A stretch of DNA of 63,147 bases, filler included, from Craspedostauros australis (Eukaryota): NCBI GenBank assembly GCA_030167865.1. It is 5 parts of 5 records of this genome, joined end to end, with 100 filler letters (N's around TTAATTAATTAA, not from the genome) between each part and the next. Parts side by side here need not be neighbours in the genome. Positions count along the whole stretch, not along the records: positions 36,329 to 63,147 come from JALAGF010004218.1; 4 more parts are not named here. One strand, 5' to 3'. Both the position numbers and the translations under genes were made by a program. Under the pieces are notes generated by a model. It saw only the letters and a program-made list of their open reading frames with translations. It was not told the origin of the DNA and did not search any database. Below are positions 1-63,147 of this stretch, in pieces; positions within the stretch are counted from its first letter, which is position 1, and each line of letters opens with the position of its first letter.

Positions 1-1
1 C

Positions 2-3000
2 CCAAGTCTTAACCACTTGAACAGACGCTTTGTTCTGCTTGCTCTGTTGCTCATTTCTTGGTTGTATCGTCGCTGCTTCATGCTTTGCCTTGGATAGTTG
101 CTTTGGGTGTCGGAAAAGAGACATGCGAGTGAGACGGTAGAACGTGCGTTTACCCACTGGCTTCGTCAAGAGATCTGCCTCGTTGTCAATTGATGCGATG
201 TGAATGAATTGAACAGCCTTTGCTGCAATCGCTTCGCGTACGCGGTGGTATGCAATGCCGCAATGTTTCTTCTTCAGTACGCTGGTGGGGATGGTCGTGT
301 TGATGACCATGGACTTGTTGTCTCCAAGGAGAAGAGCCGGCCCATCGATTGGGACACCGATGACGCATAACGCAGTCCTCAACTCGACCACCATATCCAC
401 AGCGATCCGTGCTGCAACCAATTCGGAGCCATAGGCCGATGACTCTACCATCTTCTGTCGTTGACAGAATGTGCGGACGACCATGCCATTGATCTTCGCG
501 ATAATGCCGGTGACCGATCGTCTTGTCACAACGTCGTGTGCATGATCTGCGTCGACATACACCATGATCTTGGCTGCTTTGCCTCTCGGTGTCGGTTGGT
601 TGTGTGGCATTTCTTCTGATGCATCCAGATAGAATTCCGCCCATTTATTGTATTCGTCAGGATCTGCTGTCGTATGTTGTGGAGGTGTTGGGTCACACAG
701 GAGCATGCCGTTGCTGTGTGTCTTGAGGTACCCGAATACTCGGATCATCGCCTTGAGGTGTCCAACTCGTGGCGTCATGGAGAATCGTGCCAGTGCCATG
801 GTAGTGTCCTGCACATCGTACCAACCAAGCGTGATGATCCAGTTCGCACTCCCAATGAGCGTTCGAAACTTGCTGGCTTCAGATGCCTCCAACAGATTGG
901 TGTTGTCGGTCGCAGCATGGTATGCTTCTGCCATTGGTGTGGCCACCTTGGGAAGCTTCGTTTTCAGCAGTGATTGATCCTCCACATACTTGCTCACAAT
1001 GTACGGATCATGTAGGCGCATGTCATCCAGCCGGTGCCATGAATTCGTCCCGTCCATCCATCCAACGTTCACCTTCCAGTGCTCATTGTCAGACCCTTTG
1101 AACCGCATCTTGTGTTGGATGATGCATGCTGCTCTGTTCTGCATGTCTTGCCCTTCCGCCATCTCTTCGATCAAGTCTTCACAGTAATCAGCATGGATGA
1201 CATAGTTCAAATGTTGTACCTCCTCCCGTGTTAGTCCGGCGACGATGTGCCATGGCTCAATGTTGAGGTATCGCTCCTTTGCTGGCACGGATGACTCCAC
1301 TGGGTAGAAGTTGCCATGGTCCATGATGCCCGATGCTGCTTCATGTCGATGTCCAAACAGGGTGTGCGGGGACATGGCGATGGGTTGATGCTCACCAATT
1401 GCCGTCATCAGTACATTCTTGATGGACCTTTGCTGGTCCTCAGGTTTCCACGATGGACTGCCGCCCCTGTCTCTGATTCGTTGTGATCGTCGTTGTGTGT
1501 CGACTCGCTTGTCGTTGGTCGGTGTGTTGGCTCCATCACGCGCAAGAACCCCCCCTTTCGCCGGCGATGCGGCAGTTGCAGAACGTTTCGGCGAATGTGG
1601 TGCGCCCTTGGCGGGCCGACCAGCAGGCGGGCGGTGTCGGCTGCGTGTTGGCTGGGATGTTGTGTCACGCCCCTGCGTGCGGCGCCGGTTGGTGACCACG
1701 GAACGTCGGTACCTCCTCAACTTCTGGTTGATCGGGAGCGGCGACGATGCCATGGCGAGGGGGACATCCAGCATTTCGTGCTTCAAAGCGGGATCGAGTT
1801 GTTGGCTGTACTTGAGCCGTTGGTTGCGCACGTCATCGCGGAATGGCCACACGACACTCCGAGTAAGAACCCGCTGTGTGTCATCCGCAAGGATGTAGTA
1901 TGTCAATGCGTCGCCACATGAGGCAGCCACTCCAAGCCAGTACCCGGTGCGTTCTTTGGGGTCAGGGAACGAGCTCTGTGGACCAAGATAGTACACTCTC
2001 TCATAGAACGTGAACGTCAAGAATGGCGAGATATCGATGATTTTGCCGTGTCGCATGGTGAGCGGGATGTTGTACCGCAACGACTGATTCGAGGTGACAT
2101 TGTGGATGTCCGCAATGTACTTGGCAGTGTGATACCATGCGCGTGGTGGTGCCCCAGTGCGATCCAGAAGGGTTTGCACATGGCCCTTGATCCATATGAC
2201 GGCCCGCAACTCCGCAGGATTCTGCTGCTGATTGCCTGGCTCTGTCAACTCCACGCCAATGTGCAAATCACGGAGGATCTTATCGACATGTTCGCCCACC
2301 TGCTCGCCTGCATTGTCCATGCCAAAGGCCCACGGTGCACCTTCTTCTCGGATGAACATGTTGATCACATCGTGTGCCATCTGCTTTGTTCGGAGACCGA
2401 CAACGTTGATTACATGCAACGCAGTCCCAAAAAACACCATCAGCCATCTCACCACTGCCTTGCAGTCTTGAGTGGTGCGCCGGATGGTCTCTTTGACGAT
2501 CCGTGCGTTGCGCCATCCCAGGTACGGTCGGATGCGTTCTGGATTGTCGACGTTGTGCCGCGCTCGCGCTCGGAACCCCACCTCACGGACGTCGGTACCC
2601 TCATGGTTCAACCGGTCATCTATGCGGTGCTGGTGTTGGCGTTGTAAAGCATCTGACAGGTCATCATATTCTGATACCTCGTCTGTTGCCTTGCTGCCCT
2701 TCATGTGCACGTTGGTGGTCGGTAGTGTGGTGTCACCCACATGGGTTGTGGCGTCTGGGATATCCCACACCTGCTTTTGTTCCATGCGGAAAGCATCCAT
2801 GTCGGTGTGTTGGCCGCTCCCAGGACCTTCCATGCGGTCCATGAGTTCGCGCAGTGTGCCACCTCCTTTCACCATTCGTGACACGTAGGCTGCGTACGAC
2901 GTCGGGTCAAATGTGAACGGCATGTCGCCCCCCACCAGTCCTTTGTACTCAAGCGAGTCCAGGAAATGGTCCACGGGGTCGATTGCCATGGGTTCCTCCT

Positions 3001-4138
3001 CCTGGCTGTACTCTTCATCCGCGTCGGCATCACCAGGCTTCAGCATACCAAGGTTGGCCGACAGCACTGGATGTTGATGCCCTTCATAGCTGATCAAGTC
3101 AGGGCAAGTGTCAGCGCTGTCTGGACTGGGCACGGATACGGACCTGAGCTGGAAAGGTTCGACGTCGTCGTCCTTGGACTCCGCATGAGGTGACCATGGT
3201 TCGTCCTTGGTGATCTCGTAGATCGGCAGTTCAACGAGGTCATCTTCTGTTGGTAGCTCAATGCTGAACGCCATCAGTGCATCCCGCACTTTGAGCTCAA
3301 TGCGTGAACCCTTCCTCGGTACGTACGACTGTGTTCCCTTTGTGGGCGGGTCCATTGATGTGTAGTGCTGTTTGGACGCTGAGTCAACCACGCACCCATT
3401 AGACTGCAGCTGGTATTCGGACAGCAAGGTCACTCGACTCATGGGGTTGAGTGCACATTCGTGTGCCTTGAGGATGACTTTGCATCCATCATCCAGCGTG
3501 GCCTTGGTCCATGCTGATACCACTCGGAGCCCATTCTTTCGCATGCTGGATGGGATAGCCCCAATGACGTTGATGAACCGTCCGGCGTACACAGTCTCCA
3601 CTTGCCATACGTCACCCAGGCTGCCCAGGATCGAGTACTGCGTTCCACTGTCGCAAATTGCGTAGGCCTCCTCATTCACGTCAGTGGTGTTGGCTTGCAC
3701 GTCGATGTATGCCAATGCAGCTGTGGGATCCTGTTCTCTGCCTTGCACTGGCGTGAGTGTGGCATCATCATGTCGGATTTGCGCAATGTACATGCGCAGG
3801 TTACGAATCCGGTTGGCGCTCTCCATCACGTCATAATCGTCGTCAGTGTCATTGGACCATGAGCTGCTGCTGTCGTCAGAGTATTCAGTGGCTGTTTTGC
3901 CCCTGTTGGTGGTGCTGCCACTGTCCATGCGACTTCGGTACTGACGTGCCTCATTGACGTTGTACTGCATTGGGATTGTCGCAGCTGGAGTTGTTGCAGC
4001 AGCATCCGCTTGTGCTCCTTGTGCAACAGGCAAACGAACCCCCCCCGGGATCCGCGGCTGGTGCTCGATCGTGGGTTTGGTCACGCCTGCCACCGTGGTT
4101 GCAGCGGTACCCACGAGCGCGGTCGCGAAGCCGTCGGA
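2..4138 (-). CDS. pol: pol frame (protease, integrase, partial RT, RNase H), open off the window start
   Basis: Manual translation of the minus frame with codons at 2-4, 5-7 and so on found no stop below the TGA at 4139-4141 (~1379 codons). The track lists no terminated ORF in this frame, which is consistent with a frame that runs off the edge. Confidence 0.85.
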
Positions 4139-6272
4139 TCACCTTGCGCACTTGTTGCGGCAGCTTGGAGAACGTAGCACTGTCGATGAAGTCCGGTTCG
4201 CTTCGGGCGGCCTCGACGTGGGGCTGGGCGGAAAAGACCAAGGCCTCCACGTTGGCAATCCCACATTGGAACTCCACTGCGATGTATCGGACATCATCGG
4301 TGGCCTCTTCATACCCTTGAGCAGGCGCGGCGCGCTGGCTGTCATTGATACGTTGCTGACAGAGAGTGTGTATCGCATGGGGTAAATCATGGCAGATAGA
4401 TACCTTGTTGACGCCCTTGCTGTCCTGGACATGCACATTTGTGGTTGGGACAGGAGTGTTGTCGCCGTCCAGGGCACTGGTGTGATGTTCGACTGGTGCG
4501 GTGGGGCCATTGTGGGCTGCACAACAATGTTGAGAAGCAACTGCAGATGTTATGGTGCGCCCCTGGATGCGGCGTCGCGTTTTCGGTTTGGACCGTTGGA
4601 ATCGCTGCAGCTTTTGGTTCATGGGCAATGGCAATGAATCCAACGTTGGTGGGATTGCTGGCTCAACACGGATATTACCCTGTGCAAGCCCCTGCCTGAA
4701 CTTCAGTCCTTGGTTCTCCATGCTGGCACAGAATGGTTTCACAACACCGCCAATAAGCATGCACTGCTTGTTGTTGTACCGCACTGGGGTTGTTGCCGTT
4801 GCATCATCCGGTGCGCCTTGTGTTTTAGACAAATGAACCCACCTGTGATCCGTGGCCGCCGGTTGATGGCTGGCCGGTTCGCATTGACCACCTCGGTTGC
4901 ACCGATGTCCACGAACACACTCGCAAAGCTGTTGGATCACCGTGCACTTGTGTTGCTGCAGCCTGACGAATGTGGCGATGTTAACGAAATACAGGTTGTT
5001 GGAGTCCAAAACGTACGCCAAAAACCTGCCTTTTGTGTGGGATACAGGTGCAGAGGGCGCGACGTCTGTATCATCTGTCCCGCCAGGGTCCCATACGATG
5101 GGCTTTGTGACAACGAAAGCCTGGATGGTCCATGATGGCACCATCTGATACCCATCAGATGCAATGGTGTCACCCACGTCAACCATGTCGTCATCGCAAC
5201 ATAATGTGATGCTGCCTTCCGAATCCTCCATGTTGCCAGGGAAGAAAAGGTTGCAGACAGACACGACTGGTTCGAGGATCTTGCGTCCTTCATTTCCCAC
5301 AGGATGACCAGGGCCACATGCTCTCATATTGTCGGTTCCTTTCAGGGTGCTTGCTCCAATCACCTGGATGGTTGGGTGCACCGGCCAACGAGCCCCTCCT
5401 TTATCCAATGCTGGTCCTGGTGCCAATGTGGCTCCATGCTGTTGCCGTTCCATCTCAATCGATCCCAGCCCAATGGTTTCCCCCCAAGTTGGGTGTTGGA
5501 CCACTTTTGGTGCAACATGCCATGGGGACATGACCTTGCTGACGGATTGTTGAGTGTCACCCTTGCTGGATACGGTGAACTGCCAGGTGGGGCATGCACC
5601 AGTAGGAGACGGCGTTGGTATGCCATCAGAGGTTGCAGACGCGTGTTGCTGTTTGCCTGGTGCATTCTCTCTTGCAGACAAGGTGTCATCAGCAAATGCT
5701 GTTCCACGTGTTCCTGATGTGCGGCGCATGACGTATTCAACCCATTCAGATATTGATTGTAGTGGGCGCATGTATGCCTGTCTGGCCAATGCTATGTTGT
5801 TGGTGGTTGTCTCGTGGAACACTTTGCTTGGGTTTGTCTTGGCCGGGTATTTGTACTGCATAGCAGTAGCGTGTAGTTCTGCAGGGTCAAGTCTGTCGTA
5901 GTCAAATGTGGTCACGTTGTCTTCTGTTGTAAGGAATTTCCTCATGTGGTTGACCTTGTTGAGGGCAAACAGTCGTTTGAAGTCCATGCGTAATGCGGTG
6001 GTGGCAACTGGGTAGTGCAGTTCTGCAATGACCGATGTCAAGGATCGTCCTGCGTGGAAGAGTAGTGTGTCCATCACGCAATTTTGGTCGAGTCCTTCTT
6101 CGAGTTCGCATTGCTCGAACAGTGGCACGAGTGTCACAAACGCCTCTGTGAAACCGAGTGTTTTCGTGAGGTAATCCAGTACCGCGACGGTGGCTGGAGG
6201 TGGTTCGGCTGGGATGCGGATTGGGGAATCCAGCAACCCGCTCAGCAACACATCATCCGACGCTCGGCTCAT
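3951..6272 (-). CDS. gag: gag-like ORF (773 aa) with a mosaic central insert
   Basis: Long ORF directly 5' of pol. The C-terminal FIDSATFSKLPQQVRKVIRRLR segment resembles the end of CoDi gag. The centre contains segments homologous to this element's own pol. Confidence 0.7.
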   Translation of the reverse strand: MSRASDDVLLSGLLDSPIRIPAEPPPATVAVLDYLTKTLGFTEAFVTLVPLFEQCELEEGLDQNCVMDTLLFHAGRSLTSVIAELHYPVATTALRMDFKRLFALNKVNHMRKFLTTEDNVTTFDYDRLDPAELHATAMQYKYPAKTNPSKVFHETTTNNIALARQAYMRPLQSISEWVEYVMRRTSGTRGTAFADDTLSARENAPGKQQHASATSDGIPTPSPTGACPTWQFTVSSKGDTQQSVSKVMSPWHVAPKVVQHPTWGETIGLGSIEMERQQHGATLAPGPALDKGGARWPVHPTIQVIGASTLKGTDNMRACGPGHPVGNEGRKILEPVVSVCNLFFPGNMEDSEGSITLCCDDDMVDVGDTIASDGYQMVPSWTIQAFVVTKPIVWDPGGTDDTDVAPSAPVSHTKGRFLAYVLDSNNLYFVNIATFVRLQQHKCTVIQQLCECVRGHRCNRGGQCEPASHQPAATDHRWVHLSKTQGAPDDATATTPVRYNNKQCMLIGGVVKPFCASMENQGLKFRQGLAQGNIRVEPAIPPTLDSLPLPMNQKLQRFQRSKPKTRRRIQGRTITSAVASQHCCAAHNGPTAPVEHHTSALDGDNTPVPTTNVHVQDSKGVNKVSICHDLPHAIHTLCQQRINDSQRAAPAQGYEEATDDVRYIAVEFQCGIANVEALVFSAQPHVEAARSEPDFIDSATFSKLPQQVRKVIRRLRDRARGYRCNHGGRRDQTHDRAPAADPGGGSFACCTRSTSGCCCNNSSCDNPNAVQRQ

Positions 6273-6376
6273 CCTTGCTCGCGTTCAGCAGCAGCACCAG
6301 GAAACCCCCCGTGAACCGACGACGGATGCGATGGAAAACCCTCAACTGGCAGCTGTGTCGACGCTCACGGCCTCGC

Positions 6377-6476
6377 NNNNNNNNNNNNNNNNNNNNNNNN
6401 NNNNNNNNNNNNNNNNNNNNTTAATTAATTAANNNNNNNNNNNNNNNNNNNNNNNNNNNNNNNNNNNNNNNNNNNN
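6377..6476. other. Artificial scaffold spacer N44-TTAATTAATTAA-N44
   Basis: 100-nt block carrying a six-frame stop linker; identical at all four gaps. Confidence 0.98.
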
Positions 6477-7926
6477 GGGCGGCAAACGATCCACGCGCAC
6501 CTTCATCAACGTCAAGGAATCGCGCAAGTCGGCCATCACGCTGCGCGTCATGCAGCTGCTGCACCAGGTGCTGCGCAAGAGCATCCACATCACCAAGCGC
6601 GATCTCTTTTACACTGACGTCAAGCTCTTTGTGGATCAGACGGAGTCCGACAACGTGCTGGACGACGTCGCCACCATGATCGGCTGCACGCGCAGCAATT
6701 TGCACGTCGTGGCCAGCGACAAGGGGTTGGTGGTGGGGCGCATCCAGTTCGAGGAAGATGGCGATCCCATCGACTGCACGCGCATGGGGGTGGGCGGCAA
6801 GGCGATTCCGCCGTACATCGATAAGATTGAGAACATCCGCAGCGACGCCGAGTTCGTGCTGCTGGTCGAGAAGGAAGCCGCTTACATGCGATTGGCGGGA
6901 CGTTCGAGGGGGTGGGGATAATGTATCGCTCTCTCTCTCTCTCCAGAAGCGCGGGACTGCCTGTGTTATCGTGCCTGTGCGTACTCGCGTTGCGGGAGAT
7001 GTTCACAGTTGTGTTCACGGCAGTGCTCATGACAGTGTTGAATCATTCATTTGGAGTTGCGTAGAAGGAGGAAAGCAAAGTCTGTCCATTGATTGGATCT
7101 CAATGTGCTACATTCCATACATCCACTCACACCATTCCTCCGCGCACTCTGTGCATGCATGTCCTACACCGTGTACACTGCGCCTCCTACCAAACCGCAT
7201 GCTGCTCTTGAGGAGGACCGCTTTTACAACAAGTACCCGTGCATCGTCATCACGGCTAAGGGACAGCCCGATGTTGCGACGCGCATGTTCCTTTCCAGGA
7301 TCACCACGGAGTTGAAAATCCCTGTGTTGGGATTGGTGGATTCGGATCCGTACGGATTGAAGATTCTTTCCATCTACATGTCCGGAAGCAAGAACATGAG
7401 CTACGACAGCGCGAGCCTCACGACACCGGACATCATGTGGCTGGGACAGCGGCCGTCCGATATCAACAAGCACGATCTGCCGGATCAGTGCCGTTTGAAC
7501 GTGACGGCGAACGATATCAAGACCGGAGAGGAGCTCATGAAGGAGGATTTCATCATGAAGAATCCCAAGTGGCTCAAGGAGTTGCAAGTCATGGTAAGCG
7601 GTCTGGCCAGTGCACGAGTATTGCCGTGCGTTTGTTGGTCTTCGTCTGTTGAGTTGGGCATGTGATCTTCGTGCCTGCCGCGGTGTCCAGGAGCAGTCGA
7701 TCCAGGAAGCGTCCCTTCATTGCTCTCCACCACCGGCGGCTCAATCTTACCCTTCATTGCTGGCTTTCCTCGCCTCACCCATGCTTTGCTACAATTGCAC
7801 GAACCAACGGATCGACAGATCAAGACGAAGAAGAAGGCGGAGATCCAGGCGTTGTCATCCTTTGGCTTCCAGTACATCACTGAAGTCTACCTTCCACGCA
7901 AACTGAGGGAAGGAGATTGGATATGA
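6477..7926 (+). CDS. TOP6A: DNA topoisomerase VI subunit A / SPO11-3, 5'-truncated by the gap
   Basis: Motifs TKRDLFY (catalytic Tyr), LLVEKEA and DSDPYG (Toprim), and KAEIQAL. Inferred exons are <6477-6897, 7213-7593 and 7819-7926. Intron 2 is GTAAGC..CAG; intron 1 has a GG donor. Confidence 0.93.
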
Positions 7927-9855
7927 GCGCAGCTGCTACAGCTGCTGTCCCAGGTTTGTGCCACTCGACTCTGCCGCTGACGTGCGGAACAGGAACAATC
8001 CTGATTCGTCTCTCAAACACAGCAAAGGAGAGCACGAGCCCTCGAACAAGATACCTCGACCTCCACATACGGCTCCTCCGTGATGTACAGTAATACAAAT
8101 CCCATTTTCAATCACATGTTTACAGCAGCCTCCATTGATCGGCGTATCCCTTGGTTCGTTGCTCCATTCACGCCTATCTGCAAACATCCAATGACCATTT
8201 GTTCCTGTTGAGTCGTTAGCAGCGGTATCATCACTATCCTGCTCGTACCAACGAGCACATGCGTGTGCAAGTACCATACTTTCGTGTCCTCGCAGCTCGT
8301 AGTCTGCCAACAGCAGATGGTTTGAGCTTTGCCCATGGTCGACAACGTCTCGAACTAAGATCTCATTCCGGTCACCTCTCTTGCACGAGCGCCGAGGCCA
8401 TTAATTGTTGCGACGAAGCGTTCGTGGCGAACCCTTGCTTGATTCGTAGAATGGCGGCAAATTCCAATGCGCATTCACAACACCGCCACAACCACAGAAG
8501 AACACGACCGAAACAAGTTCGCGGACACGAAACAAAACCCGACCAGAAACCACTTTCATAGTATCCCCCTGATACTGTCGGCGAATTCAGGTGATCCAGC
8601 GACAAGGAATGCGCGCAGAAACGACAGGCCTGTGCTCTTTGCGGTGTTGCCACCACAATTATCACTGCGATTGTTGTTGCTGTTGCCATTACTGGTGCCG
8701 CTGCTGATGTTATTGCGATGACATTTCAATCCTAATGGCGATGCTATTGCCTCTTCTCCGGCTGTTCCTTTTGCAACTTTTGTTTCTGCTACGGAGACAT
8801 ATCTATAAATATACAACAATAATGGTATCCAAATTGTTGTTAGGTCGGTTGATCGTGCTTTCAAAAAAATATCCTTCTCATAGTATCTGTGTATCACGCT
8901 TAACACATTGCGGCAACTCATCCACATGAAAAGGGCTGCAACCATGTCATACGCCACGAGCAGGCGCGACACCACATTTTGGACGCATCCGATCAACGAT
9001 CCAGTGATGGCTTCTCTCTCTTTTCCTCCCTGATTGCCGTCACAAACGGCATCAACAGCATGAGCATCGTCAGAAGCCAAGAAGGAAGGACGACTCCCTC
9101 GTCCCCGACGCACATGCCAACAAATCCGCGTGATCTACATTCATTCCCGCACCTGCCTCCACCTCCGACATTGGCCGCCGACCGATTGAGACAAGCGACA
9201 AGTTATCATGTCGCAACTTCCAACGAACCCCAGCAAGGCGACGATCACCTCCGTTGCACGAATGATGCCGGGCGTCACGCTATGCCACGCCCGGTCGCCG
9301 AAAGCAAGGATGCTTGTCTGCAACGGCAGCAGAATTGACCGAGAGAACAACCAATGTGCTCTCCATGGTGCATCAGACCCACATCATGGATCCACATGTC
9401 ATCACGTTGGTTGGAGTGTGCCGTCTCACATGAGGAGATCTCCCTCCAGGATCTGCATCCCAACGCTCCAAACCAAACCAAACCAAAGGAAAGAAGGAAG
9501 GAAGAACAACGACCCAAGATCGTTGGAGGCGCAGCATTTCAATGCGCATTTGCGATTGCGCTTGGACAGAATGCGTATGTGCACTACGGCCAGTCACCAC
9601 CAACAACGCTATACGAACTACGCGTATGCTGTGACAACCACGCCACTTGCCCAACAGAGGAGCTGGATCGAACAATCCATCATTTCATCAATCAAATGAT
9701 GTGCTCACAAAATCAAAGGTCAAGCCAAGGCAAGAGCAAACACAACACGCAATCAAATAGCTTTTGATTTCATCACCGCCAGCAGCAACAACTGCAACTA
9801 TCACCTCACCACAAACTCCCACCGATAGATTCTCCCATCCACTTTCATCATCAAC

Positions 9856-12503
9856 ATGATCATTTCTTCCAAGGCACTTTGGACTGGAGCCACCTTGGGC
9901 CTCCTCTCTTCTTTCACCACCGTCGGAGCCGCAACCTTTCCCGACAACGATTCCAGCGGCATCACGATGGACCGGTACTTGCACGGACCATGCCAGCTGG
10001 TCGTGGTCGACGCCATGCTCGCTCCTCCTCAAGCGGACACTGCGCAAGTCACACCGGAGTCGGATGGCATCTTCTGCAAGCTCCGTGGCAGGGATGCCGA
10101 AAATCACGGGCGCTTGAACCTCCGCATCGACGGTCTGGACATGGATTGGGTGAACGAGAACCAGGACGCTTTGTCTCCGGCTCTCGGCCATCATGGGCTG
10201 TTCTACACGGGCGCCGTCATCAACGACGAAGGTCTCCTGTTGGAGCTTCCGGAGGAGACGACCATCGATGACATGGAGATTCACACCATCTTCGTGCAGG
10301 ACGCCATCAACATTCCACCCAACGAAGACGGAGTCTCGTCTTCCATTCCGTCGATGGCCGAGACTACCAATTCGGTGCTGATCGTTCGTCCCATCTTCCA
10401 GGATGGTGAAATTCAGGAGGATTTCGTCCGTGCCAGCGTCTTCGACCAGACTCCCACATTCTTGGAACAGCACAATGCCATTTCGTTTGATCGCGTCGAA
10501 CTCATCACCAAACCAGCGCCAGGCGTGGTCAATGGGGTGTACGAGCACACCTTCAGCGAATCTATCGCAGGCAGGAACGTTTTCGACATCGAGAATATCG
10601 TCGAGGACCACCTCGTGCAGGTCGGGCTCTTTGATGAATTTGATCACTTCCTCCTCGTCTTTCCGAGTGGAACCGAGTACTTTGGATCCACGACTTGGTA
10701 TGGTAAGTTGGAAACAGGGAGCGCTCCGGCGATGAAAATGCTGCAATTGCCACCGCTGATGCCATGCACATCATCCCAAAGTTTCGTTCAATTTGCACCG
10801 GCAGCAATAGGGTTTGCCCGTGTCAACCTGCAGATTGCTGCGAAACTTGCAGTTGGAGAAAAACTCACTCACCTGCACCTCCTTCATCTATCTTTGTGCC
10901 TCCCTCACGATCGGACCCCGTTAATATCTTCAGCGTATGCGTACGTGGGACCTTCTCAAAAGATCTCCGTATACAACACCAACTTTCTCGACCCTCAACG
11001 CCATGCCATCGACGATGTTGCCACCATTCTCCATGAGATCGGCCACAACTACGGCTTGCAACATTCCAGCGAAGGAGTGTCTGAGTACGGAGATGAAAGG
11101 TAAAGCACCCACCAGCGCCGCATGCAGGATGCACCGCAGTTTTTGGCCTGCGCCTGTGCCATCGTGCCAAGTTCTCTCTCTCTCTCTGTCGCTTCGCTTC
11201 GTTTCGCTCAGTTTGGTTCCAAATGCCACCATACCACCCCTCACCACTTCCTTTGGTCCTTTTTGCCTCCGCCTGGTGCACCTACGAACCCCAAATCAAC
11301 CAACCAATGGTACCAACACCTCCGACTGCCTTCCAATCCTCAGCTGTCTGATGGGAGATTCCGATAATCCTCGAAGCGCATTCAATGGTAAGAACAAGCT
11401 CGGAGTGGAAATCACAAACGCACTGTCCGACAGCAACGAGGATATCCATTGCAATGTGCTTCTACGATACTGCGACACAAGCGCACTTGCTCACCCATTT
11501 CTTCTTCTTTACTTCATGCACGCTTCATCTACGCTTCATCTACGCTTCATCCACATTTCATGCGCACGTGTTGTGTCCTATCAAATCCGATTTTCAACAC
11601 CACCACGATGAACCGACAGCGCCAAAAAACTGGCAGCTTGGATGGTACGACAATCAAGCCCTTCAGATTGCGCCGACCCAGATGCTTTCCGACAGAATCT
11701 GCGGCGTCGTCGACTACGATACCGACGGCGACACCTCGAAGTACTCTGTTGTCGTCAAGATCGACATGCCGGGCACCGAGGACGATTACTACGTCGGCTA
11801 CAACAATCTTGTTGGATTCAACAGCCAAAACTCCGGTACCAATGCCGTCTACATCACGCGGGTTCCGTTCGGCACCGTCTTCACTCAGAAGTCCTTCGTC
11901 GAGAGCAGACTGATCGCAGCAGGCGATAACTTCGTCATCAAGCGAGGCAGCTCCCCCGACGTCAACGTCCAGCTCCGAGAGAAGGACCCATCGAGCGAGG
12001 ATGTGCGCTGCGCATTTGTCGATATCTATCCAGCCATCGGAGGAGCTGAACCATCTGCGGCGTGCGCCACTTGGCTGTACAAGTCCGCCAACAGAGTTGT
12101 CGACGACCACGAAATCATTTCCTTCCATTTTGATATCCAAATCACCAACAGCACTTATATCAGCGCGATCGATCTTGAGCTTCTGTCCATGGACAGCGAA
12201 GCAATCGCGGTGTACACGAAGCCCAGCTCCCACACGGATACGTCCATCTCTTGGACTCTCATCCAACAAACCACAATCCAAGCCGAGGGACCTAACAAAT
12301 TGACACAACTCCCCCCATTCCAAACTCCGATCAAGGCTGTCAGCGGCAGCACCATCTCCGTCCGCGTCGACGTCATGAACGGCGTGCCCGAGAATGGCGA
12401 GACAAGTAGCTCCCTCCCATCGTCACACCCACCAACAGCATATTCGTGCCCAGACTGTCCATTCGAGGTGCTTCTCGGAAGAGGATACACCAGCATGGCC
12501 TTC
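9856..12503 (+). CDS. Secreted metzincin metalloprotease, gametolysin/peptidase M11-like, 3'-truncated by the gap
   Basis: Signal peptide, zinc motif HEIGHNYGLQHS, Met-turn SCLMG, and FNAPKNWQLGWY after splicing. Exons are 9856-10702, 10934-11099, 11344-11387 and 11620->12503, all with GT..AG introns. Confidence 0.88.
11520..11551 (+). repeat. Tandem 11-mer (ACGCTTCATCT) x~3 in M11 intron 3
   Basis: Read directly from the sequence. Confidence 0.85.
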
Positions 12504-12603
12504 NNNNNNNNNNNNNNNNNNNNNNNNNNNNNNNNNNNNNNNNNNNNTTAATTAATTAANNNNNNNNNNNNNNNNNNNNNNNNNNNNNNNNNNNNNNNNN
12601 NNN
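12504..12603. other. Artificial scaffold spacer
   Basis: N44-TTAATTAATTAA-N44. Confidence 0.98.
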
Positions 12604-14079
12604 TTGCAACTCCTTGAGCCACTTGGGATTCTTCATGATGAAATCCTCCTTCATGAGCTCCTCTCCGGTCTTGATATCGTTCGCCGTCACGTTCAAACGG
12701 CACTGATCCGGCAGATCGTGCTTGTTGATATCGGACGGCCGCTGTCCCAGCCACATGATGTCCGGTGTCGTGAGGCTCGCGCTGTCGTAGCTCATGTTCT
12801 TGCTTCCGGACATGTAGATGGAAAGAATCTTCAATCCGTACGGATCCGAATCCACCAATCCCAACACAGGGATTTTCAACTCCGTGGTGATCCTGGAAAG
12901 GAACATGCGCGTCGCAACATCGGGCTGTCCCTTAGCCGTGATGACGATGCACGGGTACTTGTTGTAAAAGCGGTCCTCCTCAAGAGCAGCATGCGGTTTG
13001 GTAGGAGGCGCAGTGTACACGGTGTAGGACATGCATGCACAGAGTGCGCGGAGGAATGGTGTGAGTGGATGTATGGAATGTAGCACATTGAGATCCAATC
13101 AATGGACAGACTTTGCTTTCCTCCTTCTACGCAACTCCAAATGAATGATTCAACACTGTCATGAGCACTGCCGTGAACACAACTGTGAACATCTCCCGCA
13201 ACGCGAGTACGCACAGGCACGATAACACAGGCAGTCCCGCGCTTCTGGAGAGAGAGAGAGAGCGATACATTATCCCCACCCCCTCGAACGTCCCGCCAAT
13301 CGCATGTAAGCGGCTTCCTTCTCGACCAGCAGCACGAACTCGGCGTCGCTGCGGATGTTCTCAATCTTATCGATGTACGGCGGAATCGCCTTGCCGCCCA
13401 CCCCCATGCGCGTGCAGTCGATGGGATCGCCATCTTCCTCGAACTGGATGCGCCCCACCACCAACCCCTTGTCGCTGGCCACGACGTGCAAATTGCTGCG
13501 CGTGCAGCCGATCATGGTGGCGACGTCGTCCAGCACGTTGTCGGACTCCGTCTGATCCACAAAGAGCTTGACGTCAGTGTAAAAGAGATCGCGCTTGGTG
13601 ATGTGGATGCTCTTGCGCAGCACCTGGTGCAGCAGCTGCATGACGCGCAGCGTGATGGCCGACTTGCGCGATTCCTTGACGTTGATGAAGGTGCGCGTGG
13701 ATCGTTTGCCGCCCAGCACGATGCGATCCCACTCCTTGACGTAGATCTGGTTCGTGGCCGTGCGGCTCGGCACGCTCATGGTGAATCCCTGCTTGTTGAG
13801 GACCTGCTGCGTGATGCGGATCGCGACGTCCTCGATGCCGTCCAGCACCTCGTGGGAGGTGAGCTCCTGGACTTCGACGATGCCGTCCGGGATGCCGTCG
13901 TTGGGGGCTGCGGACAGGTCATCGCTGCGGATGGCGTCCTCCTTCTTCTTGAGCAGCTCCATCTTCAGCTTGCGACATGGTTTCAGCACCTGGTCGATGT
14001 CCTTGGCGATCGCGACGGTTGCTCGTTTGCGGCCTTTGCCGGTGTCCGCCGAGCGGCCGCGCTTGCGTCTTGATGACAT
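12604..14079 (-). CDS. TOP6A: TOP6A/SPO11-3, 5' part, 3'-truncated by the gap
   Basis: Start MSSRRKRG at 14079. Exon 1 is 14079-13294 and exon 2 is 12978->12604. The N-terminus contains [17 protein letters not shown], typical of plant and algal TOP6A. Confidence 0.93.
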
Positions 14080-14585
14080 GTTGCGTTGGGTGATGCGATG
14101 GCGTTGGTGTAGTCCTTTGCGTGGTTGTCGATGTTGTGCTGTAAGTGGGATCGAGCACGGTTTGTCGCAACCGAAAGAAGGGTGGATGCAAGTGTTGATG
14201 ATGATGAAGCAGTTCGCACAGAAAGAGTGTGTGGAACCTGAAAGATTTGGATTTTGGTTTCGAGTTTGGTTGCGTTTGTTTTCGGTCTTTTGCGCGAATC
14301 GTGTTGGCGCCATTTTCTGTCGTCCGTCCGTGCGCCCGCTCCATTCCGCTTCTCTCTGCGATAATTCGGCACTATCCACTACTACCGCCCGTTCTTGCTG
14401 GTATCTATCGCCAATGTTGAAGTCATGGACAGTAACTCGGAGCAATTATATTATATTTCATTGTATCATATTCTATAATATAAGACATGCTGCCAACCAT
14501 TCATGTCTTCTCCGCATTGATGCTCGTGCGACTGCGAGAAAATGATGATCATCATCAGTTGTCGTGCGCACGATCAGTGCACCGC

Positions 14586-15602
14586 TTACAACCGAACGAA
14601 TGTACCGCCAGCACCACTTCCCGTTCCGGCCGCACCGCCGGCCAGAACCTCCTTGACCAAGGCATGCGGAACGCGTCCATCCGTGATGAAGGCGCCGCCG
14701 ACACCCAGCTTGACGGCGCTGGTGGCGTAGCTGACCTTGGGGATCATGCCGCCCGTGATGGTCTCGTCGTCGATGAGGGCGTCGACGTCGTCGCAGCTCA
14801 AGTTGGGCAGCAGCTCCATCTCCTTGTCCAGAACGCCGGCGATATCCGTCAAGAACAAAGCGCGCGCCGCCTTGAGCTCGCCGGCGATGCGTCCCGCCGC
14901 CACGTCCGCGTTGACGTTGTAGGCAATGTCCTTCTCGGCCCCGATGCCCGTTCCGATCGGCGCGATGACGGGCGTGATTCCCATGTCGAGCAGGTCGTTG
15001 AGCAGATCCGTGTTGACCGTCTCGACTTCGCCCACGAAGCCCAGATCGTACCCGTTCTTATCGACCTTCTTGACGCACTGCAGCAAGGAATCGTCGCGTC
15101 CCGACAATCCCACGGCCCGGCCACCCGAACTGCAGATGGTCGATGCGATCTCCTTGTTGACGGATCCGCACAGCACCATCTCGGCGACGTCGACGACCTC
15201 CTTTGACGAGACGCGCATGCCGCCCTCGAAGCGGCTCTCGACGCCGACCGTTTCGAGCATGGCGTTGATCTGGGGACCGCCGCCGTGCACGACGACGACG
15301 CGGATGCCCAGGTTCTGCAGCGTGGCGACGTCCTCGCAGAAGCCGGCCTTCAGTTCGGGCGACGTCATGGCGTTGCCGCCGTACTTCACGACGACGGTGC
15401 GGCCCTGCAGGGACGATGCGGCATCGGAGATGGTCTTGGCGTTGTCGGCGAAGGATTCGTGCAACGTTGTTGTGGTTGCGCACGATGACGGCAACGTTGA
15501 GAATGCCATTGGAGCGAAGGCATCGGCCGTCGTCATCAAGTAGGTGGACGTCATCGTCCAAGCCGCGATGGCGCTGCTCATGGAAAGGACACCAAACTTC
15601 AT
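14586..15602 (-). CDS. argB: Acetylglutamate kinase, plastid-targeted
   Basis: Motifs VVKYGGNAM, VVHGGGPQI, YNVNADVAAG and GGMIPK. Signal peptide ending ADA-FAP followed by a Ser/Thr-rich transit peptide. Single exon. Confidence 0.96.
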   Translation of the reverse strand: MKFGVLSMSSAIAAWTMTSTYLMTTADAFAPMAFSTLPSSCATTTTLHESFADNAKTISDAASSLQGRTVVVKYGGNAMTSPELKAGFCEDVATLQNLGIRVVVVHGGGPQINAMLETVGVESRFEGGMRVSSKEVVDVAEMVLCGSVNKEIASTICSSGGRAVGLSGRDDSLLQCVKKVDKNGYDLGFVGEVETVNTDLLNDLLDMGITPVIAPIGTGIGAEKDIAYNVNADVAAGRIAGELKAARALFLTDIAGVLDKEMELLPNLSCDDVDALIDDETITGGMIPKVSYATSAVKLGVGGAFITDGRVPHALVKEVLAGGAAGTGSGAGGTFVRL

Positions 15603-16107
15603 CTTGGCGGAATAGCAATGTCGAGTACGTGAGTACAACAGATGAAGAATGTGATGAATGCAATGATTGTGACAATGATCGGAATGTGGAGAAACGTGTT
15701 GTTGGTTCTCAGAGTGGCGAACCTGAACGCAGAAACGTTTGTGGTGGTTGACGTGCGTTTCGCAAAAGATTGTTCGCAATCGAGTCTCGAATCCAAGCAC
15801 ATTCGTGAATGAGATGACAGATAGGCGGAGGTCTGTCCGTCGGTGCGTGGTCGCAATTGTGAGTGTTGTTGTTGTTGGCGCCAACCAACCAAACAAGGAT
15901 TGTGATGAGATGCAAAAAGAGGAAATGGAACGAAAGGAAACCAAACTTCGTGACGGTGGCCTCTTCATCATCCCAAAGAACCCATCAACCGATCCGTCAA
16001 GAGGACTTGTGTGCAGAGTAGCCGTTGCATCCACTAAACTACACTATCCTAGTCGCAATACAGACATCTCACATTAGAACGAACAAAGAAACAAAGGCGG
16101 CACCAAC

Positions 16108-17638
16108 ATGGCGAAATCGAAGCGGAAATCACCGAAGAAGAAGCAGGCTGCTGCCAAGCCCAAGATCACCATGAAGGACATCGAGGCCATGTCGGATTCC
16201 GACGATGACGGCAGTGCCGACGTTGCCTTGAACAGCAAGGCGATGGAGTTGAAGCGCATCATTGAGAGCGGTCAATTCGATCAGCTTCTGGACAAACAGA
16301 AGGATGATGACGAATCGGAATCGGAAATTGAAGAAGTTGTTTTGGGCGATGATGACAATGATGATGACGCTGATGACGCTGATGATGACAATAACGACAA
16401 TGATGATGTGAGCGAAGAGGAGGACGAGGAGGAAGAGGCTGACAGCATGGAAGACAAAGGAGAAGACGAAGGGGAGAATGAAGAGGAAGAATTGGATCAG
16501 AGCGAGGAAGCCAAGAAGGCACGAGCGTTCCTGGCAGGCGGTGCAGAACCCAATGATGACGATGATAGCGATGACGAAAATAGTGATGGCAGCGACAACG
16601 AGGATGATGAAAAGAAGGGTGGCATTCGCCATCGCAACGCCCTCAGTTCCAAGGCTCTCACAATCGTCACGAAGGAATTGAAGTCACAAAAGGCGGGTGT
16701 GCCGTGGCCTGAAACGTTCGACGTGCTGTCCTCAGAGCCACTGCCATTCGGAAGAGATCCCACAGGCAACCCATTGGATGTTCATGACGATCTGAAACGA
16801 GAGGTCATCTTCTACAACATGGCGTTGGATGCCGTCAAGCAGGCGCGCGTCAAGTGTCGAGATGCCAAGATTCCATTCTCGCGACCAGATGATTTCTTTG
16901 CGGAGATGGTCAAGACGGATGGTACGTCCGTCCACTGTTTGGCTTGCTTCGTTGTTGCCATTGACTTATGCACGATGCGTTATGGGATGGTCATGCCACT
17001 CCATTGCTCACAAATGCGATCTGATTTCTGAAATTATATGTTGGAGCACTCGCATGCACGAGTGTGGACTGGTCTGTTTGCATCCCGCATCTCTAACACA
17101 CATACCAACTTGCTGCCTCTCTCCCTTTCATTCGCCACACTCGTATCCATGCCATCTATCCATTACAGAACACATGGCCCGTGTCAAGGATCGCCTCATC
17201 TTCGAAGGCAAGAAGATCGATGCCGTGGCACAGCGCAAATCTAACAAGGAGCAGAAACTGCGTTCGAAGGAATCGCACGCCAACAAGCTCGTCGAGAAGG
17301 CCAAGCGCAAGCGCGACCATTTCAAGCAGGTCGAGGATTGGGCCAAGTCGGCCGCTCAGAATCGTGGTAACATCCTGGACGACGACGCCGATGATCAGTA
17401 CCTACAACGCATGGGCGGCGGCGCCAACAAGAAGCGTCAGGCCGCGAATCGAAAATACGGATTTGGTGGCAAGCGCGGGCGATTCAAGCAGAACGACCGC
17501 TCCACATTGAATGACACATCGTCCTTCAATCCGAGAGGGAACTTTGCGGGTGGCATGAAGAAGTCGGGAGGTGGCAGCGGCGGTGCCAACCGGAAAGGCA
17601 AGCGTGCCCGGGATGCATCGAGGGCGCGTAGATCGTAA
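16108..17638 (+). CDS. EBP2: rRNA-processing protein Ebp2
   Basis: Acidic N-terminus, DDLKREVIFY, PFSRPDDFFAEMVKTD|EHMARVK and KYGFGGKR. Exons are 16108-16921 and 17169-17638 (GTACGT..CAG). Confidence 0.94.
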
Positions 17639-17789
17639 TCATACTGGTATGTATGTACGTATGTGCGTATGTATGGTAGACCAGCAAATTGTTTCCGTTT
17701 ACGAATGCACGCACTCATTGAACTGACTGTGTGGAATAAGACTTGACTATCCGACATGAAAGCGACATCTCCACCATTTTTTGCTCGCA

Positions 17790-19094
17790 TCACGTTGGAA
17801 ACGACGGAACAGGAATGATCGGCGCAGGATCCTCCACGTTGAGAATCTTGGGCGATGGCCCGCACATCACGTCCCCATTCGCCTTGACGATCTCTGGACA
17901 CTTCGAGCGAAGTTCCTCGCAACTCGCGTGCGCATCCTTCGCATCCAAGTTTGCAGACGTTCGGATCAGCCACAGATACGTTCGCAGTTCCTCGCACAGT
18001 GCTCGACATAGATACGGGAAGGACTCGGAGCTGACGGCGCTGTTGGATTGATGCTGTCGCACGACGTTGAAATAGTCGGCGTCATTCGCACTTCGCGGTG
18101 TGCTGAGAGATGCATTCGCTTGCTTACCATCAAAGAGGGACTCGAGGTGAGCCCAATCTTGCTGCAGATGCTCCGATCGAATGACGAGGATGGTAGGCGG
18201 TGATATTGTGGAGGTGTTGGGGTCGATGTTATGCGAAGAACGCATCGCATGCTCCATCCAACGCCTGTAGTATCCGTAGTTGTAAAGATTGTGATACTGG
18301 TAGCCAACCGCCCCGACGATTGCCTGATAGGCTCGTTTCGCACAGACCAACGAGTATCGAGGGTCCGATACTGCAGTGTCAGCAATCGTGCCGTTATAGC
18401 CATAGTCATAGTCGAAGGCTATCCTCAATCCGATCTGGGCCAAATCGTCCAAGGAGGCGTAACAATCGCGAAATAGAGCAGGACGGTTGCCATCCATCTC
18501 ATCGACGTTGGTCATATTCCAATGCTCGTACTGAAACCACGACGCGATGCGATCCAACGGGTTGCGCGTCGTGAACAACCAGGTGTCAATGATCGATGAC
18601 GATCGTTGGTTCTTGCGCAGGCATCCCCAATCGCGGTTCTTATGCAGCTTGCCCTTGGCCATCCTCATGAATCTGGATCGCCTTGTGATGCCCGTCGCCA
18701 ATGGGCAATTCTTGGCCATGCGTTTGCCACCCAACCGGCACGAGATGGTGCCACCGGCGGTCTTACCGACGTGCACGATGCAGAACGGACCGAAGGTTGG
18801 ATGGGTGTGGTTGGTGGAATTGACATGCTCTCGCCCGAGTATGTTCGACGTGTTATTCGCATTTGTCGTCACATTCGCGATGCCATTCTTTGGGGTTGTG
18901 TCGTCGTCAACAATTGGAGATCGAGTTTTGGGACTTTCTGACTGCAATTGATCGACCACCTGCAGGAGAGATGACGCCGAGTCTTGTCTTGTCCAACAGC
19001 CAACTGCGAGCTGGAAGCAGATCAACGCTGCGATGGAAATGAGGACGGTTGCTCGCAGTTGCCATGCAACACCCATCTTTGATTGCGCAGACAT
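17790..19094 (-). CDS. Sulfotransferase-like type II membrane protein
   Basis: N-terminal hydrophobic anchor plus stem. 5'-PSB-like HVGKTAGGT and 3'-PB-like RNPLDRIASWF motifs. 434-aa single-exon ORF. Confidence 0.75.
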   Translation of the reverse strand: MSAQSKMGVAWQLRATVLISIAALICFQLAVGCWTRQDSASSLLQVVDQLQSESPKTRSPIVDDDTTPKNGIANVTTNANNTSNILGREHVNSTNHTHPTFGPFCIVHVGKTAGGTISCRLGGKRMAKNCPLATGITRRSRFMRMAKGKLHKNRDWGCLRKNQRSSSIIDTWLFTTRNPLDRIASWFQYEHWNMTNVDEMDGNRPALFRDCYASLDDLAQIGLRIAFDYDYGYNGTIADTAVSDPRYSLVCAKRAYQAIVGAVGYQYHNLYNYGYYRRWMEHAMRSSHNIDPNTSTISPPTILVIRSEHLQQDWAHLESLFDGKQANASLSTPRSANDADYFNVVRQHQSNSAVSSESFPYLCRALCEELRTYLWLIRTSANLDAKDAHASCEELRSKCPEIVKANGDVMCGPSPKILNVEDPAPIIPVPSFPT

Positions 19095-19720
19095 CGTTGA
19101 TGGGAATCATCCAGCGATGATCCGATCCGCGCAATCTTGAATCATCGCTTGCAGCCACCAATCAGAGTAGTAGTGGAGTTGTATCTTCCACCAAAGTGAA
19201 AGCGTGTAGTCGTCTGGTACCAATACTGCGAACGTCTCAACTGGGACTCATCCACCGCCACAACTCGTCCACAACAGGTCGCTACCGCAGCCAGTTGTGT
19301 GATAAGAGTGCGTTCTTCTACGATCGCATCTTCATCGCCATTGCTCCGATGGTTGCTGCCGCTCTGTTCCCGTAGTCGTAAGCGACTGCCGTCGCCATGG
19401 TCGATTCGATTTCCTCCTCTTGTCCATGTTGACAACAGACGCAGTCATCACACAAACACCATTCGAGTCATGGATAAAATACTCGCACAAAATGACCTTG
19501 AGTTGTCGCTTCGATCTGATTGGTTGAAATGATACCTTCTCAAAAATCGAAAAGTGAGAGGGAAAGATGGAAACCATGACACTGCGAAAACCACGTAGGA
19601 ATGTGTGCATGAAACTGCTCTTCACTTTTTAACGCGGTGCGATGCTGTATTTCTTGTTTGTTATGAGTGCGATACAGCAAGCAGATAGAACAAGGCAGAG
19701 TCGTTGATGCTATTGTCGTT

Positions 19721-19756
19721 CTTGCCATCGCTCTCTTGCCATCGCTCTCTTGCCAT
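19721..19756 (+). repeat. Tandem 14-mer (CTTGCCATCGCTCT) x~2.5 in the divergent sulfotransferase/Myb intergenic region
   Basis: Read directly from the sequence. Confidence 0.8.
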
Positions 19757-19963
19757 GGTTGCCCGCATTTCCAGAATTCGTTGTCGTCGCATTCCGACCC
19801 ATCAACAGCCGAAGGCACCTCCATCACATCGCATGCTTCGTCGCTGCATCGCAATCGTAGCAGCTGACATCAGTTTCGACATCCAAACAGGACATTCCTT
19901 CTGCCACACCAACGCAGCCGTGCCCCAGTATTTCACCTTCTGCTTTCACAGATCATCGCAAAG

Positions 19964-21400
19964 ATGAATCAGACCAACATTCCTTCGTCATGGGAACAGC
20001 AGAATGGAGGGCGTGCATCCTCAGTGAACGTCGAGCTTGCCGTGCCATCAACATGCGATGCAGGGCAGGCCGCAGCGGTCTCTGCCACCGCAGCATCGAC
20101 TAATCGCAGGTTCAGCCGAGGGATGTGGACGCCGGAGGTGAGTCATTTGACTGCGTCTCCAAAGGCTGAGAATGGATGCGCACGATTGGATTCGAGTGTA
20201 GCGCCGACCTGGTTCACTGGCACTCATCATCCATCCATCCATCCATTCATCCATCCGTTCCTTCTCTTGCTGGTGCCACTGACTTGCAACGTATGGTTGC
20301 TCGTTGTCACTTTCGCGGCCTCTCCATTTCTCCACAATGGCGTCCTTTCGCGCATCGACATCCAAATCTCACAGGAAGATGCTCGCTTGAGCCAAATCGT
20401 GGATTGGTACAACGACAGCGGGCAACGGATGCAATGGCAAATGATAGCCTTAGCACATGGGCATGGCCGCACCAACAAGCAATGCCGTGAGCGTTGGAAC
20501 GAGCAGCTCCGCCCCAATGTCAAGAAAGGCAACTGGTCTGTGGAGGAGATGCAAGCGATCGACGACATGTACAGGGCAATGGGATCCAAGTGAGTGCTTC
20601 TTACGTGTGGTGCAGATGCTGGTGTTCATTGTTTTGAGGTCTGTTAGTCCCGAACATATCTGTCTGCTTCCTGTGCGTACACTTCAAGTCACGCACGTAC
20701 CTTTTCATCGTCTCGACGTTGCAATATCGACGAGAAAGTTGCTTTGCAATGGCCGCAGTCTTCACAGGCAATTCATAGTTTCTCACGACTTCTCCATTTC
20801 TCGTCATCTCTTTGTGCGCCACCATTTCATCTTCCAACACGCCGTCGCAATCCCGCTGTTGTCTCGTCCTCGTTCTCATGTCGCGCCTCGCCAAGGTGGT
20901 CCGTGATGGCCAAGGTAATGAAGAACCGAACGGCGAATGCCATCAAGAACAAATGGTACTCCATGCAACGAGCCATCTGTTCCGCCCATAGAAAGAGCAT
21001 GAGGCATGCCCAGAGATACGCGCGGATACTGGCGCAACAGGGGCTGCACGAGCTCCCAGCACAACTCTGCGACGAAGCCAAGGAGACGACTCGTGCCGCT
21101 GAAATGCCCGAAGCTGTTGAGGAGCACCAGCCCTCCCAAGGCTTGGATCTCCTGAGTGGTGCATGTTCCTCAGACTCGACCAGCATGTCGCCGATCCCAT
21201 GGCGCCATCCTCCGTGCACTTCTACCACGCAACCAGCATCCAAGCCTCCTGCGCGTACGTGTGCGAGTACGCAGACTCGTCCCGGGAAGGCCCGCAAAAA
21301 GCCACGTGCGAGGATCGCCTACGATGGATCTTCCTTGTGGGATCCCAACGCCAAGTTCGATTTCAGCTCTTGGAGTGAAGAGAAGATGTCCAAAGTTTGA
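19964..21400 (+). CDS. Two-repeat (R2R3-type) Myb transcription factor
   Basis: Motifs GMWTPE|EDARL, GRTNKQCRERWNEQLRP, KKGNWSVEE, GSK|WSVMAK and RTANAIKNKWY. Exons are 19964-20137, 20375-20589 and 20896-21400. Confidence 0.92.
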
Positions 21401-21757
21401 CGGAATCGTGTCATCAGTTCTTGATTGCAGAGGAAGCGCGCATCGAAGATCGTCTGGTCGACACTCTCCTGATTGGTTGCGACGAGTGCTTTGGAAGTCC
21501 TTGTGCACATACAATGTCTTTTTGATACCGAATAACCCTACTTTAGCAAATGGAGTGCACGAAAAGAAGCCAGCATCATCGTACTGTTCTGCGTTGACTT
21601 GCGTTGATTTGTATTGCACCATGCCAAGCCATGCCGAGCCATGCCACGTCACGCCATGTCGAAGTAGAGAGATAGAGAGGGAGAGCATGAGGATGATGTG
21701 CGTTAACGGTGGACTTTCAGAGGCTCTGTCATACGTACGTTCCCCTTTCCAAACAAG

Positions 21758-24670
21758 CTACGGTCGCTCTCGATGTGACAGTCGGAATCGCCGTGCCAAC
21801 TTCATCTTCATGTCCGTGGCAAATACGTCCGGCACATCCGTGACCTCGACTTCGATGTCGCTGAGCTGCGAGTACATGCACTCGCACCGAACCAGCACTG
21901 GGAACTTGGGCTGCTCGTCGGAACCATTCACGGAGGGATCTGCCTCGAATCGGGCCTGCAGTTGGAACTTCTCGCCTCGGCTCAATTCGGAAACACACCA
22001 GATAACGCTGCGTTTGGAGACGTTCCACTTGCCACCGTCTGGATAGGTGACCATCGACTCGCCATTCACAGCCGGTGGCACTCCCATGATGATCGTCAAG
22101 TTTGTCAAGTTGTCCTCGTTGTGCGGATTGGAACTGATCTGCACTGCGACGCGCCAGTATTGATTCTCTCGTCGGACTCTGGTTTGGACGCGCTGCAGGT
22201 TGTGTGTGATAGGGATGTCCGTGCAGGCAATGTGAGAGTGAGCATATAGCGATGGAAAACATGCGAGGTGGCACGTGAAATGGCAAGCAATTGATTCGCC
22301 ATGTGGAACTTTTTCATGAGGATACGCAACAAGAATCACCGCACCGCGCATGTGCTTATGGCACCATAATGGCACACTGACATTGGAGTAACCAACACTG
22401 CAGCGCGCAACACAAGATAACACAGGGGAATCAGATCGGATCAAATCACTTACCATCGGAACGGGACGCAGCTCGGAACTGCACTTGTACTTGAGGACAG
22501 GGACATACTCATCCAATTTGGGCACTGAGACTGAGAATTTGTAGTCCGGACGTGATTCGCTGGCATCGTACTGCAAATCTTTGGACAGATTCTCCACGCA
22601 CTTGCGATCCTCCACGATCGTTTGGACATGGTGGGAGGGATCTCGGATCATGAGATAGAACGGGGCTTGCGTTGTGAAGTTGGATTTGATTAGAACCTGA
22701 CGTAACGAAGAGATCCGCGAAAGCATGTGGTAGATCGGAGAAGGGCGGAAAAATACAATGTCGAATATCGACGGCGAAAAAATGGCATGGAATGGAGCAC
22801 ATGTAAGTGGACAAGGGTGCGCGGACGAAATGCAATGTCAATCCAACAAGAGTAAATCGCACATTGTCACCCAACAGACGCAAGTAACCGAATGCGTGCG
22901 TACCTGCAGAATACCTTCGACGGAACACGAGGACATTTCCGACATTTTGTATGTACATGTGAGATCTTCGTTGAGCGCGACGTTGACTTGCATCCTCGGT
23001 TCGTGGTTGCTGTTGCTGCCCATGGTCCCCGTCGATCGTACGCTCCTGCCACCATGCATGATGCTGGGATCGAAGGACGTATCGTCGCCAAAGTTGTGAT
23101 CGATGGAATGGGCCGAGCTGCGTCTCGAACTGAGGGATTCCGTCGTGGCTGTCGTTTCGCTGGTCGATTGGGATGTGAAGGGATCGAAGTTGGCATTTTC
23201 GCGATTCCTGCGGCCGCGACGAGTGCCGTGGCCGTTGCTGTTGGGCGTGCGTCCGGAACTTCTGGAATCGTCGTCCTTCGATGAAGCGAATCGCGTGGAT
23301 TGTGACTTGGCGTTGAAATCCTGACTGAAGGAGACGCCGGTGGATGCGCTGTTATGGCCGCTGCCGTCGACCGACCATCCGCCAGCCGCCGAGTCGTTGC
23401 CATTCGCCGTGGCACCACCGGAAGACCGCCGTGACGAGATGGCCTGCCTCGCGACCGAACCCGCATCCCCGCTCGATCGTCGGTTGCGGTATCCAGGAGC
23501 ATCCTTGCGCGGCGCGGACAAGGCCGGCACGGATCCTTGTCGCGTGCGATTCAAGGAACTGCGCGTGTCCTTCTTGGCACCCCGCAGTTGGAAATTGCTG
23601 GTCGATGAGGACGCGACGGATGCCGCGTCCGAGGAGAGCGTCGTGGAGGATGCGTCGCGTATCGAGCTGCGTTTTGTGCCCTTGAAATCGAAGTTGTCTA
23701 GATCCGCATCGCGCGGCGCCTTCTTCCTCCTCGATTTGGATGACTTGCCAGTGGCCGCCGCCGCCGCTGCTTTGACCTCGTACTTGCGGAAGGCGACGTC
23801 CGTCTCTGCCACGGACAGGACCGCCAAGCGCTCCACCATGATGCGCGCCAGATCGGAAGAATTGGTGTACAGGTTGGAACCCACGTCGGCATTGCCTCCC
23901 GACGATGACATGGCATGCGATTTTCTGGCCTTCGCCAGCAGCTTGCCGCCTCTCTGGTTGCGATCGAAGGCGTCATTCTGCATGGAGAGCAGCAGCCGCT
24001 GCCTCCTCTCGACCATTTCATTCGTCAAGCGATCGTCTTCCTGCGTGAGCAGCATGGTGGCGAGGAAATCGCGCGACGCCGCCGCATCCTGCGTCCCCGT
24101 ACTGGTGAACATGCCGATGCAATCCTGCATGCGTTCGGCCAGACCGTGCGACAGATGGGACGTCCCGATGGCGTTGGGCAACCCCGTGATGCCGACACAA
24201 ATGACAGCAGCCGTCACCTCGCTCTCGATCGATGCCCTGGCCTTGCTCATGGCCTCATCGGACGACGCATTCAACGCCGACAGCGCCAACGGAATGAATT
24301 TGAGCACGGACTGCTTGTCGCGGATGACCTGGTAATGCAGTCCCAGTCCGTGCGCGTTGAGCGGCCGGAAGACCTGCATCTCATCCAGCGTCCTGGCATC
24401 CTCGCGCAGCAGCTCGTTGAGGAACTTGTCGTCCGAGGATTGCTTTGTGGAGGCCTTGGACGATTGGAAGACGAGGTTGATGTACTGATGCAGCTCCTGC
24501 AGCGATTTGATGCAGCTGGCCTTTGAGGTTGTGGAGACAGGCGAGGGGATCAGGAGGGGCTCGCCGATGGATTCGCCCGTGATCTGGGCGCCTGACAGGT
24601 TGGCCTTGATCAGCAGAGACACTGAGGCGAACTCGGGGCTTGCGCAGCCTCTCGATGACAGCAGCTGCAT
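21758..24670 (-). CDS. Protein with a C-terminal muniscin-type mu-homology domain (endocytic adaptor-like)
   Basis: Ser/Arg-rich linker followed by VNVALNEDL..SVEG, PVLKYK...RPVPM|RVQTRV and VIWCVSEL..GEKFQLQARF, which read as mu-domain strands. Exons are 24670-22904, 22696-22454 and 22192-21758. Confidence 0.75.
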
Positions 24671-26494
24671 GGCCTTCTTCTTCTCCTCTTCCCTTCCTTC
24701 CCTTCTCTTTCAATTGTATTATACTGTGTTGTTTTGTGCTGTATTGTATTTTGCTGTATCGTATTGTGCTCTCTAATTGCTCTCGAGAGTACTGATTGCT
24801 TCCGAAGGATGGCCACGGTGCAGCACCCAATCGTCGTTGTCCACGTTGTCAGCAGCAGCTTCGCTGGATTGCCAACTGCGGCTCCTGAATCCTTCGACTC
24901 AAACTCTGTCTGTCAGTTGAATTGGGTTCGCAGTGCGAGTGCTATGCTCCAAAGTGACAACGGCATCAACCACCGCAGCAGCAAACGACGGCGATGGCGA
25001 CAGTTGGAGTGTCTGCTACTGGTGTTCGTGTGAATGCGGTGTTGCGCAAGCGTCGGTTTCGATCTGTCTGCTTGAGTCTCTCTCTCTGTCTCTTCCTTCG
25101 TTCTGCCCTTCCTTGCGATGGCGCTTGTTGCTGTTGTGCTGTGGTTGCGAATTGTGACTTCGGCAGAGTATCCGTGTTCATTCGCTGCAGGTTTTGACTT
25201 CACTGATTCATGTTTTGCGTTTCATCTGTCCTTCATCACACACAACACAACTCAAGACTGTCCCGATCCATCGAAAATATGCACTAATATGGTCAACATT
25301 TGTTGCATCTGTCCGTCGGTCGGATACAAGAACAAAACGAAGATAAAAGACGCGCTGTCACCATTCATGACTGGAAACGGCACCCCACAGCGCCCAAGCA
25401 CGCTCTCGGAACAGGCGAAATCGTTTTGGCCGAGCTAACAGCGCTTTCTGTTTTCGGCGGAGCGTTGTTGCGAAGTGAATGTCAATGGAAATTTTGAGAG
25501 TATTGGATTGTGATGTTTCTTTCTTGTTTCGGCATTGGAACGTGACCGAGATGCCATTGCACCGCAATGCAATGAAGCAGAGAGAGAGAGAGAGCATGGA
25601 TGGACCATGTGCGATACAAACGCTGCTCATCTGCCAAGGGGTGAAATGGTGAGTGCACAATGGGATGGTACGGATCCAACAAGCCACGAGCACGTGGCAA
25701 GAGCAGAAAAAGCCGGCGACGCAAACGGGCAGAGGAGATTGAGGCGCAAAAGGTAGCGTGCGGTCTGCCATGGCAATTGACCTCCATCCCTGTAGTAGCA
25801 CCCTTCCGATGTTCGTTCGACTTCTCACAACAGGGGCATGCTCTTCATTTGGTGGAGTTTAGTAGAGATACGCATTTGAAGCGATGTGAACAAAGGGAGA
25901 ACGCACGAATGGTCCAATGTCTTTTCTGAGCGAGGAAGTGACTGTTCTGTCAAAGATTGGGGCACTTTGCGTGATCGTGACACATGGCGAACCTCTGGAG
26001 AACATGACGAGAGATTGACGACTTCACCCATGACCTCGTGCTCACGTTCTGTTCATGTTTGGCTCCTGTGGAGAGGCGGAAAAACAATTGCATTCGTAGG
26101 TCGTCCAGATGGGGTCCATTTCATCACTCGAACCACCATGGATCACTTCGTTTTCTCACTGATACTGGCGCATCCAAGGGAGTGGTGGCGCTGCCACGAC
26201 AACATCCCTCATGCTGCTGCACCAGACGAACACATGAGGGAGGAACGTGCACCTCCACGAGCATGTGCGAATGCAACAGACCGTTCTCGCAGGTCGTACT
26301 CGAAGGCGACGACAACGGAAACGGCACGCCCTTCCTTCTGCGCGGCGTTGATTTACGAGTACTCCACAGTCAAATCTGCATCATCAGTCTCCTTTCCCAC
26401 AATTTGCTCTTTCTCGCGCACTTGCGCATGTACAACAACAGATCCAACCAGAAGCAAAGTAGAGCAAACACGATATCCAATCAATCTTGGGAGC

Positions 26495-29194
26495 ATGTCG
26501 AGATCCATCTCAAGCAACAACACAAGGTTGTCGTCAACGTCGCAGACTGCGGTCACGTTCACGTCCGGCAACGACTTTTACGATAATGGACACAACGAGA
26601 CAGAGTTGGATGCGCAGATCCACTGCAAGTTGGATTTCCGCAACACCCAGTTCTTCGGTCGTTCAAAGGAGCTGGATCAATTGAAGGCCGCCTTCGACGA
26701 CATTGTGCAACGATCCAGCAACAGGAGCGCTCGGAAAGGAGGAAAGCCAACACGCCGAAATCGAAAGCACAACGACAACCGCAAGGCGGCCGATGATGTT
26801 GGCATTCGATCCACCGGCCCAACACTCCCTGCCGCGTTCCTTTGGGGACTCAGCGGAACTGGCAAATCCAGACTCGTCAAGCAGCTTGCAGCGTCCCTTG
26901 GTGCTGCTGGTGAGCAGGGCAACAATCCTGACGATCAACCAGTCGACACGAACACCAACACCAACACCAACGCCAATCATTCGCAGCCAACACAGCGCGC
27001 ATACTTCATCCAAGGAAAGAACGATGAAACGACAGGATCCAAGGACCCATTCTCGGCCATCGTTCAAACCTTGAGCGACTTTTGTCAACAGGTCATCAGC
27101 GAACCCAAAGATGAACGCAAACGCATGACCGACATCATTCGCGACACTATCGGTGGCGAAGTGCAGATGATGGCAACCATCGTGCCATCCATCGCATCCT
27201 TGCTGGAGACGGAGTCTTTGCATGATGGGCCGCGTGAGAAGAAGAGGGACAAGGCAAACAAGGGAAGCAAGGGAAGCAAGGGAAACAGTGGAAGCAAGGC
27301 CGGTGGAGGAGCATCGCCGGCGCCACCATCATCTGCAGTATCATCGACAAGAGATCAAATCCAAGGTGGACACCAACGCACAAACTGCACCATCGAGAGC
27401 GACAGTGTGGAACAAATGGTGACCTCCAGCGACAAGGCATGGAACAAGCTGCAGTACATGTTCGGATCATTCATCAAGGCCATCGCGACGAGGAAGCGAC
27501 CGGTCGTCATGTTCCTTGATGACATGCAGTGGAGCTCCCAAGTGGCCTTGGATCTTCTCGCCACGTTGCTGCAAGACAAACAGCTCAGCAACTTCCTCTT
27601 GATCGGTGCCATCCGTCAGGAAGCAAACCCGCACTCCGATTGTCCCTTGGAGTTAGCCCCGACATCTCCACTCGCCAGCATGTTCGACAAGCTGCATAGC
27701 TCTCAACATCACGCAGAAGACCATGCGTCTCCCAAGCATCCCCAATTATGGCCCAAACCACCACCAGCACAAGACGCAAGCGCGATATGGACCGACATCC
27801 ATCTCGCCAACATGACGCAGGATGATGTCGGACTGTGGCTGTCGCAGCTTCTCGACCGCGAAGTGGAGGAGCTGCAACCGTTGACATCCAAGATCTACAC
27901 CAAGACGGAAGGCAACGTCTTCTTCATGCTGCAGCTCCTGGAGGAGCTTGAGCGGTGCAACGCCATCGTGTACAGCCGCATCTCATTCCAATGGGAGTGG
28001 CACATCCCTGATGATGCATCCCTTGGCAGCAACGATCTGAGCATGTCCCAATATGGAGATCAACAGCGCCGCAAACAAGCGTTCGCATCTGCAGGCAACG
28101 TGGTCCAGCTGATGGCGATGAAACTCAACAACCAGCCCGCCGAACTTCGTACCGCCCTGATCATCGCGTCGTATATCCGCTTCAGCTTTGATGTTGATCT
28201 GTTGGAGTTTGTGCTGAGAGAAGAGAGCATTCAGAAGCCTCCGATGGATGGGTTCGTATTTGCAGGTACCAACACCGTCAAACACGATGGTGGCGGAGGA
28301 GCAGAGACGCTCTCAACATCTGGAGTAGATTCAATGCTGCTGTCGGATCATCTGGAAGAAGCGGTGCTGGAAGGTCTCCTCTCCAACCCAGTCGGGAGCA
28401 AGACATTCCGTTTCGCTCATGATCGCATCCAGCAGGCTGCATTGGGACTCGTCCCATTCGGCGAAATGAGAAGCAAATTGAAACACAGGATCGGGCTGTA
28501 CATCTGGAGGATGTACTGTGAACAGAACCAACTTCCGCTTGCAACGACAGCAACAACAACATCTCCACTTCCATCTACAGTCAGCAGCGGCGGCAACGAA
28601 GGCGGTGGCCAGTCACTTCCAACCATCGATGCGAGCCTGCTCTTCGTTGCCGCCGACCATCTCAACTGCATACCAACCAAGGATCATCCATTCTCCCTTC
28701 AGCTCAACTTGGAAGTCGGAGAGCAGGCATTGAAGATGGCAGCGCTGGCACCAGCAGCCATGTACTTGCAGCTGGCCTACAATGCATTCCGCAAGCTCCG
28801 CGCCCCGTGGGAGAACCATTATGATCTTTCGCTTCGTCTACATCAGCTCCGAGCTGATGCGGAGCTCACACTGGGCCACTACCAGCTGGGATACGATCTG
28901 GGTCGAGAGGTATTGGAGAGGGCAGACACAACCGAACAGAAGCTGTCGGTATATTCCTGTATGGCAGTAGCATACGCCAAGCAGGACAGGCAAGATCTCT
29001 GCATGAAAATGAACAGAGAGACTGTCCGCTTGCTTGGAAGGTACCCCAAGCGCGGATATGTGCTGCACGTGATTCGGGATATGTTATGGCTGACATCATA
29101 CCTCAGACGCCACACGGATGAGCAGATCCTATCGCTTCCGGTACTGAATGACAAGAAGAAGATCCTCTCAAACAAGTTCATGTTCCAGATCATG
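26495..29194 (+). CDS. STAND-class (AAA_16/COG3899-like) ATPase with a helical C-terminus, 3'-truncated by the gap
   Basis: Motifs FFGRSKEL, Walker A GLSGTGKS, Walker B MFLDDMQW, KTEGNVFF and FRFAHDRIQQAA. The likely start is the ATG at 26495. Confidence 0.85.
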
Positions 29195-29294
29195 NNNNNN
29201 NNNNNNNNNNNNNNNNNNNNNNNNNNNNNNNNNNNNNNTTAATTAATTAANNNNNNNNNNNNNNNNNNNNNNNNNNNNNNNNNNNNNNNNNNNN
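29195..29294. other. Artificial scaffold spacer
   Basis: N44-TTAATTAATTAA-N44. Confidence 0.98.
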
Positions 29295-29394
29295 ATAATA
29301 ACTCAGTGATTACATTAGGAATGTGCCTGTAGGCTTTACCCTCGCCGCCACCGGCCCCTTAGGACCGTGCTTTGAGCGAGCTGTCGAATGCCTC

Positions 29395-32300
29395 CTATGA
29401 GCCCAGCCCTAGCCACGACGCCATTGCCTGCCTTTCAGCCTGCATTGTTCGTGACCGTCGCCGCGCTTTCACCGTCGCTTGTACGGCTATCATAGAATTC
29501 ACCCACTGTCTCATCTGCTCTTCTGTGCCACTTTCGACGATACGACCTACACGGAGTAGATGAAGCTCCGAATCGTTCATATCCTTGCTCGCGCTTTGAA
29601 GAAGGCGCTGGACCTGTCGCCGCAGATCCCGCATTGTCGGGTGGTTCTCTTCGTCATGTACTTTTGCATTGCGTGCCAACCACACTTCCCAAGGCACCTT
29701 CCATATCCATCGCACCACCTCTCTGGCCCACACCGCCGCGTCCGGGTATCGGCACTCGTGCGTTTTCATCCATAGCTCTTGTTGACGGATCCAGTCTGTG
29801 TGCAAAAATCCCAGCAGGAGCGGGTACCAACCAACGGTACTTTGGGCGTCCGATGATCGCGCGTTTCGTCTCCATTTCACCAGCCCCACTCTCATGTTGC
29901 TCACCAGGCGAGGAGACGTTCCGATCTCCAGCATACGGCCCACAAGGCCGTCCGTGGCTTCTTTCCATGCGCCCAAGTGTTCTGAGCACTTCAGTACGTG
30001 TTGAGTCGTCTCCTCCTGATTGCAGAACTTGCACTTGGATGAAGGCAGTTGCCCCGTCTGGAACAATTTCCGGTTGACTCCAACAAAACCCGATGACCAT
30101 TTAGTGATGAACGTCGTGGAGCTTCGATTGGACTTGGACTTGCGCGCCAATTTGTAGGTTTGCCAGTCGACCTGGCTCAGCTGAGTGGGGTTCCATTTGA
30201 ACTTCGAAGACCAGTACTGCATTGCCGAATTGGACTGTAGTAGCTCGTTAATGGCATCAGGATCCACATGGGAGTGATCACTGCCGCGAAGTCGTATGCG
30301 CCACCGAACGGTGTCAGTGGCCCACTGCGTGTTGTGGGGCCGTGATATGGTGGTTTCCCAAAATTGTTTGGCTCTCCGATCGACTTCCACGTTGAGCTGC
30401 TCGAGCAGAGTTAGCTTCTTCCCGGTGTCGTCTTGGTGGCCTTTGACCCATTCCCATTTCAATGATGCCGGTATCTCATGTCTTAGCATCTGAATCTCCG
30501 TGAGAATGTCCCAATCCTTCTGACTGGGCCGCAGATCGTCCTTTTGCGCCTGCGTGAGCGCCTGTTTGCCGTCGAGCGCGATAGTAACAACCGCGCTAGG
30601 CATCAGCCCGGGCATAATGCTAAGCATGGCAAGCGATGCCCAAATCCCTGCCAGCTCACTGCGGTAAGCACTTTGGACGGTTGGGGGACCTGGGACAAAC
30701 GTGTGGCAGTAGATGTATCGCTCGGACTCCGTGTCATAGGCTGTAGAGACCGATGTGCCGCGTTGGTCCTTGAATGACCCGTCGCTCACCATCACTAGAG
30801 TTCCCCGATTCGCTGCTCTGGCCGCTTCCTGAAGGGACATGGCTCCTCGCATATCTTCGAACGGGAACGGAGCGTCAGCGGGCTCGTCTGGGACGCTTGA
30901 GAGACCAAGGTGCCCATTCCATTCGATACCCTGCTCCGTGACTACCACCGAGACGCGTTTGGCTCCCTCGGGGATTTCCGCGACGGCTCTTGTGCGGGTG
31001 TATTGCTGTCGCCGCGTGCGCCGCCAAGGATTCGGTAAGTATTGCAAGAATGGAGAAACGGATATGTCAAAGATATCATCCTGATAGGGAGCTTTCCACC
31101 ACCGCCAAGATCCGTCGTCGCGTAGCCATCTTCCAAGCGGATGATGTAGAAGAAGACCGTGAAAGCACAAGGACTTGCACCATCGTTGCCATTCTCTCCA
31201 CCACCCACTCGGTAACCGTTTCGGCTGTCGCGCCCACGGCTGGGGCGTACTTGACTCAAAAGTTCCGTCAAGTACTCCTGGCACTATTCTGGTGCCGTCG
31301 GCTGACACAATATCCGAAAGTCGTAGGACTCCCAACTTCTGTCGTATCATGTTGAGATGATACAGCTGCGCCCCTTTCACTCTCTGGCGAATCCACAGGT
31401 CCATAAGGAAAGAGTCGCCTTCCCGCTGCGTTTCTCTCGACTCCGTCGTTTCGATCACCTCTATGCCGGTGCCGTGAAGCTGCCGCCATAGACCTGTGAT
31501 CCAGCAACGGGTTGCGCAGTGACCGATAACTCCGAATGGATACTGAAACAACGAGCCACCGATTCCGAGCTCCTCCTTCAGGGCCTGGATCGAGCACTTG
31601 AACATTGCGCCTGTTTGTGTTCCTCGGTGCACTTCGTCAAAGACAAGGCGGATTTGCGCTATCAACTGGGAGTTGGCGGGATTCCTGATTCCCAACCCTC
31701 CGAGCGACTTTGTTCCGTACACCAAATCTCTCGGCATATTTCTAGAGCAACCCATCTTGGGTAGCGCGGCCAACAAGGCCGGGGCCATTATGTATCTCCA
31801 CTCACTCGGGGCAAGCTGAACGAGAGGCATGGCGTACTCGATGGACTTCATGAACTGCAGTGTTAAGGCAGATCGGGCATCTTCCGGGGAAATCTGCGCC
31901 GTGCGCATCCTCCCTCCAAAATCCTCAGCCTTCTTCCGCATAGCTTGAACTTGCGAGTCACTGTCGCCGTCGAAGTCAATAAACACCCCCAGGGTGAACA
32001 AGGGTTGGTCCATCGCCCTTCGTGGGATGTCGGCGCTTCCTCCGTGGCCGTCGTCGATCCGTATGTCGGTACCGCCGTTGGCGTCGTGCCACTCCCATTT
32101 GTCTTTGTCGAACCGGGGTTGCATGGCCCACCATGCGGACTTCTCTGGCACCAGAGCACCTCCAGTGACCCGTAACAAGTTCCCCCAGTCGAGTATGATG
32201 CGTTTGAATGCTTCCGTATCGGCTGAGTCCTTCCGGCGTCGCTCAAGTCTGACCAGGTCAGTGTCGTCGACGAACGCCGAACCCAGGATGGGCAAGGCTT

Positions 32301-34920
32301 CACCGGATGGGCTTCTGAGAGAGAACGAGTGGCCCAACCTTGTCATGGCCTTGAACAGCACAGAGCTGATCACGGCCCATATTGCCGGACCCGCTCCGTT
32401 ACCTTGACCTATGCCGTGCATGTCGCAGTCCGCTCCCTTCGTGTAATGCCGTTGGGAAACTCCGTACGCAGTACTGATGTGATGCTTGGCGTCTCGTAGC
32501 GTCTTGAACATGCTACGGGTGGCCGAGCTGTTGGCGCCTGCAGCTATCATGGCTGCGGCTGCGAAGTTGGGAACAATCCTGTCGTAGCAGGATTTCGCGT
32601 TGTTTGAACAGAATGAGACCGCCACCTTCCGTTGAAACCCTAAGTCGATAGAGAGACGCTTGTTGAGCGCGGCGCTCATGGCTGACCTCTGCTTGCGGCT
32701 CCCAAACTGATGCTCAGAAAGCCATCCGGCTGCCTCCGCTGTTGCCATCATTTGTTTGCCCAGTCTCTTGTTGTTCAAATTGAACTGAGCGTCCATCAAT
32801 TGGATGGTACGCATTTTCTCTATATTGAACACTTGCGCTTTTTTCAGTATTTCCACGTCGGTGATGCGTTGCCAGGGTGAGGGGGAGTGTCCAGTCTGGT
32901 AGGGGATCTCCCGCATGCGTGAATCGACTCGCGCCAGCGTCGAGGAAATCGCTGATGCCTTGTAGTGCCCAAAGTGGGGGCAGCTCGGCTCAGAGTTGGT
33001 CAGTTCAGTCTGCTTCTTCCATGCTTTTACATGATCTTCGACTGACAGCTCTGACACGTCTGGTGGCACCGGTTCCAACGACTCCAGCAAAACCTGTATC
33101 ATTGGATCAATCGACTCTGGAATCTGGGCGCCGGCCTTTATCAGTTGGGGTGCCAGCTGTGGGCACCATATCCTGTCCATGAACTTCTTGCCTTCACCCG
33201 TCATGCATGGAGTACGGTTTGCTTGGGAGAATCGTTTCTTATTCTCTCGTATACATGCAGTGACTATCTCGTGTTGATCGTTGCACTCATGTACCTGGCC
33301 ACTGTCGTCTGTGAACAGCACCTTGGTAGTCATGGACTTGCCACTTCCGAAGACGGCACGCAGCCGTCGCGCTTGCTCTCGCTGTTTCTCTCGATTCAGC
33401 AGCAGATGCAATGCCGATTCGTATTCCTGCTCTTTTGCGTCGTGCCGTTGTCGTGCCAATTGTACCAGATAGTCCTGCCTTGCTCTGTCGTGATCCTTCT
33501 TTTGTGCGTAGTAGGTCCTGTATGCCTCTACGCGCATCTGCTGGGCGTGCTGGAGTGACGTACTTTCTGGGAGGGCCGTTTTTCGGCGGGTGCGCAGGCG
33601 TAGGGATGAACTCACTTTCACGCCGGCTTGTTGCTTCACCTCCAGGGTCCAATGCTTGATCGCGTCACGTGAATGCTGTATTTCCGGGGACCATGATACG
33701 CAACCCATCTTAAGCTTTCGACAGCTTTTCTCCGCGGATCTGCGCATCTGGTGGATCTGATCCAGAAGCTTGTCGAACTGCGTTCGTTGTGTAATCGTCA
33801 GCGTCCATCCTTGTCGTTTCACCGTTGTCCACATCTTCTCCACTCGTTGGGGGATGTTGTGCCGGGCAAACTCTTCAAAGAGTGCATCATTGTATCTCTG
33901 GACTACTCGAGGGTCGCTCAGCACCAACCGTCGTGGGGATTTGGTCTTGACTGGCCTGATTCCCGCGCCTAGGATCTGCGCGAAACTGACATCTGCCCAA
34001 ATCGCTCGGTGGTCCGAAGGGATGGCGGCGCCAAAGGCAAGGTATCCCGCGCTCTCGATTTGTACCCCTTCAGAGGTGTATATCGCATCGATGGGTGTTC
34101 CTTCGCGATTCCGTTGTTGAGTGGCCTGTCTGGCCTCACTTCCCACCCGCGCTTCAACTGCATTCTTCATTCCGACAGCGTGTAGTTGCTGGGCGGTAGC
34201 GCTGTCCATCACATCGTCGTTGAGGTCAACGCCCATAATGATCGTGTCGCCTTGGGACCTCCATCTCCTCAGTTCTTCCAGTAGATCTTGTATCCATGCT
34301 TCGTGCGGGTTATCGACTCGTCCTTCTGCGTTCAACACTCTGGACTGTTGTGCCCAGACCGTGTTGTCGCCGCTGGTCGAGCGGCATGGACGGTAAGCCG
34401 CTATCGTCCTCAGCATCCTTCCTGCTTTGCCTTCCGATAGGGTCCAACACCATCTTCCCATCCCGCTTTCGTCGACTCCGCTTTGGAATGTTCGGGCGGC
34501 CATCTGGGCGGTAAGCACCGTTCCTGCGCCTCCGTAAATCCTTGGGTCTCTTTTTGGTTCATGCGTGTTGTATGCGAACACGTGCTTTGACCTGGGTATT
34601 GGTGATCTGGCTCTTTCCGACCATTGATCTTGAGGCCGGACATGGTCCCACCGAATGTTGGTTTCCGCCATGCAGAGCACGTCGAGTCCGCTCGTTTGGA
34701 CGAATTCGAAGATCTCGTCGTTCTTCTGTTGATACGCGTGAATCGGGATCTGAGATGCATTCTGGAACACGATCCTTATCGTGTCCTGGGTTTTAGTCCC
34801 CATCGCATCCCCGCAAGCATCGTTTAGACTGCTCGCTATTGTGTTGGCTGTGGCAGACATCATGTCGTCGCTATTACTCGGTGGTACGGACTTTCGTGTC
34901 TGGCTGTTGCCGGTTGTCAT
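29395..34920 (-). CDS. LINE ORF2 (APE endonuclease, RT, RNase H, CCHC), copy A
   Basis: 1841-aa translation identical to 37512-43037. Confidence 0.95.
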   Translation of the reverse strand: MTTGNSQTRKSVPPSNSDDMMSATANTIASSLNDACGDAMGTKTQDTIRIVFQNASQIPIHAYQQKNDEIFEFVQTSGLDVLCMAETNIRWDHVRPQDQWSERARSPIPRSKHVFAYNTHEPKRDPRIYGGAGTVLTAQMAARTFQSGVDESGMGRWCWTLSEGKAGRMLRTIAAYRPCRSTSGDNTVWAQQSRVLNAEGRVDNPHEAWIQDLLEELRRWRSQGDTIIMGVDLNDDVMDSATAQQLHAVGMKNAVEARVGSEARQATQQRNREGTPIDAIYTSEGVQIESAGYLAFGAAIPSDHRAIWADVSFAQILGAGIRPVKTKSPRRLVLSDPRVVQRYNDALFEEFARHNIPQRVEKMWTTVKRQGWTLTITQRTQFDKLLDQIHQMRRSAEKSCRKLKMGCVSWSPEIQHSRDAIKHWTLEVKQQAGVKVSSSLRLRTRRKTALPESTSLQHAQQMRVEAYRTYYAQKKDHDRARQDYLVQLARQRHDAKEQEYESALHLLLNREKQREQARRLRAVFGSGKSMTTKVLFTDDSGQVHECNDQHEIVTACIRENKKRFSQANRTPCMTGEGKKFMDRIWCPQLAPQLIKAGAQIPESIDPMIQVLLESLEPVPPDVSELSVEDHVKAWKKQTELTNSEPSCPHFGHYKASAISSTLARVDSRMREIPYQTGHSPSPWQRITDVEILKKAQVFNIEKMRTIQLMDAQFNLNNKRLGKQMMATAEAAGWLSEHQFGSRKQRSAMSAALNKRLSIDLGFQRKVAVSFCSNNAKSCYDRIVPNFAAAAMIAAGANSSATRSMFKTLRDAKHHISTAYGVSQRHYTKGADCDMHGIGQGNGAGPAIWAVISSVLFKAMTRLGHSFSLRSPSGEALPILGSAFVDDTDLVRLERRRKDSADTEAFKRIILDWGNLLRVTGGALVPEKSAWWAMQPRFDKDKWEWHDANGGTDIRIDDGHGGSADIPRRAMDQPLFTLGVFIDFDGDSDSQVQAMRKKAEDFGGRMRTAQISPEDARSALTLQFMKSIEYAMPLVQLAPSEWRYIMAPALLAALPKMGCSRNMPRDLVYGTKSLGGLGIRNPANSQLIAQIRLVFDEVHRGTQTGAMFKCSIQALKEELGIGGSLFQYPFGVIGHCATRCWITGLWRQLHGTGIEVIETTESRETQREGDSFLMDLWIRQRVKGAQLYHLNMIRQKLGVLRLSDIVSADGTRIVPGVLDGTFESSTPQPWARQPKRLPSGWWREWQRWCKSLCFHGLLLHHPLGRWLRDDGSWRWWKAPYQDDIFDISVSPFLQYLPNPWRRTRRQQYTRTRAVAEIPEGAKRVSVVVTEQGIEWNGHLGLSSVPDEPADAPFPFEDMRGAMSLQEAARAANRGTLVMVSDGSFKDQRGTSVSTAYDTESERYIYCHTFVPGPPTVQSAYRSELAGIWASLAMLSIMPGLMPSAVVTIALDGKQALTQAQKDDLRPSQKDWDILTEIQMLRHEIPASLKWEWVKGHQDDTGKKLTLLEQLNVEVDRRAKQFWETTISRPHNTQWATDTVRWRIRLRGSDHSHVDPDAINELLQSNSAMQYWSSKFKWNPTQLSQVDWQTYKLARKSKSNRSSTTFITKWSSGFVGVNRKLFQTGQLPSSKCKFCNQEETTQHVLKCSEHLGAWKEATDGLVGRMLEIGTSPRLVSNMRVGLVKWRRNARSSDAQSTVGWYPLLLGFLHTDWIRQQELWMKTHECRYPDAAVWAREVVRWIWKVPWEVWLARNAKVHDEENHPTMRDLRRQVQRLLQSASKDMNDSELHLLRVGRIVESGTEEQMRQWVNSMIAVQATVKARRRSRTMQAERQAMASWLGLGS

Positions 34921-35110
34921 TGTTGTTGTTGTTCCACTATTTTAGTGGTGGTGCCTCTCTTCGCGGAGGGTTTTGTGTGGTCGGGTCTGGTACCCGTCGA
35001 CTAGTGCTTGTTGTTCTTTCTTGTTGATTGCGTTGTTGTTGTGTTGTGTCTTTGCTGTTCGCGTCCTTTTCGCTGTTCGTGTGTTTTCCGATTCTCTCTT
35101 TCCTTTTTTT

Positions 35111-36228
35111 CTACTCCTGGCTTGGGGCGCCGGTGCCATCTGGTGAAATTGGATCTGTCTCCATAGGATCTTCTGTGTCCTCTCTGTGTGGAACGGTCTC
35201 CTCCCTTCCATCTTCTTCGGTAACACTCGAGTTGTCACCGCTGTCTTCGTCTTCTCTGGACTTTTGTCCCTTCATCTGGTCGCTCTCATCGGTGTCCGGG
35301 CTGTCTTCCTCCAGGATGGGGTCGTCGGGATTGAAATCGGTCTTGGCCGATGGGTCCGTCGCGAACTGCTCTGGTCTGGCCGACTTGTGCCGCACCGTGT
35401 TGCCGATGGCAGAGGAGATGTGAGCGCTCTGTTGTGCCATTGTCGCGGTCGCGAATGTGGCGACTGTGCCGTTGTCCCCGTTTTGGGTTCTCGGGTTGGC
35501 TGTCATCTCAACTTCGAATTTCAGCAAGGGTACCGGCTTCATCTTCCCGTTTTCATCCACGTACCCCTCCCATCCGACGTCCTCTGCTGACAGCCCGATC
35601 ATCTCGTCCTCGTCCAGGTCTAGGAAGTGTGCGCCGGCCTGCGCCAGCTGTCCCATTTCAAGTTCCTCCTTGCTTCTGACCAGCCCGGTTTCCCAGTCGA
35701 CCTCGTAGTACTCATTCTGGGCCCAGGATTCCGGAGTGAACCATCCTCTGCACTTGTGGTCGAGCTTCTTGCTGCAGAAGAACGGCAGTTTGGAGATCAG
35801 CTCTCTTGCTTCCACCTGTCTCTTGGGATGAAAGACGAAGAAGGTACGGTTGCGGTCAGACCGGTCTGTGTCGACCGAGACGAACAACGTGTAGTCAGGA
35901 TCGTCAAATGATCTGAGGTTCATGATGACTTCTCGTAGGGTGAGCCTCCAGATTGGTACCTCCACGTCCAGCTGCATGATGGAGTACACGCCCTGCGTCA
36001 CCATTTTCTTTTCAAAGGCGACTTGGTGTGCTGCCATCGTGCTGAGATCTGCAAGTTCGGACGGCGGGTGATGAAAGCGTTGGTCCAGCGCATCTGGCAT
36101 GAAACGCATCTGTTTCCCGAGCAATCGAACCGTATCTGCGCGACTGTTATTAGCGCACGCTAAATCTCTAACAATAGCGACACCCGTCGACCAATCAGAA
36201 ATCTCCACTTTTCTTACCTTTTCCGTTC
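35111..36228 (-). CDS. LINE ORF1, 5'-truncated by the gap, copy A
   Basis: Open frame immediately upstream of ORF2 on the same strand, with an acidic C-terminus. Confidence 0.8.
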
Positions 36229-36328
36229 NNNNNNNNNNNNNNNNNNNNNNNNNNNNNNNNNNNNNNNNNNNNTTAATTAATTAANNNNNNNNNNNNNNNN
36301 NNNNNNNNNNNNNNNNNNNNNNNNNNNN
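36229..36328. other. Artificial scaffold spacer
   Basis: N44-TTAATTAATTAA-N44. Confidence 0.98.
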
Positions 36329-37321
36329 TTCATGCCAGATGCGCTGGACCAACGCTTTCATCACCCGCCGTCCGAACTTGCAGATCTCAGCACGATGGCA
36401 GCACACCAAGTCGCCTTTGAAAAGAAAATGGTGACGCAGGGCGTGTACTCCATCATGCAGCTGGACGTGGAGGTACCAATCTGGAGGCTCACCCTACGAG
36501 AAGTCATCATGAACCTCAGATCATTTGACGATCCTGACTACACGTTGTTCGTCTCGGTCGACACAGACCGGTCTGACCGCAACCGTACCTTCTTCGTCTT
36601 TCATCCCAAGAGACAGGTGGAAGCAAGAGAGCTGATCTCCAAACTGCCGTTCTTCTGCAGCAAGAAGCTCGACCACAAGTGCAGAGGATGGTTCACTCCG
36701 GAATCCTGGGCCCAGAATGAGTACTACGAGGTCGACTGGGAAACCGGGCTGGTCAGAAGCAAGGAGGAACTTGAAATGGGACAGCTGGCGCAGGCCGGCG
36801 CACACTTCCTAGACCTGGACGAGGACGAGATGATCGGGCTGTCAGCAGAGGACGTCGGATGGGAGGGGTACGTGGATGAAAACGGGAAGATGAAGCCGGT
36901 ACCCTTGCTGAAATTCGAAGTTGAGATGACAGCCAACCCGAGAACCCAAAACGGGGACAACGGCACAGTCGCCACATTCGCGACCGCGACAATGGCACAA
37001 CAGAGCGCTCACATCTCCTCTGCCATCGGCAACACGGTGCGGCACAAGTCGGCCAGACCAGAGCAGTTCGCGACGGACCCATCGGCCAAGACCGATTTCA
37101 ATCCCGACGACCCCATCCTGGAGGAAGACAGCCCGGACACCGATGAGAGCGACCAGATGAAGGGACAAAAGTCCAGAGAAGACGAAGACAGCGGTGACAA
37201 CTCGAGTGTTACCGAAGAAGATGGAAGGGAGGAGACCGTTCCACACAGAGAGGACACAGAAGATCCTATGGAGACAGATCCAATTTCACCAGATGGCACC
37301 GGCGCCCCAAGCCAGGAGTAG
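36329..37321 (+). CDS. LINE ORF1, partial, copy B
   Basis: Same translation as copy A ORF1. Confidence 0.8.
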   Translation, partial: FMPDALDQRFHHPPSELADLSTMAAHQVAFEKKMVTQGVYSIMQLDVEVPIWRLTLREVIMNLRSFDDPDYTLFVSVDTDRSDRNRTFFVFHPKRQVEARELISKLPFFCSKKLDHKCRGWFTPESWAQNEYYEVDWETGLVRSKEELEMGQLAQAGAHFLDLDEDEMIGLSAEDVGWEGYVDENGKMKPVPLLKFEVEMTANPRTQNGDNGTVATFATATMAQQSAHISSAIGNTVRHKSARPEQFATDPSAKTDFNPDDPILEEDSPDTDESDQMKGQKSREDEDSGDNSSVTEEDGREETVPHREDTEDPMETDPISPDGTGAPSQE

Positions 37322-37511
37322 AAAAAAAGGAAAGAGAGAATCGGAAAACACACGAACAGCGAAAAGGACGCGAACAGCAAAGACACAACACAACAACAAC
37401 GCAATCAACAAGAAAGAACAACAAGCACTAGTCGACGGGTACCAGACCCGACCACACAAAACCCTCCGCGAAGAGAGGCACCACCACTAAAATAGTGGAA
37501 CAACAACAACA

Positions 37512-40500
37512 ATGACAACCGGCAACAGCCAGACACGAAAGTCCGTACCACCGAGTAATAGCGACGACATGATGTCTGCCACAGCCAACACAATAGCGAG
37601 CAGTCTAAACGATGCTTGCGGGGATGCGATGGGGACTAAAACCCAGGACACGATAAGGATCGTGTTCCAGAATGCATCTCAGATCCCGATTCACGCGTAT
37701 CAACAGAAGAACGACGAGATCTTCGAATTCGTCCAAACGAGCGGACTCGACGTGCTCTGCATGGCGGAAACCAACATTCGGTGGGACCATGTCCGGCCTC
37801 AAGATCAATGGTCGGAAAGAGCCAGATCACCAATACCCAGGTCAAAGCACGTGTTCGCATACAACACGCATGAACCAAAAAGAGACCCAAGGATTTACGG
37901 AGGCGCAGGAACGGTGCTTACCGCCCAGATGGCCGCCCGAACATTCCAAAGCGGAGTCGACGAAAGCGGGATGGGAAGATGGTGTTGGACCCTATCGGAA
38001 GGCAAAGCAGGAAGGATGCTGAGGACGATAGCGGCTTACCGTCCATGCCGCTCGACCAGCGGCGACAACACGGTCTGGGCACAACAGTCCAGAGTGTTGA
38101 ACGCAGAAGGACGAGTCGATAACCCGCACGAAGCATGGATACAAGATCTACTGGAAGAACTGAGGAGATGGAGGTCCCAAGGCGACACGATCATTATGGG
38201 CGTTGACCTCAACGACGATGTGATGGACAGCGCTACCGCCCAGCAACTACACGCTGTCGGAATGAAGAATGCAGTTGAAGCGCGGGTGGGAAGTGAGGCC
38301 AGACAGGCCACTCAACAACGGAATCGCGAAGGAACACCCATCGATGCGATATACACCTCTGAAGGGGTACAAATCGAGAGCGCGGGATACCTTGCCTTTG
38401 GCGCCGCCATCCCTTCGGACCACCGAGCGATTTGGGCAGATGTCAGTTTCGCGCAGATCCTAGGCGCGGGAATCAGGCCAGTCAAGACCAAATCCCCACG
38501 ACGGTTGGTGCTGAGCGACCCTCGAGTAGTCCAGAGATACAATGATGCACTCTTTGAAGAGTTTGCCCGGCACAACATCCCCCAACGAGTGGAGAAGATG
38601 TGGACAACGGTGAAACGACAAGGATGGACGCTGACGATTACACAACGAACGCAGTTCGACAAGCTTCTGGATCAGATCCACCAGATGCGCAGATCCGCGG
38701 AGAAAAGCTGTCGAAAGCTTAAGATGGGTTGCGTATCATGGTCCCCGGAAATACAGCATTCACGTGACGCGATCAAGCATTGGACCCTGGAGGTGAAGCA
38801 ACAAGCCGGCGTGAAAGTGAGTTCATCCCTACGCCTGCGCACCCGCCGAAAAACGGCCCTCCCAGAAAGTACGTCACTCCAGCACGCCCAGCAGATGCGC
38901 GTAGAGGCATACAGGACCTACTACGCACAAAAGAAGGATCACGACAGAGCAAGGCAGGACTATCTGGTACAATTGGCACGACAACGGCACGACGCAAAAG
39001 AGCAGGAATACGAATCGGCATTGCATCTGCTGCTGAATCGAGAGAAACAGCGAGAGCAAGCGCGACGGCTGCGTGCCGTCTTCGGAAGTGGCAAGTCCAT
39101 GACTACCAAGGTGCTGTTCACAGACGACAGTGGCCAGGTACATGAGTGCAACGATCAACACGAGATAGTCACTGCATGTATACGAGAGAATAAGAAACGA
39201 TTCTCCCAAGCAAACCGTACTCCATGCATGACGGGTGAAGGCAAGAAGTTCATGGACAGGATATGGTGCCCACAGCTGGCACCCCAACTGATAAAGGCCG
39301 GCGCCCAGATTCCAGAGTCGATTGATCCAATGATACAGGTTTTGCTGGAGTCGTTGGAACCGGTGCCACCAGACGTGTCAGAGCTGTCAGTCGAAGATCA
39401 TGTAAAAGCATGGAAGAAGCAGACTGAACTGACCAACTCTGAGCCGAGCTGCCCCCACTTTGGGCACTACAAGGCATCAGCGATTTCCTCGACGCTGGCG
39501 CGAGTCGATTCACGCATGCGGGAGATCCCCTACCAGACTGGACACTCCCCCTCACCCTGGCAACGCATCACCGACGTGGAAATACTGAAAAAAGCGCAAG
39601 TGTTCAATATAGAGAAAATGCGTACCATCCAATTGATGGACGCTCAGTTCAATTTGAACAACAAGAGACTGGGCAAACAAATGATGGCAACAGCGGAGGC
39701 AGCCGGATGGCTTTCTGAGCATCAGTTTGGGAGCCGCAAGCAGAGGTCAGCCATGAGCGCCGCGCTCAACAAGCGTCTCTCTATCGACTTAGGGTTTCAA
39801 CGGAAGGTGGCGGTCTCATTCTGTTCAAACAACGCGAAATCCTGCTACGACAGGATTGTTCCCAACTTCGCAGCCGCAGCCATGATAGCTGCAGGCGCCA
39901 ACAGCTCGGCCACCCGTAGCATGTTCAAGACGCTACGAGACGCCAAGCATCACATCAGTACTGCGTACGGAGTTTCCCAACGGCATTACACGAAGGGAGC
40001 GGACTGCGACATGCACGGCATAGGTCAAGGTAACGGAGCGGGTCCGGCAATATGGGCCGTGATCAGCTCTGTGCTGTTCAAGGCCATGACAAGGTTGGGC
40101 CACTCGTTCTCTCTCAGAAGCCCATCCGGTGAAGCCTTGCCCATCCTGGGTTCGGCGTTCGTCGACGACACTGACCTGGTCAGACTTGAGCGACGCCGGA
40201 AGGACTCAGCCGATACGGAAGCATTCAAACGCATCATACTCGACTGGGGGAACTTGTTACGGGTCACTGGAGGTGCTCTGGTGCCAGAGAAGTCCGCATG
40301 GTGGGCCATGCAACCCCGGTTCGACAAAGACAAATGGGAGTGGCACGACGCCAACGGCGGTACCGACATACGGATCGACGACGGCCACGGAGGAAGCGCC
40401 GACATCCCACGAAGGGCGATGGACCAACCCTTGTTCACCCTGGGGGTGTTTATTGACTTCGACGGCGACAGTGACTCGCAAGTTCAAGCTATGCGGAAGA

Positions 40501-43037
40501 AGGCTGAGGATTTTGGAGGGAGGATGCGCACGGCGCAGATTTCCCCGGAAGATGCCCGATCTGCCTTAACACTGCAGTTCATGAAGTCCATCGAGTACGC
40601 CATGCCTCTCGTTCAGCTTGCCCCGAGTGAGTGGAGATACATAATGGCCCCGGCCTTGTTGGCCGCGCTACCCAAGATGGGTTGCTCTAGAAATATGCCG
40701 AGAGATTTGGTGTACGGAACAAAGTCGCTCGGAGGGTTGGGAATCAGGAATCCCGCCAACTCCCAGTTGATAGCGCAAATCCGCCTTGTCTTTGACGAAG
40801 TGCACCGAGGAACACAAACAGGCGCAATGTTCAAGTGCTCGATCCAGGCCCTGAAGGAGGAGCTCGGAATCGGTGGCTCGTTGTTTCAGTATCCATTCGG
40901 AGTTATCGGTCACTGCGCAACCCGTTGCTGGATCACAGGTCTATGGCGGCAGCTTCACGGCACCGGCATAGAGGTGATCGAAACGACGGAGTCGAGAGAA
41001 ACGCAGCGGGAAGGCGACTCTTTCCTTATGGACCTGTGGATTCGCCAGAGAGTGAAAGGGGCGCAGCTGTATCATCTCAACATGATACGACAGAAGTTGG
41101 GAGTCCTACGACTTTCGGATATTGTGTCAGCCGACGGCACCAGAATAGTGCCAGGAGTACTTGACGGAACTTTTGAGTCAAGTACGCCCCAGCCGTGGGC
41201 GCGACAGCCGAAACGGTTACCGAGTGGGTGGTGGAGAGAATGGCAACGATGGTGCAAGTCCTTGTGCTTTCACGGTCTTCTTCTACATCATCCGCTTGGA
41301 AGATGGCTACGCGACGACGGATCTTGGCGGTGGTGGAAAGCTCCCTATCAGGATGATATCTTTGACATATCCGTTTCTCCATTCTTGCAATACTTACCGA
41401 ATCCTTGGCGGCGCACGCGGCGACAGCAATACACCCGCACAAGAGCCGTCGCGGAAATCCCCGAGGGAGCCAAACGCGTCTCGGTGGTAGTCACGGAGCA
41501 GGGTATCGAATGGAATGGGCACCTTGGTCTCTCAAGCGTCCCAGACGAGCCCGCTGACGCTCCGTTCCCGTTCGAAGATATGCGAGGAGCCATGTCCCTT
41601 CAGGAAGCGGCCAGAGCAGCGAATCGGGGAACTCTAGTGATGGTGAGCGACGGGTCATTCAAGGACCAACGCGGCACATCGGTCTCTACAGCCTATGACA
41701 CGGAGTCCGAGCGATACATCTACTGCCACACGTTTGTCCCAGGTCCCCCAACCGTCCAAAGTGCTTACCGCAGTGAGCTGGCAGGGATTTGGGCATCGCT
41801 TGCCATGCTTAGCATTATGCCCGGGCTGATGCCTAGCGCGGTTGTTACTATCGCGCTCGACGGCAAACAGGCGCTCACGCAGGCGCAAAAGGACGATCTG
41901 CGGCCCAGTCAGAAGGATTGGGACATTCTCACGGAGATTCAGATGCTAAGACATGAGATACCGGCATCATTGAAATGGGAATGGGTCAAAGGCCACCAAG
42001 ACGACACCGGGAAGAAGCTAACTCTGCTCGAGCAGCTCAACGTGGAAGTCGATCGGAGAGCCAAACAATTTTGGGAAACCACCATATCACGGCCCCACAA
42101 CACGCAGTGGGCCACTGACACCGTTCGGTGGCGCATACGACTTCGCGGCAGTGATCACTCCCATGTGGATCCTGATGCCATTAACGAGCTACTACAGTCC
42201 AATTCGGCAATGCAGTACTGGTCTTCGAAGTTCAAATGGAACCCCACTCAGCTGAGCCAGGTCGACTGGCAAACCTACAAATTGGCGCGCAAGTCCAAGT
42301 CCAATCGAAGCTCCACGACGTTCATCACTAAATGGTCATCGGGTTTTGTTGGAGTCAACCGGAAATTGTTCCAGACGGGGCAACTGCCTTCATCCAAGTG
42401 CAAGTTCTGCAATCAGGAGGAGACGACTCAACACGTACTGAAGTGCTCAGAACACTTGGGCGCATGGAAAGAAGCCACGGACGGCCTTGTGGGCCGTATG
42501 CTGGAGATCGGAACGTCTCCTCGCCTGGTGAGCAACATGAGAGTGGGGCTGGTGAAATGGAGACGAAACGCGCGATCATCGGACGCCCAAAGTACCGTTG
42601 GTTGGTACCCGCTCCTGCTGGGATTTTTGCACACAGACTGGATCCGTCAACAAGAGCTATGGATGAAAACGCACGAGTGCCGATACCCGGACGCGGCGGT
42701 GTGGGCCAGAGAGGTGGTGCGATGGATATGGAAGGTGCCTTGGGAAGTGTGGTTGGCACGCAATGCAAAAGTACATGACGAAGAGAACCACCCGACAATG
42801 CGGGATCTGCGGCGACAGGTCCAGCGCCTTCTTCAAAGCGCGAGCAAGGATATGAACGATTCGGAGCTTCATCTACTCCGTGTAGGTCGTATCGTCGAAA
42901 GTGGCACAGAAGAGCAGATGAGACAGTGGGTGAATTCTATGATAGCCGTACAAGCGACGGTGAAAGCGCGGCGACGGTCACGAACAATGCAGGCTGAAAG
43001 GCAGGCAATGGCGTCGTGGCTAGGGCTGGGCTCATAG
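37512..43037 (+). CDS. LINE ORF2 (APE endonuclease, RT, RNase H, CCHC), copy B
   Basis: APE motifs FQN, MAETN, AAYRP, GVDLN, PIDAI and PSDH. RT motifs QFGSRK, AKSCYDRI, GIGQGNG and FVDDTD. RNase H motifs SDGSFK, YRSELAG, LDGKQA, WVKGHQDD and NVEVDRRAK. Zinc knuckle CKFC..ETTQHVLKC. Confidence 0.96.
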   Translation: MTTGNSQTRKSVPPSNSDDMMSATANTIASSLNDACGDAMGTKTQDTIRIVFQNASQIPIHAYQQKNDEIFEFVQTSGLDVLCMAETNIRWDHVRPQDQWSERARSPIPRSKHVFAYNTHEPKRDPRIYGGAGTVLTAQMAARTFQSGVDESGMGRWCWTLSEGKAGRMLRTIAAYRPCRSTSGDNTVWAQQSRVLNAEGRVDNPHEAWIQDLLEELRRWRSQGDTIIMGVDLNDDVMDSATAQQLHAVGMKNAVEARVGSEARQATQQRNREGTPIDAIYTSEGVQIESAGYLAFGAAIPSDHRAIWADVSFAQILGAGIRPVKTKSPRRLVLSDPRVVQRYNDALFEEFARHNIPQRVEKMWTTVKRQGWTLTITQRTQFDKLLDQIHQMRRSAEKSCRKLKMGCVSWSPEIQHSRDAIKHWTLEVKQQAGVKVSSSLRLRTRRKTALPESTSLQHAQQMRVEAYRTYYAQKKDHDRARQDYLVQLARQRHDAKEQEYESALHLLLNREKQREQARRLRAVFGSGKSMTTKVLFTDDSGQVHECNDQHEIVTACIRENKKRFSQANRTPCMTGEGKKFMDRIWCPQLAPQLIKAGAQIPESIDPMIQVLLESLEPVPPDVSELSVEDHVKAWKKQTELTNSEPSCPHFGHYKASAISSTLARVDSRMREIPYQTGHSPSPWQRITDVEILKKAQVFNIEKMRTIQLMDAQFNLNNKRLGKQMMATAEAAGWLSEHQFGSRKQRSAMSAALNKRLSIDLGFQRKVAVSFCSNNAKSCYDRIVPNFAAAAMIAAGANSSATRSMFKTLRDAKHHISTAYGVSQRHYTKGADCDMHGIGQGNGAGPAIWAVISSVLFKAMTRLGHSFSLRSPSGEALPILGSAFVDDTDLVRLERRRKDSADTEAFKRIILDWGNLLRVTGGALVPEKSAWWAMQPRFDKDKWEWHDANGGTDIRIDDGHGGSADIPRRAMDQPLFTLGVFIDFDGDSDSQVQAMRKKAEDFGGRMRTAQISPEDARSALTLQFMKSIEYAMPLVQLAPSEWRYIMAPALLAALPKMGCSRNMPRDLVYGTKSLGGLGIRNPANSQLIAQIRLVFDEVHRGTQTGAMFKCSIQALKEELGIGGSLFQYPFGVIGHCATRCWITGLWRQLHGTGIEVIETTESRETQREGDSFLMDLWIRQRVKGAQLYHLNMIRQKLGVLRLSDIVSADGTRIVPGVLDGTFESSTPQPWARQPKRLPSGWWREWQRWCKSLCFHGLLLHHPLGRWLRDDGSWRWWKAPYQDDIFDISVSPFLQYLPNPWRRTRRQQYTRTRAVAEIPEGAKRVSVVVTEQGIEWNGHLGLSSVPDEPADAPFPFEDMRGAMSLQEAARAANRGTLVMVSDGSFKDQRGTSVSTAYDTESERYIYCHTFVPGPPTVQSAYRSELAGIWASLAMLSIMPGLMPSAVVTIALDGKQALTQAQKDDLRPSQKDWDILTEIQMLRHEIPASLKWEWVKGHQDDTGKKLTLLEQLNVEVDRRAKQFWETTISRPHNTQWATDTVRWRIRLRGSDHSHVDPDAINELLQSNSAMQYWSSKFKWNPTQLSQVDWQTYKLARKSKSNRSSTTFITKWSSGFVGVNRKLFQTGQLPSSKCKFCNQEETTQHVLKCSEHLGAWKEATDGLVGRMLEIGTSPRLVSNMRVGLVKWRRNARSSDAQSTVGWYPLLLGFLHTDWIRQQELWMKTHECRYPDAAVWAREVVRWIWKVPWEVWLARNAKVHDEENHPTMRDLRRQVQRLLQSASKDMNDSELHLLRVGRIVESGTEEQMRQWVNSMIAVQATVKARRRSRTMQAERQAMASWLGLGS

Positions 43038-43411
43038 GAGGCATTCGACAGCTCGCTCAAAGCACGGTCCTAAGGGGCCGGTGGCGGCGAGGGTAAAGCC
43101 TACAGGCACATTCCTAATGTAATCACTGAGTTATTATCATCTTGAGCAGAGATCACTGGAGGACGAAAAATGTATGTTAGCGCGAAGCACCTCGCTACCA
43201 GGAGAGAGGCGATCACAATCTACATCAACCAAAGCAAAAGGTACCGCTATGATACTCGTGCGGCTGCCTGTTTAGTGGTCTGCAAAGAGAGCATCGCTTG
43301 GGTGTGGATAGAGCACTCCATCCCCACCCAGCCTTCGAGACAGCTGGACGCGGAGTGGTGGGAAGGGACTTTCGTGTCGCGAGCGGAAGTTTCTCAACAT
43401 GAGAACCCATA

Positions 43412-43552
43412 TGACGTCAGCGGGCAGATGTGACATCCCATCATGATGTCACCAGATGATGTCACGACACCAATCCAAAACGTATCTTTTCTTCTCGGAT
43501 CATCAACAACGCGCACAAGTCGTTCCAAATCTTGTCACGCGCCTCTTGTCAC
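43412..43552. promoter_or_regulatory. Candidate promoter motif cluster: TGACGTCA palindrome plus five GTCAC/GTGAC sites
   Basis: TGACGTCA at 43412-43419; GTGACATC at 43430-43437 is inverted to GATGTCAC at 43445-43452; GATGTCAC again at 43458-43465; CTTGTCAC at 43531 and 43545. The cluster lies 60-200 nt upstream of the DUF1275 ATG. Confidence 0.35.
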
Positions 43553-43611
43553 AAATCCAGAGAAACAACATCAAGCAAGCAACATCAACAACAAACAACA
43601 TCAAGCAAACC

Positions 43612-44523
43612 ATGATGATGACAAGACGAAATACAGGCATCGCAGGCATCCTGCTGCTGGCGACGTTGGCCGGATGCGCCACCGCCAAGAAGGAAGGTAC
43701 CATCCGTTCTCACCTGCCAACACCATCGTCCATCGATGCGACAGTCCGCTCCATGCCCCCGCGAGGCGGTTGGGATGTCGTCGTGGGAAAGCGCACGGGA
43801 GGAGCAATAGTCGAGGTGACGAAGTCGAGGAAGGTGACCGCGAAGGCCGCCGTCGCCCTCGGCATCGCGCTGGCATTCAACGCCGGATTCGTCAACGGCT
43901 GCTGCCTTTCCGGACTCGCCGCCGCCGACAAGACCAAGCAGGCCGTTTCCGCGGTGACCGCGTCGTACACCAACGGCGCCTTGGGCCTTGCTGCCGGCAA
44001 CACGGCCCAGTTCGTGTTCCTCACCAAGGTCATCCTGAGCTTCCTGGCCGGCTCCATGATCTCCGGCCTCCTGAATCCAAGCCCCGTGCCGTTCGAAGTC
44101 GCATCAGGTCCCTTCGCCTGGTCCTTCGGCATCGGCGCCATCCTACTGTGCATCGCCGGCGGGCGATTGAACCACAGCGCCAAGACGGTCGAGTCCGGCA
44201 TGCTGCTGGCCGCCGTGGCCAACGGCATCCAGAACTCCATCACGTCGACCTTCACGCAGAATCTCTGCCGATCGTCCCACTTCACCGGCATCACGAGCGA
44301 TATCGGCACATTTTTGGGACAAGTCCTGCGCGGCAACAACGCCAACCTCTTCAAACTCAAGGTCTTCGTCGGATTGGCCGTCAGCTTTTGGCTGGGCGGG
44401 TACGTCAGCTGGGACGTGACGAAGACCTACGGCAGCATGGGACTCTACTTCTCGGCGGCACTGTACGTCTTGATCGGCAGTCTGTATGGGCGATTTGCTG
44501 ACAAGTACGGCAAGGAAGACTGA
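43612..44523 (+). CDS. DUF1275/YoaK-family multi-pass membrane protein with a signal peptide
   Basis: Motifs AFNAGFVNG, LSFLAGS, ANGIQNS and RSSHFTGITSDIG, with about 6 hydrophobic helices. Single exon. Confidence 0.85.
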   Translation: MMMTRRNTGIAGILLLATLAGCATAKKEGTIRSHLPTPSSIDATVRSMPPRGGWDVVVGKRTGGAIVEVTKSRKVTAKAAVALGIALAFNAGFVNGCCLSGLAAADKTKQAVSAVTASYTNGALGLAAGNTAQFVFLTKVILSFLAGSMISGLLNPSPVPFEVASGPFAWSFGIGAILLCIAGGRLNHSAKTVESGMLLAAVANGIQNSITSTFTQNLCRSSHFTGITSDIGTFLGQVLRGNNANLFKLKVFVGLAVSFWLGGYVSWDVTKTYGSMGLYFSAALYVLIGSLYGRFADKYGKED

Positions 44524-45227
44524 AGCTGATGCGCATGAGCATGCGCGAGGGTCTGAAGCAGTCTACTCTCATGGCCGAAGAGCGGGCAGCTAAAGAGAGA
44601 GTATCATCACACCGTTGAATGCAAGCATACTACTCTAACTGAATGAATAAAGAGCTATGCGTACTTGACAATGCTACTACGAGTACTCCAGTTGCAACAC
44701 TTTGACTTGTACTGATAGCTTGCGACTGTGCGGAGTCTAATAACAAGCATACCTTGTGTAGAGCAACGGGAGTCAGAATGCATGACCTCTCAGCTATTGT
44801 AGCAGAGGCTATTTGTGCTTGGACATTGGAGACGTGGCCTGCGAGCTAACCTTTGTTGGCGAAGGGTATCTTTCTGATCGTGGAACGTCTCGTGGCTGAC
44901 GCACGACTGCCACGATCGTGTTTCTTCCTCGTGTTTGCTCAATGAGAACATCTTCGTTGTCATCGCGGGTGATTGTCGTCGTCATCATTTCCTTCCACAA
45001 TCATCTGGTGCTGCGATCTTCTTCCAAGAGAGGCAGCATAAAGCACATCACGAAGATTCTTTCCCCTTCGTGTTCTACTGTGTTTCAATCTCCATCCTCT
45101 TATCAGAACTTGTGTTGGCAGAATAGCATAGCATCTCCTATTTGTGCATCGCTCGACTTGGTTGAATTCGAATCCTGAAGAGAGGCAAGGAACAAGCCGC
45201 TCTCGCAGCATTCATTCATTCAATCCA

Positions 45228-46160
45228 ATGACAATGACAATGACAATGACAATGACAACGGCAACTTCATCAGCGACAGCAACCACGATGATGCATCTGT
45301 ACGCACGGATGCTAACAGCCATCGTCAGCTTCATCGCCATCACGAGATCCAATGCATTGAGCGCCAATTCCCTGCTCGCCAACACGCGCTGGAACGTCAA
45401 ACTCGATGTGGGTCTCCAGCCTGGCACATGGATGCCCAAACGTTACCCCGGCTGGGCCGAATCGGGTGCCCGGCTGGGCTTGGATCTCGACATCCAATTC
45501 ACGGATGTGCCATCGCGCGAAAGCGAGATTCTCGTGGGGCCCTCGCAGCTCACGTACGAATTGGACGTCGTCACGCCGACGTGCACCTTCGTGTCGGAAC
45601 GCGGACAAGAGGCCGTGACGTTCGGCGGCGGCGGGTGGTGCATCCAGCGTCCCAATGGCGACGTGCGCAATGAGAATGGAGCCGCGGTGTGTCCCGAAGG
45701 GTTGCTGCGGTTTTGGTTGGATTGCAAGACGGGAGCGAAGCGAAGGGATGTGGAGATTCTTCCCAACACGAGGATATTTTTCACGACGGGTGTGTGGGAT
45801 CGACCCGGCGATGTGGCTGTGCAGAAGGACCAGTATCAGGAGACGGTGACGGAGATGGAGAACTTCATGGAGCGGACGCGGAGCAGCCGGTCGCGGAGGG
45901 AGAATCAGAGCGTCATGGAGCGGATACTGTCCCTGCCCAAGCAGGTGGACGAATCCAAGCAGCTGGAATTACTCATGTCCAAGAAGATGCGACTTGAGCG
46001 AGAGATGCCACCGCCGCAGTCACCGCAGGCATCGAACGGTGTGCAGATCGCATCGACGGGATCGTTGGTGATCAAGGGAAAGGAATCGGCTGGTTGGTTG
46101 CCTGGCTCCGAGTACCTCATCTTGGGCACATTCTCCACTGCCGCTAGAACCAAATGGTGA
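45228..46160 (+). CDS. Hypothetical protein, possibly plastid-targeted (alternative start 45288)
   Basis: Coding-like codon usage. Signal peptide ending SNA-LSA, a globular segment (WNVKLDVGLQPGTWMP..WAESGARL) and a coiled-coil insert. An (ATGACA)5 repeat sits at the start. Confidence 0.75.
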   Translation: MTMTMTMTMTTATSSATATTMMHLYARMLTAIVSFIAITRSNALSANSLLANTRWNVKLDVGLQPGTWMPKRYPGWAESGARLGLDLDIQFTDVPSRESEILVGPSQLTYELDVVTPTCTFVSERGQEAVTFGGGGWCIQRPNGDVRNENGAAVCPEGLLRFWLDCKTGAKRRDVEILPNTRIFFTTGVWDRPGDVAVQKDQYQETVTEMENFMERTRSSRSRRENQSVMERILSLPKQVDESKQLELLMSKKMRLEREMPPPQSPQASNGVQIASTGSLVIKGKESAGWLPGSEYLILGTFSTAARTKW

Positions 46161-46427
46161 CATTCAAGTGGTAACATCCGCAGGGCGCAACACACTTCCA
46201 GTACAGTTGAGTACGGATAGTGTGGGCCGTCAATGTACCCAAGCCCAAGCAGCTCCGCGCAACAATGAATCTGAAAGGCAACCTAGCGACGACGACAACG
46301 CCTGCTGAGAAATGAACTCCACGCAATGTATGGGCACATACCATACAGATAGTGCAATAGAGGATCATGCAATGCAATGATTCTGCAATCTCTAAAATAA
46401 AATCGCGGGTGGCTGCCTCTGAACCTA

Positions 46428-49396
46428 CTATCGCTGTCGCTTGGCGTTCTTGACACCCTTGTCCTTCCTCGTCACCATGTGGGAATTCTTGGATCCACCG
46501 AAGTTCTTCTTGGGCTTGGTCAAGGTTTCCAAATCGACGATGGGGGCGGCACCGATACGATCCACGCCGCTCACATGCCGTGCTTCGATCTTCTCCTTCA
46601 CGTACTTGCTGTGGTCCAGGTAGAACTTGTAATCACCCTGGTACTTGGTCAATTTCTTTTCTTCGATTGCGACGATTGTCGTGGCGACCTTGGAGATGAA
46701 GTAACGGTCGTGCGAAACGATCATGACGGATCCTTCAAAGTACTGCAGAGCTTCCTCCAGCATCTCCTTGGCAGGGATGTCTGTAGGTGAGGGAGATGGA
46801 ATTGTCCAGGATTTTGGAGCCGAGTGTGAGACGAAATGGATGAGATGTGACGTCGCGTTGTTGGTGGCAGGCACAGCACGGAACATCGCAGTACGGAACA
46901 GTATCTACTGTATGGTGCACACACACCGCATCACAAAACACCCAGCAAGCAAGCAGGAGCAATCAACACACGTGTGCAAAACAACAGTTGCACAAGACGG
47001 GAACGTACCCAAATGATTCGTCGGCTCATCCAAGATGAGCAGGTTGGCTGGTCGCAGCATCATGCAGCACAAGGAGAGACGGGCCTTCTCTCCTCCGCTC
47101 AAGTTCTCCACCTTCTTGTCGACGGCGTCGCCCTTGAACAGGAATTGTCCCAGCAAGGCGCGCAGCTCGTTGTAGGATTGACCGTTGCTGGCGCCCTGGA
47201 TGGTATCCAAGACCGTCTTGTCCAAATCCAAGGCATCGGCCTGGTTCTGCTCGAAGTAGTTCATGACGACGTTGGCACCGATGAGCTTGGCCGAGCCGCT
47301 GTCGGGTTGCTCGCGACCGATGAGCAGGCGCAGCAGGGTGCTCTTGCCGGATCCGTTGGGGCCCAGGACGGCGATGCGGTCACCCTTTTCGATGAAGAGG
47401 TCGACGTTGTCGAAGAGGCGGTTCTGCGAAATCTCGTTGGCGTACGAATGCGACATTTGCTCCACTTCGGCGACCTCGGGGCTCAATCGCGGCGCGTCGG
47501 GGAAGCGGAATCTGAATGGCTTTCCGACGAAGGGTGGCTTCTTGACGTAGTCCTCGCTCTTGGTGAGCTTCTCGAGACGTTCCTTGCGCTGCTTGGCGGC
47601 CTGGGGTTGCTTGATCTTGAACTTGTTAATCCACTGCTTCTCGGCCTTGATCTTCTTCTCCTGCGCATCGTAGGCCGCCTGCCAGGAATCCATGCGTGAT
47701 TTCTTGAGCTGGAGGAAGCGGGAGTAGTTGCCGTCGTACTCTGTGCAAACTCCACCCTCGGCATCGACGATCTTGGTGCAAACCTGGTCCAAGAACTCAC
47801 GGTCGTGGCTGACGATGATCATTGGGATGTTCTGGCTGCGGAGGAAATTCTCCAGCCATTCCACGCTCTCCAAATCCAAGTGGTTGGTGGGTTCGTCTGT
47901 TGCGTTGTGAAGAAAAGGGATAGATGAGAAGTGCGATGATGATACAAAGCAGATTGAGTGAGAGGGCACGTGAATGAAGCAACTGCAGTTTTTGCGCTTG
48001 TGGGAGTGGAGATTTAAAACATGCCATTCCATCTCTGCGGACAGAACATTCAAAACTCGTTCTCTCATACCCAACAATAGACGAGCAATTGACGAGCGGT
48101 ACAGCCAGTGAACAGCACAATGAACAGCACAATGGATGGACCAACATAATCGACGAACTCACCCAGCAAGAGGACGTTGGGATCCTTGAGAAGGACCTTT
48201 CCAAGACCGATACGCATCTTCCAACCACCAGAAAAGCTTGCCACGAGATCGTCGGCCTCATCCTCGATGAATCCCATGACGTCCATAACCTTCGTGACGC
48301 GGCTTTCGAGGGCGAAGACGTCCTTATCCTCGGCCCGGTTCTGCAGCTCCTGCAGACGATCGAGGATGGTCTGCATACGCTCTGGATCCTCGGCATCCAT
48401 GGTCTCGAGGTCCTTCTCGGTCTGCTTGAGATCTGCCAGGATGGCATTCTCCTCTACGAAGACGCTCATGAACTCCTCCTTGAGCGTGCGCTCCGGCGTG
48501 AGCTCCTCGATGAATTCCTGACGCAGCATGGCGACGCGCAGATCCTGCGTCGATTTGACGACGTCGCCCGTGGTGGGTTCGAGCTCGCCGTTGAGGATGC
48601 GCAGCTGCGTCGTCTTGCCGGCACCGTTGGCACCGACGAGGCCGATGCGGTCGCCGGTCTGGACTCCCCATGTGACGTCGTTGAGGACGGCCTGATCGCG
48701 GAACGTGACGCCGATGTTCTCTAGACGCAAGGAGGTGTATCCGGGCTGGGAGCTCTCCATGACGCGGATGCGCGGTGGAGGACGCTCCTTGCGGATCTTA
48801 TCCTCCAGCGACAGCTTTTTGGGAGCGGCAGTGGTGGCGGCGGCCTCGCCGTTGGTGGCGGCACCGTTGGCAACGGCTCCCTCGGCCTCCTCCAGCTCCT
48901 GCTGTCGCTTTTGCTTCTTCTCGGCCTTGGCAGCAGCTTTCGCGGCCTCCTTCTCCTGCTTCTTCTTGAGCGCCTTGAGCTCCTTCTTGGAGAGCTTGGG
49001 CTCGTCCTCGCTGTCGTCCGATGATCCCGCTGCGGCCGCCATGTCCGCCTCTTCCATGGCCAACGCCTGCGCCAGCATCTTCTCCTTCTTGGACATGGGC
49101 TTGCCGGCAGACGCCTCCACGTTCTGCTCCTTCTTTTTCTGCTTCTCCAACGCCTTGAGCTCCTTCTTGGACAGCGGCACATCGGCATCTATCTCATCCA
49201 GGGCATCGAGGGCCTCCAACGCGGCGGCCTTGGCATTGGCGCCCTTCTTGGCAAGCAGCGCGGTGGTGCTTCGCGGCATCATCCACGACGACAGAGTCGT
49301 TGCAGTTGTTCTCTGCGGCAGGGACGTCCACGCGTGAGCGTGCGTCGCCAGCAGCAGCCATGGCAGCACCGTGCGGAATGAGCATCGCACTATCAT
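46428..49396 (-). CDS. ABC-F family ribosome-associated ATPase, plastid-targeted
   Basis: Two ABC domains (GANGAGKT / FSGGWKMR / LLLDEPTNHLD and GPNGSGKS / LSGGEKAR / LILDEPTNHLD) with a PtIM linker and no TM domain. Signal peptide ending AHA-W. Exons are 49396-48163, 47896-47009 and 46780-46428. Confidence 0.95.
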
Positions 49397-50164
49397 CGTG
49401 GCTTGTTGCTTGCTTCGGCTTCCTTTCTAATGCTTCTGCTTCTGTGAATGGCAGACTAGGGCGGAGTATTCGGTTTGCCCAACTCAACTCTGTCCAGCTC
49501 AGCTCAGGTATAGCAGGGGTGCGAGTGCGATCCGATGCAATGACTGTGATGCGGTTGCGCACTCCAGCAGGCTGTTTGTCGAATGACAGATGAGTCAAGT
49601 TGTGTCAGTGAAGTGCCCTCGTCTTCCTTCTTTCTTCTTGGGTCGAGAGCGCGGCTGTTGTACTCAGTTGGTGGCCTTCGTTGGGATGGATGCTTCAACT
49701 TGGCTCTCTCTTCATTCATCTCCTGCCGTCATCCCCAACCATTCTCGTCATCTCTCGTCATCTCTGTTGCAAACATCAGCCACGAGAACTTTTCGCTTCC
49801 TTCATTCTTTCGTCACATCAACAACCGTGAACGATGTTGGCAGCATCAACGTGTCATTTCTGCTTCGTTGGTTGTCAGACTCCTTTCGTTCTGAATTGAT
49901 TCATTTGATTGAATCTCATTGGATGGAATAGAGGAATCATGCCACACGATCGAGTTCATTCACGTTCCAACAGGACTGACGCACGACAAAAACAAAATCA
50001 AAGCGAAAAGGCCCATCACATTTCCCCTTGCGGCTATCTTTCCTCCATCCATCATTCCGTCCCGATGCAACGTCTCTGGCCATCGCATCTGATCCGATGA
50101 CATCCGATCACTTGGCACGTCCACACTCGTAGCACACTCGCAGCATAGCACACCCGCAACAACC
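49397..50164. promoter_or_regulatory. Probable bidirectional promoter between ABC-F and EF-P
   Basis: 768-nt spacer between two divergent ATGs. Promoter function is inferred from the gene arrangement only. Confidence 0.55.
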
Positions 50165-51115
50165 ATGTTCTCCATCCGCTCCCTCGTCGTCGCCTTCGCC
50201 GCCATCGCCGGCACAACATCGGCATTCGTGCCATCATCGCCCAACCACTTCGTCGCCCGCACACCGACGCATCTGCAGGTCGCCATCGACACGTCCGACA
50301 TCAAGAATGGATTGACGGTGGAGATCGATGGCGAGCCCTTCAAGGTCCTCAGCTTCAGCATCATGAAGCAGGCGCGTGGAGCGGCCAAGACCACCATCAA
50401 GTTCAAGAATCTCATGCGCGGCAATACCATCGAGAACACCTACCGCAGCGGGGAGAAGTTCCAGACGGCGCAGATCGATAAGATCGGACATATTTTTTCG
50501 TATGCGGATGAAGTGAGTTCCATTGTTTGGTCTTCTTTCTGTTTCTCGTGCTTCATTCTTCTTCTTCTTCTTCTTCTTCTTTGTTTCTTCTTCTGCGATT
50601 GTGTGTATAAGACTACTCGACAATACATAATAGCACGATATCAAATATGGCACAATACTATTATTGTATGGTGCAGTCCTCCATCCGTCTGTCTCGCTGT
50701 CCCATTGCTCCATTTCTCACAACCACACTCACTCATCGTCCACCGCCCACCGTCCAATTCATGAATCTGCAACTCACGCAAACAGAACAACTTCTCCTTC
50801 ATGAACGCGGAATCGTTCGAGGAAACCCTCGTGCCAATTTCCATCGTCGACGAAAGCGCCAAGTGGATCTCGGAGGGCATGGAGCTCAACCTCATCTTCT
50901 TCAATGACAAGTGCATCGAGGTCGTCGTGCCGCTATCCAACACCTACGAGATCACAGACACGGAACCAAACGTCAAGGGCAACACGGCGCAGGGATACAC
51001 CAAGCCAGCCACCTTGGACAGCGGCGCGATCATCTCAGTTCCAGGATACCTCGAGGCCGGCGACAAGATTCGAGTCGACACGGACAGAGGCGCCTTCTTG
51101 CAGCGTGCGGACTAA
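50165..51115 (+). CDS. efp: Translation elongation factor P (EF-P family), plastid-targeted
   Basis: Signal peptide ending TSA-FVP, then DIKNGLTVEIDGEPF, TYRSGEKF, FMNAESFEE and TEPNVKGNTA..TKPATLDSG..VP..GDKIRVDT. Exons are 50165-50512 and 50786-51115. Confidence 0.95.
50557..50594 (+). repeat. (CTT)n microsatellite in the EF-P intron
   Basis: Read directly from the sequence. Confidence 0.85.
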
Positions 51116-51466
51116 GCCAATGTATTCGCAGGGTAGAGCAGAGTACTCAAACACAGTGCTAAACCCGTTCGTCCGCCTTGCCACGCATCAGTTTCGATTC
51201 TTTTTGGTTACTTGTATTATGTATGCAACATCCTAACGTGATCACAGTGTTTTGGCTCATGATTAGTGTACACCGACTTCGCACGAACACCATGCAACAA
51301 ATCATCGACAGGATGCCTTGTCGTGTTCGCGCTTCCATCTTCTTCTTTCCCCATGTTGGTCTCCTGTCTGCTTGGTTTGGCCCATGTGCTGATAGCGATC
51401 CTGTATTCCCCGCCTTTCCTCTCTCCTTCATTCTCATTTATACCACCATCCATGACGTCGTCGCGG

Positions 51467-54016
51467 TTACTCCGTCACGGTGAATGAGATCATGGCCGTC
51501 ATTCCAGATTCCCCCATCTCCTCCACTTCGCAAAATGGCGTCGCTGTTATGCTCCACGTACCGGACCGGAATTCGAACGTCCCGAAGTCCCCGGCGATAT
51601 CACCGATCCCGCCGCTCACGTCACCGTTGCGGCCCACCCCGATGGCGATCCGTCGCACGCGCTCGCGGTCCAGATCCAGGATCTCGCTGTCGAAGTTCGT
51701 CACGGCGTCTTCGGCGGCATCGCGCGCGCACAGGTTGCTGCCTCGCACGCACGTGGCGTACGGATTGTCGCCGCATTCCGTGTCGCCGCGAAAGCAGATG
51801 CCGTCCGGCGTTTCGTCGCAGGGCAAGCCTTGATTCGTGGTCTCGGCGCAGTAGATTTCGTCGTCGTCATCGCCGCGCACGTTGGGGACTCCATCCGACA
51901 TGAAGACCATCACGTTCTCGCGGTTGGGCGGGGCGTCGTTCTCGAAGTACTCGATGGCCTTGTCGAGGCCGTCGTCGAAGTTGGTGTATCCGATCGTCAT
52001 GCCGTTCAGCTCGTCGCTATCGGCGGCGGTTCGGAAGGCGAAGAATTGGGCGAGGAGGTCGGGGTGGGGCATCGTGCCGCTGGCATCCAGCGGATCGAAG
52101 CTGCCCAAGTAGATTGCCTCCGTATCGAATGGGATCAGTCCAATATTGACGTTGGAATTGTCCAATCCAGGCGTCGCTGCGATTTCTTCGACGAAACTGA
52201 CCAGGGCGGCGATCTGCGCGTCGAGGATACTGTTGGAGATGCCGTCGTTGTTGAGGTCACCGACGCTGGTCAATGGAAGACCCCCAAGCGTACTGAAGGA
52301 CAGATCCACGACCAAAGCGACGTTAATCGGCCCGCTGTTTTCAAGGCAGACGGGGCTGTTGGGGTCGCCGCCCTCGCATCCGAGATTCTGGAACGCCTCC
52401 TGCAGGGTCTCACCGTTCCGATACTGCATTGCGTTGTTGTCGATACGGTAGAGGCCGGAGCCAACGGCGTCGACGCCTGCGACCGCGTATGGGAAGGTAT
52501 TGGAAACGGTGACGTTGGCGGTACCGCCGTCCAGGCTGGTTTCGAACCGGACGCTGCCAACACGTTCTGGCGAAGTCGCCGCTTCGACAGCGAAGTTGCT
52601 GGTGCCAGCCGATGCTGCCTCAGTGGCCAGGGAGAATGTCTCTCCATTGGTCAAGGGGCGGATGCGCATGTTGGTGTCAGCGTTGACAAGGAAGAATTCT
52701 TCCACCAACAGACTTGGCCCGTTGCACGAGGCAGTGGGCAAGAAGGATGGCACCTCGCTTATGGTTGGCGTTGGCGCCGCAGTGGGTGCGATGGTTGGGT
52801 TTCTTGTTGGTGCCAATGTCGGCGCGAGGGTTGGGTTCCTTGTTGGTGCCGATGTCGGCGCGAGAGTTGGATTCCTTGTCGGGCCCAGCGTTGGTGCTAA
52901 GGTTGTCTCGGTGGGGGGCATGGTATCGCCCATTCGTGACGGAAGGTTGCTTGGGCTGTCCGTTATGGCTGGCGTGGGGACATTGGTTGGTGCGGTCGAT
53001 GGGACGATCACTTCCTCTGTTGGTGCAAATGTCGGTGCATTTGTTGGCATGATCGTTGGCATGCCCGTGTCTCCCGTCGGCGCGTTCGTTGGCGTCATTG
53101 CCGTTGTTGGTGACAAAGTGGGGCCGTCAGTGTCAACATTTGTGGATGGCGTTGGTGCTACAGAAGCGTCCGGGTCCATGGTGATGGTGGGACTGTTGGT
53201 TGGAACCTCCGATGGAGTAGTTGGCTCTTGGATTTCTGCACAGTCATCATCGCTTGAGTTCATGCCCTTGCTTGACTTGGTGCTCTTTCGTCCGCCAGCT
53301 GGGAGATCGCCCTTGCCCTTGCCCTTACCCTTTCCTCCCTTGCCTTTGCCTTTGCCTTTGCCATCGCTGGATGATGATGATGACTTGGATGATTTTACTC
53401 TGTTGCCACCCTTGCCCATGCCCTTTCCACCTTTACCTTTGCCGCCCTTTCCTGTACTGGGGGCCGCTGGGTTATCGGTTGGTTCCTGCGTCGGCGAGTT
53501 TGTGGGAGTACAAGTGGGCAGCCCTGTCGGTTGGTCCGTCGTACCGTCGTCGTTGATGCTCGGCGCAGTTGTAGGTGTTCTCCCACCTCCTTTACCTTTG
53601 CCACCCTTCCCTTCGCTTTTGCTGCTCTTGGAGCTGCTGCCTTTGCCCTTGCCCTTGCCTCTGTTGGCATCATCGAAGACCATCGCATTGGGATCTGGGA
53701 AGAAGACGTGCACCTGTCCCTTTCCTTTTCCCTTGCCTTCATCGCTGCTGCTCGAGTCTGAGTCGCTGCTCTTCAATCGTCGGCGCACTCGGTAGGGAGA
53801 TCTGCGTGCCAAGGCATTCGGTATTATCGTAGTTGCTGACAACAGCGCGCACATGAGCAGGAAATTGAGCCATGGCCGATGCGATGCGCTGGCACGGGAT
53901 CGTTGTGGCGCATGCGCCATCGTGAGTTCGCCCTGTTGCTGCTGCTGTTGCAACGGTTGCTGCCGATGTTGCGTTTCCATGGTGGCTTGGTCAGACAATG
54001 TGCGCTTGCGGTGCAT
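51467..54016 (-). CDS. Secreted/cell-surface protein with Lys/Gly/Ser-rich blocks, a Pro/Thr stalk and a vWA domain (alternative start 53920)
   Basis: Hydrophobic signal ending NALA, then RRRL, KGKGKG and SSKSSKS blocks, APT/NPT repeats, and a MIDAS motif (DLSFS, TNF, FMSDG). Single exon. Confidence 0.88.
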   Translation of the reverse strand: MHRKRTLSDQATMETQHRQQPLQQQQQQGELTMAHAPQRSRASASHRPWLNFLLMCALLSATTIIPNALARRSPYRVRRRLKSSDSDSSSSDEGKGKGKGQVHVFFPDPNAMVFDDANRGKGKGKGSSSKSSKSEGKGGKGKGGGRTPTTAPSINDDGTTDQPTGLPTCTPTNSPTQEPTDNPAAPSTGKGGKGKGGKGMGKGGNRVKSSKSSSSSSDGKGKGKGKGGKGKGKGKGDLPAGGRKSTKSSKGMNSSDDDCAEIQEPTTPSEVPTNSPTITMDPDASVAPTPSTNVDTDGPTLSPTTAMTPTNAPTGDTGMPTIMPTNAPTFAPTEEVIVPSTAPTNVPTPAITDSPSNLPSRMGDTMPPTETTLAPTLGPTRNPTLAPTSAPTRNPTLAPTLAPTRNPTIAPTAAPTPTISEVPSFLPTASCNGPSLLVEEFFLVNADTNMRIRPLTNGETFSLATEAASAGTSNFAVEAATSPERVGSVRFETSLDGGTANVTVSNTFPYAVAGVDAVGSGLYRIDNNAMQYRNGETLQEAFQNLGCEGGDPNSPVCLENSGPINVALVVDLSFSTLGGLPLTSVGDLNNDGISNSILDAQIAALVSFVEEIAATPGLDNSNVNIGLIPFDTEAIYLGSFDPLDASGTMPHPDLLAQFFAFRTAADSDELNGMTIGYTNFDDGLDKAIEYFENDAPPNRENVMVFMSDGVPNVRGDDDDEIYCAETTNQGLPCDETPDGICFRGDTECGDNPYATCVRGSNLCARDAAEDAVTNFDSEILDLDRERVRRIAIGVGRNGDVSGGIGDIAGDFGTFEFRSGTWSITATPFCEVEEMGESGMTAMISFTVTE
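52780..52900 (-). repeat. 36-nt coding tandem repeat (PTRNPTLAPTxA) x~3
   Basis: Visible in both the DNA and the translation. Confidence 0.8.
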
Positions 54017-56050
54017 GCTGCAAATGAGACGTAATAGCGATTGCTCACTCCAGTCTCAACACTCTATTCTGCTGTCTTCTCTTGTCAATGTGGATCTCTT
54101 GGTTGCTTTGATGCCTTGCTATGATGCTTACAATATGAAGAATGACCGCCTTGATGCTCTTGCTTGTTGTGTTGGTTGTCTTGTCTTTGCATTTCGAGGT
54201 CTTAACGCCTTCGTCTTTTCTACTACTACTACTGTCGCTTGTGATTGAGAAGACAGTCACCTTTCGGATCAGAGTGCGAGTAGAGAAGTAAGTAGAGCGG
54301 AGTGAGGTTGTCGGCATGGTCGCTGCTGCCAGAGTGGCACCGTTTGTCGATGATGGTTACAACTTGTGAATCCATCATCACAAGTTTGTTGTGTTTTTGC
54401 ACCAAAAAATGAAACCAAACTCCCCCTCGATCAGTTACATAGCGAAATATAACGGCCCGACATGTCGGAGTGACGCTGTTTTTTGGTCTGTTGAGTCAAA
54501 TTTGGCGCAACGGTCGAATGATTTCAAAACCGAGATGATTTAACGTCTTCAAATAACGTCACACACGCAACAAACAAACGAACCGTCACGAAACCGAGGT
54601 GAAAATGGATAGTTGTCGTTCCGACCCGACATGGAGCACCGCAGGTGATCTCCTCATCGACGCCGTGAATCAATGTGCGCGGTAGATTCGCGCCAGTTTT
54701 GATTGACCAGTTGTGTCTGGCAGAGTAGATCGTACTGTGCAGTTGCACTTTGACACGGCCTGAGAGGAGAGTTTGTTTGGATTGGTACTCTGTAGCAGAG
54801 TGGAGTCGACACGATTGGAGCAATTGGAATTGATCGAGTTGGATTGATCTGTTCCATCCATCCTTTCTCCCTCTCTTGCAAAGACGAGCGAATGCTTGTT
54901 CATCCACAATGAATCTTCCAACTGCAACCTTGCAAACTCGCAACGAATCAGAATCAAAGTGGAGCAAATGAAATTCAGAAAGACCAGCTAGAGCAGAGGG
55001 ATACACTTTGGAGGCTGGACAAGGCAAGCTCCACCTGCCGAACAAGACGAAGGCGGAGGAACGGCATCTCTCCTTCATGGAGTTGCTCTGTGGCATGGCA
55101 CTCCGACTCTGCCAACAGCACGAACCACGTAGGTTAGGAAGCATCGACGGTGGAAGAACGGCTGAGACTATTCATCGATGAGTGCGGAACGGCGGTGACA
55201 CACCTGTTTCCGTGATCTAACCCAAGATCGGTGAAAGAACTCAACATGATGACTTGGGGAAACGCTGCCGATGTCACAAAGGTAAACTATCCTGCGATAC
55301 AAAGACATGCGCTCCCTCCTGTTGGCAACAGCCAACCTCATTCTAGAATATGATGCACAACGACCGTTGGACAAAGTTTCAAAGTGGCATGATCTATTTT
55401 TGTGGCAAGGTGTGTGTGAAAGACGGTATTGATCGCGGTTGTGACGAAATGGTTTGGTCTTGGTTGTTGCTTGTGTGGTCGTTGGCAATGTCGTCACGCT
55501 TGCGTTCTTCGAAAGTGTCTATGTGACATAATAAAGAGTCACAAGGCATATCGTTGGAACAAGCACTAGATAAATAACTATCGCTCCCAACAGATTCTCG
55601 CATGCGAAAGATGCACGACGACATGCGTGCGACAGATTGACATAATAGGTATTCGTCTTGAGACTCGTGTCCGTGATTCGACAAACGGCATCCTTGCACG
55701 CAAATGGTGGTTGAAATGGTGGATTCTAAATGACGCAATAGGGCATAATTAAGGAACGACAACACGAATAGAAGGGCTATTTAACGAAGACTACAGGCCG
55801 ACGTTATTTCCTCAAAAGAAGCGGAGTTCGTTGTCGTTTGCCAATTGGTCCTGTGCTTGTGCGATTGTGCGGGTTTGTGCAACTGTTGTTTCACGCGGTA
55901 TGACTGCGCGCAATGGCGAAACCGAGAGCGCGGTTGTGTGGTTTGGTACGTGCGAGGTTGTGTGAGTTTTCATGGCGTTGTGTGCGATTGTGGCTCTTTC
56001 GCGATAACCAACACATACAAAGCCATCCTGAGAGCAGGAAGTGCAGACAT

Positions 56051-56079
56051 ACCAAAGCACACCAAAGCACACCAAAGCA
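56051..56079 (+). repeat. Tandem 10-mer (ACCAAAGCAC) x3
   Basis: Read directly from the sequence. Confidence 0.85.
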
Positions 56080-56392
56080 TCCCACACCACAGCATACAAA
56101 TACGAGTGGCGCACGTTGCAGATATCAACACCAACACCATTGCCTACGCAAGCAAGCAAACAAAGAGAGCGAAGCATCCAACAAGAAGAAGGAAGGCACA
56201 GCAACCCTCGTCCCGCCATTGATCGGCATTGATCATTTGGTTGGCGCGAAAGTTGATATTATTACACAGTATAGTATTATACAGGCGAAGGATTCACTGC
56301 TTGTGCCGGTCTGCCTCATTGTTGGCGCCAACTGAGGTGCTCTCAGCTATACCATACAATACCATACTATACTCTCCTGCTTCTTCCCATCT

Positions 56393-56430
56393 TTGATTGA
56401 TTGATTGATAGAGAGAGAGAGAGAGAGAGA
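56393..56430 (+). repeat. Compound microsatellite (TTGA)n(AG)n immediately 5' of the ATG at 56433
   Basis: Read directly from the sequence. Confidence 0.85.
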
Positions 56431-56432
56431 CG

Positions 56433-59400
56433 ATGTCCAACCTAACATACAGCATCTTCGAAGACAACAACGCGGGCGACGATGTGAAGCAGCACACGCA
56501 CCAGCGACTGCAGTTCCAGCTGCGCTTTCAGCAGAGGCTGACCAGCCACTCTGCTCATGGCAGACCTCAGCGCAGCAAGAACAACAGCAAGGACAGCAAG
56601 AACGGCAAGAACAAGCATCGCAGACGCAGCAAGCGACGATCCACCGGAGATATCGTCTCTCCTCCGCGGCTTTTCAAGAGTATCAGCAAGAACAAGAGTA
56701 TCAGCAAGAGCAGTGGCAAGAGCAGTGGAAAGAGCAGTGGCAAGAACAAGAACAATGGCAAGAAGAAGAGGAACATCGGCATGATGAACGCCGCAGCCAT
56801 GAAGCATGCGCACAACAGTGGCAGCAACTTCAGCACCAGCACGGCCGTGACTGCAGGCACCAGCCACAGCGATGAGGACTTCCTCTTCCATGCGGCTGCC
56901 TATGCTCAGAATCGCCATGTTCCCATTCCTGTTCCTGCTGCTCTCAGTCAAGATGGTGATGATGTTGTTCATGATGATGTCTATGATGATGAGTGCGGCT
57001 CTAGCAGCGACAACTGCAACAGCAATAGCGACACCAACACCAACAGCAGCTCGGAAGAGAGCACTTCGGAGGACACCTTCAAGCTCTACAGCAGCGACGA
57101 CACCGACAGCTCCGATGGAATGGACAACCAGCACAGAGCCTCCACAGCAAAGGAAGCCAAGGACCAGAAGAACGACCACAACAGCCACAACAACCACAAC
57201 AACAGCAGCAACAACAAGAACAAGAAGTCCAAGCTCAGGTCCTCCTACTACGAACGCGCGCACAACCTCTACAACGTGCATCGCTCCAACGCCATCCGAG
57301 CATCGATCGCCTATCAGCACAGCGAGGCCACCGCTGCCACCACTGCCACCAACGGAGGCGTCATCCACCAGCCCAGCAGATCCGTGCCGCGCAAGTCATC
57401 GCTCAAGAGACCGTCGTCCATCACGCCCTCCATCACGCCGTCCATCACGCCTTCCGCCATCCAATCGCCGAGCACCAACAGCACCTCATCCAGCCACAGC
57501 TTCGCCAGCACGCCGCCCATCAGCCCGCTCAACTCGCACCGCAAGGGCTTCCGCTACACGGATCCCAGCACCACCCTGCAAGCGCAATCGCCGGCGCGTG
57601 ACGAGAAGTCCCTCAGAGACGTCCTGGCGCAGAGGACGTCGATCCGAGATCTGCTGCAGGCCACGGGCATGGCGCAGCATGTTCTGGACAATGCACCGCC
57701 CAACCCGCCCGCCATGAACTCCATCCCGGAGCGTCCCTCCATGAGCAGCGACGGCAGCACTCAGCAGTCCTCCACACAAACGCCAATGCCGGAACATGGA
57801 CATCGTCAGGTTGCGCCCGTCGTCGACATTCGACGCGAGCCTGGCGTCACGGATAGCGACAGCGACGACAGCGAGGCGGGTTGGACCTTTGCGGATGACA
57901 CCACCAGGTACAACAAGACAACTCCCCCGCGCCCCAAGACGCCCACCAAGGCGCAACAGGAACAGGACGATTCCATCTTCGTCGTGCAGAATCGTCAGGA
58001 CTCCATATCGCCCCTCACCACCAGGAAGCAATCAGCGGCATCCATGGCGGACAGCAGCTTCGGTTCGGGTGTCGAGCGTGCTCTCAGGGAAGCTCTCGCG
58101 GAGGTCCTCGCCATGGAACAGCAACAGCAGCAGCAACTGCAGCAGCCCCGCAAGCGATTCACTCGGACATCGGCCTCCGCGTCGCCTCGCACCTTGACGC
58201 CGACGAGGCAGCTGTCGCCCGCATTGCACGCACCCTCCAACACCATCATCGAGAATCTGCCGCTCGCATTCTCGGAACACGCAAAGTCGCCGGTCAGCAG
58301 CGAGCAGAGCATGACGCCCAGCGCCCTCAAGGCCAACAGCGCCCACACCAACGCTCCCAACGGCATGTCAAACAACAGCAACAGCATGTCGCAGTTCTAC
58401 ATGTCCTTCGCCACCGAGGATGCCAAGGCCGCCGTCACGCGCACCACCACTACCACAACGACAACGACCACCGTCTACGAGGATGCCATCCCGCATCAGA
58501 TCGGCCGTTCCGATTCCTTCCGCAGCATGGTCTCCGAAGTCACCCTGCCCTGGGAGATGCTGGGTTACAACCCGGTCAGCTCCTCCAACTTTATGGGCAC
58601 CGGACCGCTCAACCATGAAAGTCGCATCCCCTCCTCCTCCAATCACGATGACCGTCCCTTCATCCAGCCGCGCCGCACGTCCAACCTCATCTTCGACCCC
58701 TCCAAGTCGCCGCGGCGATTCTTTTCGCCCTTCACGCCCAGCAAGCGGCGCTCCTTGATTGGAAACTTCGCAGCGCAGCGGTCCAAGTCGCCGGTGCCCA
58801 CCCAATCCTTCTTCCCCAACAGCTTCCCGGATGCCTCATCGGTTCATCAAACGCCGGTGCCAACCGGCATTCGCTACTTCGATCCCAGCTCCGTGTCGCC
58901 CTTGCCGCAAACGCCGTCGCTGGATCCCAGCCTTCGCACGCCGGGTGGCAGACTCTCCGTCGCCAATATCCTGCACAAAAATAAGGGTTCCATGCCATCG
59001 GCGCCCATGTCGGCCGGATCAACGCCCCTTCGCGCGCCGTCGTTGGGACCATCCCTATCACCAAACAAGTACAACCGCAGAAGGGTGCGCACCAACGCGG
59101 AGGCATCGCCGATGCCCATCTTCTTCCCCACCAACACGCCCTCCGCACATAGACGCCGTTCCTTCCACCGCATGCAGAGCGTCAAGGAATCGGCCTTGGA
59201 AACGTCGCCGGCCGTGCGCACCGACACGCATCCCTCCAAGGATGTCACGCGGCGTGCTAGCAGATTCAGCATGCCGCTGCCCAAGCGCGCTTCCATCGCA
59301 TCCAACGAACACAGCATCGAGGATCAGTTCGTGCGTCCACCCACGCGTCAGCTCTCGAATGCGTCATCGACATCCAGCAACAGCAGCTTCGTCATGTCGC

Positions 59401-61346
59401 AGACGCGCAAGCCATTCGCGTTGCCTATCCAACCGCCGCCCCTCTTCAACGCATCGTTGCATGACAGCGACAACATGACCGATGCGACGCCCATCCTGCC
59501 CACGCGACAAACGTCGTCGAACAGCATGCGATCGACATCGTTCGCGATGTCATCGCAGCGCAGCAACTATTCCAGCTCGGTCGACGAGGAGCACATCATG
59601 AACGACGAGGATGACGAGATGCTGCGGAGTCTCGATTCCGGTGACGACGATGAACAACCGCACATGAAGGTGCCAACCCGCATCGTCGATTACAGCAGCA
59701 CGGACGAAGACGAAAGCTTTTCGGGACACACGCATCGTGAATTCCATCGTCAAAGCACGGAAAGTATGCCCACCTTGGTGTCCGTGCGCAGTACGGATGA
59801 GGAGTACGAAGATGATGATCATACCTCGCCGCAACAGCATGGCACCATTCCGGAAGATGAAGAATACATCGAAGAATCGGATCCGCACTACGACGAGTAT
59901 GGTGACGACGACTATTCGGATTACAGCGACGAACACGAATATTACAGAGACGAAGATGAGTATGCTGATCTTGACGACGCTCGTGTTGATGACGAGGAGT
60001 CGCCATATCGCTCGAATGAACAACACTCGTTGCGATCGGATGACGAGCAATCGTTTTACACCGATGATGGTTCCATCTCGCTGAACCTCGAGAGGCAGTG
60101 CATCGATACCATGCTGACGGCGTCGCGAGAGCTGAAGGTCTCCTCCTCTCGCCGTCGCTATCAGTCGGAACGTCAATTGAATGCGGTCATGCCATCTCCG
60201 ATCCTCCCAGTGCGTCACACCTCTTTGGATTCTACCTTTCTGCGACGCAAGCAGCAGGAGGAACGACATCGGGCGGATCATGAAAATGTCGCTCGATTCA
60301 TGGGTCGCACTCCCGTCGTCGATAACCGAACATCCACACGCAGCGTGACGAACAGCTTGGAAGGCAGCATCGAGGATCTGGAGAATCCAGCGCTGCCGTT
60401 GACCGACGACGAGGATGACTACGATGTCGAGAATCACGAGGAGGCAACGATGAACCAGTCGGAGATGGAACCGACCCGTCGCCTCTCCAAGAACCATGAG
60501 AGCTTCTCTGCGCATGCCGATGAGATCGCTGTTCGAGATCCGTCTTCCCGAAGCGTGAAGCGCGCAAGTTCCAAGGGATCGATCATTGACAAGCCAATGA
60601 GCCGGAGATCATCCAAGGGCTTCACGCCCATCTTCAACAAAAGTCAACGATCCCTCAGCAGTCAGAACTCGCAGGAAAGCCGCCTCTCCAAACCGGGTTC
60701 CTCCTCCAACATCCAGATCATCGCCCCCGCATCCATTCGTTTGAACAAACCCTCTTCCAGCAAGCGCACCATCACTAGTCGATTCCTCAAGAAGAGCGGC
60801 AGCAGCAAGCGACGCAACAAGAAGAAGAGCAGGGAGAGCAGGACCCAGCGTGAAAAGCGCGTGCAGCAACTAGAGACCATCGAAAGTGACGATGAGAAGG
60901 AGATCCTCTTCAACGGCCACAACTTTGCGGAATCGGTCGTCCTTGACAAGAGGCCTCTGTCGAAGGAACAACAAGTGCACAAGGCTATATCATCCTCCAG
61001 CTTGCGACAGGCAGGATCCTACCGCGTGAAGCATCACCCCAAGGCCATCACGTACGTTGTTGATGGCAAGACCACCACGGCGCGCGGATACTACTCCGGA
61101 CCGCTCAATTCGGATCACAAGATGCACGGCAACGGTATGTTCTGGTTCCTCACGGGAAGCCTGTACTTGGGCGAGTTCCGCGAAGACATGCTGCAGGGTG
61201 CTGGCGCGTTGTCTATCATGCTCGACGAACCGACAGCCAGCGGCAAGAACAAGGCCATGCTGCGCGGGTACTTCTACGAGAACGAATACATCGGCGAAGA
61301 AGAATCATTCCGAAAGATGAAAATGGGAAGAAGAGCCAAAACATGA
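56433..61346 (+). CDS. 1637-aa low-complexity protein with C-terminal MORN-like repeats
   Basis: Uninterrupted ORF rich in Ser, Pro, Asp and Arg. C-terminal YSGPLNSDHKMHGNGMFWFLTGSLYLGEFREDMLQGAG matches the MORN pattern YxGxxxxxxxHGxG. Confidence 0.85.
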   Translation: MSNLTYSIFEDNNAGDDVKQHTHQRLQFQLRFQQRLTSHSAHGRPQRSKNNSKDSKNGKNKHRRRSKRRSTGDIVSPPRLFKSISKNKSISKSSGKSSGKSSGKNKNNGKKKRNIGMMNAAAMKHAHNSGSNFSTSTAVTAGTSHSDEDFLFHAAAYAQNRHVPIPVPAALSQDGDDVVHDDVYDDECGSSSDNCNSNSDTNTNSSSEESTSEDTFKLYSSDDTDSSDGMDNQHRASTAKEAKDQKNDHNSHNNHNNSSNNKNKKSKLRSSYYERAHNLYNVHRSNAIRASIAYQHSEATAATTATNGGVIHQPSRSVPRKSSLKRPSSITPSITPSITPSAIQSPSTNSTSSSHSFASTPPISPLNSHRKGFRYTDPSTTLQAQSPARDEKSLRDVLAQRTSIRDLLQATGMAQHVLDNAPPNPPAMNSIPERPSMSSDGSTQQSSTQTPMPEHGHRQVAPVVDIRREPGVTDSDSDDSEAGWTFADDTTRYNKTTPPRPKTPTKAQQEQDDSIFVVQNRQDSISPLTTRKQSAASMADSSFGSGVERALREALAEVLAMEQQQQQQLQQPRKRFTRTSASASPRTLTPTRQLSPALHAPSNTIIENLPLAFSEHAKSPVSSEQSMTPSALKANSAHTNAPNGMSNNSNSMSQFYMSFATEDAKAAVTRTTTTTTTTTTVYEDAIPHQIGRSDSFRSMVSEVTLPWEMLGYNPVSSSNFMGTGPLNHESRIPSSSNHDDRPFIQPRRTSNLIFDPSKSPRRFFSPFTPSKRRSLIGNFAAQRSKSPVPTQSFFPNSFPDASSVHQTPVPTGIRYFDPSSVSPLPQTPSLDPSLRTPGGRLSVANILHKNKGSMPSAPMSAGSTPLRAPSLGPSLSPNKYNRRRVRTNAEASPMPIFFPTNTPSAHRRRSFHRMQSVKESALETSPAVRTDTHPSKDVTRRASRFSMPLPKRASIASNEHSIEDQFVRPPTRQLSNASSTSSNSSFVMSQTRKPFALPIQPPPLFNASLHDSDNMTDATPILPTRQTSSNSMRSTSFAMSSQRSNYSSSVDEEHIMNDEDDEMLRSLDSGDDDEQPHMKVPTRIVDYSSTDEDESFSGHTHREFHRQSTESMPTLVSVRSTDEEYEDDDHTSPQQHGTIPEDEEYIEESDPHYDEYGDDDYSDYSDEHEYYRDEDEYADLDDARVDDEESPYRSNEQHSLRSDDEQSFYTDDGSISLNLERQCIDTMLTASRELKVSSSRRRYQSERQLNAVMPSPILPVRHTSLDSTFLRRKQQEERHRADHENVARFMGRTPVVDNRTSTRSVTNSLEGSIEDLENPALPLTDDEDDYDVENHEEATMNQSEMEPTRRLSKNHESFSAHADEIAVRDPSSRSVKRASSKGSIIDKPMSRRSSKGFTPIFNKSQRSLSSQNSQESRLSKPGSSSNIQIIAPASIRLNKPSSSKRTITSRFLKKSGSSKRRNKKKSRESRTQREKRVQQLETIESDDEKEILFNGHNFAESVVLDKRPLSKEQQVHKAISSSSLRQAGSYRVKHHPKAITYVVDGKTTTARGYYSGPLNSDHKMHGNGMFWFLTGSLYLGEFREDMLQGAGALSIMLDEPTASGKNKAMLRGYFYENEYIGEEESFRKMKMGRRAKT

Positions 61347-61553
61347 TGTGGTTTAAGATGACGTAACATGATGAACAGTTTTGAAATTGCATTCGACCTA
61401 CTATATGTATGGCTCCGAGTTGGGTGCTTGTATGTATTGCGCAAGAGTGTGAATCTCATCATTGATGATTGTACTTTTACTGGTTACTATTCATGTAGTT
61501 GTGTTTTGCCGAATTGCAGTGGCTTCGGTTGGTGGATGGCTTGCTCCAACACC

Positions 61554-62991
61554 TTAACGGAGACGACGTCCGTTCAGCTTCTGGCTGACGATCTCTTGGA
61601 TGGCGTTGTCGCATCCGTCTTCGCCAACGAGGCGCTTCTTGAGCTTGGAGAACTCGTTGTTGGACACCACGCCCTGGCGGCGCAACAAGCGATAGTGATC
61701 ACGCAGGTCGTTGTCCGTATCGATACCCTCGCAGGAGTTGAATTCAATCTGAACATCCGACACAGTCGCTGTGAAGCCTTCGCCTGCGGAATAGGCAAAC
61801 TCGGTGCGGATGCGCTCTGCATCAATCTGGGTACAGTCGGAACGGGACACAACGGGCATCTTCTCGACGCATCCGCACATGGGTGCACCCGGGACGTTGC
61901 GGACGTATCCACGCTGCACCAAGTGGTCGTACCTGGATTTTATGGGCATGCGTGGGATATGAGTGAGGAAGTGAGTGAATAAGTGAATAAGGGAGTGAAG
62001 AAATGAATGAGTGAGTGGGCGAGTCAATGGAGAGCATGCAGTGAAGTTGGAGGTGGAGTTCAATGCGGCAAACTGTAATAGTACATAGCAATACAGTCAG
62101 CGTGGCAGGATTCGCAGGATGTTGCCGCCACACTTACATGCTGACGAAGAAGAGGTTATTGCCTCGGAACATGTTGGTCGGATCAAACTCATCCTCGCTC
62201 CATGCGAAACCATGGCAGTGAGCATCGCCTTCGCCATCCTCGTCGTCACCGGGGAAGAGGGAGAGGCCGCTTTGCACTCTTGCGGCGACGGGAGCCTTGG
62301 ACATGTCCATGTAACAGATATCGGTGTTGTCGTCCGGGTCGGCATCCTTGCACTCCTCTCCGTAGGGAGTCTCGCAGTTGCCGTTGTCGTCGCCGGCTTG
62401 ACGGTCCTGCACCCAGCAGCACATGGCAGCACGTAGCTCGCAGTCTTCAAATGTCTCGATATCAAGACCGAGAGTGGTTGGCCATTGGATGACGCTGCTG
62501 CGTGCCTGCGTCTCGAAGACGTCGGTGACCTTCTGCCCGACGCCGGCTTCCAGATCGTACACTCTCTTTCCTTCCTTGTTCTTGGTCTGTCGGCCCTCGT
62601 TCCAGGTTGTGCCACCGTTGAAGAATTCTTCAACGAAGACATCGTTCTCCTCCGTGATGTCGATGAAATCGATGGTCTTCCCTCCCATCGACATGTGTGC
62701 CTCGAAGGCCATGTCGCAGAGGTCATTGACGGCCTCCTCGACTGAGTTCTTGGAGACTCCCAAGAGCAACGATAGCTCCTTTTCAACGGAGCGTCCATCG
62801 CAGCGATCTCCTTGTTCATCGATGTAATCCTGGATCAGTTCTTCCACGATCTCAAAGTTGCACCCATCATTGGTGATGCGCGCGAGGCTGGTGACGCAGG
62901 GCTCGTTGTTGGCCAATGCCGAAACAACGCTGATGCTGGCGGTGGATACCAAGGCGACGGCAAGAAGGCTGGTTGGGATTGTCAATTTCAT
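61554..62991 (-). CDS. Secreted Cys-rich protein of unknown function
   Basis: Signal peptide MKLTIPTSLL, then AAMCCWVQDRQ, NTDICY, HCHGFAW and FFVSM|YDHL..RGYVRNVPGAPMCGCVEKMP. Exons are 62991-62138 and 61932-61554 (GTAAGT..CAG). Confidence 0.85.
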
Positions 62992-63147
62992 GTTGGACGT
63001 ATGTAGTTGCGTTTTGTGGGTGTGTGCGTGTGTGCGTGTGTCTGTTGCGAGTTGTGCTCGGATTGAGATTATGAGTACACCTCGCACCATTCATGGCCAG
63101 AACCAATGTTGGAACCATCAGATACCATGGCCCACTCCTTGCTCCTT

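Follow-up and report, generated by a model that had tools for sequence, protein, structure and literature searches.

A head-to-head pair of genes for EF-P and a probable cpYdiF-type ABC-F protein, both predicted to be plastid-targeted, recurs in diatoms

A pair of divergently transcribed genes in the diatom Craspedostauros australis, one for EF-P and one for an ABC-F ATPase, poses the question of whether two predicted plastid translation factors are neighbours by accident or are held together by a shared promoter. Members of both families work at the ribosomal E site, from which they act on P-site tRNA. We looked at the pair within a window of 63,147 nt (the whole stretch of DNA analysed, filler between its five parts included), in which the two divergent genes and the 768-nt spacer of the original prediction stand at the coordinates given below.

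The ABC-F gene lies on the minus strand (49396-46428) and is modelled with three exons encoding a product of 824 aa. Exon 1 (48163..49396, minus strand; aa 1-411 plus one base) carries a signal peptide, a transit-like stretch, a Lys/Glu/Ala-rich extension and most of nucleotide-binding domain 1, with PF00005 at residues 238-411. It is followed by a 266-nt GT..AG intron in phase 1 (47897..48162, minus strand), placed by the gene model, whose removal brings together the domain 1 Walker B motif, LLLDEPTNHLD. Exon 2 (47009..47896, minus strand), defined by the model and Pfam, takes in the end of domain 1, the PtIM linker (PF12848) and domain 2 as far as its Walker B motif, and is 74-86% identical to at least 120 diatom proteins among the matches listed. 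Intron 2 (46781..47008, minus strand; 228 nt, GT..AG, phase 1) separates it from exon 3 (46428..46780, minus strand), which encodes a basic C-terminal tail and the stop codon. Pfam finds PF00005 twice and PF12848 once on these exons, and the model holds the Walker A motifs GANGAGKTT and GPNGSGKST, the signature motifs SGGW and LSGGE, and the Walker B motifs, each with its catalytic Glu, LLLDEPTNHLD and LILDEPTNHLD. With two cassettes, a PtIM linker and no membrane domain the product belongs to the ABC-F family, and its closest solved relatives are the ribosome-bound ABC-Fs YheS, EttA, YbiT and Uup.

The EF-P gene (50165-51115, plus strand) is modelled with two exons and a product of 225 aa. 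Exon 1 (50165..50512, plus strand; model and Pfam) holds the presequence (about aa 1-40) and KOW-like domain I, and exon 2 (50786..51115, plus strand) holds OB domain II, C-terminal domain III and the stop codon, with 100% identity to P0001, a 225-aa transcript-derived protein that matches the whole model letter for letter. Between them lies a 273-nt GT..AG intron with a CTT repeat (50513..50785, plus strand). Pfam identifies PF08207, PF01132 and PF09285, and P0001 scores 191.8 bits over residues 41-224 against the cut-off of 185.8 for the NCBIfam efp equivalog TIGR00038, which places the protein in the EF-P family. Splicing is supported for two of the three introns in the pair by X1, a public run of assembled contigs which we guess to be RNA and from which no expression levels are obtainable; its contigs skip exactly 46781-47008, joining 46780 to 47009, and 50513-50785, joining 50512 to 50786, and also cover 46368-46780 at the end of the ABC-F gene. 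X1 contigs are absent over 47325-50103, which takes in most of the spacer and two thirds of the ABC-F gene from its 5' end, and none bridges ABC-F intron 1; this absence has no bearing on expression.

The spacer between the two start codons, as delimited by the gene models (49397..50164, no strand assigned), is presumed to be a bidirectional promoter region, and the X1 contig of the EF-P transcript begins inside it at 50104. Two ORFs within the spacer (49583-49894 and 49590-49931) gave no match in a Pfam search.

Each gene had been predicted to carry a plastid-type presequence, and the N-termini agree with this. The ABC-F protein begins MIVRCSFRTVLPWLLLATHAHA|WTS, with the cleavage context AHA|W, and EF-P begins MFSIRSLVVAFAAIAGTTSA|FVP, with the context TSA|F; in both a hydrophobic signal is followed by an aromatic residue and then by a stretch that is rich in Ser/Thr/Arg and has no acidic residues. 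The diatom bipartite plastid presequence of the ASAFAP type consists of a signal peptide, F/W/Y/L at +1 and a transit-like stretch, and by their sequence and a home-made heuristic both proteins have one. Cleavage contexts at related loci are SSA|FAP, AAA|FAP, ASA|FAP, THA|FTQ and TEA|FVP, and among complete gene models the same crude heuristic finds a signal with a small residue before F/W/Y in 64 of 69 for EF-P and 67 of 88 for the ABC-F. Because each product has F or W after its signal peptide and then a transit-like stretch, plastid import is predicted for both, and we infer the stroma as their likely site.

We then asked which ABC-F subfamily is involved, the original prediction having drawn on the Uup/YfmR type. 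Our careful tree joins the diatom protein to three cyanobacterial ABC-Fs of 565-576 aa with 100/100 support and places it outside a 100/100 Uup/EttA clade, whose members include Citrobacter Uup, a Bacillus protein of 631 aa and a distinct cyanobacterial paralogue of 640 aa. The best bacterial identities to it are 53, 52 and 50%, all to cyanobacteria, with others at or below 44%. Its full-length orthologues P0077 and P0128 fall short of every specific NCBIfam equivalog compared, scoring 359-360 bits against the cut-off of 900 for Uup, 405-414 against 599 for EttA, 375-404 against 762 for YbiT and 343 against 917 for YheS; the only model they pass is the generic NF000355 (419-430 bits against 380). 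The Uup/YfmR assignment therefore does not stand. The Bacillus reference in these comparisons was Bacillus sp. ISL-34, and its 645-aa protein is one that we take to be YdiF-like on the strength of its length and of best-match scores. G001, titled Bacillus subtilis, was dropped as a reference, having an EttA equivalog and over-extended open frames; B. subtilis is described in the available text of PMC11381351 as being without EttA.

The available text of Murina et al. 2019 (PMC6723617) places cyanobacterial sequences in the cpYdiF group, and its supplement gives one cpYdiF each for P. tricornutum, T. pseudonana and P. multiseries. The diatom ABC-F, like cpYdiF, groups with cyanobacterial ABC-Fs (100/100) and has a plastid-targeting extension, and cpYdiF is the subfamily that best fits it, by this clade and extension. 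It is because these authors place cyanobacterial sequences in cpYdiF that we use the YdiF name, our own trees leaving open the deeper link of the diatom/cyanobacterial clade to Bacillus YdiF-like proteins. Downstream of the presequence the protein has a diatom-specific, charged N-terminal extension (48752..49261, minus strand; about aa 46-215, by composition), with three P(L/M)SKKE repeats and, among 170 residues, 36 K/R, 32 D/E and 38 A. Across diatom ABC-Fs this extension with its PLSKKE repeats spans 170-350 aa; the cyanobacterial homologues are without it. The available text of PMC6723617, which classifies proteins and does not extend to gene neighbourhood, makes no mention of it that we met.

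In order to address whether the pair is peculiar to one genome, the original prediction had proposed a synteny test, and this came out positive. A metagenome scan yielded 46 loci, of which nine extend 2 kb or more upstream from the ABC-F core, and in five (L001, L011, L018, L023 and L029) EF-P lies upstream on the opposite strand. The head-to-head pair is present in five of the six environmental diatom lineages with sufficient upstream sequence, a count that has Thalassiosirales, radial centrics and model diatoms outside it. In the tree L029 matches Chaetoceros neogracile at every kept column, L023 represents a polar centric beside Thalassiosirales, and the Amphora-like L001 as well as L011 and L018 are pennates. 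The genes are also linked on both homeologous contigs of Nitzschia inconspicua, as KAG7352934 (ABC-F) with KAG7352936 (EF-P) on a contig of 4.35 Mb and as KAG7366986 with KAG7366988 on one of 5.38 Mb; they are two accession numbers apart, so an intervening gene model may exist. In the lineage sister to Odontella (L041/L042) the ABC-F is present, but 9.3 kb of sequence upstream of it and 9.6 kb downstream hold no EF-P; the pair is dispensable, since the ABC-F is kept there without its neighbour. The neighbour gene was absent in the one non-diatom relative looked at. In Thalassiosira sp. AJA248-18 a 5'-partial EF-P lies on an 8.3-kb contig and the ABC-F, modelled at 615 aa from an internal Met, on a separate contig of 5.1 kb; an assembly break between the genes could account for this split, which counts neither way.

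The ATG-to-ATG spacers measure 507 nt in L001, 425 nt in L011, 725 nt in L018, 425 nt in L023 and 403 nt in L029, so that with the window included the head-to-head loci range from 403 to 768 nt. Comparison of the 63-kb window with the pair loci by tblastx gave, outside 46400-51200, no more than a handful of short HSPs of 17-31 aa, and locus-vs-locus comparison gave only two weak flank HSPs in 10 pairs; these loci have no flanking genes in common. The pair is head to head, has a short spacer and is conserved independently of its flanks. We found no efp near any of 96 bacterial ABC-F loci, and in two cyanobacterial genomes efp and the ABC-F gene lie on different contigs. Because the two genes are unlinked in cyanobacteria, the pair is not inherited from a bacterial operon and was assembled in the host nucleus; the ABC-F at least probably comes from the cyanobacterial endosymbiont. 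Our literature search found no published description of a diatom EF-P/ABC-F pair.

What could hold the two genes together? Chance adjacency in a compact genome is very hard to credit: diatom genomes are gene-dense, but beyond that prior expectation nothing speaks for it, and the head-to-head arrangement recurs in five environmental lineages and on two N. inconspicua contigs amid unrelated flanks, which takes the adjacency beyond chance. An arrangement kept across distant lineages while its surroundings were reshuffled suggests joint regulation, and we lean, on balance, towards a conserved divergent pair whose shared bidirectional promoter balances plastid EF-P against a cpYdiF-type ABC-F. A single promoter region would drive both genes, giving co-expression and functional coupling of two proteins that would compete for one site on plastid 70S ribosomes, each binding it in alternation with the other and not one another; selection would guard the promoter against disruption, since through it the ratio of the two competing factors is set. 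More tentatively, the wiring may have been kept under one bidirectional promoter since before the split of pennates and polar centrics, with the ABC-F as an obligate partner or antagonist of EF-P and the ratio itself under selection. Passive retention strikes us as somewhat unlikely: here any break in so short a spacer would knock out one of two interleaved promoters, the common link to plastid translation would be coincidence and no balanced expression would be needed. Short head-to-head spacers such as these can persist for structural reasons alone, no k-mers of 7-10 nt common to four or five of the six spacers exceed shuffle expectation, so that no conserved spacer motif was found, one diatom lineage lost the pair while retaining the ABC-F, and conservation of microsynteny by cis-regulatory constraint is documented in animals (PMC3514665, in its available text). 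Against coincidence, both partners are among the few factors that act from the E site of bacterial-type ribosomes, both have plastid presequences, and genetic links between efp and ABC-F genes have been published (available text of PMC11381351 and PMC6613710). The diatom pair resembles eukaryotic bidirectional-promoter pairs in its head-to-head order, sub-kilobase spacer, deep retention and changing flanks, and differs from them in that its partners are two nuclear-encoded organellar translation factors and its promoter sharing is putative.

The nature of those genetic links bears on an anti-stalling rescue module, in which the functions of EF-P and a Uup/YfmR-like ABC-F would overlap, both redundantly relieving proline stalls. 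A synthetic growth defect links YfmR/Uup to EF-P, and in vitro Uup relieves stalling at polyproline (PMC11381351, PMC13602936 and PMC10895253, in the parts available); in our tree a sister relation of the diatom/cyanobacterial clade to the Uup/EttA clade is tentative, at 50/72 support. As in the diatom pair, two E-site factors act there on P-site tRNA, with a strong genetic interaction; unlike it, YfmR/Uup is another ABC-F subfamily, bacterial and not organellar, and the available texts describe no conserved adjacency. The position of the diatom protein outside the Uup/EttA clade, its orthologues' scores far below the Uup cut-off and the presence of a separate algUup in diatoms (PMC6723617, available text) all speak against such a module, as does B. 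subtilis YdiF, which lies outside the Uup clade as the diatom protein does and has its own genetic link to EF-P. In the available text of PMC11381351 YdiF added nothing to stall resolution in B. subtilis reporters and the efp yfmR double mutant fared worse when YdiF was overexpressed, and in that of PMC6613710 five independent ydiF loss-of-function mutations restored swarming of the efp mutant. This link is antagonistic, contrary to the buffering of EF-P loss from which the original prediction argued, and we consider a rescue module improbable. The B. subtilis case also differs from the diatom pair, in that its link is one of antagonism and ydiF and efp are not reported to be neighbours in the available texts.

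Antagonism of efp in B. subtilis is, in the available parts of PMC6613710 and PMC11381351, the only functional handle on the widespread YdiF-type ABC-Fs. A pair kept from raphid pennates to Chaetoceros while its neighbours changed would be independent evidence that both proteins act on the same problem and, if the wiring is as we read it, the first evolutionary evidence on YdiF-type function from outside bacterial genetics; since diatoms are transformable and editable, they would offer a genetically tractable eukaryotic system for it. If the conservation is only structural, the locus is a tidy, ordinary case of a conserved bidirectional pair.

The pair also directs attention to translation control in secondary plastids, a field so far unexplored, one example being an EF-P whose functional loop has Arg where a modified Lys is usual. 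The usual modification site of EF-P is the Lys at the tip of KPGKG. In the C. australis protein the domain I loop reads MKQARGAA, with Arg71 (codon 50375..50377, plus strand) at the tip where bacterial EF-P has this Lys. KPGKG was present in all 20 bacterial EF-Ps fetched and Arg in none, and in a genome scan the bacterial EF-Ps matching the diatom protein were only 32-38% identical to it, no closer than cyanobacterial ones. The Arg-type EF-P of some proteobacteria is rhamnosylated by EarP; the diatom protein is like it in having Arg for Lys at the loop tip and unlike it in loop context. This Lys-to-Arg change and the PLSKKE-repeat extension of the ABC-F may have co-evolved with the proposed coupling. 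The same Arg loop (KQARG) is found in 74 of the 74 diatom EF-Ps examined.

The two genes are transcribed divergently from start codons lying 768 nt apart (49397-50164), the same spacer as in the original prediction. The ABC-F gene on the minus strand encodes 824 aa in three exons (49396-48163, 47896-47009 and 46780-46428) whose two introns, 266 and 228 nt long, are both GT..AG, while the EF-P gene on the plus strand encodes 225 aa in two exons (50165-50512 and 50786-51115) separated by a GT..AG intron of 273 nt. The EF-P model has the same sequence as P0001, a protein of 225 aa in a public transcriptome, and contigs from one public run precisely omit ABC-F intron 2 as well as the intron of EF-P, the EF-P contig spanning 50104-51177, that is from 61 nt before the ATG to 62 nt beyond the stop. 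ABC-F intron 1 is placed by sequence logic alone, through the Walker B motif LLLDEPTNHLD that its removal would restore. Pfam searches identified two ABC cassettes and the linker domain PF12848 in the ABC-F product and all three EF-P domains in its partner. P0001 also passed the NCBIfam efp equivalog, a profile with a curated cut-off (191.8 bits against 185.8), in an alignment beginning only at residue 41, which points to a presequence of 40 residues. A CTT trinucleotide repeat lies within the EF-P intron at 50546-50597. At the other end of the pair, transcript contigs of a convergent plus-strand gene (CDS 45228-46160) and of the ABC-F gene reach to 46320 and from 46368 respectively, so that the two transcripts appear to stop around 50 nt apart, as judged by contig ends and not by mapped poly(A) sites.

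Both products open with a hydrophobic signal, then a small and an aromatic residue (AHA|W for the ABC-F, TSA|F for EF-P), after which comes a Ser/Thr/Arg-rich stretch without acidic residues. Orthologues in related environmental loci have presequence sites of textbook type, with SSA|FAP, AAA|FAP and ASA|FAP in EF-P and VKA|FGL, STA|FTG, TEA|FVP, VDG|FTP and THA|FTQ in the ABC-F, sites of the kind known as the ASAFAP motif of diatom plastid presequences. A crude heuristic of our own, requiring a hydrophobic window without charged residues that is followed in turn by a small residue, F/W/Y and few acidic residues, recognized 64 of 69 complete EF-P models (leaving out 5 more that were short or without an initial Met) and 67 of 88 complete ABC-F models (leaving out 57 more), the failures being mostly models that begin inside the protein. 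From these N-termini we infer that both proteins are located in the plastid.

In order to follow the pair beyond this genome a metagenome collection was scanned with ABC-F exon 2 and the 46 loci fetched were searched with EF-P. Nine were informative, reaching 2 kb or more upstream from the conserved core of the ABC-F, and the other 37 (1.5 kb or less) were left out. EF-P was found upstream on the opposite strand in five of the nine, with ATG-to-ATG spacers of 507 nt in L001, which groups with Amphora coffeaeformis in the ABC-F tree, 425 nt in L011 and 725 nt in L018, both within the pennate clade and the latter among Bacillariaceae, 425 nt in L023, a polar centric beside Thalassiosirales, and 403 nt in L029, which does not differ from Chaetoceros neogracile in the alignment columns kept. 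L041 and L042 represent one organism (99.8% identical) that is sister to Odontella, and here even permissive thresholds revealed no EF-P in 9.3 kb of upstream and 9.6 kb of downstream sequence, making this lineage the sole informative diatom locus without the pair. Its ABC-F orthologue is interrupted by more introns. EF-P was likewise not found within 3.2 kb in L038, from a sister clade outside the diatoms, or in L044, which is 40% identical and was not placed in the tree. The Nitzschia inconspicua accessions for ABC-F and EF-P differ by two in number both on a 4.35-Mb contig and on its 5.38-Mb homeologue, so the genes lie close together, with one annotated model between them at most. Records from Thalassiosira sp. 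could reflect an assembly break that separated the two genes and were counted neither for nor against. The synteny that the original prediction had put forward as its test is thus present in the window, in two N. inconspicua contigs and in five of six informative environmental diatom lineages, a range that takes in pennates as well as polar centrics of two lineages. These two groups parted well over 100 million years ago, and little synteny has reportedly been found in published comparisons between model diatoms.

Conservation appears confined to the two genes. In tblastx comparisons of the whole 63-kb window with these loci, 34-42 HSPs fell within 46400-51200 and only a few of 17-31 aa, regarded as spurious, lay elsewhere; locus against locus, ten pairings covering up to 5 kb on each side gave only two weak flank-to-flank HSPs (26-29% identical, 35-42 aa). 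Such sparse and weak flank matches make the pair an island of kept gene order amid otherwise reshuffled DNA. Its neighbours in the window, a Pfam-less protein, a DUF1275 protein and a Pro/Thr-rich secreted-looking protein, have no relation to translation. Our reading, to which we give somewhat better than even chances, is that the spacer of 0.4-0.8 kb would act as a bidirectional promoter holding two plastid E-site factors, EF-P and the ABC-F, at a fixed ratio. Two observations count against it, namely that no sequence motif common to the six spacers was found and that linkage has been lost in the diatom lineage of L041/L042. The main rival, which we consider unlikely though well short of negligible, is that short head-to-head spacers withstand rearrangement regardless of what the genes do.

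Among bacteria, the closest relatives in the exon 2 region of the ABC-F are cyanobacterial (53, 52 and 50% identity), with relatives from all other phyla at 44% or less among the 80 loci kept. None of 96 bacterial ABC-F loci (80 with 3-kb flanks and 16 through whole-genome searches) contained efp, none of 20 bacterial efp loci had an adjoining two-cassette ABC-F, and in both cyanobacterial genomes searched the two genes are on separate contigs. This lack of linkage in the bacterial loci searched indicates that the head-to-head arrangement was created in the nucleus and is not an inherited operon. In one Flavobacteriales MAG locus (L148), lpxA and efp flank a 206-aa single-cassette ABC ATPase (3351-3971) encoded on the same strand; among NCBIfam models this ATPase best matches the generic ABC-F one, over the model's N-terminal half, and at 90 bits falls far under the cut-off.

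Two full-length public orthologues (P0077 and P0128) missed the equivalogs for EttA (405-414 bits, cut-off 599), Uup (359-360, cut-off 900), YbiT (375-404, cut-off 762) and YheS (343, cut-off 917), passing only the generic ABC-F model NF000355 (419-430, cut-off 380). In a maximum-likelihood tree of 29 rows, from which a truncated ORF and a resistance-like Bacillus paralogue on a long branch were left out, the diatom ABC-Fs and three cyanobacterial proteins of 565-576 aa formed a clade with 100/100 support. Uup and EttA of Citrobacter, a Bacillus sp. protein of 631 aa and another cyanobacterial paralogue (640 aa) formed a separate 100/100 clade, and YbiT a clade of its own. The tree does not fix the branching order of these clades, and support of 50/72 for the diatom/cyanobacterial clade as sister to Uup/EttA neither shows nor rejects that relation. 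In Bacillus sp. ISL-34 the cyanobacterial ABC-F matched best a 645-aa ORF, at 442 bits where none of four further paralogues exceeded 305, and this ORF is presumably YdiF judging from its length. The part of the supplement of Murina et al. available (PMC6723617) shows one cpYdiF in each of three of its four diatoms and two in Fragilariopsis cylindrus, and lists algUup, algEttA and algAF1 besides. Taken together, the missed equivalogs, the tree and this listing suggest that the paired ABC-F is best called cpYdiF-type. The original prediction argued from bacterial ABC-Fs of the YfmR/Uup type, but by its position outside the Uup/EttA clade, its score against the Uup profile and the separate algUup in that listing the protein is not the diatom Uup-like one. 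Contigs L130, L132 and L136, from a genome recorded as Bacillus subtilis subsp. subtilis strain SK7B5, carry a YheS-like protein as well as an EttA equivalog (968 bits), whereas the B. subtilis ABC-Fs are given as VmlR, YdiF, YfmM, YfmR and YkpA with neither EttA nor YheS reported in the text available (PMC11381351), and the assembly probably includes foreign contigs.

The subfamily affects what the pairing may mean. In the portions available of three papers (PMC11381351, PMC13602936, PMC10895253), YfmR/Uup show a synthetic growth defect with EF-P and directly relieve polyproline stalls. The picture for YdiF in the portion of PMC11381351 available is the opposite: overexpressing YdiF made the efp yfmR double mutant worse, and in reporter assays YdiF contributed no further stall resolution. 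Both sets of data link ABC-Fs to EF-P, but for the YdiF subfamily the tie looks like E-site competition or antagonism and not back-up. Both protein families, and conserved divergent gene pairs as a phenomenon, are already known. We found no description of the EF-P/ABC-F pair in the literature searched, where a mention in supplementary material is possible, and the words chloroplast and plastid are absent from the available text of a 2026 review of polyproline factors (PMC13602936). New here are the pair itself and its implication for YdiF-type ABC-Fs.

Each protein also carries a feature of its own. The functional loop of EF-P, MKQARGAA (50363-50386, residues 67-74), has Arg in place of the modified Lys of bacterial KPGKG, and this loop is common to all 74 diatom EF-Ps examined. 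KPGKG was found in all 20 bacterial EF-Ps fetched, 2 cyanobacterial ones among them, and the bacterial EF-Ps compared are at most 38% identical to the diatom protein. Between its presequence and first cassette the ABC-F has a Lys/Glu/Ala-rich extension (48752-49261, minus strand, residues ~46-215) with three P(L/M)SKKE repeats, which could be a ribosome- or RNA-binding tail. Cyanobacterial homologues open right at the cassette without it. Across 88 complete diatom orthologues the pre-core sequence has a median of 242 aa, and 78 have 2-4 of these repeats. Public ABC-F models of 615-616 aa (P0139, P0186 and similar) that begin at an internal Met (MES[SA]QP...) just ahead of cassette 1 recur in databases and, having neither presequence nor charged extension, are probably truncated predictions.
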